Shown one piece after another: positions 1 to 64,000 of a DNA stretch of 64,000 bases (the first letter of the stretch is position 1; each line of letters begins with the position of its first letter). The position numbers and the translations under genes are program-made. Under the pieces are notes generated by a model. It did no database searches. It was not told the DNA's origin and saw only the letters and a program-made list of their open reading frames with translations. This DNA is from an uncultured delta proteobacterium (lineage in GTDB: Bacteria; Desulfobacterota; Desulfobaccia; Desulfobaccales; 0-14-0-80-60-11): positions 1,289 through 65,288 of the forward strand of contig CAWCKU010000027.1 in the NCBI GenBank assembly GCA_963796215.1. The letters are read 5' to 3'.

Positions 1-1162
1 GCTTCGAGGCGGCGAGCGTGAGCTTGTTGCCGCCGGCGAAGGCGTACCACGAGAGCTTGAAGGCTCCCGTCGTGGTCACGAGCCCCGAGTAGACGCCCCC
101 GTTGTCGGGCGGAGGATCGGCAGGCCCGGCGTCGTGGTACGGAAACCAGATGAGCGCCTTGATCTGCGGGAACCGCGCCGCGTACCTGTACGCCCTTGGC
201 AGGTACAGGGCCTGGGTGACCTGGTTCACGCAGATTCCCATGGCGATCCTGTACCGGGTGTAGTAACCGTACTCGGTAATGTAGAACGGCTTGCCCGGGA
301 AGATCTTGAGCAGCGTGGAGATGTTGCCCAGCGAGACGGTGTGTGAGGGGCTGCGGTGGCATGGCCTCGGGCGCGATGTTGCTCGTGCCTCCGACCGTGT
401 AGGGATGGTGCGAATAGGCGTCGAAGACCGACGAGCTGACCATGGTCTTGAGCAGCCTGGCAAAACGCTGCGGGCTCGTCCCCAGGCTATTGTTGGTGCC
501 CGACGGCGCCGTCGAGCCGGCGATGACCAGAGCATTCGGGTTGCCGGCGCGTACGCCCTTTGAGAAGGCCGTCAGCATGGCCGCGTAGCGACGCACGGCG
601 AACGCGGCGTCCGACGACGTACGCTGAGGGTACATCGAAAACCAGGGCGTTGGGCTCGTTCCGGCACTCGTAGCCCAGCACGTCGTTGCCGAACGTGCTC
701 GCCAGTTTGGTCGCCAGCTTCTGGAAGTCGACGAGGTGACCCGGCCCCGGTGGGTAGAAGGCGCGGTAGACGCCCGGCTTGTAGCTCGTCGGGGCGTACC
801 GCCACAGGGTCTGGTCGGACGCCCAGAGCGGTGTGTCGCCGAGGGTGACGATGACCTTCAGTCCATCGCCCGCGGCTGTGTGGATGGTCTGTGGCGAGCC
901 GGTCCAGGTAGGTCTGGGTCCGGTACCGGTCTTGCCGCGGCTCGAGCTTGCTCCATCGCAGGTCGACCCGGAGCAGCTGCGCATGCAGCTTCGTGGCCAG
1001 GAACCCGACCATCGCGGTCGGCTGCGTGGCTCCCTTGTTGAACACTCGCGCATCTTCAGTCCCCTTGAGGATGGTCCGGGCCTGCGCCGACGCGGCCGTT
1101 CCCAGCAAGGCAGCGGAGAGGCAAAGGAAGGCGAGTGCGAACGTGAGCTTCTTGCGCGGCAT
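1..1162 (-). CDS. secreted clan GH-A glycoside hydrolase (GH5/GH39-like); 3' end cut by window edge; frame broken at least 3 times
   Basis: ATG at 1162 followed by signal peptide MPRKKLTFALAFLCLSAALLGTAASAQA. Acid/base motif GYECRNEPN and nucleophile motif FYITEYG appear only after joining three minus-strand frames (ORFs 572..1477, 487..1905 and an untracked frame over 1..600). Confidence 0.6.
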
Positions 1163-1530
1163 GGTACCCCCCCAACTCGACAGGGCGAGTATACGGCGAC
1201 CTTCACGGCACGAGACCCGCAAAGCGTTGCCAGATTTGGCGGCGCGGCTGCTACCTGAACAGGACCTGAATGAGCGTTTGACGCAACGCGCGCCCGTGCC
1301 CGAGGGTCGTGGGTCAGCACTGCCACGTCCACCGAGCGGTCTGGGGGCGCATGGACACCAACGCCGCACTTCAGCGCGACTACGACGAGCACGCCGAGGC
1401 TCGACACGGCGCTCTCCTGAGCATCCCGAATCGAGCAGCCGAGCAGGAAGCCGTCGCGACCCCGACGTCGTCCGCATCGCACCGCGACCCTGCGCCGGCC
1501 GGCCGGACCAGACCGTCGGTCGTCATCACC

Positions 1531-2540
1531 ATGCGAGGCCAGCGCGCCGCGGATCACTGGCTGGTCGACGGGCTGCGTGAACGAGGTTTCCGTGTCGTGG
1601 CCGTCGACTCGCGCTCGTCGGTGTCGCCCAAGGCAGCGGCGCGTTGTCGTGTCGTCGAGAAGGCGGCGAGCCTCTGGCTCAGCTGGAAGGGCGCCCGGCT
1701 CGCTGCCACCACCGGCGCCGTCTTTGTCGCCCACAACTACATGGCGGCTATGCTGGGCGTCTTCGTTCCGGCTCCGCGAGGGTACCGGCGCGCACCGGTC
1801 GTCGGTCTCAACATGATCCTGATGCACGATGGCTCGGGCCTTCTGCCCAGGCGTCGCGCTGCATCGCCTCGCGCTGCGCAAGCCCGGAACCATCGTGACG
1901 GTCAACTCCCAGCAGCTCGCCGACAGGTACGCGGCCCTGCTGGGCGTCTCGCGTCACCGTTTTGCCGTGCTGCGTGACTGCTGGCCTGCGGGTGCGGCGT
2001 TCCAGCCACCGACGGCGCAGGGCGATTTTGTCTTCGTGGGGGGCAAGCGCCGCGACTGGTCCACGGTCATGGGCGCCGCCAGAGCCTGCCCCGACGTTCC
2101 TTTCGAGATCATTGCGCGAGGCACCGACTGGCCGCGCGGGCTCACGCCTCCGCGAAACGCTCACGTCCGCTTCGACACGCCGGTGACCGACTTCTTCAAG
2201 GCGCTGCGCGAGAGCCGGTTCGCCCTCGTGCCGTCGCTGCCGGGCGGCAACCTCGCCCTCATCGTCGTCATTCGCGGCGTCATGGCGGGCAAGCCCGTCG
2301 ATCGCCACGCGGACGCCCGAGATCGAGCCGTACTACCCGCCCGAGTGCGGCCATCTGCTGGTGCCGCTGTCGGACAGCCGCAGCATCGTCGACGCCGTCA
2401 ACCGTCTGTGGCACGACGAACACGAGATCCTCACCGCGGCTCAGACCCTGCAGTCGCACATTCGCGCGGAATTCTCGCCAGAAAGCTACCTGACCGAGTT
2501 GATCGGCGTCATCGAAGAAGCTCGCGGCGAGCGGCGCTGA
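1531..2540 (+). CDS. GT4-like glycosyltransferase (GT-B fold), frame broken about twice
   Basis: Joined ORFs 1309..1977 and 1829..3136 plus a third frame ending at TGA 2538-2540. Motifs: RERGFRVVAVDSRS, FVFVGGKRRDW, FALVPSLPGG, IATRTPEIEPYYPPECGHLLVP. Start codon uncertain. Confidence 0.5.
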
Positions 2541-2591
2541 GAAGCTCTCGCCGGTCGGCGGTGCGGCGCTGGTCGGCTCGAGCGGCCGGGC

Positions 2592-3396
2592 TCACACGCG
2601 CACGTCGCGCCGCTCGAAGAGCACGAGCGTCGCCACGAGCAGCGCCGCCGAAGTGGCGAGGAGCACCGCGAGACCGAGGGGTCGAGCCCCTCGCCGAGCG
2701 GGGACGATCCGCCCGAGTAGTGGAAGAACGAGAGGTAGCGGAGCGGGCGGAACGTCCCGTTCATCGCCGCCAGCGTGTTGACCAGGTACATTGCGACGCC
2801 CACGCCGGCGCCGGCCGCGACGCCGACCTGCCGCCGCCCGTCGCGCCGCCGACGGCGAACGTCACGCTGCCCACGGCGAGGCCCAGCAGCGTGAGGCGCA
2901 GCAGCGCCTCCGCGAGCTGTCCGGCGCCGACCGGCGTGCCAGCGATCCGTGGCGCAATGATGAGCGAGAGACAGAAGGCGGCTCCGAGGAGCGCCGACGG
3001 CGATCAGCATGGCCGCGTACTTCTGCAGCACCAGGCGCCGCCGCCCAACGGTGTGGGCCAGCAGCAGGCTGAGCGTGCCGTCTCTCTTCCTCGCCGGCCA
3101 GCGAGCGGGCGGCGATGGAGACGGCAAAGGCGATGAGCACGATCGGCGCCAGCCAGGAGAGCAGCTCCACGTTCACGTAGCCGACCGGCGTGGAGAAGTC
3201 GCCGCCGGGGCCCAGGAAGGCGGCGCGCACGGCGGTCGGCAGGCTGTCGATGTACCCTGCAGTGACTTCGCGCTGTGCCTGATGCTCGGATAGATGGAGA
3301 TGCAGCAGGGCCACGTAGAAGGCCACGCCGAGCACCCACATGAACGAGCGGCCGCGCCTGGTCGCGCAGGCTCTTGGAGAAGACGTTACTCAGCAT
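2592..3396 (-). CDS. ABC-2 type transporter permease, frame broken
   Basis: ATG 3396 preceded by AAGGAGG. MLSNVFSKSLRDQARP, WVLGVAFYVALL, LSWLAPIVLIAFAVSIAARSLAGEE, ends LLVATLVLFERRDVRV then TGA (2592-2594). The start overlaps the ATPase stop. Confidence 0.55.
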
Positions 3397-4340
3397 CGTC
3401 GCCTCCTTGTGCATCGGCCTCGCCGACACCGCCTCGGCCGGCGTAGAAGGTCATGAACACGTCCTCGAGGTCCGGCAGCCGGCTGGTGAGGTCGAGCACG
3501 GGGAACTCGCCCAGCTTCTTCACGGCGGCGTCGAGCGAGCCGGTGACCGTCAGTCGCAGAACATTGGCGCCCTTGCCGTTCACGGCCACGTTGGTGACCC
3601 CGGGGACAGCCTCGAACGCGGAGGGCGGGACGGGCTGGGCGAACACGACCTCGATCTCACGGACGGCGCGGCCGGTGAGGTCGGAAACGTCCTCGAGCGC
3701 GATCAGCGCCCCTCGCGGATGAAGGCGACGCGGTCGCAGACGCGCTGCACCTCGGGGAGCACGTGCGACGACAGGAAGACCGTCTGCCCGGCGTCGCGCG
3801 CCCCGTCGACGAGCGCGTAGAACTCGTGCTGCACGAGCGGGTCGAGGCCCGAGGTGGGCTCATCGAGGATGAGCAGCTCGGGCCGGTGCATGAAGGCCTG
3901 GACGAGGCCGAGCTTGCGCTTGTTGCCGGTCGAGAGGTCGGCCACCTTTCTGCCCAGGTCGCAGTCGAGGCGGTCGCAGAGCTCGGTCACGCGGTCCCAG
4001 TCGGCGCCGCCGCGCAGGTTGGCGAGGTAGCGCAGCGTCTCGCGCCCGGTGAGGTTGGGGTACAGGCTGAGCTCACCGGGCAGGTAGCCGCTGCGCGCCT
4101 GGATGGCGAGCGTGTCGCGGTGGCTGTCGCGGCCGAGGACCAGCGCGCGACCGGCCGTGGGCCTGATGAGGTCGAGCAGCAGACGGATCGTGGTCGTCTT
4201 GCCGGCCCCGTTGGGGCCCAGGAAGCCGAACACCTCGCCCGTCCGCACCTCGAGGTCGAGTCGACGATCCCGCGGCTCTTGCCGTAGGTCTTGGTCAGCT
4301 GCTCGGTCTGTGAGCGCAGGATCGCCCGGCCGCCGCTCAT
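3386..4340 (-). CDS. ABC transporter ATP-binding protein (DrrA-like), frame broken
   Basis: Walker A GPNGAGKTT, signature LSTGNKRKL, Walker B LLILDEPTSGLD, H-loop SSH. N-terminus MSGGRAILRSQTEQLTKTYG lies in another frame. ATGA overlap with the TetR stop. Confidence 0.75.
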
Positions 4341-5016
4341 GCGAACCATCTGCGAGCGCCTCCCTGTCGACGAGGACGAGGGAGCCGGCGGGCACGCCCA
4401 GGACGCGCTCCATGGCCTCGAGGTAGCGTCTGAGCGTTCTTCCACGGCGGCCAGCGTGACGCCGCCCGTCTCCCGGGCCAGGAAGAGACGCACGGCGGTG
4501 TCGTTGAGCCCGTGGATCAGCGCGACGATGACCCGGGCGGCGTCGTCTGGGGAGCTGGCCGTGAAGACGCCCTCGTCCTTGCCCTGGCGGATGATGGTGG
4601 CCAGCGGCGGCGCCAGGCTGGTCATCAGGCCCTGCCAGATCTTGTCGCGCATGATCGTGTTCTCGTCTGAGATCCAGACCCGCGTGAGTGCCAGCATCAG
4701 CTCGGTGCGCTCCAGCTTCCATTGTGCGATGCCGCCGAAGAACGCCTCGAATTGGTCAGGGCGGCCAGTCCGGGTCGTCGATCAGCGGCGCCACCGAAGC
4801 GAGCGCCGCATCCACGATGCGATCGACCACCGCCTCGAGCAGGGCCGTCTTGGAATCGAAGTAGTGGTAGAAGGCGCCGCGCGAGGCACCCAGCTCGTCG
4901 AGGACGTCCTGGATGCTCATCTGGTCGTAGCCCTTCGCCTGAATCAGCCGCTGGGCGGCGTCGACAAACGCCTCGCGCCGAATGGCGTGAGCCTCGGTGT
5001 TGAGCGTGCGTGCCAT
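4337..5016 (-). CDS. TetR/AcrR family transcriptional regulator, frame broken
   Basis: N-terminal HTH MARTLNTEAHAIRREAFVDAAQRLIQAKGYDQMSIQDVLDELGASRGAFYHYFDSK. The C-terminal ligand domain is recovered from ORFs 3987..4697 and 3703..4722. Confidence 0.7.
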
Positions 5017-5041
5017 TTCCCGGCCCTCTCCCCAATAATAG

Positions 5042-5054
5042 ACCGACTGTCGGT
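5042..5054. promoter_or_regulatory. candidate TetR operator, perfect 6-1-6 palindrome ACCGAC-T-GTCGGT
   Basis: Palindrome lies 26 nt upstream of the TetR ATG, next to a TATAAA/TATATT -10-like box on the minus strand. Confidence 0.4.
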
Positions 5055-5149
5055 TTTATAATATACCCTCGGCCGGGCAGAAGCAACGGGAAACCGCCGA
5101 CGTCAACGGGCGCAGGCTCGGTGACCGGCACTCGTAGCCTGCCCGTTGG

Positions 5150-5609
5150 TCAGGCGAGACTCGAGCTGAGGTGTCCGTCCAGCCACGTGGCGAGGTCCCC
5201 GAACACGACCGTCCTCCCGACTTCGTTGAAGATCTCGTGGTAGTAGCCTGCGTAGCAGCGCTTCACTTTGTCGACGAAGAAAGTATTCCCAGGAAACCTC
5301 CATTCCTGGCGGCAGCAAGGCCTGGGTCTCGCGGCGGAGTTCCACGAGCTTACGCACGTCCAACAAGCGCTTGGCCAGGGCGATCTTCTGGAGACAGTCA
5401 CGGTCGCGGTCAGCCGGGGACATCTGGGGCTTATAATCCAAGGCGACCCGGCGCAGAATCTTGGCGCTGCGAGGAGCCAAAGACGCTTCCAGAATCTGAG
5501 GCTGAGGCGGGGAAGGGGCGGCGGCCGCGGGCGCCGGGACGGCCCCAGCCAGGCATAAACCCAGGAACAGGGCCGGAACCAGGCTCCAGCCAGGAATCTT
5601 TGCGGACAT
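5150..5609 (-). CDS. hypothetical secreted protein, one frame break
   Basis: Signal peptide MSAKIPGWSLVPALFLGLCLAGAVPAPAAAA. Joined ORFs 5103..5609 and 5150..5401; C-terminus NTFFVDKVKRCYAGYYHEIFNEVGRTVVFGDLATWLDGH. No family recognised. Confidence 0.4.
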
Positions 5610-5707
5610 GCTTCATTCTATTGGAAGTGGCCGGTCCAGTCAATGCGGGGTTACTGAAACGGTAGGGGAGGGGATAGGGCAGTGCAGAAACAGCCTGATA
5701 GAGAAAA

Positions 5708-6064
5708 TCAGGGGACTAATCGCAGTTGTTGGGCAACCTCATGGAGCTTTTTGTCAAGGGTCCAGAGGGGAACCCCGGTCAACCTGGCCGCAGCCAGCAA
5801 GTGCATATCAATGTAGCCCAAACCTTTTCCCATAAGGCGATAATTTTCGATAAACTGCATTACTTCTTCATGTTCAGGCCGGATTGCCCCGGGAAGCGTC
5901 TCAAGAAGAGAAATAATCTCATTCCGATTCCGGAGGTTACCACAGGCAAGTTCGCCCACGATGAAGGGATGGCACGCCACCCGGCCTTCGTGCAGCAGGG
6001 TTTCCAATCCAATAGCCCCCTGCCGCAGATGAGCCACCCAAACCGAGGTATCAACCAGGACCAT
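5708..6064 (-). CDS. vapC: PIN-domain ribonuclease toxin VapC
   Basis: MVLVDTSVWVAHLR...HPFIVGELACG...IDMHLLAAARL, with the typical PIN acidic residues. ATG lies 2 nt after the vapB stop. Confidence 0.8.
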   Translation of the reverse strand: MVLVDTSVWVAHLRQGAIGLETLLHEGRVACHPFIVGELACGNLRNRNEIISLLETLPGAIRPEHEEVMQFIENYRLMGKGLGYIDMHLLAAARLTGVPLWTLDKKLHEVAQQLRLVP

Positions 6065-6065
6065 G

Positions 6066-6263
6066 TTATGATTCTTCAATGCTTCGGCGGGGAATCATCT
6101 CCAGGTTCGGTTCGCTTCCCCCCAAAACCGCGAGCCTCTTGGCGCTTTCCCTGGCTACTAAGGCTTCCAGACCGAGCCTGACCAAAGAGGTCTTTTCCTT
6201 GATACCGGTCAATTTCGCCGCCTTGGCCAGCAATTCGTCTTCGATGTTCAGGGTTGTTCTCAT
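6066..6263 (-). CDS. vapB: type II antitoxin VapB (MRTTLNIxDELL type)
   Basis: MRTTLNIEDELLAKAAKLTGIKEKTSLVRLGLEALVARES. Small ORF immediately upstream of vapC. Confidence 0.75.
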   Translation of the reverse strand: MRTTLNIEDELLAKAAKLTGIKEKTSLVRLGLEALVARESAKRLAVLGGSEPNLEMIPRRSIEES

Positions 6264-6390
6264 GCCATCGCCCTCTAAAATATGTATAATTATATGTATC
6301 ATTATGTATAATTGGTATGATCTGTCAAGCGCAATTTGCTATAAATGGCGGTCCAAACTTTCGTCGAGCAGGGGTTAGGGTCGGTAAATG

Positions 6391-6424
6391 CGAAAAAGAG
6401 AGGCGGGCCTCCGGGCCCGCCTCT
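6391..6424 (-). terminator. rho-independent terminator after rlmI
   Basis: Stem AGAGGCGGGCC / GGCCCGCCTCT with a 4-nt loop, followed on the minus strand by CTTTTTCG. Confidence 0.6.
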
Positions 6425-6465
6425 ATTTGGGCGGCCAGGGACGGCCCCCACCTATAAGTTAAAAT

Positions 6466-7657
6466 TCAATCGGCCATCAGGATAAAGCACTTCAGATACA
6501 GGCTCTCCGGCAGGGAGAGCAGGGCAGGGTGGTCTTTGGCGGCGCCCCGGCGCTCGATGAGCTTGGCCTGCCGATGGGCCTCGGCCGCCGCCTCCCGGAC
6601 GATCCCCAGGAAATCCGGCTCGCTCAGGTTGTAAGAGCAGGAGCAGGTGATCAAGACCCCGCCGGGGTTGAGAAGCTGGAAGGCCCGGCGGTTGATTTCC
6701 CGGTAGCCCTTGACGGCCGCGGCGTGCTCCCCCCGGCTCTTGGCAAAGGCCGGCGGGTCCAGGACAATGCAATCGAAGCGCATCCCCGCGGCCACCGCAT
6801 TTTTCAGGTAGGCGAAGACATTTTCCTTAACCGGCTCGAGGTTGTCCAAACCGTTGAGGGCGGCGTTTTCCCGGGCCATCTCCAGGGCCGCGACGGAACT
6901 CTCCACCAGGGTGACGTGCTCGGCTAGGGGGGCCAGGTGCATGGCAAAGGCCCCCTGGTAGGAAAAGGCATCCAGCACCCGGCCCCGGGCGTAGCGGGCG
7001 GCGGCGGCCCGGTTTTCCCGCTGGTCCAGGAACAGCCCGGTCTTCTGCCCAGCCCCGGATATCCACCCAGAGGCGCACCCCGCCTTCCTGGACCGCCACC
7101 CGGGAGGGCAGTTCCCCGGTCACCGTTTTGACTTCCAGGGGCAGTTCCTCCAGCCGGCGGACTTCAGCATCGTGGCGCAGGGTAATGGACTGCGGATGCA
7201 GGTGGTGCTCCAGCAAATCGATGATTTCCGGCAAGCGCCGCGCCAGGCCCGGGTGATTGGCCTGCAGGACCAGATGGCCGGCGTAGGAGTCCGCCACCAG
7301 GGCCGGAAAGCCATCGGCCTCGGCGTAAATAAGCCGAAAGGCGTCGCTGTCCTGGACCACTCGCTGACGGTATTCCATGACCCGATTAAGGCGCCGCTCC
7401 CAAAAATCGCGGTCCACCGATTCCTCGCCTTCAGTGACGAACCTCAGGGCAATGCGGGAGGCGGCGCTGTAAAAGGCCTGACCCAGAAAACGGTCTCCAG
7501 GACCCAACACCGCGGCCAGTTCACCCGGCGGCAGCTTGACCTCGCCGACCAGGTCGTCCCGGTATAGCCAGGGGTGGCCGGTGCGCTGCCAGCGCATCCC
7601 TTTGCCGGTTATCCGCACCACCGGCAATTCTGATTTGCCTGTTGACCAATAATCCAT
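6466..7657 (-). CDS. rlmI: 23S rRNA (cytosine-C5) methyltransferase RlmI-like, class I SAM-dependent MTase, one frame break near 7050
   Basis: PUA-like N-terminus (RTGHPWLYRDDL), FRLIYAEADGFPALVADSY. MTase part VLDAFSYQGAFAMH, FDCIVLDPPAFAKS. Joined ORFs 6827..7657 and 6466..6978. Confidence 0.75.
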
Positions 7658-7793
7658 ACAGTTTCCTATTTTCTGTGTTCGGTAAAATCACCGAACTCGC
7701 AGGTTGGGGTTGGTTGAGGCAAGGCTAAACCATTGCCTGCCGGAAAATCGACGCTCTACGGGCGTTATATGCGGTCGGCCTTCAAAACCCTTG

Positions 7794-8195
7794 TCATTGC
7801 TGGGTTTGCTGACGGTGCCAGCGCTCTTTTTCCTGGAATTCCGCAAATCTCTTCCGAATGAAGCGGCCGGCGAATTCGGGATGGCCCAGGTAGGATGGCG
7901 CCAGGGCGAGCAGCCGAGCCTCGATTTCTTTCAAGGTGGCGGGATATTCGGCGGCGGCGATGAAGATGCGCTCATGTCGTTGAGAGAAAACGATCTCCGG
8001 TCCCAGGGCGCGGCTGATTTCCGCCTCCTGGCTCAAAAGGTCCGGGGGCAGGGTCGCAGCGCCCACGGGAATAGCGAGGCGGGCCTCCAGCACCACCAGC
8101 CAGCGGTCTCCGGCCATCGGCCGGGACAGGTCCCAAAATTCCAGGATTAACCCGTTATGCAGCGGGTGTCGGGAGAATATTTTTTCCGGTGTCAT
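7794..8195 (-). CDS. hypothetical protein
   Basis: 133-aa ORF with backbone-like codon usage. No motif recognised. Confidence 0.4.
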   Translation of the reverse strand: MTPEKIFSRHPLHNGLILEFWDLSRPMAGDRWLVVLEARLAIPVGAATLPPDLLSQEAEISRALGPEIVFSQRHERIFIAAAEYPATLKEIEARLLALAPSYLGHPEFAGRFIRKRFAEFQEKERWHRQQTQQ

Positions 8196-8272
8196 AGTCT
8201 CGATTCCATCTTCGGGTTATAGTATATCTACCTCAAAACGATGTTAAAACCAAGTAACCATAGGGAGGTCAC

Positions 8273-8857
8273 ATGCGCCGTCGGACCTGGTTGATCCTTC
8301 TCACCATCGTGGTTCTGGGCGGCGCTCTGGCCGGTGGGCTCTACTGGCATTGGGCTAATTCACCCCGGTACGCCTTGCAGCGCATGGCCCTGGCCCTCAA
8401 GACTAAAGATATGCCGCAATTCCAAAAGTATTTGGATTTAAAGGCTATTTTTAATAATTTCATCGATTGCGCCGGCCAAGACCTGGATGAACCAAAAGCC
8501 AAAAAAGATCAAAAAGAAGACGATTGGAGCCGGTTACACCGGCAACTGGGAAATAAATTCGCCCGGATGTTCTTACCCAAGCTTTTTGCAAGCTTTGAAA
8601 AAGACATCCGGGGGATGATGGAAAAGTACCTGCTAAATCTGGATAACACTCAAATCCTGGCCATCGCCGCGGCGGCGACGACGGCGCAGATCGAGGTTCA
8701 GGGTGAGGAGGCCGGGGTGACCCTGGTGGATCCCAAAAGCCATGAACCTTTCCACTTTCAGATGAGGCGGCAGCCTGAGACGGGTACCTGGCAAATTGTC
8801 TCGGTAAATTATCAGGATCTTAAAAAATTTTCCAAGCGTGAGTTTCAGGGGCACTAA
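8273..8857 (+). CDS. membrane-anchored hypothetical protein (DUF2939-like)
   Basis: N-terminal TM segment MRRRTWLILLTIVVLGGALAGGLYWHW followed by SPRYALQRMALALKTKDMPQFQKYLD. Confidence 0.5.
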   Translation: MRRRTWLILLTIVVLGGALAGGLYWHWANSPRYALQRMALALKTKDMPQFQKYLDLKAIFNNFIDCAGQDLDEPKAKKDQKEDDWSRLHRQLGNKFARMFLPKLFASFEKDIRGMMEKYLLNLDNTQILAIAAAATTAQIEVQGEEAGVTLVDPKSHEPFHFQMRRQPETGTWQIVSVNYQDLKKFSKREFQGH

Positions 8858-8895
8858 TCATAACGTCTGATAATATATATTATGTAAACTAACAC

Positions 8896-9366
8896 ATGTG
8901 GACCGAAGAAAAATGCCCGAAATGTGGTAATGTCCTCCAACGCCACCGTAATCCGGTGCCCACGGTGGACCTCATCATCGAAATCCCGGATCAGGGCCTG
9001 ATTCTGATTCAACGAGTCAATCCACCGCTGGGCTGGGCCTTGCCCGGAGGTTACGTGGACTACGGCGAATCACTGGAAGATGCGGCCAGGCGGGAGGCCC
9101 GGGAAGAAACGAGTCTGGAAGTTGAGCTTCTGGGGCAATTCCACACTTATTCCGATCCGCGGCGGGATCCCAGACAACACAACATCAGCACCGTGTTTGT
9201 GGCCCAGGCGTCTGGGACACCCCGGGCCGCGGACGACGCCCGGAGCCTGGAGATTTTCCGTCCCGAAGACTTGCCGCAGTTGTTGGCCTTTGACCACGGG
9301 CAGATCCTGGCGGACTACCGCAAGGTCCGGGACCAGTGGCTCTCAAAACTTAATAAGACTTACTAG
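8896..9366 (+). CDS. NUDIX hydrolase with N-terminal CxxC
   Basis: Nudix box [26 protein letters not shown]. Confidence 0.8.
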
Positions 9367-9368
9367 TA

Positions 9369-10700
9369 ATGGTTTATAATCAGGCATTATTACAGGTATA
9401 TCGGGGATTGAGCAACCTGGCCGGTCTGGTGGGCTGGCCCTGGTTTTATTGGCACCTCAAATCCCGGGGCCAGGGCGAAAGCTTTCGGCCCCGCTTGGGT
9501 TTAGAACTTCCGTCCGGGCCGCCGCCGGGGTATCCCCGGATCTGGTTGCATGGGGTCTCCGTGGGGGAAATCCTGGCGGCGGTGCCCCTGGCCCGGGAGC
9601 TCAAAAAACTGTTGCCCCAGGCAGGGCTAATAGTCACCACCGGCACCGAAACCGGCCAGGCCCTGGCCCGCAAGCATTTCGCTCCTCTGGGGGCGCTGGT
9701 TTGTTACTTTCCCCTGGATATTCCCTGGGCGGTGCGGCGTTACCTGGAGCGGCTGCGGCCTCATCTGGCCGTTACCCTGGAATCGGAAATCTGGCCTAAT
9801 TTCTTGGAGTTAGCCCATCAGCGCCGGATCCTGCTGGTCCTGACCAACGCCCGGATCTCGGATCAAAGCTTCAGAAGATATCTGAGATATAGTTGGTATT
9901 CTAATAATATTATTAGTAAATATGATCTGGTTACCGCCGGTACTTCCCAAGATTATCAGCGCCTGCGAGAGTTGGGCCTGGACTCGGAGAGATTACATCT
10001 CACCGGCAACCTGAAATGCGACCGCCGGCTAAAGGCTCGGGATGAGGCCCGGGCCCGGGAATTTCAGCGGCTGCTGCAAGGCGCTGACGCGGCCTCTGTT
10101 GCGGCGGCGCCGGTCTTGCTGGCCGCCTCCACCCATGCGGGGGAGGAAGAGGTGGTGCTGGCCGCCTATGAGCAACTCCGGGGCCCCTACCCTGCTCTAC
10201 TGCTGGTCCTGGCCCCCCGGCATCCCGAGCGCGCCGCGGCCCTGGGCGAATTGCTGACGAGCCGCGGCCTCCCCTATCATTTGTGGAGCGCGCTGAAAGC
10301 GGGCCAGGAGACCCGGCGCCATCCCGTGGTGCTGGTGGACACCATCGGCGACCTCTTCAGCCTCTACGGCGCCGCTGACCTGGCCTTCGTGGGCGGCAGC
10401 CTCATTCCCCACGGCGGCCAGAACCTCCTGGAGCCCGCCGCCTGGGGTTTATCTCCCCTCTATGGGCCGCACCTGGAAAACTTCCGCTGGGCCCAGGCCA
10501 TCCTGGAGGAGGCCGGAGCCGGGATCACGGTTACCGACGCCGCCTCCCTGGCCGCCGCGGCCGCCAACTTGCTTCAGGACCCGGAGCGGCGCCGGGACCT
10601 GGGGGCTAAGGCCCAGGCGGCCTTGACCCCGCACCAGGGCGCGGCCCGCCGCCAGGCGGAGTTGATCGCCGAGCTTTGGCAAAAGCAAGGCGACAGATAA
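9369..10700 (+). CDS. waaA: 3-deoxy-D-manno-octulosonic acid transferase
   Basis: IWLHGVSVGEILAAVPLAREL, YFPLDIPWAVRRYL, ESEIWPNFL, NARISDQSFRRY. KdtA-type architecture, 443 aa. Confidence 0.8.
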   Translation: MVYNQALLQVYRGLSNLAGLVGWPWFYWHLKSRGQGESFRPRLGLELPSGPPPGYPRIWLHGVSVGEILAAVPLARELKKLLPQAGLIVTTGTETGQALARKHFAPLGALVCYFPLDIPWAVRRYLERLRPHLAVTLESEIWPNFLELAHQRRILLVLTNARISDQSFRRYLRYSWYSNNIISKYDLVTAGTSQDYQRLRELGLDSERLHLTGNLKCDRRLKARDEARAREFQRLLQGADAASVAAAPVLLAASTHAGEEEVVLAAYEQLRGPYPALLLVLAPRHPERAAALGELLTSRGLPYHLWSALKAGQETRRHPVVLVDTIGDLFSLYGAADLAFVGGSLIPHGGQNLLEPAAWGLSPLYGPHLENFRWAQAILEEAGAGITVTDAASLAAAAANLLQDPERRRDLGAKAQAALTPHQGAARRQAELIAELWQKQGDR

Positions 10701-11044
10701 TCAGAACAAAGCGAAAAATATATCACGCTAAGACGCGGAAAATAATATTTTGGAACAGTTGCCCCCGCGGTTCTTGGTGGCAAAGGCTGCGAAGCAGGTC
10801 CACCATACCCCCGACAAAACCCTTGCCCACCCCGAAATCGCCCTGCCACGGGCCTTAGATGCGGTTCCTTCTTTGGCGGGCTTCCTTTTTCCTCCGCAGT
10901 TCTATTTCAGTTCGTCAATGTGTCATAGATGTGCGCCTTCTCTTTGGGTCACGGGCCCCTACCCTGCCGGCGAAAATATTAGGCCGCACGCAGCTCCGGA
11001 TATGATATATTTAACAAATAATTCAACGTTTCGAGGTCATTAAT

Positions 11045-12184
11045 TTGAAGGCATTATTGGCGCTGGAAGACGGTTTGGTACTGCGGGGGCGGTCCTTTAC
11101 CGGCGAGGGCGAATCCGCCGGCGAGGTGGTGTTCAACACCGCCATGACCGGCTATCAGGAGATCCTCACCGACCCCTCTTATAAGGGCCAGATCGTCACC
11201 ATGACCTATCCCCTGATCGGCAACTACGGCATCAATCCCGAAGACATCGAATCCCGGGGGCTGCAGGTGGAGGGCTTCATTGTCAAGGAGTACCACCCCT
11301 ACCCTTCCAACTGGCGGGCCCAGGGTAAGCTGGCCGATTACCTCAAGGCCGCGGGCAAGCTGGGGGTGGAGGGCTTCGACACCCGGGCCATCACCAAGAG
11401 ATTGCGGGAGGTGGGGGCCATGCGGGGCCTCATTTCCACCGTGGACCTGGACCCGGAGTCCCTGGTGCGCCGGGCCCGGGAGCTCCCCAGCATGGAGGGC
11501 CAGGACCTGGTGCCCCTGGTCACCTGTAAACGCCCCTACTGGTGGCCGCAATTTCCGGCGGAAGGCAGGGGGACGCCGCGCACCGACACCGACCTTAATA
11601 CCCTGTGGGCCGAGCGTTCCGGCAAGAAGGTGGTGCTCTACGACTACGGCGTAAAGTTTAATATAATCAGGAGCTTAATCGAACGCGGCCTTCACGTCCT
11701 GGTGGTCCCGGCCACCACCCCGGCGGCGGCGGTGCTCAGTCTCAAGCCCGACGGCATCATCCTCAGCAACGGCCCGGGCGACCCGGCCGCGGTCACCTAT
11801 GCGGTGGACAACGTGCGCCAATGTCTGGGAGCCGCCCCCCTGTTCGGCATCTGCCTGGGGCACCAACTCCTGGGCCTGGCCCTGGGCGGCCGCACCTTCA
11901 AGCTCAAGTTCGGCCACCGGGGCGCCAACCAGCCGGTGAAGAATTTTGTCAGCGGCCGGGTGGAGATCACCTCCCAGAATCACGGCTTCGCGGTGGACCT
12001 GAAGTCCATCCCCGACGCCGCGGTGGAGCTGACCCACATCAACCTCAATGACAATACCCTGGAAGGACTGCGCCACCCGGGCCTCAAGGCCTTTTCGGTG
12101 CAATACCACCCGGAGGCCTCGCCGGGGCCCCATGACGCGGACTATTTGTTTGAAGAGTTCCTACAGATGGTAGAACATGCCTGA
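11045..12184 (+). CDS. carA: carbamoyl-phosphate synthase small (glutaminase) subunit
   Basis: [43 protein letters not shown], catalytic [17 protein letters not shown] start. Confidence 0.9.
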
Positions 12185-12193
12185 GAAGGTTCC

Positions 12194-12218
12194 GTAGGGG
12201 CGACCCGCTGGGTCGCCC
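12194..12218. repeat. REP-like GC hairpin (GTAGGGGCGACCC-GCT-GGGTCGCCC), probably also the carA terminator
   Basis: Lies 10 nt after the carA stop. Member of the GGGGCG...CGCCCC(TAC) family seen at least 9 times in the window. Confidence 0.6.
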
Positions 12219-12289
12219 TTTGTTACAAGTTCTTCAAGGGTCTACGGCTCGGATGCTCTTCTCCACCTCGATTTGCTGGAGTCCCGGAG

Positions 12290-13540
12290 ATGAAAAAACC
12301 CTTAATCCTCATCTCTATCCTCATTGTAGTAGCCGGTCTTACTTGGGCCGGGATTTTCTACTATGAAAATCTGCGCGGCGCCGGCCCGGCCCTCAAGACC
12401 CCGCCCCAGGATATCGCCAAACTATTGCCGGCCGCGCCCCCGCCCTCCCCTACCCCGCCGCGGCCACTGGACGATCCCAGCGACGCCTCTGAAATTGCCG
12501 CCGGGCTTCGCCATCTCCATCTTCGCCAAAGGGTTGGAGGCGCCCCGGGTCCTGGCCCTGGACCCGGAAGGCACGCTGCTGGTGAGCATCCCGTCCCAGG
12601 GCCGGGTGGTGGCCCTGCCGGACCGGGGCGGCACAGGGGTGGCCGCTGAGGCGGTGACGGTGGTCAGTGGCCTCAAGTGGCCCCACGGCCTGGCCTTCGG
12701 CCCCGGGACCGAGCCGCAGCTCTACGTGGCCGAAACCACGGAAGTGGCGATGTATGACTATGACCCGCAAGACCCTCAAGGCCACTAATAAGCAGAAGAT
12801 TATCGACCTGCCGCCGGGGGGGCGGCATTTCACCCGGACCCTGCACTTCATGTCGCCGCCACCCAGGCCGCGGCTGCTTGATCGCCGTGGGCTCCGACTG
12901 CGACGTCTGCGTCGAAAAGGATTGGCGTTACGCCAAGATCCTGGTGGCCGAGCCTGACGGCAGCTCGCTCAAGACCTTCGCTGCGGGCCTGCGCAACTCG
13001 GTGTTCCTGACGAGCCACCCCGTGACCGGGCACATCTGGGCCACGGAGATGGGCCGGGACTACCTGGGGGACGACCTGCCGCCGGATGAGATCAACCTCA
13101 TCCTGGAAGGCCAGGATTACGGCTGGCCTTACTGCTACGGCAAACGGGTCCACGACGACAAGTTCGACCCCGAGGGCGAAAAGCGCGATTTCTGCAAAGA
13201 GACGGTGCCTTCCTACATCGACATTCCGGCTCATAGCGCCCCCCTGGGCCTGGCCTTCTTTCCCGAGGAGTGGCCCAAGGAGTTCCGCTATCATTTGCTG
13301 GTGGCCCTGCACGGCTCCTGGAACCGCAGCACGCCCACGGGCTACAAGGTGGTGCGCTACAAGCTGGACGAAGCCGGCAATGTCCTGGGGGAAGAGGACT
13401 TCATCACCGGCTGGCTGACGCCTCACGGCGCCCTGGGCCGCCCGGTGGATATCCTGATCACGGACGACGGCGTGATTTTTATCTCGGATGATAAGGCCGG
13501 GGTGATTTATCGGGTGGTTTATAACGGCACGAAAAAGTAA
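12290..13540 (+). CDS. PQQ-dependent sugar (glucose/sorbosone) dehydrogenase-like beta-propeller, membrane-anchored, frame broken at least 3 times
   Basis: Joined ORFs 12290.., 12363.. and 12878..13540: LPPGFAISIFAKGLEAPRVLALDPEGTLLVS, WPHGLAF, GRDYLGDDLPPDEINLILEGQDYGWPYCYG, HSAPLGLAFF, PVDILITDDGVIFISDD. Confidence 0.7.
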
Positions 13541-13703
13541 AGGGATTCTTCGCTCTGTTCGGAATGACAAATTAAAGCAGGCTTATCGGCATGAAGCACA
13601 GGCTGTAAGCCTGTGCCACTAAAGGAAAATGGTGGTCCGCGACCCAGGTTCTTGGGCCTGGCGCTGGGGAAGGTGACCAAACCCAACCGAAGGAGTCTTG
13701 GCA

Positions 13704-14541
13704 ATGAAAGGCAAATACCTGTGGACCCTTTGTCGCACTGTTCCTCTTCAGTCTGTTCGTGGCCACCGGCGCCTACGCCGCGGCGGTGGGCCGCTTCACT
13801 TTGGTGGAAGGCCAGGTGGACGTGCTGAAGCACGGCCAGGTCCCGGCTGCCGCGGCCAAGATGGGCGACGGGGTGGAGCCCGGGGACGTGATCCGCACCA
13901 AGTCCCAGGCCAAGGCCCAGGTGAAATTCGTGGACGACTCCTTCGTCACCATGGCGCCGGAGAGCCGCATCGCCGTGGCGGACTTCACCTATGATGCCGC
14001 CAGCAGAGAACGCCATGCGGTGCTGCGCTTCTTCAAAGGGGTGATGCACACCCTGGTGACCCGCGTCGAGCAGGTGCAGCAGCCGGAATTCCTCATGGAG
14101 ACCCACACCGCGGTGTTTGGAGTGCGCGGCACCGAAATATACACGGTCTTGCTGCCCAATGCCACCGGGGCGTACCTGATCAGCGGCCTCCTGGAGGGGC
14201 GCTCTAATAACCCGCAAATCCCGGAGACCGTCCTGCTGAACCCCATGGAGTTCACCTTGATTTCCCGGGGTCAGCCCCCCCGGCTGCCCAAAAAGATTAC
14301 CCCGGCCATGCTGGAGATGCTGAAAACCCTGATGAACACCGGCCTTAAAGACACCGCCTTTCTGGGCGTCGGCGGCGGACCCAGCCTGGGGAGCGGGCCG
14401 CAAATCCCTGAAATGCTCGGATTCCCGGGGGGGCCGGATTACATGCAGCCGGTGATTCCGCCCAAACTGGTGCCGCAGGTCTTGGCCCCGACGGTCCAAC
14501 CACAACAAGCGCCCGCACCCAGCCCGCCAGCCGGAAGATGA
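13704..14541 (+). CDS. secreted FecR-domain protein, one frame break just after the start
   Basis: AGGAG then ATG 13704 (MKGKYLWTL). A shift gives signal peptide VALFLFSLFVATGAYA. FecR-like GQVDVLKHG...GDVIRTKSQAKAQVKFVDDSFVTMAPESRI. Pro-rich tail. Confidence 0.6.
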
Positions 14542-14729
14542 TCGGCCCGACGGCTGGTTAGGGGGGCTGCAAGCCGGTTTATTCTATGGTATTATTTTCT
14601 GTCGGACCCGATGCGCCCCCGGAGTGAGACGCCGGGGGGTGGGAAGAAAAATCTGCTGGCCTAAAAGCTCCCAAAAGATTAAGATCTTTTAAGTAATCGC
14701 CTTCCAGGAGGAAGACGGGCCGCTAAAGA

Positions 14730-16071
14730 ATGGGCGGCCAGTCATTTTCGCGTTGGTCTCCGGGAAAGGATGGTTGGGGGAAAAACTGCGTTTATATGAC
14801 CAAAATAGAGGGAGACAGTTCGAGGGTACCAAACAGCCACAGCCGCAATTGGTTTGAACGAAACCCCAAGAAGACCATTATTTTTTTGGTGGGGTTCGTG
14901 GTTATTTTCCTGGATTTAATCTTAGCGCCATTTTTTGCAGAAAGAATCCCAAACATTAAAGATACCCACTACCATCATGGCTTTGAGGCCAATTATCGCG
15001 GCACAGTGACTTGGGGAACCAAGAACTATATATTCCAGACCAACTCATTGGGATTTAAAGACAGGAACAATCGAGCCGTTAAGCTCAAGAACAATAAGTA
15101 TAGAATTATATTTATTGGTGACTCTTTTACAGAAGGGGTTGGATTTCCGTATGATGAAACGTTTGTTGGATTAATTGACCAACAATTAAATAACTCAGAC
15201 TATGAGGTATTGAATGCCGGCGTATCATCATATTCTCCTAAATTATATTATCTCAAGATTAAATACTTGGTCGAAAATGTTGGCTTGAAATTTGATGAGT
15301 TATGCGTGTATTTCGATATCTCCGACGTTCAGGATGAAATCGAATATGAGAGTTTTCAACCATCCGACTCCTACATTTTATCGTTTTTAAACCGGCTGAA
15401 CTTTTTGCTAAAAAGATATTCCTTTACCGGTAATGTGGCGATTAGAGAAATAATCAAAATAAAACGAGAATTGTTGTTGAAAAGTATTGGGACGGTATCT
15501 ATTCCGAAACATAAAAATGCAGAAATAAAACAGGTTACCCCAAATGAAGTAATGTGGGAAAACCAGGATGATTATCTAAAATATCGAGGCGCGTGGACTT
15601 ATGATGAAAATACCATGAAAAAATGGGGGAAAAAGGGTTGTTCTCTCGCCATTGATAATATGGATAAATTATACAGATTATGTCAACAACATAATATCAA
15701 GTTAACTATTGCGGTATATCCCTGGCCGAGTGAAATTCTCAGGAATAATTTTAATTCAATAAATATTTCATTATGGAAGGATTTTTGTCATAAGCGAGAA
15801 ATTACATTTTTAAACTGCTATCCTTATTTTTTCACTGGGGACCAAGCCCAGAAGATCGTAGAAAAATATTATGTCCCAGGTGATATTCATTTTAATCTCG
15901 AAGGACATAAATTAATGGCCAAAGCCTGGTTAGACCACTTCGCTAAAAATAATTTCAGAAAAGTCGGCTGGCTGAAGAGAAGAGAGACCGGAGCAACGGC
16001 CGGTAAAGAGAAAGGATGCGACGCAGAGGCTGCTCACCAAAGCGGCTTCGGAGCAGAGCGATTTAAATATT

Positions 16072-16088
<17 letters not shown>
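14730..16088 (+). CDS. membrane-anchored SGNH/GDSL hydrolase (low-GC islet); true start probably ATG 14796; C-terminal about 40 aa probably read-through
   Basis: TM segment [20 protein letters not shown]. Block [12 protein letters not shown], block III LNAG, block [12 protein letters not shown]. About 35-42% GC over 14800-15960 by line counts. The ORF tail overlaps the carB start by 17 nt. Confidence 0.7.
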
Positions 16089-19348
<3,260 letters not shown>

Positions 19349-19356
19349 ATACTTTA

Positions 19357-19398
19357 GGTGGCACAGGCTTTCCAGCCGGTGCCACCTATATTTTTTTT
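19357..19398 (+). terminator. rho-independent terminator after carB (GGCACAGGCT-type hairpin)
   Basis: GGTGGCAC...GTGCCACC stem with inner GGCT/AGCC pairing, followed by TATATTTTTTTT. Confidence 0.7.
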
Positions 19399-19424
19399 CA
19401 AATTGAGGTTTTGTAATTCCCCCC

Positions 19425-20943
19425 ATGCCTGACGCCATCCACACTGAATTGAAGCTGCCCGCCGATCGCCCGCCTGCTGCGGCTGGTGCAGGATTATGTG
19501 CGCGGTCTGGCGGAGTTGGCCGGGCTGCCGGCGGAGGAAGCCCAGTCCCTGGCCCTGGGGATTGCGGAGGCCTGCCAGCATCGCCTCGAATGCGCCTTCG
19601 ACGCCGATGACGCCGGAGCCTGTATGCTGGTGGGCGAACTGACTCCCACTGCCTTGAACCTCTCCCTCTGCGATCAGGGGCTCCCCACCGACGAAGGGCT
19701 GGAGGAGGCCGCAGCGCAGGCTGAGGCCGAAGCCGCTGGAACGGCGTGCGCCCACGGCTATGGCCTGGACCTGCTTAACCATTGCGCCGATGAGGTCCGC
19801 TGGCTCAACCACGGGTTGGAAGGCAACGAACTGCGCCTGACCAAATACCTGGCCGGGGTCTGCCGCCTGGAGGCGCCTTCGGTTCGGGCTGCCAACCACC
19901 AAAACGAGGCCTGCGTCCTTTCGGCCCGGGATTACACCATTCGCCTGCTGCGGCCCGGAGACGGCCCCCGGGTGGCCCAGTTGATGTACCGGGTCTACGG
20001 CTATTCCTACTCCAACGAAGATTTCTACTATCCCGCCCGGCTCGACCACGACCTGGAGACCGGCCGCCACGTGGGCGTGGTGGCCGTGGCCGGCGACGGC
20101 GAGATCGTGGGCCATGCCGGCATCGAGCGTCCGGACCTGGGGCCCCTGGCCGAATTGGGACAAATGGCGGTGGCCCCGGCCCATCGCCACCACGACTTGC
20201 ATAAGCTCATGAGCGTCCGGCTCCATGAAGAAATCCAGCGGCTGGGTCTCATCGGCCTGTTTGGTGAAGCGGTCACCATCCACACCATCAGCCAGCAGGC
20301 CAGCGAAAGTCGCGGCTTGCGCGTCTCGGCCCTCAAGCTCCTGGATTGGCAGGCGCAATTTAAACGGGTCGAAGGCCTCCATCCCGGCCTGGCGCCGGAG
20401 AACGCTCCGGAGCGCGAGAGCATGGTTTTTTATTTCAAGTACCTGCAGCCGCAGGGTCCGGCGCGGGTCTGCGCCCCTTCCCGGCATCACCGCATGCTGA
20501 CCCGGATTTACGAAAACCTGGCCCTGCCGCTGCGCTTCCTGGAACCCAGCGGCCCCACAGGCCGAGGCGAGGTGGCGGTACACTACGACAAGGCCGTTGG
20601 CGTCGGGTCCATCCAGGTCAACCGCATCGGCATCGACACCTTGCCGGAAATTTGCCAGGCGCGGCGCGATCTCTGCGAACTGGCCGGCGCCGCAGTGGTC
20701 GGCCTCGATTTGCCGCTGAGCCAGGGCGGCACTCCTTATCTTTGCGACATTGCCGAGGAAAACGGCTTCTTTTTTTCCGGGGTCCGGCCCCATTTCGCCC
20801 CCGACGGCGACTTCTTGCGGCTGCAATATCTCAATGCCGCCTTGGACCTGGAGCGCATCCGGCTCTTTGCGCCCTTCGCCCAGGAACTGCTGGCCTATAT
20901 CCTGGAAGACCGGGAGCGGGTGCGGCAAATCCAGAGAACTTAA
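19425..20943 (+). CDS. three-part protein: weak RsbW-like N-domain + GNAT-like acetyltransferase + unknown ~200-aa C-domain; one frame break near 19480
   Basis: MPDAIHTELKLPADRP, then a shift to LLRLVQDYVRGLAELAGLP...EVRWLNHGLEGNELRLTKYL. GNAT-like part YTIRLLRPGD...VVAVAGDGEIVGHAGIE...LGQMAVAPAHRHHDLHKLM. Confidence 0.45.
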
Positions 20944-21049
20944 AGCGGCTGAACCAAGAATTATTATTCGACTTTAGGCGCGAAATATCTTAATCTAGAA
21001 CATATATCGCCTAGATAACTTTACTTCGCTGGGGATATTGAGGTTATTT

Positions 21050-21082
21050 GCACAGGCTGGCAGCCTGTGCCGCTTTTTTTTT
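21050..21082 (+). terminator. rho-independent terminator
   Basis: GCACAGGCT-GGC-AGCCTGTGC, then CGC and T9. Confidence 0.8.
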
Positions 21083-21233
21083 CGCAGGCTGAAGCCTGCG
21101 GCTACTAAACCCGCCAAAAATAAGGCCGCTGCGGCAAAGGGCAAGATTTTGAAGAGCGAAAACCGAAAATCCCCCCTAACCCCCCTTTTACCAAGGGGGG
21201 AACGGAAAACCGAAGACCCGGACGTCCGGCTGG

Positions 21234-22682
<1,449 letters not shown>

Positions 22683-22800
22683 CCCGCAGGGGCGGCTCGC
22701 GAGCCGCCCCTACACTCCATCGCCTTCCCCCTACCTTTGCTTGCATCTTCCTTGAAAAAACTGTAGTTATTCCCAGAATAATCCCATAAGCGGCGGCTCT

Positions 22801-23269
22801 ATGTCTCATCATCTCATCGGCGTCATCTCCGACACCCACGGGTTACTGCGGCCCCAGGCGGTTAAGGCCCTGGGCGGCGTGGACCTCATCATCCACGCCG
22901 GAGACCTCGGCGGTCCGGAGGTGCTGGCGCGGCTTACGGCGATCGCCCCGGTCCAGGCGGTGCGGGGCAACGTCGATAAGGGCGATTGGGCCCGGCCACT
23001 GCCTACGGAACCGGGTCGTGGCAGTGGGCCAGGTGCAGCTCTATGTCTTGCACAACCTCTACGAACTGGATCTGGACCCCGGAGCGGCCGGCCTGGCCGC
23101 GGTGATTTACGGCCATTCCCACGAACCCTCCCAGGAGCGCCAAGACGGGGTCCTCTATTTGAACCCAGGCAGTGCCGGGCCGCGGCGTTTCTCTCTGCCG
23201 GTCAGCCTGGCCCTCCTCCAGGTGACGGGGGATTTGCTGAAGGTTGAATTCATCGAGCTGAAAATTTGA
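22801..23269 (+). CDS. YfcE/MJ0936-family metallophosphoesterase, one frame break near 23010
   Basis: IGVISDTHG, LIIHAGDLG, RGNVD, IYGHSHEP, LNPGS. Confidence 0.75.
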
Positions 23270-23274
23270 TCCCT

Positions 23275-23453
23275 TAGGGCGAATCTTGGGTTCGCCCTCC
23301 TTCCTAGGGCTGGCGGCAACTTGGTCAAAGATATCGTGTGCCCCCCTACCCTGCTGCTCTTCAAGTTGCGTTCATAAAAGTAAATTATCCCCTGTAGGGG
23401 TGGACCTATGTGTCCGCCCTCAAAATAGGGCGCACACGCAGGTGCGCCCCTAC
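23275..23453. repeat. cluster of three REP-like hairpins
   Basis: GGGCGAA-tcttggg-TTCGCCC (23277-23297), GGGGTGGAC-ctatgt-GTCCGCCCT (23397-23420), GGGCGCAC-acgcag-GTGCGCCC+CTAC (23428-23453). Confidence 0.7.
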
Positions 23454-23576
23454 GGGTAATGCTCCTGAAATTATGAAAGCCTGCCATTCGGTTTAACCGT
23501 TCTTCAAAAGAAAATGAGAAGGGTTATTAATAAGGCTCCCATTGCATTCCGGGCATAATTCAAGGAGGGGCGCAAA

Positions 23577-24047
23577 ATGCAAATGAGCGAAAATGGACAG
23601 AAAAAGTTGGCCGATTGGGAAGGCTTCAAGCTCCGGGCCTATCATGACGCGGCCGGCAAGCTCACCATCGGCGTCGGCCATCTGCTGACCCGAAGCGAGC
23701 TGTCTTCGGGGAAGATCTGGATTCAGGGGGAGGCGGTGCGATATGCCGCCGGCCTGAGCGACCGGCAGGTGTTAGCCCTGCTGGGCCAGGACTTGAAAGG
23801 GGCGGAAAACGCCGTCAATGAGGGCGTTGAGGTTGAGTTGCAGCAGAACCAGTTTGATACCCTGGTTTCCTTTTGCTTTAACGTGGGGGCCACGGCCTTC
23901 AAAAACAGCACCCTCTTGAGACGGCTCAATCAAGGCGGCTATGACGAAGTGCCAGCCCAGTTGCGCCGCTGGGTCCATTGCGACGGTGCGGTGGAGGCGG
24001 GGTTGGTCAACCGTCGGGAACATGAGATTGTCCTGTGGAATGCCTGA
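23577..24047 (+). CDS. GH24 phage-type lysozyme (no signal peptide)
   Basis: AAGGAGGGG lies 6 nt upstream. E-x8-D-x5-T triad in WEGFKLRAYHDAAGKLTIGVGH. FDTLVSFCFNVG, GLVNRR. Confidence 0.8.
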   Translation: MQMSENGQKKLADWEGFKLRAYHDAAGKLTIGVGHLLTRSELSSGKIWIQGEAVRYAAGLSDRQVLALLGQDLKGAENAVNEGVEVELQQNQFDTLVSFCFNVGATAFKNSTLLRRLNQGGYDEVPAQLRRWVHCDGAVEAGLVNRREHEIVLWNA

Positions 24048-24252
24048 GCTGACCAGCCCTGTGCGGCACTTTCCCGTAAAATTTCCTCTGGCCAGCAGCG
24101 GCGGCGAGCGGTGGCGGTGGAAGACCAAGGCGCTGAATCCCCCCGAACGAAGCCCGGCGGCACTTGCACTTTGGTGGTAGATTTAGTAGGGTTTACCAGA
24201 TTGCCGGAACTCCATTTAAGAGAGTTCAATCTCGTAACCCGGGGGATCCCTG

Positions 24253-24873
24253 ATGATAAAAATGAAATCTCTGCTACTTCTGCTCATTCTGGTCCTGGCG
24301 GCGGCGTGCACGGAGCAAAAAGCGACCCAGACGGGGGCGCCGATGACCGACAACGAAGAAAATCGTCTGATCGCGGCCAAAGAATACCTGAAGATCGCCC
24401 CGGCCCAAGACCTGCTGAAAGAGATGACCACCTCGTTTGCGGGTAAGCTGCCGGATCAGGTTCAGAAGAAATTTAACGAAGTTATGGCCAGCAAGGACTT
24501 GCAGGATAGCACGTATCAGATTACCTTGAAGGCCCTGGTGAAACAATTTACCGTCAATGAATTAAAGGCCATGACCGCGTTTTACAGCACACCTGAGGGC
24601 AAATCAATCCGCCAGAAAATGGGGGCTTATATGTCCGAGGTCATGCCGCAGGTCTATAAGGAAGTTGCCACGGCCATGAAGGCGGCGGAACCCCAGGCGG
24701 CTCCAGAATCCAAAGCGGCGCCGGCGCCTCATCCGACTCCAGGGCCGCAGGCGGCTCCAGGACCGCAGGCAGCACCTCAGCCCAAGGCAACTCCAGTACC
24801 CCAGGCGGCTCCTGAGACCAAGGCGCAGCCTGCACCACCAAGTCCCAAACCCGGAACGCCGGCCCCCAGATAA
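24253..24873 (+). CDS. lipoprotein with DUF2059-like domain and Pro/Ala-rich repetitive tail
   Basis: Lipobox LVLAAAC. MTAFYSTPEGKSIRQKM. Tail made of PQAAP/PKAxP repeats. Confidence 0.6.
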   Translation: MIKMKSLLLLLILVLAAACTEQKATQTGAPMTDNEENRLIAAKEYLKIAPAQDLLKEMTTSFAGKLPDQVQKKFNEVMASKDLQDSTYQITLKALVKQFTVNELKAMTAFYSTPEGKSIRQKMGAYMSEVMPQVYKEVATAMKAAEPQAAPESKAAPAPHPTPGPQAAPGPQAAPQPKATPVPQAAPETKAQPAPPSPKPGTPAPR

Positions 24874-24902
24874 GAGCGGGCCTGTTTCCTTAGAGAAAAT
24901 GA

Positions 24903-24933
24903 AAGAGGCAGGGGACGACCCCTGCCTCTTTTT
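24903..24933. terminator. bidirectional terminator between convergent genes
   Basis: AAGAGGCAGGGG-acga-CCCCTGCCTCTT, with T-rich runs on both strands. Confidence 0.7.
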
Positions 24934-24967
24934 GGTCTGGCTTCATAATAATTTGGGGTCCTTTAAT

Positions 24968-25354
24968 TCAACCGCCCAGGTAGCCCCCGGCAATGTGGGA
25001 GGCGTCCCACCAGTCGATCTTTTCCACCAGCCGCTCTTTCAGTTCTTCGATCTCCATCTTGGCCTTGCTCCAGTCGGCCGGACATTCCTGCATGAGCCGG
25101 TCGATTCTCCGGCTCAGATCACCAATCAGGATCTGGAGTTCGTCGGTCTGGAATCTGATCTTGGCCCTTTCTTCCCGGGGCATCCGCTCGATGACCCGGA
25201 GGATGTCGTAAACCTTTGCCTTCATCCCGGTCAGCTCCGCATACATGGAGTCGCAGTACTCTCTGATTTCCATGGCGCCAGCCCCTTTGTTCCCTTGTGA
25301 TAGATTAAATTTAGCCATAAACCATGACGTTGTCAATGCTTGTAAGCCTGGCAA
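24968..25354 (-). CDS. hypothetical helical protein (probable start MEIREY at 25273)
   Basis: ORF with coiled-coil-like composition, ends WWDASHIAGGYLGG. No family recognised. Confidence 0.45.
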   Translation of the reverse strand: MPGLQALTTSWFMAKFNLSQGNKGAGAMEIREYCDSMYAELTGMKAKVYDILRVIERMPREERAKIRFQTDELQILIGDLSRRIDRLMQECPADWSKAKMEIEELKERLVEKIDWWDASHIAGGYLGG

Positions 25355-25393
25355 GGACTCAAGCGCTTGCCATCACACTTAAAAACCGATAGT

Positions 25394-27367
25394 ATGCAAC
25401 TCATGACTCCTAAACGTCCGGTCTATCCCTTCGCCGCCCTGGTGGGGCAGGAGCGCCTCAAAAAGGCCCTGATCCTCAATGCCGTCAATCCCTTGATCGG
25501 CGGGGTGTTGATCCGCGGCGAGAAGGGCACGGCCAAGTCCACCGCGGCCCGGGGCCTGGCGGAGTTGCTGCCTCCCATCCCCATGGTGGCGGGTTGCCCG
25601 TATCACTGCGATCCCGAGAAGCTCGAGCTGATGTGCGACGCCTGCCGCCGGCGCCAGGCCCAGGGCGAGGTGCTGCCCCGGCGCGACCGGCCCATGCCGG
25701 TGGTGGACCTGCCCTTGGGGACCACCGAGGACCGGTTGCTGGGCACCATCGATATCGAACGCGCCATCAAGAGCGGCGAGAAGCATTTCGAGCCGGGCCT
25801 GCTGGCCGCGGCCAACCAGGGAATCTTATACGTCGATGAGGTGAATCTCCTGGACGACCATCTGGTGGACGTGCTCCTGGACGCTGCGGCCATGGGGGTC
25901 AACGTGGTGGAGCGGGAGGGGATTTCGTTCATCCACCCGGCCCGCTTCATCCTGGTGGGCACCATGAATCCGGAGGAAGGGGAACTGCGGCCCCAGCTGT
26001 TGGACCGTTTCGGCCTGTGCGTCGAGGTAACGGGGCTGCACAATCTCCAGGCCCGCATGGACGTGGTGGCCCGCCGGTTGGACTTCGAGGCGGACCCGAG
26101 AAAGTTCGCGGCCGGCTGGCTCGGCGAGCAGGAAGCGCTGCGCGCCGCGATCCTCACCGCCCGGGAGCTGCTCCCCCGGGTAGGCTATGGCGCCGACATC
26201 CTGCGACTCATCACCGCCATTTGCCTGGACCAAGGGGTGGACGGCCATCGGGCCGACATCTACATGCTCAAGGTCGCCCGGACCTTAGCGGCCTACCGGG
26301 GCCGATTGGCAGTGGCGGACCCCGATGTGCGAGAGGCGGCGGAGCTGGTGCTGCCCCACCGGCTGCGGCGCCAGCCCTTCAGCGACTCCGAGATGGATAC
26401 GAATAAGCTGGAGGAGACCTTTCGGAAGCATCAAGAGGAGATGGAGCAGCGCCGCCTGGCGCAGCCCCAGCCGGAGCCCGGCGCCGCGGCCGGCGACCCG
26501 GATGAGGTACAGCTCATCGGCGAGGTGACGGTGGCGCCGGGGGCTCCTTTTCCGGTGAAGCCCCTGGAGCTGGCCCCGGAACGCAAGATCCAAAAGGCGC
26601 CGGGCCACCGCACTCGGGCTCAGAGTGATGACCGCCGCGGACGCTACGTGCGCCCCTCCCTGCACCAGAGCGGGCCGCCGGATCTGGCTCTCGACGCCAC
26701 CATCCGGGCCGCGGCGCCGTTTCAAATGGTGCGGGAGAAAGGCAACCTGGCCCTGGCCATCTGTGAGCCGGATTGGCGCTACAAGGTGCGGGAGCGCCGC
26801 ATCGGCCGCCATATCCTCTTCGTGGTGGACGCCTCCGGCTCCATGGGCGCCGACGTGCGTCTGGCGGAGACCAAGGCGGCGATCCTGTCGCTCCTCATCG
26901 ACGCCTATCAAAGGCGGGAGCGGGTAGGACTCATCATCTTCCGGGGCCGGGAGGCCCGGCTGACCCTGCCCTTTACCCACAGCGTGGAGATGGCCCAGCG
27001 GCATCTGACGCTGCTGCCCACCGGCGGCAAAACCCCGCTGCCCCACGCCCTGAAGCTGGCCCTGGAGGTGCTCAAGCAGGAGAAGGTCCGGCATCCGCAG
27101 GACGTTTTTCTGCTGGTGCTCGTCACCGACGGCCGGGCCAACATCAGCCTGGGGGCCCGGCGCCCCATGGCCGAAGTGAAAGAGTTGTCGGCGCAGATCA
27201 AAACCTTGGGGGTCAATTCCCTGATCCTGGACACCGAAGCCTTCGCCCCCTGCCTGGACCTGGGGTGCCTCCCGGAGCTGAGCCGTATTATGGGCGGCAG
27301 CTACCACTCCCTCACCAGCATCCGGGCCCCGGAAATGGTGGCTCGGGTGGAGGCCGCGTTAAGGTGA
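25394..27367 (+). CDS. ChlI/BchI-type AAA+ ATPase fused to ChlD-type vWA domain (chelatase ID-like subunit)
   Basis: YPFAALVGQERLKKAL, Walker A GEKGTAKST, BchI-type Cys insert CPYHCDPEKLELMCDACRRR, Walker B ILYVDEVNLL, acidic/Pro linker, vWA MIDAS DASGSM...TGGKTPL...TDGRAN. Confidence 0.8.
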   Translation: MQLMTPKRPVYPFAALVGQERLKKALILNAVNPLIGGVLIRGEKGTAKSTAARGLAELLPPIPMVAGCPYHCDPEKLELMCDACRRRQAQGEVLPRRDRPMPVVDLPLGTTEDRLLGTIDIERAIKSGEKHFEPGLLAAANQGILYVDEVNLLDDHLVDVLLDAAAMGVNVVEREGISFIHPARFILVGTMNPEEGELRPQLLDRFGLCVEVTGLHNLQARMDVVARRLDFEADPRKFAAGWLGEQEALRAAILTARELLPRVGYGADILRLITAICLDQGVDGHRADIYMLKVARTLAAYRGRLAVADPDVREAAELVLPHRLRRQPFSDSEMDTNKLEETFRKHQEEMEQRRLAQPQPEPGAAAGDPDEVQLIGEVTVAPGAPFPVKPLELAPERKIQKAPGHRTRAQSDDRRGRYVRPSLHQSGPPDLALDATIRAAAPFQMVREKGNLALAICEPDWRYKVRERRIGRHILFVVDASGSMGADVRLAETKAAILSLLIDAYQRRERVGLIIFRGREARLTLPFTHSVEMAQRHLTLLPTGGKTPLPHALKLALEVLKQEKVRHPQDVFLLVLVTDGRANISLGARRPMAEVKELSAQIKTLGVNSLILDTEAFAPCLDLGCLPELSRIMGGSYHSLTSIRAPEMVARVEAALR

Positions 27368-27487
27368 TTTTCTGAACGCCGGGATTACCTGCTGAAACGC
27401 CCGGCCCTCCCCTGCCACCCCCTGAAGAAAGCATCAACCCAAGGCGGTTCACTTAAGCATTAGGGATTTCTCTTTGGTGTCGGGGCT

Positions 27488-27546
27488 GGGTCTTCCCGGC
27501 CGATTAACCACCCTCTCAAACAAAGGCGGGAAGACCCCGCCCCTAT
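27488..27546. repeat. REP-like inverted repeat GGGTCTTCCCG ... CGGGAAGACCC + CGCCCCTAT
   Basis: 11-bp arms separated by 28 nt, with the family tail CGCCCCTA. Confidence 0.5.
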
Positions 27547-27602
27547 AGAGTTCTGAAATGAACAGCATGGTATTTAGGCCTCCGATTTATCTACAAACTA
27601 AC

Positions 27603-27631
27603 TTGACATTTGTTCAATACCCTTTTAGTAT
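27603..27631 (+). promoter_or_regulatory. sigma70-type promoter TTGACA-17-TAGTAT
   Basis: -35 at 27603-27608 and -10 at 27626-27631, 72 nt upstream of ATG 27703. Confidence 0.55.
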
Positions 27632-27702
27632 CCAAGTGGGGTAAAATATCGAAGCGCGAGGTGCGCCCCATTATTATAATATATTAATTAATTAAGGTAG
27701 TT

Positions 27703-29557
27703 ATGCCCTGGCGAATTGGAATCATGGCGGCGCTCCTGGCCTGGCTGTTGTTAGCCAGCTCTGCCGGCGCGGCCATCCAGCGCCATACCGACAGCCGGGG
27801 TGTCATCCACATCAGCAACGGTCCGGTTAAGGCGGCGCCGGGCCACCAGGGGGATCTGGCTGAGAACCCCGGCCCCGAAATGGCAAGCCTGCCTGCGCCG
27901 GCGCCTCCTCCGGCCAGAACGGAAGCACAGGCACCGCGGCCGGCGGACTCCGCCAACCCCCACGCTCCTGCGACTTCCCCGCCAGCCGATGGTCAGAAGG
28001 ATAACGGTGAAAAGTTGCAACCGGCCCAAGATGCTGCCGACCAGGTCGGTCAGGCCCCCGCGGCTGTTGCCAGCAACCCGCCAGTCCCTGGAATTATCGG
28101 CATGTTCGCGGCCGCGGCCACTGCCGCCGCCAAGTCCGCGGCCCCTGCTGCGGCCGAACCCGCGGCTACTGCCGCCGCCGAAAGTACTAGTCGAGTCCGG
28201 ACCCGACCCTCTGAAAAAAGTGTCCTATGAGGCGGCCGAGGCCGAGACCTCCCCGGGGCCGGCGCCGCAGCCGGCCGCCCCCAAAGCCGCGGAAATGGTC
28301 ACGGCGGGAGGCATCCAGCGCTATCGGGACGCCCGGGGAGTCTGCCACATCTCCAACGTGTCGCCGGCAGCTGCAGGCGCCGGCCCGGGCTGGCTGGAGG
28401 CTGCCAAACCCTCCGGTGCGGAAAGGGCAACCCCTGAGAAACCGACTCGGGTGGCGGCGGCGGCGGCAGGTCTGCCTTTGCAAAAGGTGTCCTGGAACCC
28501 GGATGATCCATTAATAACACTGCCGACGACGAAGACCAAGGTCAGGACAGCCACCCCCGAGGCCGCGAATGTTATCCGACACTACCGCGACAGCAAGGGC
28601 GTGATCCACATCGACAATGTGGAGCCGGCTGCGGAAGCCCCCGTGCCGACCTTGCAGGCACGGGCCAGGCCGGAGGAAGAAGCCGCTCCCTCGGCAAGGC
28701 GCCGGCCCCCATCCCCGGTAGAGGGGAGTGCTCCATTGGCCCTGAAACGAGTGGCCTGGTCCGGAGAAGAAGGATTGAAGCTGCTGAAGCCAGCGAAGGC
28801 CGGGGCTTCTCCCGGCGCGGCCATCACCACCGAGGGCGGCATCAAGCGCTGGCGGGACAAGAAGGGGGTCTGGCACATCGAGACGGTGGAGTATCCCCTG
28901 CCTGCAGGGGTGGTACTGCCGCCGCGCCAGCCCGGCTTTAATCTCTCAACGCAGACCGCCACTGCTGCGGCGCCTGTCGGTTCCCTCGGGGCCACGGCCG
29001 GAGCCAGCCCGGTCCCCTCGTTGGCTCCCGACGCACCGCGGGTCCCCACCATCACCGCCTTCCGGGACGCACGAGGACGCCTGAAGATTACCAATGATGC
29101 CCCAGTTAATTTGGCAAAACCGCCGCCGGGCGGGGCGGCTCCCGCGCCCGCAGAGTTGGAGCCACTCATTCTCGAGGCCGCCCAAGTCCACCGGTTACCG
29201 GCTACCCTCATCCGGGCGGTGATCAAGACGGAATCGAATTTTTGTTCCTGGGCCGTGTCCCCCAAGGGGGCCATGGGTCTGATGCAGCTCATGCCCGGGA
29301 CCGCCGCGTTGTTGGGGGTGGCCGAGCCCTTCAACCCCCGGGAAAATATCCACGGCGGCTGTCGCTATCTGCGGGATCTCATCAATCTTTTTGGGGGCAA
29401 CGTGCCTCTGGCCCTGGCGGCCTATAATGCCGGCTACCAGCGGGTCATCAATTGCGGCTTCCAGGTGCCGCCCATCAAAGAGACCCAGAACTTCGTCACC
29501 CAGGTGATGGGGCGTTATGTGGCGGAAGAGCACCGGGCCGGTCAGCCCTGGACATAA
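27703..29557 (+). CDS. lytic transglycosylase (SLT domain) preceded by five DUF4124-like repeats; one frame break near 28190
   Basis: Signal peptide MPWRIGIMAALLAWLLLASSAGA. Repeats IQRHTDSRGVIHISN, IQRYRDARGVCHISN, IRHYRDSKGVIHIDN, IKRWRDKKGVWHIET, ITAFRDARGRLKITN. SLT core VIKTESNF...AMGLMQLMPGTA...AAYNAGY. Confidence 0.75.
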
Positions 29558-29806
29558 GGGGAGAGGCGCGCCCTGGCAGCTTAAAGGCATATCATATTGA
29601 TATTACTGTTCATTAATCTTAGAGACTCTCTTCAGCATTTACCGATGCTAAGATTTCTGCTGCATCTCTGCCGTTGACTTTTTCCCCGCCTTGAGCTACA
29701 GCCTTGATTAGCGGGCTGGGCCCAGCGACACATTTGGTCATACCGCGCATTTCTTGATTTGCCTGAAGAGCTGAAAGCTGAAGGCTATTTTATAATGGGA
29801 GGTGCC

Positions 29807-30332
29807 ATGCCGGAAGCAGCAAAGGAAACCTGGATTACGTGGGTGGCCCTGACCGCCACGGTGCTGGCGGTCCTGGCGGCCATCGCCGCGTTAAGAGCCA
29901 CCAGCTACTCCACCAAGGTCCAACTGGCCACCACCAGAGAGGCGAACCAGTGGGCCTATTACCAGGCCAAAAGCATCAAAGAACACAGTTATGCCTTAAA
30001 CCGGGACATTCTGGCGGCGGTGCGGCTGCAAGAGACCAAAAACCCCAAGGCTGCAGAAGTTCCTGACGGACAAGATCAAGGAATATGAGGGTGAAGTGGC
30101 CCGCTATGATAAGGAAAAGGGGCAGATAAAGAAGGGCGCCGAAGACATCCAAAAGGAGCAGGAGGTCTACAAGCAGAAGAACGGCAACTTTGCCGTGGCG
30201 GTGATGCTGCTGCAGATCGCCATCATGTGCTCGGCGGTGGGGGCGCTGATTAAAAAGAAGATCATGTGGCTGCTGGGCCTGATCCTGGGGGGCTGGGGGT
30301 TATATTACTTCGTTTTTGGGTTTCTCCGGTGA
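29807..30332 (+). CDS. DUF4337-like membrane protein, one frame break near 30070
   Basis: GGGAGGTG then ATG 29807. NQWAYYQAKSIKEH, ARYDKEKG, NFAVAVMLLQIAIMCSAVGAL. Paralogue of 30417..31004. Confidence 0.6.
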
Positions 30333-30364
30333 GAAATTCTTCGTTGGGTCTCGGGCTTCAGGCT

Positions 30365-30390
30365 GGGCGGACACACAGGTCCGCCCCTAC
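30365..30390. repeat. REP-like hairpin GGGCGGAC-acacag-GTCCGCCC+CTAC
   Basis: Lies between the convergent DUF4337 paralogues. Confidence 0.6.
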
Positions 30391-30416
30391 CCTCCCCTTC
30401 TGGCCTTTCATTAACC

Positions 30417-31004
30417 TCAGTGCCCGAAGAACGGCAGGCGCACGATCATCAGAAAACCGTTGGCGGCCAACAGCGCCCCCAGGGTGGCGGAGACCAAGGA
30501 GAAGCCGAACATCAACCGGGAATGGGCCAGGATGGCGATGGACGACATGACGATGGCGATCTGCAGCAACACCTCGGCGTAATCGAAGTACGGGTCCTTG
30601 CCGCGGTTTAGATCCCGCTCGTGTTCCAGGTGCTTGGCTTCCTTTTCAATATCCTTCTTTTCGACATTGTAGCGCTTTTCTTCCTCGGTCGTCTTCTGCA
30701 GCAGTTCTTGGTAACGCTTCTTGATCTCCGGCTTGAGGGACTCCTTTTCCAGCAGGTCCAGTTCCAGCCGCTGCTTTTGGCCCCGGTAGAAATGCTCCCG
30801 GATGTTCTTGGCCTGGTAGAAGGCCCACTGATCCGAGGCCTGCTGCTGGGCCAGGAGCATCTCCTTCATGGCGTTGTTGCCCCCGAGGGAGGTGATGGCC
30901 AGGAGCACCGCAAAGATGGCGGTGGTGAGGGCCACGTGCCGGGTAAAGGCCTTTCCTTTGATCTCTTCCAGTTCTTCCGGGTTGGGGAGTTCCACCTCAG
31001 ACAT
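30417..31004 (-). CDS. DUF4337-like membrane protein
   Basis: DQWAFYQAKNIREH, coiled-coil middle part, YAEVLLQIAIVMSSIAIL, C-terminal TM segment. Confidence 0.65.
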   Translation of the reverse strand: MSEVELPNPEELEEIKGKAFTRHVALTTAIFAVLLAITSLGGNNAMKEMLLAQQQASDQWAFYQAKNIREHFYRGQKQRLELDLLEKESLKPEIKKRYQELLQKTTEEEKRYNVEKKDIEKEAKHLEHERDLNRGKDPYFDYAEVLLQIAIVMSSIAILAHSRLMFGFSLVSATLGALLAANGFLMIVRLPFFGH

Positions 31005-31028
31005 GGCAACAGTCCTCTCTCAGTTCGG

Positions 31029-31211
31029 TCACTTGACGTAGATTTTCATCTCCGGGGCCAGGGCCCCGTCCAATCCCACTTCGTTGCCCCATTGGTCATA
31101 GGGCTTTTGCCCGGCCTTGAGGCGGTCCAGCAAGCCGGCGTTGATGAGGGCATGACGCACCGTCATGCCGGGGAGCACCTCCACCGCCTGCTGATTCACA
31201 TAGACTCGCAT
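31029..31211 (-). CDS. small hypothetical protein (60 aa, ThiS/beta-grasp-like N-terminus but no C-terminal GG)
   Basis: MRVYVNQQAVEVLPGMTVRHAL. ATG directly abuts the TAA of the upstream nucleotidase gene. Confidence 0.4.
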   Translation of the reverse strand: MRVYVNQQAVEVLPGMTVRHALINAGLLDRLKAGQKPYDQWGNEVGLDGALAPEMKIYVK

Positions 31212-32755
31212 TTAATCCAGGGCCTTGATCCGGCCCTCGACCTGGGGCGAGATCGTCTTTTTGCTCTTGATGTAGTCAATCACCAGGTCCCGGAGCCAGG
31301 CGCCGGGGTTGATGTAGGCCAGATTTTTGCTGGTGAGGGCGCCGCCCTGCTTCCGGTAGCCTGAGCCTGCCTTGAGGGCTGCGCCGAAGGCCCGGTAGCC
31401 GTCGCCCCCGACAGCCAGGAAGTCATTGGTAGCCACGACGTATTCCTGGCCGGGGTCCAGCGGCTTGCCGTTGACGGTGATGTCCTTGACCCTTTGGCCC
31501 ACCGGGGCGGTGCGGCTAAAGGTGAAGGTGAGGCCCGAGACCTGGGGGAACCGTCCCGGCCTTTTTTTCCAGGCCGGAGACCCCATGTTCCAGGACCTCC
31601 CGCAATTGCTTCCCGGTCAGGCGGATGGCCACCAGGTAGTTGTCGAAGGGCAGCGCCGCATAAACCTCCTTGGCCTTGATCGGCCCCTGGTGGATGCCGG
31701 CGCGGATGCTGCCGCCGTTGATGAGGGCGGCGTCGGCCCCGGTTGCGGCTCGCATGACGTCGGCCACCAGATCGCCCAGGTTGGTCTCCTTCAGGCGCGT
31801 CTGCTCGCCGTCCAGGTCCACTGCGGTTTCCCCCACGTTCCGATCCAGCCGGGCGTCCACCTCTTGGGAATATTGGCGGACAATTTGCTGGACCTCTTTA
31901 TCGGCGCCGCCGAGGCTGGGTTTAATCTCCTCCAGGTGACCTTCGAACTTGACGATTTTACCGTCCTTGAGGTCCAGGTCCAGGACCCCCAGGGCCTTGG
32001 CATGTTCCCAGGCCTGGCCGATAATGGTGTGGTTCACCAACACCGGGGCCTCCAGTTTGGTGTGGGAATGGCCCCCGATGATGACGTCAATGCCTGGAAC
32101 CTTCTGGGCCAGGGCGCGGTCTTCGGCGTAGCCGATATGGGACAGGACCACCACCAGGTCGGCCTGGCCCCGCAATTCTTTCAGACAGCTGGGCCACGGC
32201 GGCGTCAGGCGGAGAGAATTTCAGGCCGACCACGTTGCGGGGGTGCGTGGAGGTGGGGGTGTCAGCCGTGACCACCCCGATGATGGCCACCCTGACTCCT
32301 TGGACATCCTTGATTACATAAGGCTTAAGCAGGGGCAGGCCCCGGACGTTGGCGCCCAGGAGCGGAAACCGGGCTTCCTTGAGCCGTTGTTGCAGGACCT
32401 GCTGGCCGTAATCGAACTCATGGTTGCCCACCACCATGGCGTCAAATCTCATGGCGTTCATCAGCTCAATGGACGATTTGCCCTGAAACAGGTTGGCCCA
32501 GTTATTTCCCTGGATCATGTCGCCGGCCGCCAGCAGCAGGGTGGGCCGCCCAGTCCTGAGGCGATCCACCGCCCCCGCCAGGTAGGCGGCGCCACCCAGG
32601 AGTTCGGTGGATCCCAGGGGTTGATAAGGCTCGGCAAAGCCGTGAAAATCATTGACATACAGGAGGCGCAGGCCGGCTTCCCGGGCTCCGGCGGGCGCGG
32701 CCAGAAAAATTATCAGAACCAGGCAATAGAGGCTCAGGCGCAGGTTTTTCATCAA
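31212..32755 (-). CDS. periplasmic 5'-nucleotidase/UDP-sugar hydrolase (UshA-like metallophosphatase), two frame breaks
   Basis: Signal peptide. YVNDFHG, AGDMIQGN, VVGNHEFDYG, IIGGHSHT. C-terminal 5'-nucleotidase domain NGGSIRAGI, FPQVSGLTFTF. Joined ORFs 32087..32755, 31516..32175 and 31212..31586. Confidence 0.75.
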
Positions 32756-33069
32756 TTATTCTCGAACGTCTCGGTTAATTTATCGGCAAAATGGCTTGCA
32801 GGTCAAGGCCCGGATAGCATGTCGGCGAGCCTGGGGTTTTCGGGAAAAAAGCTCTGGGAACAGATATTGTCTGGAAAAGGGTAATTGCAGGAACTCGCAA
32901 TGCGGGAATAAAAGTACCAAGCAATTTTGATTTTCGCCGGGATGATCTTACTTTGAGCAGCCGCAGCGGCGACCGGGCCGGATACAGAGAGGTGCTGTCC
33001 GTATTGCCGATCTCCAAGGTGGGCGAGATAATTGAGAGCTATGCCAATCCAGCGCGAGGGAGGACAACC

Positions 33070-33984
33070 ATGCCGGAAACCAGAATGATCCGCCAAGTTT
33101 TAAAGGCCAAGCCCACCATCGAAGGAGCCGGGGTCCACCTCAACCGGGTCTTTGGCTACAGCCAGGTGCCGAAGTTTGATCCGTTTCTGTTACTGGACGA
33201 TTTTCGCGCCGATATTCCGGAGCACTATCTCAAGGGGTTTCCCTGGCACCCGCACCGGGGGATCGAAACCATCACCTATGTCACCCGGGGAGACGTGGAA
33301 CACGGCGACAGTCTGGGGAACAAGGGGGTTATCTCCGCCGGCGACGTGCAGTGGATGACCGCCGGCAGCGGCATCATCCACCAGGAGATGCCCCAAGGGG
33401 ACCCGGACGGCCGGATGTACGGTTTTCAACTTTGGGCCAATCTTCCCAAATCCCACAAGATGATGGAGCCCCGCTACCGGGAAGTAAAGGACCGGCAAAT
33501 CCCGACCGTGGTTCTGAAGGACGGAACCAGGATCAGAATCATCTGCGGCCGGGTCCAGGACCAGCAAGGGCCGGTACGGGACATCGTCACCGACCCGGAA
33601 TACCTCGAGGTCTCGATGCCGGCAGGGTCGGAATTCCGGCATCCCACCAGGCGCGGCCACACCGTGTTCGCCTATGTCATCGAGGGCCGGGGGTACTTTT
33701 GCCGGGAGAAGAACCCGTTTTCGTACGAAGTCCAGGGAGTCAATTATTTCGATATGCAGCGGGAGCCCTTCGTCAGCAACGGCATGCTCGTGCTTTTTGA
33801 GGATGGCGATGAAGTAATGGCCGCCACCGAAGACGAGGCGGTCAGGTTTCTGCTCATCTCGGGCCGGCCCCTCGGCGAGCCGGTGGCCTGGTACGGCCCG
33901 ATCGTGATGAACACGGAGGAAGAACTGCGCCTGGCCTTTGAAGAATACCAAAACGGCACCTTTATCAAGCACCGCCGGGGTTAG
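33070..33984 (+). CDS. pirin family protein
   Basis: GAGGGAGGA then ATG 33070. FPWHPHRGIETITYVTRGDVEHGDSLGN, MTAGSGIIHQE, GFQLWANLP. Confidence 0.85.
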   Translation: MPETRMIRQVLKAKPTIEGAGVHLNRVFGYSQVPKFDPFLLLDDFRADIPEHYLKGFPWHPHRGIETITYVTRGDVEHGDSLGNKGVISAGDVQWMTAGSGIIHQEMPQGDPDGRMYGFQLWANLPKSHKMMEPRYREVKDRQIPTVVLKDGTRIRIICGRVQDQQGPVRDIVTDPEYLEVSMPAGSEFRHPTRRGHTVFAYVIEGRGYFCREKNPFSYEVQGVNYFDMQREPFVSNGMLVLFEDGDEVMAATEDEAVRFLLISGRPLGEPVAWYGPIVMNTEEELRLAFEEYQNGTFIKHRRG

Positions 33985-34021
33985 CTGAAAAGGTTAAGGT
34001 TGCAACTATCGGTGCCGTCGG

Positions 34022-35060
34022 TTATTCGGATTCCTCTTTTCCGGCTAAACGATGTTGGTCATAAAGGGCCAGATATTCCTTGAGCATCTCCGGGATGGGC
34101 AGATTATAGGGGCAGCGGTCGACGCATTCGCCGCACTCTTCGCACTGGCGCACCGTCTCCATGAATTTGGCCGAGAAGCCGGCGGCCTTGGCCGGCCCCA
34201 TGCGGTGGGCGACGATGCCGTACAGCATGGCCGGGGTGATGATGACCCCCTGGGGGCAGGGCTGGCAGTATTCGCAGCGCCGGCAGAACCGATCTCCCAG
34301 CTCCACCCGGTAGCGCTCCATGGCGGCCAGGTCTTCTGCGGTGACCTGATTATCCGTCTGATAGAGGTCTATCACCTCGTCGACGCCGGCCACCGAGTCG
34401 AAACCGGCCAGGGGGATGACGTCGGGAAACTGGCGCAGATATTTGAAGGCCACCTGGGCATTGTCCACCTGGCCGCCGCAGAAACGGTTTCATGGCCAAC
34501 AGTCCCAGGCCCCGCTCCCGGGCCAGGGGATGGAGATCGCTCCCCGCCGCGGTCTCGATGAAGTTGAACGGGAATTGCACCACGCTGAACAGGTCGGTCT
34601 TGACCAGCCTGACGGCCATCTCCAGGTTATGGGAGGTAACCCCGAGATGCCTGATCTTCCCGGCTTCCCGAGCCCGGAGCACCACTTCCAAAGGCCCATC
34701 CGGTGCGGTCAGGGCCTGATAATCAGCCTCCTGGGAGACCTGGTGAAATTGATACAGGTCCAGATAATCGGTCTTTAGCAGCCGCAGACTCTGATCGAGA
34801 TCGTCTTCCAGCCCCCGGCGATCGCGCTTCATGCTCTTGGTTGCCAGGACCAGCTGCTGCCGCAAGCCCTGAAAGGCCCGGCCGATCTTCTCTTCGCTGT
34901 CCAGGTAGACGTTGGCCGTGTCGAACAGGGTGATGCCGCGCTCCTGGGCCCGCCGCAGCACCAGGATGGCTTCGTCCATGGACAGGCGAATGATGGGAAT
35001 ACAGCCAAAGCCGACTTCGGAGACCTCCAGTCCCGTTTTCCCCAGGATACGATAGCGCAT
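34022..35060 (-). CDS. aldo/keto reductase with C-terminal Cys-rich (4Fe-4S-type) domain, one frame break near 34470
   Basis: MRYRILGKTGLEVSEVGFG, FDTANVY, LATK, DLYQFH. C-terminus CRRCEYCQPCPQG...CEECGECVDRCP. Confidence 0.75.
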
Positions 35061-35295
35061 GACGCCGCTCCTTCGAGCCTTGGATTATGGCCTGCCTTCG
35101 GCAGGTTAGCTTCTTACTGATATCATACATTAACGGCCCTGTCTTTCAATTGCCCCGGGGCCGGAAAGGCGGCGGTTTTTTATTGAGGGTGGAAATCATC
35201 TATGTTATGCATCCGAAAGGAGTCAAAGGCTTATTTTATAGCAGCTTCCCTGGCGGGGGTCGGGGATGAAAATAACCAAAAATCTCGGGGAAGAC

Positions 35296-35677
35296 ATGAC
35301 AACGTGGTTCAAGGTTTTTCCGCTCTTTTTTTTCTTGCTGCTGGGTTATGGCTGCGTTGCCACCGGCAGCCAGGAGATTAACGCAGCCGGACGCACCGCC
35401 GGGATTGAGGCGGGTAAATCCACCCAGGCCGAGGTCAGCGCCCTGCTGGGATTCCCCGCCATCGTCACTTACGGCGAGAAGGGGCAGGAGACCTGGAATT
35501 ATTACTATGTGACGGAATATCCCACGGCCACCGATTTCATTCCCGTGGTGGACGGCTTGGCGTGGCAGGTTTTCAGCAGAACACCAAGGTACTGACGCTT
35601 ACTTTTGATCGGCAAGGCGTGGCCCGGAATCTCCAGCGGAGCCAGGTGACCGGCAACCCGGAGGTTTATCCTTATTA
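35296..35677 (+). CDS. small lipoprotein (SmpA/BamE-like?), one frame break near 35570
   Basis: MTTWFKVFPLFFFLLLGYGC lipobox. GKSTQAEVSALLGFP...ETWNYYY. End recovered in another frame (…LTFDRQGVARNLQRSQV…TAA 35675-35677). Confidence 0.45.
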
Positions 35678-35870
35678 AGGCCTCAGCTTTGGAAAAATCC
35701 CGCCCAAACCCTGCCCGCAGTGAGTTTGCCGCCCAAGCGCTTCCGGACGGCGTGCCGTCATCAATCTAAACAAGATTCTTTCCATGTATAAAAAATTGAG
35801 GTAAGATAATGCAACCGGAAACATTTCCTTATCATTGCACCTGAAAGAGCCGATCTGAGCAAGGTGGCAC

Positions 35871-38519
35871 ATGAACAAACCAGGACCGACTAAGGCAGAA
35901 TTGCTTCGCCGGGTTAGCGATCTGGAGCAGCGCCTCCAGGAAGCGGAGTCCACCATAGAGGCCCTACGGCACGCCGCCGCCGCCGGAGTGCCGCGAGCTG
36001 CCTCCGTCCGGGAGATGGCCGGCAATCTCACCGCCTCCCAGCAGGCCCAGGAGCCTAGCGGGCAACTGGTGGAAGAACTGGGCACGGCCAACGAAGAGTT
36101 GCAGGTGCAGGCCGAAGAACTTCAAGTGCAGGCTGAAGAACTTCGGGTCCAAGCCGAAGAACTGTTGACGCAAAACGAGGAACTGGAGCGCCTGTCCCAG
36201 GATTTGGAAACCGAGCGGGCCCTGTTGCGCACGGTGCTGGAGCAGATGCCCGGCGGGGTAATCGTTGCCGAGGCCCCCTCCGGCAAATTCCTTCTGGCCA
36301 ATCAGCAGTTGGCAGCCATACTGGGCCGCCCGGTGCCATTGGCCGATGGCCTGGAAAATTATGCCCATTTCCACGGCCTCCATCCGGATGGCCGGCCTTA
36401 CGAGCCCCAGGATTATCCCCTGGCCCGTTGTCTATCGAGGGGGGAGAGAATTCTTCGAGGAAGAGGTCAGTATTATCCGGGGCGACGGCTCCCGGGGAGT
36501 AATCCAGGTGAGCGCCGCACCGGTGCGCAACGCCAACGGGGAGATCATCGCCGCGGTTGCCACTTATAGCGACATTACGGCCCGCAAACAGCGGGAGCGG
36601 GAAATCCTGCGCCAGGCCTCGTTTCCCCAAGTGAATCCCAGCCCGGTCCTGGAAGCGGACACCGCCGGACGAATTACCTATTCTAATCAGGCGGCCCGCG
36701 AGACCATTGAGAAACTCGGCGGGGCCGCGGTTATCAGCGATTTCCTGCCCGGCGATTTTGACGAAATTGTGGCTACTGCCAGAATGACGGGAGAAAAGGA
36801 CTTCCGGCGTGAGGTGCAGGTCGCGGACGCCTATTTTCTCGTGACCGTTTCTTACTCGAAATGTTCAACACGGTGCGCCTCTACGCCATTGATATCACCC
36901 AGCGCAAGCGCGCCGAAGAAGCCTTGATGCGCGCCAAGCAGGAATGGGAACGCACCTTCGACGCGGTGCCGGACCTGATTGCCATTTTGGACAATGACCA
37001 CCGTATCCTCCGGGGCAACCGGGCCATGGCCCAGGCCCTGGGGATGGAGCCTCAGGACCTGGTGGGTAAATTCTGCTACGAACAGATGCATCGGACCGCC
37101 TGTCCGCCGGACATCTGCCCTCACAGCCGGCTGCTCCAGGACGGCCAGGGGCATGCCGCCGAACTCCGGGAGTTGGGTCTGGACTTGCTGGTGACCGTAT
37201 CACCTATCCTGGACGACCAGGGCAGGCTTCTGGGCAGCGTCCATGTGGCCCGGGACATCACGGAGCACAAGCGGGCCGAAGCAGCCTTGCATCAGGCTCA
37301 CCACGAGTTGGAGCGCCGCGTGGCGGAGCGCACCGCCGAGTTGCAGCAGACGGTGGCGCAACTGCAAGAGGAAGTGGCGGAGCGCCTGGCGGCGGAAAAG
37401 GCCCTGCAGGCGGTTTCCGCTTATGCCCGGAGACTGATTGAAGCCAGCCTCGATCCCCTGGTCACCATCAGCCCCACCGGCAAAATCACCGACGTCAATC
37501 GCGCCACGGAGGAGGCCACCGGCATTCCCCGTGGGCGTCTGATTGGCAGTGATTTTTCGGATTACTTCACCGAACCCGCGAAGGCCAGGGAAGGTTACGA
37601 GCAGGTGCTGTCACAAGGCTTTGTCCGGGATTATCCTCTGGCGCTGCGCCATACGTCGGACCGGATAATGGAGGTCTTGTACAATGCCACCATCTATACG
37701 AACGAGGCGGGCGAAGTGCAGGGGGTCTTTGCCGCAGCCCGGGATGTCACCGAGCGCAAGCGGGCTGAAGAGGAAGTCCGCAAGCTCAACGAGGATTTGG
37801 AGGCGCGGGTGAGGGAGCGCACCGCCCAGTTGGAGGCCGCTAATCAGGAACTGGAAGCCTTCTCCTACTCCGTGTCCCACGACCTCAAGGCTCCCATCCG
37901 GGCCATTGACGGCTTTTCCCGCATGCTGATGCTGGAGCATGCGGCCCAACTTGACGCCGAGGCGCTGCGCTTCTTGGAGGTCATCCGCCACAATACCGAC
38001 TTCATGGCCCGGCTGATCGATGACCTGCTGGCTCTTTCCCGCCTGGGGCGGCATGAGCTCAGAAAAGCTCGGATCGACCTGGCGGCGATGAGCGCCAATG
38101 CCTTCAGGGAACTCAAGGCCCAGGCCCCGGGACGTCACCTTGACCTGGCCATCAAAGAGTTGCCGCCGGCCTTCGGCGACCCCTCGCTGCTCAACCAGGT
38201 CATGGTGAATTTGCTGACCAACGCCTGCAAATATACCAAGTTTGAGGAAACCGCCAGCATTGAAGTGGGTGGCTGGCACGCCGACGGCGAGAACGTTTAC
38301 TATGTCAAAGACAACGGCGTCGGGTTTGATATGCGCTTTGAAAATAAATTATTCGGAGTCTTCCAACGCCTGCACGGCGGCAAGGATTTCGAGGGCACCG
38401 GCGTCGGTCTGGCCATCGTCCAGCGCATCTTGCAGCGCCACGGCGGCCGGGTGTGGGCCGAAGGGAAGGTCGGCGCAGGCGCCACTTTCTACTTCGCCTT
38501 GCCAATGGCGGAGGATTAG
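35871..38519 (+). CDS. multi-PAS sensor histidine kinase with N-terminal heptad coiled coil, two frame breaks
   Basis: Joined ORFs 35871.., 36265.. and 36861..38519. Several PAS modules each followed by DIT(E/Q)(H/R)KRAEE. H-box FSYSVSHDLKAPIRAI. N, G1 and G2 boxes NLLTNACKYT, DNGVGF, GTGVGLAIV. Confidence 0.8.
36093..36197 (+). repeat. five tandem 21-nt (7-codon) repeats inside the kinase gene
   Basis: EELQVQA EELQVQA EELRVQA EELLTQN EELERLS. The first three units are nearly identical at DNA level. Confidence 0.85.
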
Positions 38520-38770
38520 GCTGCCGCGGCAAAGAACTCAGGCGGGGAGCCTGGGCGACAAAACCTATCCCGGAAAAGTCAGATAAATGTCAACTCAGAA
38601 GAAGGACGCCGAAAATGGAGAGCAGGCGCCCTCGCGGGCAAAAGCACAGCCGAGGGCGGCTGTCCTCCATAAAGAACTCGGCTTTTTTACACAATTAATA
38701 TTTGGTGTAAGGTCAATTAGATAGCCAAGATTTAGACGATGTCGGGAATAATTCAGGATAGAGGAAAGAT

Positions 38771-38801
38771 CGCCGGGGCGGGTTTTTAACCCGCCCCGGC
38801 G
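38771..38801. terminator. bidirectional hairpin between the convergent kinase genes
   Basis: CGCCGGGGCGGG-tttttaa-CCCGCCCCGGCG. Confidence 0.55.
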
Positions 38802-38826
38802 GTTTCTGAGCCGTCCAGGGCCACGA

Positions 38827-39900
38827 TTATGCTTCCTTGGGCAGGGTAAAATAGAAGGTGGCGCCTTGACCCGGGGCGGTATCCACCCAAAGGCGGCCGG
38901 CGTGGGAGTCGATGATGCGCTTCACCGTGGCCAGACCCAGGCCGAAGCCCTCTGCCCCGCTGGCGGCCTTGCCCCGGTAGAAGAACTCGAAAAGGTGCGG
39001 CAGGTCTTCCGGGGGGATGCCGGGGCCCTGGTCTTTTACCGCGAAGAGCACCTCGTTGGCCTCTTCCGAGACCTGCAGGAGCACCGTGCTTTCGGGCGGA
39101 CTGAACTTGATGGCGTTGCCCAGGAGGTTTTCCAGCGCCCGCCGTAATAGCAGCGGGTCCACCCGCAGGGATGGGAGTTGCGGGGAAATGTCGGTCTGGA
39201 GCTTCATCCCCTTGGCTTCCGCCAGGGGAGTCAGGAGGGTGACGACCTCGCGGCACTCATCCTGCACCTGAATGACTTCCGGCTGCGGCGTCATGAGGCG
39301 CAAATCGAGCCGGGCGAACTCCAGAAAACTGGTGATGAGCTTCTCCAGGCGGGTCATCTCCCGGTCGATGGTGTCCAGATAGGCCGTCTGCTCCGGGGAC
39401 AGGGGGCCGACCTTGCCCTGGAGCAGCCGCCGGATGAGCCCCGCCATGCCCACCACCGGGGTCTTCAGGTCGTGGGCGAACATGCTCACCAGCTGGCGCC
39501 GCTCCGTCTCCAGGCGCTTGACCAGGTTCAGGTCCCGAATGATGATGGCCGCCCCCAGCAGGGCTTTGTCTTCGTTCTGCAGGGCAAAGGAACTGACCAT
39601 GACCGGCACCTGCTCGCCGGTGCGGTTCTGCAGCACCAGTTCCTGGGTTACTTCCAGTTCCCCACTCATCACCTGGTGCAAAGCGCTGCCCGCCTCGCTC
39701 CCCTGGCAGTAGAGGATGGTTTCGGCCGGTTGGCCGATGGCCTCCTCCCGCCGGTAGCCGGTGATCTTTTCGGCGGCGGGATTGAATTCGGTAATGCGGC
39801 CCCGGGCGTCCGTGGTGATGACCGCGCCGGGAGTGTGCTGGACGATGAAACGCGACCAGTCCTGAGGCTGGGCCTTGGTGGGTGGCTTGGCGTCCGCCAT
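38827..39900 (-). CDS. PAS sensor histidine kinase
   Basis: PAS domain (ITEFNPAAEKITGY). H-box FAHDLKTPV. NLLGNAIKFS, DQGPGI, GFGLGLATVKRI. Confidence 0.85.
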   Translation of the reverse strand: MADAKPPTKAQPQDWSRFIVQHTPGAVITTDARGRITEFNPAAEKITGYRREEAIGQPAETILYCQGSEAGSALHQVMSGELEVTQELVLQNRTGEQVPVMVSSFALQNEDKALLGAAIIIRDLNLVKRLETERRQLVSMFAHDLKTPVVGMAGLIRRLLQGKVGPLSPEQTAYLDTIDREMTRLEKLITSFLEFARLDLRLMTPQPEVIQVQDECREVVTLLTPLAEAKGMKLQTDISPQLPSLRVDPLLLRRALENLLGNAIKFSPPESTVLLQVSEEANEVLFAVKDQGPGIPPEDLPHLFEFFYRGKAASGAEGFGLGLATVKRIIDSHAGRLWVDTAPGQGATFYFTLPKEA

Positions 39901-40095
39901 CTAATCCCCCAAATTGGCAAAGGGTGCAGAGAGAAGTTCCGGTACCGCACTATTTTCTAACAGTTTTTGGGTTATGAGGCAAGACGATGGGGAGGCTGGC
40001 GGGGAGTAAATCGGTTGGCCGGGAGCAGAGGTTGCCGAACGCGACTTCAAGGCCTACCGCCAACCGATAACCAGATTACTTGAGGGTTAGAGGAC

Positions 40096-40344
40096 CTAAA
40101 CCTTCGGCACAATATCGCCCCCGCAATGGGGACATTTGCCCATTCTGCAGGGGTCTCCGGGATTATGCACCATCAGTTGGCCGCAAGCCGAACAGACACA
40201 GACATGGTCAGGATTGCCGTGAGGTTCGCTGCCCGGGCCGCCGCAGCCACAGCCACAACCTTGCCCCGGGCTTTTTTCCATACCAGATCCTTGAGGCAGG
40301 CGTTCCTCCATTTTTAACAGAATCTCAGTTTTAACCTTCAACAT
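40096..40344 (-). CDS. small Cys-rich zinc-ribbon-like protein (start uncertain: 40344, 40311 or 40281)
   Basis: GQGCGCGCGG then CVCSACGQLMVHNPGDPCRMGKCPHCGG (CxCxxCG-x4-H-xxGxPC-x4-CPxCG). Confidence 0.5.
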   Translation of the reverse strand: MLKVKTEILLKMEERLPQGSGMEKSPGQGCGCGCGGPGSEPHGNPDHVCVCSACGQLMVHNPGDPCRMGKCPHCGGDIVPKV

Positions 40345-40465
40345 AATGAACCTAAGTGCATTATAATCTGTTCAGCAACTGGTTGTCAAGGGATTATTCC
40401 GGGGAAAACCCTGGCCTTGGCGGTCAAGTTATGGTAAAAATGCAGCAATTTTAAAGGTGGTTAAA

Positions 40466-41869
40466 ATGTCAGAAGTACGGACTCGTTTCTCCCCCAGCCC
40501 CACCGGCTCCCTGCATCTGGGCGGGGCGCACACCGCCTTGTTCAACTGGCTCATCACCCGGCATTTCCAGGGGGCCTTTGTCCTGCGCATCGAGGACACC
40601 GATAAAGAACGCTCCAAAGAGGAATTTGTCACGGAGATCCTCGACGCCATGGGCTGGCTGGGGCTTAATTGGGATGAAGGCCCTTACCGCCAGTCGGAGC
40701 GGCTGCCCATTTATCTTGAGTATATCGAGCGCCTCCTGGCCAAGGGAGCCGCCTATTACTGCGACTGCCAGCCGGAAGACCTGAAGGTGCGGCGGGAGGC
40801 GGCCCTGGCCCGGGGCGAGAAGCCCAAATACGACGGCCGCTGCCGGAACCTGAACCTCAAACCCGGCCCCCACACCGCGGTGCGTTTCAAAGGGCCCGAG
40901 ACCGGCGTCACCCGGTGGCATGACCTCATCAAGGGCCACATCGCCTTTGACAACCAGGAACTGGACGACCTGGTGATTCTGCGCACCGACGGCATCCCCA
41001 CCTACAATTTCGCGGTGGTGGTGGATGATATCACCATGCGCATCACCCAGATTATTCGGGGTGAGGACCACATCCCCAACACCCCCCGGCAGATCCAGAT
41101 CTACGAGGCCCTGGGAGCGGAACTACCCGGGTTCGCCCACATGCCCCTGATGTTGTCCACGGATCGGGGCAAGCTCTCCAAGCGCCGGGGCGCTAAGTCC
41201 GTCCTGGACTACCGGGAGCGGGGCTTCCTGCCCCAGTCCCTGTGCAACTACCTGGCCCGCCTGGGCTGGTCCCACGGCGATCAAGAAATCTTTACCCGGG
41301 AAGAGCTGATTCAATACTTCACCCTGGAACACGCCACCACCTCGCCCGGGGTCTTCGACGAAGAAAAGCTCCTGTGGGTCAACAGCCAGCAGATGAAGGC
41401 CATGCCGCCGGCCGCGTTGGCCCGGGAACTGACCCCGTTTCTGGCCGGGATCGGGATCGAGGCGCCGGAGCAGGAGTATGTGGCCCGGGCGGTGCCCACC
41501 CTGAGCGCCCGCTGCCACACCCTGGTGGAGATGGCCGAGGCGGCGCGTTTCTATTTCCAGGACCCGCGCCCTTACGAAGAGAAGGGCGCCAAAAAGTTTC
41601 TGACTGCAGAGGCCGCCCCTATTTTACAGGAGGTGGCCCGACGGCTGGAAGCGTTGCCGGAATTCTCCGAAGCCGCCATCAACCAGCTCTTTCACGACCT
41701 GGCGGCGGAGACCGGCCTGAAGATGGTCAACCTGGCCCAGCCGGTGCGCCTGGCCCTCACCGGCCGCACCGCCAGTCCCGGGCTCTTTGAGATCATCAAT
41801 ATCCTGGGAAACCCGGAAACCTTGCAAAGAATAAGGACGGCCATCAGCTTTGCCGCAGGCAACACCTAA
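40466..41869 (+). CDS. gltX: glutamyl-tRNA synthetase
   Basis: RTRFSPSPTGSLHLGGAHTALFNW (HIGH-type motif), KLSKR (KMSKS-type motif), typical GluRS core. Confidence 0.9.
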   Translation: MSEVRTRFSPSPTGSLHLGGAHTALFNWLITRHFQGAFVLRIEDTDKERSKEEFVTEILDAMGWLGLNWDEGPYRQSERLPIYLEYIERLLAKGAAYYCDCQPEDLKVRREAALARGEKPKYDGRCRNLNLKPGPHTAVRFKGPETGVTRWHDLIKGHIAFDNQELDDLVILRTDGIPTYNFAVVVDDITMRITQIIRGEDHIPNTPRQIQIYEALGAELPGFAHMPLMLSTDRGKLSKRRGAKSVLDYRERGFLPQSLCNYLARLGWSHGDQEIFTREELIQYFTLEHATTSPGVFDEEKLLWVNSQQMKAMPPAALARELTPFLAGIGIEAPEQEYVARAVPTLSARCHTLVEMAEAARFYFQDPRPYEEKGAKKFLTAEAAPILQEVARRLEALPEFSEAAINQLFHDLAAETGLKMVNLAQPVRLALTGRTASPGLFEIINILGNPETLQRIRTAISFAAGNT

Positions 41870-41930
41870 AAACTCCTGGAAATTAATCGCAACTCGAATA
41901 TAATTCGACCAGTTCAAGGAGGTTTGGCAT

Positions 41931-42122
41931 ATGGCGGAAGCAAATCAGGGTTATCGCAAAAAACAGGCTTTTCTGGTCCTGGCGATCTTTGCCTGTTTCG
42001 GGGTGGCCATCTTCTTCGGCAGCGCCGCGGTGTCCGTGGGTTCCATCCTGGCGGCCTGCGGCATCGCCTTCTGGGCCTCCACCCTGGAACCGGCCAAGAA
42101 ACCCGACGAGCACCATCATTAA
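41931..42122 (+). CDS. small two-TM membrane protein
   Basis: AAGGAGG upstream. FLVLAIFACFGVAIFFGSAAVSVGSILAACGIAFW. Ends in HHH. Confidence 0.45.
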   Translation: MAEANQGYRKKQAFLVLAIFACFGVAIFFGSAAVSVGSILAACGIAFWASTLEPAKKPDEHHH

Positions 42123-42287
42123 CGGTTTTCCGCGGAAGGGTTCTTAAAGCATTGGGGGAAAAAGGCGAAAAGGGGAAAGGGAAAACAAAGCAGCAGTATT
42201 GTTCTTTAATCTTTTACCCTCTTCCCCTTTTTCCCTGGTATCAACTCCCCTTCCCGGACCCCATCCCACCCCGAAAGGAGGGGTACC

Positions 42288-43232
42288 ATGCGAATTGCTT
42301 TAATCGGTCAGGCGGCTTTCGGCGCAGATGTTTTGAAAGGGTTGCTGAAAAACGGTCATGAGGTGGCGGGGGTTTTCTGCCCGCCGGATCGGGGCGCCAA
42401 GCAAGACCCCTTGAAGGAGGCGGCCCTGGCCGCCGGGCTGCCGGTCTTCCAGCCCGGCCATATGCGGGACCAGGAGGCCTACGAGGCCATGGTTTCTTTA
42501 AACGCCGACCTGGGAGTCCTGGCCTTTGTCACCGACATCATCCCACCCCGGGTCTTCAACGCCCCGAAACAGGGCTCCATCTGCTATCACCCCTCCATCC
42601 TGCCCCGGTACCGGGGCTCCAGCGCCATCAACTGGGCGGTGATCAACGGTGAAACCCAAACCGGGCTCACCATCTTCTGGGTGGACCAGGGCATCGACAC
42701 CGGGGACATCATCCTGCAGAAGACCGTGGAGATCGGCCCCGCCGAAACCACCGGGGAAGTCTATTTCAATAAGCTTTACCCCATGGGGGTGGCGGCGGTC
42801 CTGGAGGCAGTGGATCGGATCGCCCAAGGCCCGACCACCCGGATCCCCCAGGACCAAGCCAAAGGCACTTACGATCCACCTTGCGACGAGAAGGTGGCCG
42901 GGCTGGATTGGCACAAGGCGGGCCACCAGGTCTTCAATTTCATCCGGGGCTGCGACCCCCAGCCCGGGGCCACCACCACCTTCCGGGGCGAAAAGGTCAA
43001 GTTCTACAATGCCGCCTTTTTGGCAGAATCCCATAACGCCCCGGCCGGGGAGATCCTGGCGGTGACCGACAAGGGCCTCAAGGTGGCGGTGGCCGGCGGG
43101 GCCCTGCTCATCAGCCGTTTCCGCACCAAGGAGTTGGGGAAGGTGAAGGCGCCCGACTTTATCGCCGCCAAAACAGCCGCAGGCGGGCGAGAAGTTCGGG
43201 GCGTATGGCAGCGTCTTGCCGATACTGCTTGA
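42288..43232 (+). CDS. formyltransferase-family protein resembling the N-terminal domain of 10-formyl-THF dehydrogenase (not a typical fmt context)
   Basis: MRIALIGQAAFGADVLKGLLKNGHEVAGVF, SICYHPSILPRYRGSSAINWAVINGE, GLTIFWVDQGIDTGDIILQ. The C-terminal end may be frame-affected. Confidence 0.65.
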   Translation: MRIALIGQAAFGADVLKGLLKNGHEVAGVFCPPDRGAKQDPLKEAALAAGLPVFQPGHMRDQEAYEAMVSLNADLGVLAFVTDIIPPRVFNAPKQGSICYHPSILPRYRGSSAINWAVINGETQTGLTIFWVDQGIDTGDIILQKTVEIGPAETTGEVYFNKLYPMGVAAVLEAVDRIAQGPTTRIPQDQAKGTYDPPCDEKVAGLDWHKAGHQVFNFIRGCDPQPGATTTFRGEKVKFYNAAFLAESHNAPAGEILAVTDKGLKVAVAGGALLISRFRTKELGKVKAPDFIAAKTAAGGREVRGVWQRLADTA

Positions 43233-43247
43233 TCGCAGGGGCACGAG

Positions 43248-43271
43248 CTAGCTCGTGCCCCCAACACTTTG
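43248..43271. repeat. REP-like perfect palindrome GGGGCACGAGCTAGCTCGTGCCCC
   Basis: 24-nt perfect palindrome just after the formyltransferase gene. Confidence 0.6.
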
Positions 43272-43285
43272 GATTGTTTTATACT

Positions 43286-43690
43286 ATGACCAAAATCCCC
43301 CCAAGAACCCTGCAGCAGCAATTCAAGACGACCAACTATATCGGCCTGGCCATGATGGCCTCGGTATTTCTTTATGCCGTTATCGTGATAGCAATCGATA
43401 AAGGATACATTCCCTATAAAGCGCAGCCCGGCGCCAATATCGCTACCTTCACCAACATAAAGTATATTCTCTTGGTCCTGGCAATATTGCAGTATTTCGT
43501 CATCAATTTTTTCCAGAAATTCTCCTTTAAATCAGTGGCTTATCTTCCTCCCGGCGCCATCCTAACCTTTGCCTTGTGCGAAGCTGTCAGTATCTATGGC
43601 CTCGTGGTCTTTTTCTTAACCGGCAAATCCGATGACTTTTTTATTTTCATGTTGATTTTCTCTGTTATACTTTTACCTCTTTTATCCTAA
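43286..43690 (+). CDS. low-GC polytopic membrane protein (about 4 TM segments)
   Basis: YIGLAMMASVFLYAVIVIAI, YILLVLAILQYFVINFF, ILTFALCEAVSIYGLVVFFL, FIFMLIFSVILLPLL. Confidence 0.5.
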   Translation: MTKIPPRTLQQQFKTTNYIGLAMMASVFLYAVIVIAIDKGYIPYKAQPGANIATFTNIKYILLVLAILQYFVINFFQKFSFKSVAYLPPGAILTFALCEAVSIYGLVVFFLTGKSDDFFIFMLIFSVILLPLLS

Positions 43691-43764
43691 ATATGCCAAT
43701 TGGGAAAAGTTATTGGATCAGGAATATTCAACGAATCCAACTGCTTGATACTACGTATCTCCTG

Positions 43765-44614
43765 ATGAAAAACGTCGGCGTCTTCTACCATCCCTCTTTC
43801 AGCCGCAAGAGCTACATGACCGTGGGCAACCGCCTGCGGGATTTCCCCGAGGCCCTGGACCATTTGCGGCAACGGCCCAACGTGCGGCTGTTCGAGGCGC
43901 CCCGGGTCTCGGAGGAACTCATCCTCAAGGTGCACGACCCGGCGATGCTGGAGCTGGTGGCCCGGGACGGCTTCTGCTCCACGGCCTACGAATCCGTGGG
44001 TTCGGTGGTGGCGGGCATGACGGCCCTGGCTAAAGGCGAGATCGACCGGGCCTTCTGCTTCATCGGGGCCGGCGGCCACCACGCCGGTTACGGCCAGTTC
44101 TGGGGGGCCTGCTGCTTCAACGACGTGGTCATCGCCCTGACCCACACCCGGGAGATCAGCCGGTTCAGGCGCTTTGCCATCGTCGACACCGACGCCCACC
44201 ACGCCGACGGCACCAGCCAGTTGATCCGGGAAGACCCGGAAGTCTTCTTGCTCTGTTTTTGTGGAGTCGATTACCAGGCCCAGGGCGGCGGCGAAGTCGA
44301 CGTCAACGTCCAGCGCCTCAATGGGCGCGCCGACGCCAATTCCCAGTACCTGGAGAAGGTGCGCCAACACCTGCCTCTGGTCCAACAATTCAAGCCGGAC
44401 CTCCTCGTCTGGTACTACGGCTTCGACACCCACGAGGAGGACTACGGCTCCGTGGGCCTCACGCGAAGCGGCCTATTTCGCCATCTGCGACCTGATGATT
44501 AGCACGGCGGCGGAGCTGAATGTTCCCTTGCAGGTGGTCCTGGGGGGCGGGTCGCTGTCGCATATCGCCACCGCCACCATCCCGGAGATCATCCGCCGTT
44601 TGGCGGAGGCTTAA
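43765..44614 (+). CDS. histone deacetylase/acetoin-utilization (HDAC/AcuC) family amidohydrolase, one frame break near 44465
   Basis: GAGGHHAG, VDTDAHHADGT, YYGFDTHEEDYG. C-terminus in ORF 44261..44614. Confidence 0.75.
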
Positions 44615-44707
44615 AATTAAGAAGTGTTATGAGGTTTTTAGGGGCGGCTCGCGACGACACCCTTGGTCAGATTGAGGCTTTTCAGGGCACATCTCGCCGT
44701 GCCCGGC

Positions 44708-44735
44708 TTGGCGCAGGCTATACAGCCTGCGCCAA
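44708..44735. repeat. hairpin TTGGCGCAGGCT-atac-AGCCTGCGCCAA (GCAGGCT family)
   Basis: 12-bp perfect stem. Related hairpins at 13596-13616, 19357-19386 and 21050-21070. Confidence 0.6.
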
Positions 44736-44881
44736 ACAAAGCGTCAGCTAACCTCCCCTCCCCTGCCGGAATCAGCACCAGGTGTAAGGTCGTCCGGATT
44801 TGGCTTTTTTTAGGCCGGCCTAGGCTGGAAAGCTTGGGCTACCGGTTGGCTCATTTTCGGCGCTTTAGCCCTTGCGGTTCA

Positions 44882-44910
44882 TTGCCTTGCGGCGGTTTTT
44901 CCTTTATAAT
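44882..44910 (+). promoter_or_regulatory. sigma70-type promoter TTGCCT-17-TATAAT upstream of prfA
   Basis: -35 at 44882-44887, perfect -10 at 44905-44910, 108 nt upstream of ATG 45018. Confidence 0.5.
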
Positions 44911-45017
44911 TAAAAGATTAAGTGCCCAACCAATAATCAATTCCCAAGAAACCTTTGGACTACCGTGGGGCCGCTGGTGGGATGACCTTCCAGGCCGGCT
45001 CCGCTTGAGATAATCTT

Positions 45018-46090
45018 ATGTTTATTGCCAGACTGCAAAAACTGGAAACACAATTCGAGGATCTGGAGCAGCGGCTCACCGATGCCGAGGTCATCCGGGA
45101 CCAGGAGCTTTACCAGAAATACCGCAAGGAGCACGCCGAACTCTCCCCCCTGATCCAGGTCTTCCGGCGCTACCAGCTGGTGCAGAAGGACCTGGCAGAC
45201 AGCCAGGGCCTGTTCAAGGAAGAGACGGACGAAGAGATGAAGGCCATGGTCCGGGAGGAGATCGAGACCCTCAAGGCGCAGGCGGCCTCCCTGGAAGAAG
45301 AGATGCGGTTCCTGCTGCTGCCCAAGGACCCCTATGACGAGAAGAACGTCATCCTGGAGATCCGGGCCGGCACCGGGGGCGAGGAAGCGGGTCTGTTCGC
45401 CGCCGACCTGTTTCGCATGTACACCCGCCTGGCGGAACGCAAGGGCTGGAAGCTGGAGATCCTGAGCCACTCCACCACCGGCATCGGCGGCCTCAAGGAG
45501 GTCATCGCCGCCATTTCCGGCCAGCGGGTCTATAGCCAGCTCAAATATGAAAGCGGCGTCCACCGGGTGCAACGGGTGCCGGCGACCGAGTCCCAGGGGC
45601 GCATCCACACCTCGGCGGTGACCGTGGCCGTCCTGCCCGAGGCCGAAGAGGTGGACGTGCAGATCAGCCCGGAAGAGCTGCGCATCGACGTCTTCCGCTC
45701 CTCCGGCCCCGGGGGCCAGAGCGTCAACACCACCGATTCGGCGGTGCGGATCACCCACCTGCCCACCGGGTTGGTGGTCTCCTGCCAGGACGAAAAATCC
45801 CAGCACAAAAACAAGGCCAAGGCCCTGAAGGTGCTGCGCTCCCGCCTCTTCGACCTGAAGCAGCACGAGCAGCAGCAGCAGATCGCCAAGGAGCGCAAAT
45901 CCCAGGTGGGCACCGGCGACCGCAGCGAACGCATCCGCACCTACAATTTCCCCAATCCCGCATCACCGACCACCGGATCGGCCTTTCAATCCATGGCCTT
46001 AAGATGGAAGCCACGTTGGACGGCGACCTGGACGAACTCCTCCAGGGGCTCAGCGCCCATTACCGCACCCAGGCCCTGGAACAGGGATAA
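45018..46090 (+). CDS. prfA: peptide chain release factor 1, frame break at C-run 45950-45953
   Basis: [12 protein letters not shown] (PxT-type motif), [24 protein letters not shown] (GGQ). After adding one C the C-terminus reads [19 protein letters not shown]...DELLQGL..., ending at TAA 46088-46090. Confidence 0.9.
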
Positions 46091-46096
46091 ATGAAA

Positions 46097-46307
46097 GTTG
46101 CCAGTAGCCAGTAGTCAGTAGTCAGTAAAATGTGATCAGGACAAAATGCAGCAATGCGTTCAATGGACCATCCAGGGTAGCACTGCAAACCTGTACATCC
46201 GAGCCATGCGTGGACGTAGGTGCCATCTATTCATACGTGGCATGTGTAACCTACACTAGAATATTTTCTTACTTTGGTATCGCTACTGAATACTGGCTAC
46301 TGACAAC
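46097..46307. repeat. 211-bp element with 25-nt imperfect terminal inverted repeats built from heptamers (MITE-like or large hairpin)
   Basis: Left arm GTTGCCAGTAGCCAGTAGTCAGTAG (46097-46121). Right arm CTACTGAATACTGGCTACTGACAAC (46283-46307). 23/25 complementary. The 161-nt core has lower GC than the flanks. Confidence 0.6.
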
Positions 46308-46311
46308 CGCC

Positions 46312-47238
46312 ATGACCGACCCTCAATGGACCATCCTCAAGATCCTGCGCTGGACCACCGACTATTTCCGGGATAAAGGGGTCTCGGAGCCCCGGGCCTC
46401 CGCCGAGGTGCTCCTGGCCCACGTCCTGGGCCTGAGCCGTCTGGACCTCTACTTGCGCTACGACCAGCCCCTCGCGCCGGAAGAGTTGGCCCGCTTCAAG
46501 GCCCTGATGGTGCGCCGCCGCAGGGTGAACCCGTTGCCTACCTCACCGGCCACCGGGAGTTCTGGTCCCTGGATTTTCAGGTCGCCCCCGGGGTCCTGAT
46601 TCCCCGGCCGGAGACCGAAATCCTGGTAAGCGCGGCCTTGGAAGCGGCCAGGAATATAAATGCCGTGACGGGACGGGGCTGCAACCCACCGCAAACCGAA
46701 ACCAGAAAACGGAAACCAGCGTTTATGGGGACTGGAAATCGGGGTGGGCTCCGGCGCGGTGGTGGTGGCCCTGGCCAAGGAACTGCCCCAGATGGACTGG
46801 CTGGCCCTGGACCTGTCGGCCGCGGCCCTGACGGTGGCCCGGGACAACGCCCGGCGCCATGGGGTGGCCGGGCGTATCCACTTCGTCCAGGGCGACCTGC
46901 GTCTCCGGGCTCAAACCAGGCCCCAGGTTCGCCCTGCTGGTGGCCAATCTCCCCTATGTGCCCCGGGCCGAATGGGAGCAGCTTCCCAAGGATATTAAGG
47001 ATTTTGAGCCCACCGGAGGCCCTGCTGGGCGGCGAGGACGGTCTGGACCTCATCCGGCCCTTGGTCCGACAGGCGCAGCAATATTTGCATCCCGGCGGGT
47101 GCCTCGCCCTGGAAGTGGGCGACGGGCAGGCGGGACAGGTCCTGGAATTACTGCGGGAAACCGAGGCTTATGAGCGGTTGGAGAGCCTTGGCGGATTATC
47201 AGGGGATTCAGCGAGTGGTGCGGGGCCGGCGGCGCTGA
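46312..47238 (+). CDS. prmC: release-factor glutamine N5-methyltransferase, at least 4 frame breaks
   Basis: [62 protein letters not shown] (NPPY-type motif), C-terminus [14 protein letters not shown] then TGA 47236-47238. Confidence 0.75.
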
Positions 47239-47460
47239 TTAAAAAATCGCCTCGTTTTTCAGCATGATACCATAACCATCGCCATCTTTGCTCTTCTGAC
47301 TGCGATAGCGGGGGGTGGTGTCGTAGTCGCTCCAGCCTTCGGCGCTGTCAACGCGGAGCCGCTGCACTCCGCCGTCAGCATTCGATTTTTCATAGAGGAC
47401 ACCGGAGCAGCCCACCACAAAGAAGAGCCCGGCCATTGTTAGGGCTAACAATTTGTTCAT
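47239..47460 (-). CDS. small lipoprotein, paralogue of 48436..48648
   Basis: [18 protein letters not shown] lipobox. [15 protein letters not shown]...W, ends MLKNEAIF. Confidence 0.55.
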
Positions 47461-47463
47461 TAA

Positions 47464-48318
47464 GTGCTTATCCGTAAATAATCCAACTTTTCGCCAGCAG
47501 ATTATGGCTGCTGCTAAATGGATCAAGGCGATATAACTGGAAAGGGTTTTTTCATAACGAACCAAGATTTTGCGAAACCTATTAAGCCATGAATGGCAGA
47601 CTTCTACGATCCATCGGCGTGCACGGTAGCCGGGAACAGTTTTTTTCGCCTCGATTTCCTCGCCGCGGCGCCGTACATGGGGGATATAGTCCCGGTCGAC
47701 TATGCTTTGGTATGCAGGTTTACCGTCATAGCCTTTGTCGGCGCAAAGATGTTGAAGCTTGTCTGCCGCTGGCTCTGGTCGCTTAATGACAATGTTATCC
47801 AATACGGCTTCCAGTTGAGTTACATCATGCCTATTAGCCCCGGTTACGACGATCGACAGAGGGACGCCAAGCTCGTCTACCAGCAAATGGCGTTTGCTTC
47901 CTTTTTTTCCCCCTGTCCGTCGGGCTCGGACCAACCGCCTCCTGAGCTAAAGGGGCTTTGGTCATGGCACTATCAAGACTCTGCCATAACCAGGAGATGC
48001 CCTCCATTTCATCATATTCCGCCAACCGGCTCGCCACATGGCCAGAAATACCCCGGCCTTTTCCCACTGGCGAAAGTAGGCATGGACGGAACTGGGGCTA
48101 CCATATACCTCTTTGGGGAGAGCCTTCCATTGGCAGCCGGTGCGGAGAACATAAACAATACCTTCAAAGACCTTGCGATAATCCAACGGCTTTCTGCCAC
48201 CGCCCTTTTTCCGGATATAAGATTTGTTTGGGTCCCTGGTCGGTGGCGGCAAGAGAGGCTCCACTCGCTGCCAAAAAGCATCGGAAACAGCCCATGATGG
48301 CAACCTTGGCATGCGCAC
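47464..48318 (-). CDS. IS5-family DDE transposase, two frame breaks (TT near 48030 and T7/A7 run 47902-47908); stop not resolved
   Basis: DUF4096-like N-terminus VSDAFWQRVEPLLPP...VFEGIVYVLRTGCQWKALP. Middle LAEYDEMEGISWLWQSLDSAMTKAPL. DDE part LLVDELGVPLSIVVTGANRHD...CADKGYD...RWIVEVCHSWLNRFR. Confidence 0.8.
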
Positions 48319-48390
48319 CTCCTATAAGCTGTTTTATGGGTATGCATGCCATATTATTTGATAAATGTCAAGTTATATACGGATAAGCAC
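47464..48390 (-). mobile_element. IS5-family insertion sequence (IS427/IS1031-like size class), 927 bp, TAA target duplication
   Basis: Terminal inverted repeats GTGCTTATCCGTA (47464-47476) and TACGGATAAGCAC (48378-48390). TAA at 47461-47463 and at 48391-48393. Confidence 0.8.
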
Positions 48391-48435
48391 TAAATACCCG
48401 CGCAACAATTTGGCATGTACTATGCCATGAGCCAA

Positions 48436-48648
48436 CTAAAAAGTCGACTCTTTTTTTAATAGGAAGACAGATTCGTCTTTTTTGGTAGAGTTTTGATCCC
48501 AGGTACTCCATCTGTCGGTGGTGCCCAGGCGAAGCCTTTCCGACTTGCCCTCGTCGTCCACTTTTTCCGAGATAATCCCGGCGCAGCCGCACCACAACAT
48601 GGCGGCCAAAGCTGCGGCTGCCAGCCAAACCCATCTTTCTCGGCGCAT
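48436..48648 (-). CDS. small (lipo)protein, paralogue of 47239..47460
   Basis: MRRERWVWLAAAALAAMLWCGC. EKVDDEGKSERLRLG...W, ends LLKKESTF. Confidence 0.5.
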   Translation of the reverse strand: MRRERWVWLAAAALAAMLWCGCAGIISEKVDDEGKSERLRLGTTDRWSTWDQNSTKKDESVFLLKKESTF

Positions 48649-48720
48649 AACTTCCTCCCATCCACTCCTAATGGATCTGGACTGAGCACGAAGTTCATAT
48701 TCTAACGCCGGTTGCCGTCT

Positions 48721-49992
48721 TTACAGGCTGTCCGGGCCACAGATGCGCCCGGTGACGGCGGACGCGGCGGTTACCGCCGGGTTGGCCAGATAAACTTTTG
48801 ACTGCGGATGGCCCATGCGACCCACAAAGTTACGGTTAGTGGTGGCAATGGCGACCTCGCCGGGGGCCAGGATGCCCATGTGTCCCCCCAGGCAGGGCCC
48901 GCAGGTGGGAGGGCCGATGACCGCACCCGCCTCCATAAATATGGCCAGCAAGCCCTGGTCCATGGCCTGCCGGTAGATCAGGGGGGTGGCGGGGATAATG
49001 ATCAGACGCACCCCTTTGGCCGCCTTGCGGCCTTTTAAGACCTTGGCCGCCACTTGCAGGTCTTCCAGCCGGCCATTGGTGCAGGAGCCGATCACCGCCT
49101 GATCGATGGTGACTTCTCCCACCCGGGACAAAGGCTTGACATTGCCCGGCGACGACGGGCAGGCCACCTGGGGCTCCAGCCGGCCCACGTCGTAGGTTTT
49201 CACAAGAGCATAAGCCGAATCTTTGTCGCTGTAAAGGTTTTTTATATCAAACGGCCGCAGGCCCCGGTCTTTGACATAGGCCAGGGTCACCTCATCCGGG
49301 GCGATGATGCCGTTTTTGGCCCCGGCCTCCACCGCCATGTTGGCCATGGAAAAACGGTCGGCCATGGGGAGCCGGTCAATGGCTGGCCCGGTGAACTCCA
49401 TGGCCCGGTAGTTGGCCCCGTCCACCCCGATATCGCCGATGGTGTAGAGGATCAGGTCCTTGCCGGTGACCCAGGGCCCCAGTTGCCCCTGATAAACGAA
49501 CTTGATGCTCTCCGGCACCTTGAGCCAGACTTCGCCGTTGACCATGGCCGCGGCCAGGTCGGTGGAGCCCACCCCGGAGGCGAAGGCCCCCAGGGCTCCG
49601 TAAGTGCAGGTGTGGCTGTCGGCGCCGATGATCAGATCGCCGGGGACCACGATGCCTTTCTCCGGCAGCAGGGCGTGTTCCACCCCCATGTCGCCGCCGT
49701 CATAGAAATGGACCAGGTTCTGCTCCTGGGCGAACTGGCGCACTGTCTGCACCTGGATGGCGGAGGCGATGTCCTTGTTGGGGGCGAAGTGGTCCGCCAC
49801 CAGGACCACCCGCTCCCGGTCGAAGACCTTTTTGGCGCCGACGTCCCGAAAGGCCTTGATGGCCAAGGGGGCGGTGATGTCGTTGCCCAGGGCGATGTCC
49901 ACCTTGGCCAGGATCAGTTCCCCGGGCGCTACATATTCCTTGCCGGCGTGGGCCGCCAGGATTTTTTGCGTGATGGTTTGCGGTTTGCTCAT
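48721..49992 (-). CDS. leuC: 3-isopropylmalate dehydratase large subunit (short, archaeal/HacA-like type)
   Basis: ITQKILAAHAG, VDIALGNDIT, GADSHTCTYGALGAFA, IGSCTNGR, Cys ligands present. Confidence 0.9.
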   Translation of the reverse strand: MSKPQTITQKILAAHAGKEYVAPGELILAKVDIALGNDITAPLAIKAFRDVGAKKVFDRERVVLVADHFAPNKDIASAIQVQTVRQFAQEQNLVHFYDGGDMGVEHALLPEKGIVVPGDLIIGADSHTCTYGALGAFASGVGSTDLAAAMVNGEVWLKVPESIKFVYQGQLGPWVTGKDLILYTIGDIGVDGANYRAMEFTGPAIDRLPMADRFSMANMAVEAGAKNGIIAPDEVTLAYVKDRGLRPFDIKNLYSDKDSAYALVKTYDVGRLEPQVACPSSPGNVKPLSRVGEVTIDQAVIGSCTNGRLEDLQVAAKVLKGRKAAKGVRLIIIPATPLIYRQAMDQGLLAIFMEAGAVIGPPTCGPCLGGHMGILAPGEVAIATTNRNFVGRMGHPQSKVYLANPAVTAASAVTGRICGPDSL

Positions 49993-50027
49993 TTCTTGAG
50001 TTTCCAGTTTCGAGTTTTGGTTTCAAA
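49993..50027. repeat. heptamer tandem repeat TTCTTGA GTTTCCA GTTTCGA GTTTTGG TTTCAAA
   Basis: Begins directly beside the leuC start codon. Shares the 14-mer AGTTTCGAGTTTTG with 62199-62212. Confidence 0.7.
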
Positions 50028-50167
50028 TCCTTTTAGAATCGAGTTATCCGGCAATCACATAAGGAGGCGGGGTGGGCCGGGCCCACCCTCCCCTGTTTTC
50101 CGAGCCTATTAATGGTGCGTAGAACGCACCCTACGGAACACCGCGCCTGTAAAGAAGCTGACCGCTA

Positions 50168-51722
50168 CTATAACTTCACCGGCTTCTCTTTGGAGCGCGG
50201 GCCCATCTCCTGCAAAAAGTGCAGCCGGTTCAAGCCATTGATGTAGGCCCGGGCGCTGGCGGTGACCACGTCGGGGTCCACCCCCTGGCCGGTGACCACG
50301 TGGCCGTCTTCCTCCAACCGGACCGACACCTCGCCCAGGGCCTCGGTGCCCCCGGTGATGGAACTCACCGCGAATTTCAGCAGGCGGCACTTCGACCTGG
50401 CCAGGTCGGTAATGGCGCGAAAAGCCGCGTCAATGGGGCCGTCACCAAAGGTCGACAGGGTCTTGACCTCCCCGCCCACCTCCAATCTCACGGTGGCCGA
50501 GGGCTTGACCGTGGTGCCGGTGAGGACCACCAGTTCAATCAGCCGGAAGTGCTCGGGCACCGACTTATAGATGGATTCGGTCTCCACCAGGCTTATAAGG
50601 TCTTCGTCGAAGACCTTCTTCTTCAGGTCGGCCAGTTCCTTAAACCGTTCTAAAAACCCGGATCAACTCCTCATCCGAGAGGTAGTAGCCCATCTCCTGG
50701 AGCTTGTTTTTGAAGGCGTGGCGCCCGGAAAGTTTCCCCAGCACCAGGAGGCTCTTTTTGATGCCCACCGTGGTGGGGGTCATGATTTCGAAGGTGCTGG
50801 CCTCCTTCAGCATCCCGTCCTGGTGAATGCCGGACTCATGGGCAAAGGCATTGGCCCCGACGATGGCCTTATTGGGCTGCACCGGCACGCCCGACAGCTT
50901 GCTGACCAGACGGCTGGCCGGATAGATATACTGGGTGACAATATCCGTGTGATAGTGCAACAGGTCTTTCCGGGTGGCCAGGGCCATGACCACTTCCTCC
51001 ACGGAGGCGTTACCGGCCCGTTCGCCCAGGCCATTGATGGTCACTTCCGCCTGGCCGGCCCCGTTCATGATGGCCGCCAGGGTGTTGGCCACCGCCAGGC
51101 CCAGGTCGTTGTGGCAGTGCACGGAGATCACCGCCTTGTGGATATTGGGGATGTGTTCCGTCAGGTACTTGATCATGGCGCCGAACTCGTGGGGAATGGC
51201 GTAGCCCACCGTGTCCGGGAAATTCACCGTGGTGGCCCCGGCCTCAATGACCGCCGTGAACACCTGGGCCACGTAAGCCAGGTCACTGCGGGAGGCGTCC
51301 ATGGCGGAGAATTCCACGTTGGAGGTGTAGCGGGTAGCATGTTTCACCGCAGCCACGGCCATCTCCAAGACCTCATCCCGCCCTTTGCGCATCTGGTGCT
51401 GCAGATGGATGTCCGAGGTGGAGATGAAGGTATGGATACGGGGATTAGTGGCCTCCTTGACCGCCTCCCAGCAAGCGTCGATGTCTTTCTCGAAAGCCCG
51501 GGCGAGACCGGCGACTTGAGGGCCGCGAATCTCCCGGGCCACCGCCTGCACCGCGGCAAAATCACCGGGGGAGGAGAAGGGAAAACCGGCTTCGATGATG
51601 TCCACGTTGAGGAGTTCCAGATGCCGGGCAATCTGCAGTTTTTCATCGACGTTGAGATTGGCCCCGGGGGTCTGCTCCCCATCCCGCAGGGTGGTGTCAA
51701 AAATATAGATTTTCTTAGACAT
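50168..51722 (-). CDS. leuA: 2-isopropylmalate synthase, one frame break near 50630
   Basis: AAGGAGAG then ATG 51722. [36 protein letters not shown]. LeuA dimerisation/regulatory C-terminus in ORF 50168..50587. Confidence 0.9.
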
Positions 51723-51846
51723 TAGGCTCTCCTTTCCCAAAAGGACTCCAGGGAAAGCAATGGTATTATACCACTGTCTCCACGAAAAAGAAGCAGTTAA
51801 AACTATACTTTGCCGGAATTGTTAGGAAGAATAAATAGATGCCTGC

Positions 51847-51915
51847 CTAGGCAGGCAGCAGCGGCCGCAAGGCTAGGCCCAGAAGGGGAAGACGGTGAGG
51901 TTGGAAATAATTCAT
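51847..51915 (-). promoter_or_regulatory. candidate leucine leader peptide (22 codons, 7 Leu) with the stop codon inside a GC hairpin
   Basis: MNYFQPHRLPLLGLALRPLLPA*. The TAG lies in the loop of TGCCTGC-CTAG-GCAGGCA (51840-51857), followed on the minus strand by ATCTATTTATTCTTCC. 125 nt upstream of the leuA ATG. Confidence 0.45.
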
Positions 51916-51944
51916 GTGACTGCCTGACCATCAAGGGATGTATT

Positions 51945-51974
51945 ATTATATCCAAACCGAAATTGAAAAAACAA
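51945..51974 (-). promoter_or_regulatory. candidate promoter TTGTTT-18-TATAAT upstream of the leader ORF
   Basis: -10 at 51945-51950 and -35 at 51969-51974 (minus strand). Confidence 0.4.
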
Positions 51975-52038
51975 GGGCAAAATGCAGGCCTGATTTTTTC
52001 CAACCATGGGGGCCTGCTTCCAGGCAGAGTTTGGCTGC

Positions 52039-53149
52039 TTAATAGCTCTTAAAACGGCGGGCTATCTGGTCACTCAGGCATTGCGCCACCACGGTGTTAC
52101 CTAACGCCGTCCAATGCCCGTCGCCAACAAAATAAAGCTGGTCGAGCCGCTCTGCAGAAGCAGCCAGAGCAGGGGTCAAAGGGAAGATCATTTCCCCATG
52201 ATTTTTGGCAATCTCCGTCAGAGCCGTTTCATCATGGGAAATCTGGCGGTTATTTCGGTAGGCTTCTACTTCCGCAGACACGGGGACATAAACAATCATT
52301 AATGAACCTCCAGCCCCGTTTACCAATTTTTTAATATGTTTGATAAAGATATCCGTTAGTCTCTTATTTTCATCATTAGCATAGCCTTACTGATATACCG
52401 GATAAGTTATAATTAATCCGCCTTCTTTAAGCGCCGTGGGATTGGTATTTCTATAAAACCACTTAATACCTGCTTCCTTAATAAGATTAGCTGTTTGAGA
52501 CCATGAAACCAACCAATTATAGCCGGGTAGATACCAAAGTGCAGTCTTAATAAGTCCTCTACTATTTTGCAAAGCTTTAGGGAAAATTTCTCCAGCCGGA
52601 GAAATTGAAAAATATTCGCCTCGCTCATTATCGATAAAATCATTGGCGGCAAAACAAAGAACGGTTAAATCAGGCTTGAATTTATATCCCAGAACCTGGA
52701 AGAATTTCAACTCGTAATCGGTCCCCTTGCCGCTAACCCCCTGCATTTATGACCTCGGCGGAAAGATGATCTGCCAATAAATGTCTTTCAGTTAGATAAG
52801 GAAAGGTCTGGTCGTCATTCACTCCGAAGCCGTAAGTAAAAGAATCGCCCAAAAACAAGAGGCGATGCTCCGTCCGTCTCTCATAACTGTATTCTTTACT
52901 GCCACGGGACCCCAAAGAATTGTGGCTATAGGTATGATCGAACAAACCGGGCCTAATTTTCCGGCCTTTCTGATCGGGCGTGGGAATATCACCCAATTGG
53001 GGATCAAACCTAAACCGAATGGGGGCCACCTCTTGTGGGTCAATGAACCGCACGGCCACTTCAGTAACTCCAAAGGCAAAGGTCAAACTGATAACCAGGC
53101 AGACGATTATTAAAACGGTATTTCTCATCCTCCTCCCCGCTAGTGCCAT
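52039..53149 (-). pseudogene. SGNH/GDSL hydrolase paralogue, low GC, with one G-run frameshift (about 52740) and one in-frame TAA (52387-52389)
   Basis: ORFs 52733..53149, 52387..52746 and 52039..52326 align colinearly with 53192..54316: LLFLGDSFTYGFGV, VINAG, GKGTDYELKFF, LPGYNWLVSWSQTANL, VYVPVSAEVEAYR, GDGHW. Confidence 0.55.
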
Positions 53150-53191
53150 TTCCGGCCACCTGATTCGCTGCCAGGGTCAAGGCACCAAAGA

Positions 53192-54316
53192 CTAAGGCTT
53201 GTCGCTCCGGGACCTACGTTTTGCCTGTAGTTGGCTGGCAATATAATCCCCCAAATATCTCCCGACCTGTAAATGAGCCCGGGGAGTCCAATGACCTTCG
53301 GCGTAATACAGCTCCCGGATGGGCACCGGGGCAGAGGCCAAAGGCGGCGTTAGGGACTTGAGCGTACCCCCCCGGGCCTCGATGATCTCCTTAAGGGCCT
53401 GTTCGTCCCTGGAGATTTCCTGCTTCCGGCGATAGGTCTCCACTTCCGAGGCCAGGGGAATATAGACGACCAGCAGCTCGCTGCCTGCTTGTTTTACGGC
53501 TTCCCTTAAATGATCCAGATAGATTGCGGTGAGCTTCCGGTTGGTTTCATTGGAGTAGCCGAGGCCATCATAGCCTGTCTCATAGGAGACCACTAGCCCG
53601 GAAGCCGCGCCTACCTGCCCTTTCCGGCCTTTGCCGGCCTGTACCAGATAATCCACCGCGGCCTGTTTGACCAGGTTGGCCGCCTGGGACCAAGAGATCA
53701 GCCAATTATAACCGGGAAGATGCAAAAGAAAAGTCTTAATGGACCCCCGATTGCCGTCCAGGGACTTAGCTCGCAGCCCGCCGCCAGCATCGACATCATA
53801 ATACTCCCCCCGGGCGTTGTCTTGGAAGTCATTGGAGAAGAAACAGAGGACCGTCACCTCGGGCTTTAACCCAGCCCCAACGGTCTGGAATAACTTCAAT
53901 TCGTAATCGGTGCCTTTGCCGGGATTGCCCGCATTAATAACTTCGGCGGGCAGGTACCGTTCCCCCAGTTCCCGCTCCAGCTCCGCGGCGAAGGTCTGGT
54001 CGTCGTCCACCCCAAGTCCGTAGGTAAAGGAATCGCCCAGCAAAAGGACGCGAACAGCCGCTTGCTTCTCGAGGCTAACCTCCCGGCTGCCCCGGAAGCC
54101 CAGGGAGTTGTTGCTGTAAGTGAAATCGTAGCCTCCGGGGTGTCGCTGACGACCTTTTTGCAAAGGCACCGGAATTTCCCCCAGTTCCGGGTCAGAGGCG
54201 AAGCGCGGCGGTCCGGTCTCCTGGGGGTTGACGATCCGGACGGCGATTTCGGCCAGGCCATAGGCCACGCTGAAGCCGATGATTACAGCAATCAAGCGAA
54301 ATAGAAGATTTTTCAC
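53192..54316 (-). CDS. membrane-anchored SGNH/GDSL hydrolase
   Basis: TM segment LLFRLIAVIIGFSVAYGL. Block I LLLGDSFTYGLGV, block III INAG, GKGTDYELKLF, block V AEGHW. Confidence 0.7.
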   Translation of the reverse strand: MKNLLFRLIAVIIGFSVAYGLAEIAVRIVNPQETGPPRFASDPELGEIPVPLQKGRQRHPGGYDFTYSNNSLGFRGSREVSLEKQAAVRVLLLGDSFTYGLGVDDDQTFAAELERELGERYLPAEVINAGNPGKGTDYELKLFQTVGAGLKPEVTVLCFFSNDFQDNARGEYYDVDAGGGLRAKSLDGNRGSIKTFLLHLPGYNWLISWSQAANLVKQAAVDYLVQAGKGRKGQVGAASGLVVSYETGYDGLGYSNETNRKLTAIYLDHLREAVKQAGSELLVVYIPLASEVETYRRKQEISRDEQALKEIIEARGGTLKSLTPPLASAPVPIRELYYAEGHWTPRAHLQVGRYLGDYIASQLQAKRRSRSDKP

Positions 54317-54363
54317 GGGTTAAAAGACCTGATTCGCCGGGGAAGGTTTTGCTGCCTGAGGCG

Positions 54364-55161
54364 CTAGGGGCTGGAGGGTTTCGGGGTCTGGTTTTCGCCC
54401 TCCGGTTTCTCCACCAAGGCCGGCCGGCGGTAGTACATGTAAGTGCTGATAGGTCCGGAGGCCACATAAACCACCAACAGCAGAAACCCCATGACCTCGG
54501 GCGCGGTGGCCACCACGACGAAAAGCAGCACCAAGGCCACCAGGGTTTGGAAGGGATGGCGTTGGAAGAGCTCCACCTTCTTGAAGCTGAAAAACTTGAT
54601 ATTGCTAACCATCAAAAAGGAAAGGAGATAGATGGTCACCAGAACGTACACGTGTTTCTCTGGAGCCCACTCGCCGATCTGGTAGTAAAAGGCAATGGCC
54701 GTGGCAACGACCATGGCGGCCGCCGGGATGGGGAGCCCATTGAAATAACGAGGGTCCATGGAGCCGGACTGGACGTTGAAGCGGGCCAACCTCAGGGCAC
54801 CGCACACCACAAAGAGAAACGCGGCCACCCAGCCGAACTGCTTATAGGGCAGCCCTTTCAGCGCCCAGAGATAGACCAGTAACGCCGGCGCCACCCCGAA
54901 GGACACCAGGTCCGCCAGCGAATCATATTGGACGCCAAACCCGGAGGTGCTGTGGGTGATGCGCGCGATGCGGCCGTCAAGACCGTCCAGGATCAGGGCC
55001 ACGAAAATGGCCCAGGCCGCGGCCAAGAAACGCCCGTCAATGGCGGCAATGATGGCGTAGAAACCGGCGAACAGGCTGGCGGTGGTGATGAGGTTAGGGA
55101 GCAGGAAGACGCCCCGAAAGCGGCGCCGGTCTCTTTTCTTACGTCTTCGGCGAAAGGCCAT
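54364..55161 (-). CDS. pssA: CDP-diacylglycerol--serine O-phosphatidyltransferase
   Basis: CDP-alcohol phosphatidyltransferase motif DGLDGRIAR...G...DSLADLVSFG. Multiple TM segments. Confidence 0.85.
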   Translation of the reverse strand: MAFRRRRKKRDRRRFRGVFLLPNLITTASLFAGFYAIIAAIDGRFLAAAWAIFVALILDGLDGRIARITHSTSGFGVQYDSLADLVSFGVAPALLVYLWALKGLPYKQFGWVAAFLFVVCGALRLARFNVQSGSMDPRYFNGLPIPAAAMVVATAIAFYYQIGEWAPEKHVYVLVTIYLLSFLMVSNIKFFSFKKVELFQRHPFQTLVALVLLFVVVATAPEVMGFLLLVVYVASGPISTYMYYRRPALVEKPEGENQTPKPSSP

Positions 55162-55225
55162 GTCGCATGCCCCCGAGGTTGCTGCCTAGCGGCGGGGTTA
55201 TTCCGCCTTTCACATTATACAGGAT

Positions 55226-55872
55226 TTATTCCCATCTGGCTACGATACTGCTGCCGGCCTTGACCCGGTCGCCCACCTTCACTAAAAGCTCGGCCTCCGG
55301 CGGCAGGTAGAGGTCCACCCGGGAGCCGAAGCAGATCATCCCCAGGCGCTCCCCTTTGTCGAGATGCCGGCCCGGCTGCACATAAGAGACGATGCGCCGG
55401 GCCAGGAGTCCGGCGATCTGCACCACCAGGACCTGGCGGCCCTTGGCCTCCAGGACCAGGGCCATCTGCTCGTTGAGGGTGCAGGCATCTTCACGCCAGG
55501 CCGCCTTAAAACAGCCGTCCCGGTGCTGGGCCACGACCACCGTGCCAGCCACCGGGGCCCGGTTGACATGGACGTCAAAGACGTTCATGAATATGGCCAC
55601 TCTGCGGGCCGGGGCCTGTAAATACTGGTCTTCTTGAACTTCGTCAACCAGAATGACTTTGCCGTCCGCCGGGGCGACGACGACTCCCGGCTCCCGGGGG
55701 ATGTCCCGCTCCGGGTCCCGGAAAAAATAGCCGAAAAAGGCCAACCCCGCCAGGCCCACCACCCCGAGCCAGCCCCAACTCAGGAGCCAGCCCAGGAAGA
55801 TCAGCAGGCCGCTGGCGGCCAGAAAAGAATAGCCAGGCGCGGCGATATAACTCTGCTTTTGCCTTCGGTCAT
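55226..55872 (-). CDS. psd: phosphatidylserine decarboxylase (short Asd-type proenzyme), one frame break just after the start
   Basis: ATG 55872 overlaps the corrected ilvC stop (ATGA). [46 protein letters not shown] (GS cleavage-type motif). Confidence 0.75.
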
Positions 55873-56862
55873 TTCCGCTGCAGCCAGCCCATCATGGCGC
55901 GTCAGCTTCTTGCCCACCTCTTCGATGGGGTGCTGCGCTTCCTGACGCCGTAAGGCGTTGAACACCGGCCGCCTGGCCTGGTTTTCCAGGATCCATTCCT
56001 TGGCGAATTCGCCGCTCTGCACCTCATAGAGGATCTGGCGCATCTCGTCCCGGGTCTCTTCGGTGATGATGCGGTTGCCCCGGGTGTAGTCGCCGTACTC
56101 GGCGGTGTCAGACACCGAATAGCGCATATATTCGAGGCCGCCCTGATAGAAGAGGTCCACGATTAGCTTCAACTCATGGAAGCACTCGAAGTAGGCGATC
56201 TCTGGGGCATAGCCAGCCTCCACCAGGGTGTCGAAGCCGGCCTTGACCAGTTCGGAGACGCCGCCGCACAGCACCGCCTGCTCCCCGAACAGGTCGGTTT
56301 CGGTCTCTTCCCGAAAGGTGGTCTCCAAGACCCCGGCCCGGGTGGCGCCGATGCCCTTGGCATAGGCCAGGGCGGTCTTCAACGCTTTCTTCGAGGGGTT
56401 CTGCTCCACCGCCACCAGACAGGGAACGCCGGCGCCCTTCTCGTATTCGCTGCGCACCAGGTGGCCGGGGCCCTTGGGCGCCACCATGATGACGTCGATC
56501 TCGGGGCTGGGCAAGATCTGGCCGAAGTGAATGTTGAAGCCGTGGGAGAAGAGCAGCGTCTTGCCTTTGCTCATGTGCGGCTTCAGGTCGTTTTCATAGA
56601 GCATGGCCTGGACGTGGTCCTGAGTCAGGATCTGCACCACCTGGGCCTCGGCCGCGGCCTTGGAGGCCGACACCGGTTTGAAGCCGTACTTCACCGCCAG
56701 CTCATAATTGGGGGTGCCGGGCATCTCGGAGACGATAACGTCCACGCCGCTGTCCCGCAAATTCAGCGCCTGGGCGTGCCCCTGGGAGCCAAAGCCGATG
56801 ATGGCGACCTTTTTGCCCTTTAACAGCCCCAGATCCGCGTCTGCATCGTAGTACATCTTCAT
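55869..56862 (-). CDS. ilvC: ketol-acid reductoisomerase (class I), frame break in the last ~15 codons
   Basis: [44 protein letters not shown]. The corrected C-terminus reads [13 protein letters not shown]. Confidence 0.9.
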
Positions 56863-56890
56863 GGCAAATTATTCCTTTTCAAGTTGTGTC

Positions 56891-56934
56891 GGGTGCGTCT
56901 TGGGCACCAAAAACGGCGCGTGAGACGCACCTAT
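56891..56934. repeat. REP-like hairpin GGTGCGTCT ...22 nt... AGACGCACC+TAT
   Basis: Lies in the ilvN-ilvC spacer, adjacent to the heptamer repeats. Confidence 0.5.
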
Positions 56935-56937
56935 GAA

Positions 56938-56972
56938 GCTGACTGCTGAAAGTTGATAGCTGATAGCTTTGT
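56938..56972. repeat. heptamer tandem repeat GCTGACT GCTGAAA GTTGATA GCTGATA GCTTTGT
   Basis: Five 7-nt units ending 2 nt from the ilvN stop codon (56975-56977). Confidence 0.65.
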
Positions 56973-56974
56973 TA

Positions 56975-57463
56975 TTAATCCTTTTTGGTCCGCTGGATGG
57001 CCAGGGTCCCGGTGCGCACGATATCCAGGATGCCGTGCACCTTGAGGTTGTCCAATACCGCCCGCATCTTGGCATAGTTGCCGGTAATCTCCAGACTGTA
57101 GGTGGTGGGACTGACGTCCACCACCCGGCAGCGGAAGATATCGACCAGCCGCAGGATTTCAGCCCGGGAAGCGCCATCGGCCTTCACGGTCACCAGGGCC
57201 ATCTCCCGCTCCACATGCTCCACTTCACTCAGGTCCACCACTTTGATGACGTTGATGAGCTTGTGCAGTTGCTTGATGATCTGCTCGGTAATCTGCTCAT
57301 CTCCGGTGGAGACGATGGTGATGCGGGAAACCTCCGGGTCCATGGTCTCGGCCACGCACAGGGACTCGATGTTGAAGCCCCGGCCGGAAAACAGGCCGGT
57401 CACCCGGGAGAGCACTCCAGGAATATTGTCCACCCAGACTGAAATGGTATGTCTCGGCTCCAT
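56975..57463 (-). CDS. ilvN: acetolactate synthase small (regulatory) subunit
   Basis: HTISVWVDNIPGVLSRVTGLFSGRGFNIESL (ACT domain), 162 aa, directly downstream of ilvB. Confidence 0.9.
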   Translation of the reverse strand: MEPRHTISVWVDNIPGVLSRVTGLFSGRGFNIESLCVAETMDPEVSRITIVSTGDEQITEQIIKQLHKLINVIKVVDLSEVEHVEREMALVTVKADGASRAEILRLVDIFRCRVVDVSPTTYSLEITGNYAKMRAVLDNLKVHGILDIVRTGTLAIQRTKKD

Positions 57464-57472
57464 CTGTATCTC

Positions 57473-59157
<1,685 letters not shown>

Positions 59158-59161
<4 letters not shown>

Positions 59162-59394
59162 GGCATCTTTTCCTTCTGGCGATATTTGGCCAGGATCTGC
59201 TCCATCTTATCCCGGCCGGCCAGCTTCAACTTCTGCAGCCGCTTGCGCTCCAGGGTCTCCGCCGCCGTCAGGTAGGGCCGGCGGTTGAATTCAGCCACCG
59301 CCCGCTCCAACTCGAGATGTTCGTCCCAAAACTTTTTCAGTTCCGGGTCCTTGTCCGTCAATTCCTCTATCAGTTCCAGGTCTGCTCTCTCCAT
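59158..59394 (-). CDS. DUF465 (YdcH-like) small protein; its stop overlaps the ilvB start
   Basis: [36 protein letters not shown]...[17 protein letters not shown]. An alternative TTG start lies at 59436. Confidence 0.6.
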
Positions 59395-59450
59395 GCTGGT
59401 TGTCGCCCCTGCGCGTAAATTTCTCAAATATTTCAAAGAGGATATTAAAA

Positions 59451-59479
59451 TAATGGGACATCTTTGTCAATTGACGGTA
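59451..59479 (-). promoter_or_regulatory. sigma70-type promoter TTGACA-17-TAATAT for DUF465-ilvBNC
   Basis: -35 at 59474-59479 and -10 at 59451-59456 (minus strand), about 55 nt upstream of ATG 59394. Confidence 0.5.
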
Positions 59480-59514
59480 GCCTTTGAATCGGATAAAATC
59501 CCATCCCCGCTGGC

Positions 59515-59542
59515 AAAAAAAACAGGGCCGCTTGCGGCCCTG
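59515..59542 (-). terminator. strong rho-independent terminator
   Basis: CAGGGCCG-caag-CGGCCCTG followed by T8 on the minus strand. Confidence 0.8.
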
Positions 59543-59573
59543 CCTGGAAGTCTCGGGATGATGAAGGATAAGC

Positions 59574-59678
59574 CTAGGTCGAAAAAATCCCTCCCTGTCC
59601 CGAAGCCGACCGGCAGGCCGCGGCGCCTACAGCTACGCCGGCTACCAGAATTAGAGAATGATATTGATTTGCAGCCAT
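59574..59678 (-). CDS. 34-codon small ORF (hydrophobic peptide), below the ORF-track cutoff
   Basis: GGAGAAGA is followed 4 nt later by ATG 59678. MAANQYHSLILVAGVAVGAAACRSASGQGGIFST*. Bracketed by its own promoter and terminator. Confidence 0.4.
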   Translation of the reverse strand: MAANQYHSLILVAGVAVGAAACRSASGQGGIFST

Positions 59679-59706
59679 CAGGTCTTCTCCACAATTTACT
59701 TGATAT

Positions 59707-59735
59707 TAAATATCTTAGCCTGGAGATTTTGTCAA
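59707..59735 (-). promoter_or_regulatory. sigma70-type promoter TTGACA-17-TATTTA
   Basis: -35 at 59730-59735 and -10 at 59707-59712 (minus strand), about 25-30 nt upstream of the small-ORF ATG. Confidence 0.5.
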
Positions 59736-59782
59736 GATTTTGCTATTTGGAACAAGATTCCGGCGCCGCGCCATGGCGGTTC

Positions 59783-59821
59783 GAATAAAGTTAAATAAAA
59801 AAGGGCCACGCCCTCCATGGA
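59783..59821 (-). terminator. strong rho-independent terminator (13-bp stem)
   Basis: GGCCATGCCCTCC-ATGG? core: GGCCAUGCCCUCC / GGAGGGCGUGGCC on the minus-strand RNA (one G-U pair; this position would be a C-A mismatch on the plus strand), then CTTTTTTATTT. Confidence 0.75.
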
Positions 59822-60090
59822 GGGCATGGCCGCTTCACACAGCCTGGTGGGACTGCAACCCCCACATCGCGCCCCTTCTCCTCGCAGTGCTTCGGGGGGC
59901 CGGCGGCAGACTTTCCGGTCCTCAGGCTACTACCTATTAGGTAATCATCCTTTTGAGAAAATCAAGGGGCTGAAAAATTAACTTTATCACTGCCCCTAAA
60001 AGCTCATTCAAGCAGTTTCAACCAGGGCAAGGCTATTTACAGAATTGATCAAGACAGGGTGTTACCTCATTTTGGTCGAAGTCAAAGGTA

Positions 60091-60987
60091 TCACCTGGGA
60101 TAGAGAAAAGCAGCCGTAATATCTTTGGTCTGGCCGGCGGCCGGCTTGCCGGGCAATTTCAACAAGCGATCGTTCAGAGCCTGGCCGCCGGGCAGCAATT
60201 CGCCGCTGATGGTGCCCACCCTGGCGCTGGTCCAGGCCTGTTTGGGCACCCGATTCCCGTCCAGGTAGGCAAAGATCACGCCCCGGTCATTATTAAAGGC
60301 CTTATTGTTGATGGTGATCATGATTTTACGACCCGATTCGGTTTCTGGGCCGATCCTAACCTCGATCTCTTCCGGCGTCGGGTAAGGTATTCCGCTCACC
60401 TTGAAGGTTTGACCTTCTTCAACCGGTCCCAGGAGGCCCAGGCGGCAGTTATAGAAGGCGCTCAGCGGGTCGGTGATGGGGGCCTTGATGGCGGTCTCCC
60501 ATTTGCGTACCATGGCGCCCGTGCTTTCCTTTAATTGCCACAACTCCAACCGGCTTTGGTCATAGTCGAAGCGGTATTCCTTCAAGGAGCGCTTGCCCCT
60601 TTTCAGAGACTCTTCGCGGTAAATTAAGGGCACGAGCTTTCCCTGCCGCCAGATCATTTCCGTCCGGTAGCTTTCCCGACGGTCTTTGCCGGACAATACT
60701 TTGAGCATTCCCAGGGGCTCCCCGGAGATCTCTGCCTGGTAGCGTCCATCCCCCAGGCTCTTCAGGGTCAGTTGAGCCCGGGCCACATCTTTCCACAGCA
60801 GGTACTCCACCCGGAAGTGCAAGTCCTCCAGCATCTGGGCTTTGGGCACCGAGGCCGGCGTCGGGGTCCAGGGCCAGGCCAGCAGCGCCAGGGTCGCGGC
60901 CAGGGCGAAGATGACCAGCCGCAAATTTCTTTGGGGCTGCTGCCTCATCAGGCGCCCGGTTTCAGCCGGCCGCGTCGTTATTGCCAT
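60091..60987 (-). CDS. exported hypothetical protein (DUF3108-like by recollection)
   Basis: Signal anchor LRLVIFALAATLALLAWPW. 298 aa, beta-rich composition. Confidence 0.45.
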   Translation of the reverse strand: MAITTRPAETGRLMRQQPQRNLRLVIFALAATLALLAWPWTPTPASVPKAQMLEDLHFRVEYLLWKDVARAQLTLKSLGDGRYQAEISGEPLGMLKVLSGKDRRESYRTEMIWRQGKLVPLIYREESLKRGKRSLKEYRFDYDQSRLELWQLKESTGAMVRKWETAIKAPITDPLSAFYNCRLGLLGPVEEGQTFKVSGIPYPTPEEIEVRIGPETESGRKIMITINNKAFNNDRGVIFAYLDGNRVPKQAWTSARVGTISGELLPGGQALNDRLLKLPGKPAAGQTKDITAAFLYPR

Positions 60988-61089
60988 AGAATCATATTCC
61001 TTGCGTTTGTTTCGCTTGAATGGAGAGAGATCCTGGGTAGGCCCGGAAGCCCATTTTCCATAACCTCAACCACCAAGTCGGCCTCAATC

Positions 61090-61401
61090 CTAGTCTTTCT
61101 CCGGATCATTGGGGGGCGGTGGGCTCCAAACCCCGGTGGCGAAACGGCTATGCCACCACTTCATGAGGTCCTCCGAACCCTCCGGTTCCGTCAACTCAAA
61201 GCGATAGTCTTCAATGAATTGGAGTAGCCGCTGGTAGGCAAGGTTAACCTGCTGCATGCGGTCGCGAAATTCCGCTTCCTCGGAAGCCGGGGCCCGGTCG
61301 GGATGCCAGCGCCGCGCCGCCCGGCGATAAGCGGACCGGATTTCTTTGCGGCTGGCCTTGGGAGCCAGGTCCAACAAGGCTCGGGCTTCTTCTAAGGTCA
61401 T
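61090..61401 (-). CDS. J-domain protein
   Basis: KEIRSAYRRAARRWHPDR (HPD motif), QQVNLAYQRL. Confidence 0.75.
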   Translation of the reverse strand: MTLEEARALLDLAPKASRKEIRSAYRRAARRWHPDRAPASEEAEFRDRMQQVNLAYQRLLQFIEDYRFELTEPEGSEDLMKWWHSRFATGVWSPPPPNDPEKD

Positions 61402-61639
61402 GGTTTCGCCCGCGGCAGGCGCCGATTTGATTATCTACCTCAATTCACCCAATTATAACCGGGTTTCTGCCGTAGGGCAAATCAGGTTATATTGCCTGGC
61501 AAATAAACGTCGGTGAAATCCTTAGGCGGCTTGTCTTTCCGGGGCAAGCGTGTTAAGTTAATAGATAATTTGGCCTGGATGTCTGGCGGCGGACCCCTGA
61601 AATTTGACTCAAGCAGTTAATCGGCAGCAAGGATCTTAC

Positions 61640-62194
61640 ATGACTCGCAAGAAACCAACCGGCATGAGTGCGGCAGAGTTGGACCGGACCCTGGAGCGCC
61701 TCACCGACGAGATCGTCGGGCAACATCGAAATCTGGACCAGACGATCCTGGTGGGCATTCGCACCGGCGGCGCCTTTCTGGCCCAGCGTCTGGCCGACAG
61801 GATCGGCCAGCGCACCGGCAAGCCGATGCGGGTCGGGGTTCTGGATATCACCCTCTACCGGGACGATTGGACCCAACTGAGTCACAAACCCCTGGTGGGC
61901 AAGACGGAACTACCCGGCTCCATTGACGACCAGGAGGTGGTGCTGGTGGATGACGTCCTGTTCACCGGCCGCACCATCCGGGCGGCTCTGGACGCCCTCA
62001 TCGATTATGGCCGCCCTCGTCGGATCGAACTGGCGGTCCTCATTGACCGGGGCGGCCGGGAGTTGCCGATCCAGCCGGATTTCGTGGGCCAGACCGTCAA
62101 GCTTCCCCCGGGGCAGCGGGTCAACGTCTATTTTTCCGAGATGGGCCGGCTTGATGCGGTGGCCATCGAGGCGGGGCCGCCGGAAAGGCCGTAA
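61640..62194 (+). CDS. pyrR: bifunctional pyrimidine regulatory protein / uracil phosphoribosyltransferase PyrR
   Basis: LVGIRTGGAFLAQRLA, LDITLYRDD, VVLVDDVLFTGRTIRAALDAL, AVLIDRGGRELPIQPDF. Confidence 0.85.
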   Translation: MTRKKPTGMSAAELDRTLERLTDEIVGQHRNLDQTILVGIRTGGAFLAQRLADRIGQRTGKPMRVGVLDITLYRDDWTQLSHKPLVGKTELPGSIDDQEVVLVDDVLFTGRTIRAALDALIDYGRPRRIELAVLIDRGGRELPIQPDFVGQTVKLPPGQRVNVYFSEMGRLDAVAIEAGPPERP

Positions 62195-62199
62195 TTTAA

Positions 62200-62227
62200 G
62201 TTTCGAGTTTTGAGGTTTGAGTTTCGA
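62200..62227. repeat. heptamer tandem repeat GTTTCGA GTTTTGA GGTTTGA GTTTCGA
   Basis: Starts 5 nt after the pyrR stop and is followed by AAGGAGGT. Confidence 0.7.
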
Positions 62228-62277
62228 GAAAAGGAGGTAAGGTGGGCACCGTGGCCTAACTGCTGTTCATTGGCACC

Positions 62278-63540
62278 ATGCCTGTCAAAGGTTCATTAAT
62301 GGCTGCGCCCAAGACCTCTAAAACCAAGCCCAAATCAGAATTGTCTCCCCTGCCGCCTGAGGCCGCCGCCGCCCTGCAAAGCCAGGTAGCGGCGTTGGCG
62401 GCGGCTTGTGAAGCCGGCGAGGATTTGGAGAGTCTCAAACGCCTGGTCACCCCCAATCCCCAAGATCCCCAGTGGGACCTGCACCTCATGGCGTCCCTGG
62501 GAAATATCCTCCACCCGCTGGTGCCGCCCCTCCTGGCGGCCCGGTTCGGAGGCTCTCCGGACAAGGCCCGGCGCAAGGCCTTGAAGCGGGTCCTGCATCT
62601 TCTCAAGACTCGGGGCGTGCCGGTGCCCGGAGATTTATTGGCCGGGGAGGAGCCCGCCTTCGCCCCGGTGCGCCCCCCGGCCGTCAAGAGCACGATCTCT
62701 CCCATTTTGGGCAACGGCGACGCCTACCTCGTCCTGGAAGGTCCCAAGGAAATCCTGAGAGGCAACTTGCTGGTGGCCATTGTTAACGATGCCGCCGGAC
62801 TCCAGGAATGCCATCTGCTCAATCTGAAAAGCAGACAGCAGATGGAGTTCTGGGACCACTACCGGCAACATGGGCTGACGGAATGGTATCCGGTGCCCGG
62901 ACCGTACGCGGTGCGCCTCCTGGAAGAAGCCTATCAGGCGAAAACCGCGGTTGCCGCAGCCAAGAGCACCTATGGGAGCCTCCGGGAAAAAATCTGGAAA
63001 AACTGGGGCCGCCCCGAGGCCGCCCCGGACCTGGAGCAAGTCCTGCCGGTCATCGAGTCCGACGAACGGCGCCGCCTTCTGGAGCACTCCCGCCAACTGG
63101 CCATGCAACCCCTGTTCCACACCTGGATGCCGGCCCTGGAGGAGCTGACCCCCTGGGTAGATAAGCTCCAGGAAATTAAGAAGAGCCCCCTGATTCTCTC
63201 GGAGCCGCAGAAGCAGGCGCGCGGCGATGCCGTGGTCGATGAGGCCACCCTGGTTCTTTACCCTCCCGAGGCCCGGCCCTTATGGCGCCGCCGGCTTCTG
63301 GCCATGTCTTATTGCCTGGACCTGGGGCAGCACCCGGAAGAGGCTAGGATGGCCCGGGCCGCGGCGGACGACCTCGGCGATCTCGAACGCAGCGCCGTGG
63401 CCGGCGAAAACCCCTTCTTAAAGAGTCTGGTGCAGGTAGCCCTGCGCCTGGCCTGGGATCAGACCCAGAAAAGCCAGGAGGCTCAAAACGCCTCCGGATT
63501 ACTGACTTTGCCCGGCGCCCCGCACCTCACCCGGAGGTAG
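62278..63540 (+). CDS. hypothetical protein (420 aa)
   Basis: Long ORF with backbone codon usage. No motif recognised and no SD before ATG 62278. Confidence 0.5.
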   Translation: MPVKGSLMAAPKTSKTKPKSELSPLPPEAAAALQSQVAALAAACEAGEDLESLKRLVTPNPQDPQWDLHLMASLGNILHPLVPPLLAARFGGSPDKARRKALKRVLHLLKTRGVPVPGDLLAGEEPAFAPVRPPAVKSTISPILGNGDAYLVLEGPKEILRGNLLVAIVNDAAGLQECHLLNLKSRQQMEFWDHYRQHGLTEWYPVPGPYAVRLLEEAYQAKTAVAAAKSTYGSLREKIWKNWGRPEAAPDLEQVLPVIESDERRRLLEHSRQLAMQPLFHTWMPALEELTPWVDKLQEIKKSPLILSEPQKQARGDAVVDEATLVLYPPEARPLWRRRLLAMSYCLDLGQHPEEARMARAAADDLGDLERSAVAGENPFLKSLVQVALRLAWDQTQKSQEAQNASGLLTLPGAPHLTRR

Positions 63541-63542
63541 TC

Positions 63543-63941
63543 ATGTTTAACACCTTGACGGTGCGCACCAGCAGCCGCACCGAATTTCTGGACCTGACCG
63601 GCCAAATTCAGGCAGCCGTGCGGGAGAGCGGCGTCCAGGAAGGTTTGTGCCATCTCTTCGTGCCCCACACCACCGCCGCGGTAACCATCAACGAAAACGC
63701 CGATCCGAGCGTCCGGGTCGACATTCTGATGGTTCTGAACCAGATTATTAGCGATAAGGAGGCTTACCGGCATCTGGAAGGAAATTCCCCGGCCCATATC
63801 AAGGCCTCCCTGATCGGCCCGCAGCTCACCCTGCTGGTCAGCGGCGGGCGCCTGGTGCTGGGAACCTGGCAGGGCATCTATTTCTGTGAATTCGACGGAC
63901 CCCGTTCCCGGCGTCTTCACCTCAAGGTCGTGGCAGATTGA
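63543..63941 (+). CDS. yjbQ: YjbQ/UPF0047 family protein (secondary thiamine-phosphate synthase-like)
   Basis: GLCHLFVPHTTAAVTINENADPSV, GNSPAHIKASLIG, LGTWQGIYFCEFDGPR. Confidence 0.8.
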   Translation: MFNTLTVRTSSRTEFLDLTGQIQAAVRESGVQEGLCHLFVPHTTAAVTINENADPSVRVDILMVLNQIISDKEAYRHLEGNSPAHIKASLIGPQLTLLVSGGRLVLGTWQGIYFCEFDGPRSRRLHLKVVAD

Positions 63942-64000
63942 TGGGACCGAGGAAGAAATTCTTTGCCGAAGTGCGGCTAAACGGCCACCAGTTGGCCGAC
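63941..64000 (+). CDS. 5' end of an unidentified ORF running off the window
   Basis: ATG overlaps the yjbQ stop (TGATG). MGPRKKFFAEVRLNGHQLAD. Confidence 0.3.
   Translation, partial: MGPRKKFFAEVRLNGHQLAD

Follow-up and report, generated by a model that had tools for sequence, protein, structure and literature searches.

The 64-kb stretch of Desulfobaccales DNA analysed here (the window) carries on its minus strand the gene for 2-isopropylmalate synthase, leuA (51722 to 50640, ATG at 51722-51720), whose product is 99% identical to the L001 LeuA. The frame is broken near 50649, with a 1-nt insertion relative to L001 (LeuA of 517 aa), and continues as an ORF at 50587-50168. Upstream of leuA, on the same strand, a promoter (P1, 51974 to 51945) can be read directly, with a -35 TTGTTT (51974-51969), an 18-nt spacer and a -10 TATAAT (51950-51945). 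Sigma-70 consensus promoters are used by this organism, and TTGnnT-N17/18-TATAAT aligns upstream of the small upstream ORF (uORF) in related leaders. The uORF of the window, MNYFQPHRLPLLGLALRPLLPA, occupies 51915 to 51847 and consists of 22 codons and a TAG stop (ATG 51915-51913, TAG 51849-51847). Seven of the 22 codons specify leucine (CTT twice, CTG three times, CTA and TTG once each), the leucine-rich part being 51891-51856. The stop codon is held in the CUAG loop of hairpin H1 (51857 to 51840), where UGCCUGC (51857-51851) pairs with GCAGGCA (51846-51840) in a 7-bp stem of -13.0 kcal/mol (z -2.55); the 3' arm is followed by TCTATTTATTCTTCC. Promoter, leucine-rich uORF and GC hairpin with the TAG in its loop had all been proposed in an original prediction made from this DNA, and each was confirmed on the minus strand, the hairpin being picked up by a terminator-pattern scan as well.

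Taken alone, the window leader is unconvincing. Its MFE z-scores are -0.9 and -0.35, and the one terminator-like match found by the scan, against 0.8 expected, carries little weight. The signal above chance comes from the leaders of relatives and not from the window by itself. The comparison set comprises 53 leaders with a uORF before leuA, taken from metagenome contigs and from Desulfobaccales, an order related to sulfate reducers, in which about 40 of 60 genome loci contributed; they fall into four sequence classes. The cultured Desulfobacca acetoxidans has a leader of the L047 type. Codon positions were counted over 48 unique leaders and hairpins with the stop in the loop over 42, and since members of one class are close relatives of each other, such counts do not represent independent events. 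Some Desulfobaccales have a leuA without any leader. Alignment-based folding (RNAalifold with MAFFT), whether applied to complete leaders or to H1 compared between classes, yielded almost nothing because the hairpins differ in register between classes, and per-sequence folding was used instead. The best upstream ORF contained at least four leucines in a 7-residue window at 42 of 81 loci, compared with 3.8% of shuffles and with 2 of 81 when the same criterion was applied to the reverse complements. The element, with its own promoter, is specific to leuA upstream regions. The H1 18-mer also lies at about 25 other metagenome sites, none of which has a leucine run, while every leuA-adjacent site has one. 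The 'MELLLKK' uORFs seen at Syntrophorhabdaceae loci were discarded, being the C-terminus of the upstream gene.

Equivalents of the uORF mostly have 25 codons, with a variable N-terminus and the C-terminus ...QGLALL[LR]LLPA*. Leucine stands at codon -4 (counted from the stop) in 45 of the 48 unique leaders, encoded by five synonymous codons (CTG, TTG, TTA, CTT, CTA), at -7 in 38 and at -3 in 35, with up to five synonymous codons per position. This leucine-codon selection with synonymous turnover points to selection at the level of the amino acid. A lack of the uORF or of its leucine enrichment in relatives had been named beforehand as the outcome that would speak against the original prediction; comparison of the leuA upstream regions showed both to be conserved. 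Could the ORF nevertheless be a chance one, left untranslated and conserved only through an RNA structure such as a riboswitch or a T-box-like RNA? The uORF 3' end doubles as an arm of a conserved hairpin, and the leader contains GUGGUA, which resembles the T-box UGGN motif. However, leucine codons also turn over synonymously at uORF positions outside the stem, and ATG and frame are kept despite indels; four leaders (L024, L025, L026 and L038) carry three extra bases ahead of the stop with the frame preserved. Many leaders have UGU or UGA instead of UGG, with U or A where the G would be, which rules out T-box-like tRNA pairing, and Rfam gave no match, T-box included, either in the window or at 34 related loci. 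A chance ORF is therefore highly improbable, and comparative sequence evidence argues strongly for a translated, leucine-sensing leader. Such a leucine-codon leader before leuA had been put forward as undescribed for this lineage. The literature search yielded no paper describing a leucine leader from Desulfobacca, Desulfobaccales or Deltaproteobacteria, and Rfam returned no match at gathering score in the window, no match of the window leader to Leu_leader (RF00512) or to any other curated leader RNA, and nothing relevant at E<=10 in 51500-52300.

H1 is equally persistent. The stop codon lies in a hairpin loop in 40 of the 42 unique leaders, spread over all four classes and formed by 17 distinct arm pairs; every stem position shows two to four standard pair types, and the mean z over unique leaders is -2.6. 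What does this hairpin do? In classical transcription attenuation, H1 would be an intrinsic terminator, and a ribosome stalled for leucine would cover its 5' arm and prevent termination. H1 is the sole place where a terminator-like site recurs, and under a loose terminator rule H1 plus tail qualify both in the window leader and in 31 of the 53 leaders. Some leaders (L030, L098 and L008) have stems of 9-10 bp with AUCUUUUCUC-type tails, and one strong terminator of the window has a similarly mixed tail, ATCTTTCCTC. Against this, no leader of classes 2-4 passes the loose rule, and A-rich spacers of 3-9 nt usually separate stem and U run; true terminators within the window have stems of 9-14 bp and runs of T6-8. 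The U-rich tail that the original prediction attached to H1 is thus not a conserved U tract and is missing in classes 2-4. No canonical intrinsic terminator recurs elsewhere between uORF and leuA among the 53 leaders, the downstream hairpins H3 and H4 having no U tracts.

Reasoning from the size of the ribosome footprint weighs further against termination at H1. A coupled ribosome in leucine-replete cells would also occupy the 5' arm, while a stall at the first leucine codons (-9, -7) would leave this arm free, so that a terminator at this position would either not discriminate or have the wrong regulatory sign. The original prediction had also noted a GCCTAG inside the uORF as an antiterminator (GCCUAG:CUAGGC). 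The segment is present, but a ribosome stalled at the leucine codons would cover it, so that it cannot be the structure that stalling induces. Finally, a stop codon in the loop fits the 1:2 hairpin of trpL and not the 3:4 hairpin. A terminator at H1 is accordingly an unlikely explanation. The leucine codons run from immediately before the 5' arm into it, and the loop contains the stop. In this geometry H1 matches a trpL-like 1:2 (pause or anti-anti) hairpin, which is how we would read it. The leuL-type logic of the original prediction therefore survives in its sensor, the conserved leucine-codon leader; no canonical terminator recurs, and the output that it proposed is unlikely.

Between H1 and leuA lies a region with conserved elements of its own. 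It begins with a CU-rich, G-poor linker, UCUAUUUAUUCUUCCUAACAAUUCC (51839 to 51815, minus strand), a candidate anti-SD or Rho-loading tract, followed by the most conserved block of the leader, GGCAAAGUAUAGUUUUAACUGCUUCUUUUU (51814 to 51785), which is nearly invariant in class-1 leaders despite diverged uORF N-termini and linkers. A second small ORF in this block (GKDIVLTASF) was considered and dropped, as neither frame nor stops are conserved (the window and L005 differ). The block contains the 5' arm of hairpin H3 (51796 to 51774), in which CUGCUUC (51796-51790) pairs with GGAGACAG (51781-51774) and the loop holds a U run. A hairpin occupies this position in classes 1, 2 and 4 with differing sequences (CUGCUUC:GAAGCAG, GGCUGUGAC:GUCACGGUC and CGGGCUG:CAGCCCG, -8 to -18 kcal/mol). 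A further hairpin, H4 (51776 to 51758; CAGUGGUA / UAA / UACCAUUG), is predicted in the MFE structure, and variation in its 3' arm consists of G-U-compatible or compensating changes. Stability is greater on the sense than on the antisense strand in 30 of 36 leaders for H3 and in 27 of 36 for H4, which indicates that the region is read as RNA. Neither can be taken for an intrinsic terminator, as a U tract is not conserved, and the Y-shaped terminator of class 4 (a base stem with U5) has no counterpart in class 1, 2 or 3 leaders folded alike.

The linker together with the start of the conserved block forms a tract of about 31 nt, extending from 8 nt beyond the uORF stop as far as the H3 window, with 28-40% C and 6-18% G in classes 1, 2 and 4. 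Such a tract would suit Rho-dependent attenuation of the tnaC or mgtL kind: once the uORF has been finished, H1 and H3 would form, leaving some 30-45 nt of CU-rich, G-poor RNA single-stranded to load Rho, and P1 transcripts would stop before leuA; in the stalled state the freed 3' arm of H1 would pair with the 5' arm of H3 and enclose the tract. The lack of a conserved intrinsic terminator among the 53 leaders, the composition and the conserved length all agree with this scheme, and 3' arm:H3 5' arm pairs are possible in the same three classes (AGGCAG:CUGCUU, GCAGC:GCUGU, CGGCCC:GGGCUG). Rho has also been proposed for terminator-less leader peptides of Actinobacteria (PMC1262725). However, this 2:3 pairing is no better than in cross-class or shuffled controls, and a rut site would be expected to be longer, so that Rho, too, is an improbable answer. 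As for an anti-SD role, a duplex of linker and SD region is worth about -13 kcal/mol, yet the linker binds its own partner no more tightly than foreign or shuffled ones. The complementarity is purely compositional, and a long-range linker:SD helix was rejected as a covarying sequestor.

Overlapping the hairpins is an extended -10-like box, TGgTATAAT (51773 to 51765, minus strand), which may serve as a second promoter (P2) or else cause sigma-dependent pausing. The original prediction had flagged it as a caveat, rightly: TGNTATA[ATG]T occurs downstream of the uORF in 47 of the 53 leaders, is almost invariant across classes and varies only at positions left unconstrained in genuine -10 elements. 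At 45 nt before leuA, it probably provides leucine-independent basal transcription. It is conceivable that the two units are largely separate, with leuA transcribed mainly from P2, the upstream block GGCAAAGATATTGTTTTAAC acting as a UP element (which by reading it resembles) or regulator site, and P1, uORF and H1 giving a short leader RNA or peptide of minor importance or acting in trans. The conservation pattern is exactly that of an extended -10, a GTGACA lies at -35 spacing, 17 nt upstream, in classes 2 and 4, and the box stays beside leuA where insertions part it from the upstream block (L030, L098). On the other hand, in every class the box follows the uORF stop at a fixed distance of 69-77 nt unless an insertion intervenes, and H3 and H4, which overlap the putative P2, are sense-strand RNA hairpins. 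A P2 transcript of the L005 subgroup, moreover, would have its SD completely masked, and leucine-codon selection beside a leucine-biosynthesis gene would be hard to account for. We regard such a separation as rather improbable, somewhat more so than termination by Rho or at H1.

The last element before leuA is hairpin H5 (51757 to 51729), formed by CUUUCCC (51757-51751) and GGGAAAG (51738-51732) and overlapping the SD, AAGGAG (51734-51729). The original prediction had raised this pairing as a possible mask; it is seen in both sequence and fold, and SD-proximal hairpins recur in relatives, other subgroups using CCUUUU:AGGAGG or CUUCCCC:GGGGAG. The predicted probability that the SD is unpaired is 0.22 in the window, 0.15 on average and 0.01 in the L005-type subgroup, where sequestration is tightest. 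In the folding model, then, the leuA SD is sequestered in a helix.

Considering these features together, it is very probable that the leader is a ribosome-mediated leucine sensor for leuA, constituting a new family functionally analogous to enterobacterial leuL. P1 transcripts would carry a uORF of 22-25 codons, of which the final eight are mostly leucine and end inside H1. When charged tRNA-Leu is scarce, the ribosome would stall on leucine codons just 5' of or within the 5' arm, most likely at codons -7 to -3, blocking H1 and leaving its 3' arm, GGCAGGCA, free; when leucine is plentiful, it would reach the stop in the loop and depart, and H1 would re-form. The freed 3' arm would then re-pair downstream, in class 1 best with UGCCAUUGCCUU just after the TATAAT box, and this re-pairing would draw the pyrimidine anti-SD strand away from H5, raising leuA expression from P1 transcripts. 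The stalling, the direction of regulation and the entire output step are what we infer from this arrangement. The segment right after TATAAT is the best downstream partner of the free 3' arm in 22 of 29 class-1 leaders (mean -10.6 kcal/mol) and most strongly in the L005 type (-12.6, z about -2); the pairing reaches only -8.1 kcal/mol in the window (z -0.3) and is not found in classes 2-4. The candidate pairings that would exclude H1 do not surpass shuffled or cross-class controls (z -1.2). Masking the ribosome footprint in equilibrium folding did not open the SD (mean change +0.02). The frameshift in leuA of the window is a further point against the model.

How stalling is passed on to leuA may thus involve unmasking of the SD, Rho, or read-through that adds to the output of a second promoter, and if P2 is strong, control exerted on P1 transcripts may account for only a small share of leuA expression. 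A tentative possibility is that a leader-peptide sensor is coupled to an output other than termination: with no intrinsic terminator, the decision would be taken 70-110 nt downstream, through sense-strand hairpins around the invariant extended -10 (a sigma-70-dependent pause or an embedded promoter) and/or through exposure of the CU-rich tract as anti-SD or Rho site. If true, this would be a class of attenuator without an intrinsic terminator and with a promoter-like element inside the expression platform.

Leader-peptide attenuation of amino acid operons is textbook knowledge for enterobacteria and poorly charted beyond a few phyla. With leuL (RF00512) and trpL of Escherichia coli and Salmonella, the Desulfobaccales leader shares a short uORF, a cluster of cognate codons before a biosynthetic gene and a dedicated promoter, and with trpL 1:2 the placement of regulatory codons at the 5' arm and of the stop between the arms. 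In contrast to both, it has no sequence or structure homology to them (no Rfam match even at E<=10) and no canonical 3:4 terminator with U tract, its leucine codons are interrupted (LALLRLLPA) rather than forming a strict run, and a conserved insert of about 75 nt, with two hairpins and the -10-like box, separates sensor and gene. The LEU element that precedes leuA in Actinobacteria (Seliverstov et al., 2005, PMC1262725) likewise has a leucine-rich uORF, no obvious terminator and an SD engaged in base pairing. There, the SD is bound by the leucine-codon run itself, within a pseudoknot (PMC1262725), whereas the SD partners in Desulfobaccales are pyrimidine tracts downstream of the uORF; a duplex of leucine run and SD gave -13.7 kcal/mol in these leaders, against -14.4 for a shuffled run.

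Closer relatives control the same gene by other means. In line with the T-boxes that the original prediction mentioned for some relatives, Geobacter leuA is T-box regulated (PMC2700814). Gene, neighbourhood (ilvBNC-psd-pssA-leuA, in a related phylum) and the sensing of tRNA-Leu charging are shared, but the T-box senses uncharged tRNA directly, while the Desulfobaccales leader, with no Rfam T-box and an unconserved UGGN-like motif, is proposed to sense it through translation. In a Thermodesulfobacteriota MAG of the same phylum (L069, LeuA 67% identical), a leucine-rich uORF, MIRGFKTTLTLLLLGLLARRRGGM, again lies directly before leuA. Its stop, however, is upstream of a 13-bp GC stem followed by UUUUUAUUU, the textbook layout that is missing from Desulfobaccales leaders; leader-peptide control of leuA thus exists in the phylum. 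In the proposed model, further functional parallels are ermC, cat, tnaC and mgtL, where a ribosome stalled on a uORF rearranges the downstream RNA, exposing an SD or hiding a Rho site without an intrinsic terminator; those leaders sense drugs, Trp or Pro and have no sequence relation to this one.

The Desulfobaccales (Thermodesulfobacteriota) leaders add a well-supported, non-homologous leucine leader family that is missing from Rfam, and the 25-codon uORF with its hairpin could become a covariance model for annotating Desulfobaccales MAGs. Because they have no canonical terminator but keep an invariant -10-like box set in conserved RNA hairpins, they are a useful test case for how stalling is transduced without intrinsic termination. 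Within the same conserved neighbourhood, leuA is controlled by a T-box in Geobacter and a classical attenuator in L069, and is leaderless in some Desulfobaccales; these differences among neighbouring lineages are a clear case of turnover of regulatory mechanism.

On the minus strand of the window, a sigma-70-type promoter (P1; TTGTTT at 51974-51969, 18 nt, TATAAT at 51950-51945) and a uORF, MNYFQPHRLPLLGLALRPLLPA (51915-51847), with 7 Leu codons (CTT, CTG, CTA, TTG) can be read in the sequence. The uORF ends at TAG (51849-51847) within the loop of hairpin H1 (UGCCUGC-CUAG-GCAGGCA, 51857-51840). On the same strand follow a CU-rich linker (51839-51815), a conserved block, GGCAAAGUAUAGUUUUAACUGCUUCUUUUU (51814-51785), hairpin H3 (CUGCUUC with GGAGACAG, 51796-51774), the extended -10-like box TGgTATAAT (51773-51765), hairpin H4 (CAGUGGUA-UAA-UACCAUUG, 51776-51758) and hairpin H5 (CUUUCCC with GGGAAAG, 51757-51732), sharing bases with the SD AAGGAG (51734-51729) ahead of the leuA ATG (51722-51720). 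The promoter, uORF, hairpin with the stop in its loop, second -10 and SD-masking pairing of the original prediction are all confirmed on this strand. By itself the window is unconvincing, because shuffled sequences fold about as stably as the whole leader (z -0.9 and -0.35) and its single terminator-like match is near the expected number.

A LeuA query found 80 loci. The best match (99% identical, L001) is in a 'Deltaproteobacteria' MAG from Lac Pavin; Desulfobaccales or Desulfobacca MAGs account for about 60 loci (76-92% identity), and Syntrophorhabdaceae, Syntrophus and similar make up the remainder (~66%). In the window, ilvB-ilvN-ilvC-psd-pssA come first, then an SGNH-like gene and its degraded copy, the leader, leuA and leuC, an order also known in Geobacter. 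After the intact SGNH/GDSL-like gene (53192-54316) come ORF fragments at 53149-52733, 52746-52387 and 52326-52039 (minus). Since their products resemble parts of the SGNH/GDSL-like protein, these three fragments (52039-53149), just upstream of P1, are its degraded tandem duplicate. Within leuA, a 1-nt insertion near 50649 (minus; TTTTTAGAACGG versus TTTTTAGACGG in L001) breaks the 517-aa LeuA in two: a catalytic part of 360 aa (51722-50640) and a separate 139-aa ORF (50587-50168) that matches the C-terminal, Leu-feedback domain. The frameshift may be genuine or may stem from the assembly. Adjacent ORFs of 118 and 231 aa (47239-48318, minus), some 400 nt past leuC, look like, we presume, two halves of an IS5-family transposase; leuD would be expected in their place, and no obvious leuD-like ORF lies between leuC and them. 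Before ilvB, a strong canonical terminator, AGGCAGGGCCGCAAGCGGCCCTGTTTTTTTT (59545-59520, minus), precedes a TTGACA-17-TAATAT promoter (59470-59442) and a 92-aa ORF (59436-59158, minus) whose stop overlaps the ilvB start; no ILV-rich leader peptide precedes ilvB.

A uORF of 22-44 codons (mostly 25) lies 100-130 nt before leuA in about 40 of 60 Desulfobaccales genome loci, and the same uORF occurs on 17 more metagenome contigs, fetched via the H1 18-mer. About 25 unrelated metagenome sites also carry this 18-mer, none with a Leu run upstream. The N-terminal half varies among relatives, and the C-terminus defines four leader classes: ...QGLALL[L/R]LLPA* (class 1, window included), ...LSLALLLAC* (class 2), ...LRLPAQ* or LLLPAL* (class 3) and ...GLLLAGA* (class 4). 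Counting codons back from the stop, Leu occupies position -4 in 45 of 48 unique uORFs (TTG 19, CTG 18, CTA 4, TTA 3, CTT 1), and -7, -3, -5 and -9 in 38, 35, 31 and 28. The best upstream ORF has a 7-residue window with at least 4 Leu at 42 of 81 loci, against 3.8% of shuffles and 2 of 81 reverse complements. The frame is kept through indels, for example 3 extra bases 5' of the stop in four loci (L024, L025, L026, L038). Together, codon turnover at Leu positions, Leu enrichment and frame-keeping indels mark a leader that is translated and in which selection acts on a codon's being Leu. In one class 2 locus, L040, the uORF ATG frame is one base off the Leu frame (LSLVLLLAC*), through either decay of the leader or faulty assembly. 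Neither the window nor 34 related loci match a T-box or any other Rfam family, and around the leader this holds up to E<=10. The original view of a Leu leader peptide upstream of leuA, not a T-box, is thus borne out, and a Leu-sensing leader peptide very probably controls leuA.

Of 42 unique leaders, 40 are predicted to form a hairpin that carries the stop codon (UAG, UAA or UGA) in its loop (mean z -2.6 versus dinucleotide shuffles). Its arms form 17 distinct pairs, such as UGCCUGC:GCAGGCA, GCCUGCU:AGCAGGC, GCCUGCUC:GAGCAGGC and GCCGGCGC:GCGUCGGC, with 2-4 standard pair types per stem position across unique leaders. The uORFs of L047 (Desulfobacca acetoxidans) and L049 continue through the hairpin and end just 3' of it. 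Is H1 the terminator, as first proposed? If a lenient rule is applied (5 or more T among 8 nt, beginning 0-2 nt past the stem), H1 passes in the window and in 31 of 53 leaders, and its position is the only recurrent terminator-like site among them. However, no class 2-4 leader passes, and between stem and U-rich run there is usually an A-rich spacer of 3-9 nt; the clear terminators at other sites of the window have stems of 9-14 bp, then T6-T8. The Leu codons lie just 5' of and inside the 5' arm with the stop in the loop, exactly the layout of the trpL 1:2 hairpin. With standard values for ribosome footprint and RNAP-ribosome spacing, a ribosome close behind RNAP in Leu-replete cells would cover the 5' arm too, and stalling on the earliest Leu codons (-9, -7) would keep it uncovered, so that an H1 terminator would be non-discriminating or have the wrong sign. 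That H1 is a weak terminator after all is unlikely, given a real Leu sensor. On this geometry, H1 is read as a 1:2-type element, a pause and a 'no stalled ribosome' signal, whose 3' arm would be the mobile segment. The proposed GCCUAG:CUAGGC antiterminator cannot be the stall-induced structure, since a ribosome stalled on the run of Leu codons would cover the segment; of the earlier model, the leader peptide stands, and H1 as terminator and GCCUAG as antiterminator are not supported.

Downstream of H1, three features are common to classes 1, 2 and 4 despite differing sequences: a G-poor, CU-rich tract (~31 nt from H1 to the H3 window; C 28-40%, G 6-18%), H3 (-8 to -18 kcal/mol) and TGNTATA[ATG]T, 69-77 nt past the uORF stop, with GTGACA 17 nt upstream of it in classes 2 and 4. 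The box varies only at N and at hexamer position 5, as would be expected of an extended -10 promoter element and not of a hairpin loop or T-box UGGN. H3 and H4, which both overlap the box, are more stable on the sense than the antisense strand in 30 and 27 of 36 leaders, owing to G-U pairs and A-to-G substitutions opposite U; this bias argues that the region is also read as RNA, with P1 transcripts passing through. Several leaders carry GC-rich repeat hairpins inserted in loops, the modules being intact. Such insertions, 100-230 nt long, lie between leader and leuA in L030/L123, L031, L033, L034, L041, L042, L087, L098 and L119; placed within H5 or else in the stretch from H3 to the TATAAT box, these GC-rich hairpin repeats (e.g., ggggcgcacccgtgtgtgcccc, gggcggacacgcgggtccgccc) resemble small mobile or REP-like elements.

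How would a stalled ribosome reach leuA? In three classes the free H1 3' arm could pair with the 5' arm of H3, no better than in cross-class or shuffled controls. Within class 1, 22 of 29 unique leaders have the best downstream partner of the H1 3' arm right after TATAAT, in the segment UGCC-AU-UGCCUU (mean -10.6 kcal/mol, z -1.2). This segment comprises the H4 3' arm and the H5 5' (anti-SD) arm, and the pairing would therefore unmask the SD; the L005 type has both the most complete masking and the strongest H1 3' arm pairing. However, the window pairing reaches just -8.1 kcal/mol, and the SD stays paired in equilibrium folding with the ribosome footprint masked (0.15 unpaired, change +0.02). 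SD unmasking ranks first, as a tentative candidate; Rho-dependent termination on the CU-rich tract is improbable, on a par with H1 as a weak terminator, and the remaining weight goes to something else, including the box as a sigma-dependent pause. These weights are conditional on a real Leu sensor and distinct from stand-alone confidences in the rivals, which need not sum; given the test results, no single specific output rises beyond a tentative possibility. The complementarity between linker and SD reflects base composition alone.

In the actinobacterial LEU element the Leu run pairs with the SD (PMC1262725), whereas in Desulfobaccales leaders this pairing is no better than that of a shuffled run. 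Though the kind of regulator is known, this non-homologous leader family is new and its expression platform unusual. Unlike it, L069, from a Thermodesulfobacteriota MAG (LeuA 67% identical), has a textbook Leu leader layout (~3820-4000, leuA at 4001): the uORF MIRGFKTTLTLLLLGLLARRRGGM ahead of a 13-bp GC stem and UUUUUAUUU, the region after the uORF reading AAAGCCCCGCCG-acaaac-CGGCGGGGCUUU and UUUUAUUU. The leader is absent from 14 loci, 13 with the LeuA N-terminus MA(H/N)K(V/I)FIFDT plus L028; in all 14, leuA follows the SGNH-like gene after 60-100 nt; in a few further loci leuA directly follows pssA. The Geobacter leuA leader is a T-box (PMC2700814). Together, the absent leader, the classical L069 and the Geobacter T-box indicate that leuA regulation has been repeatedly re-invented or remodelled in this part of the tree.
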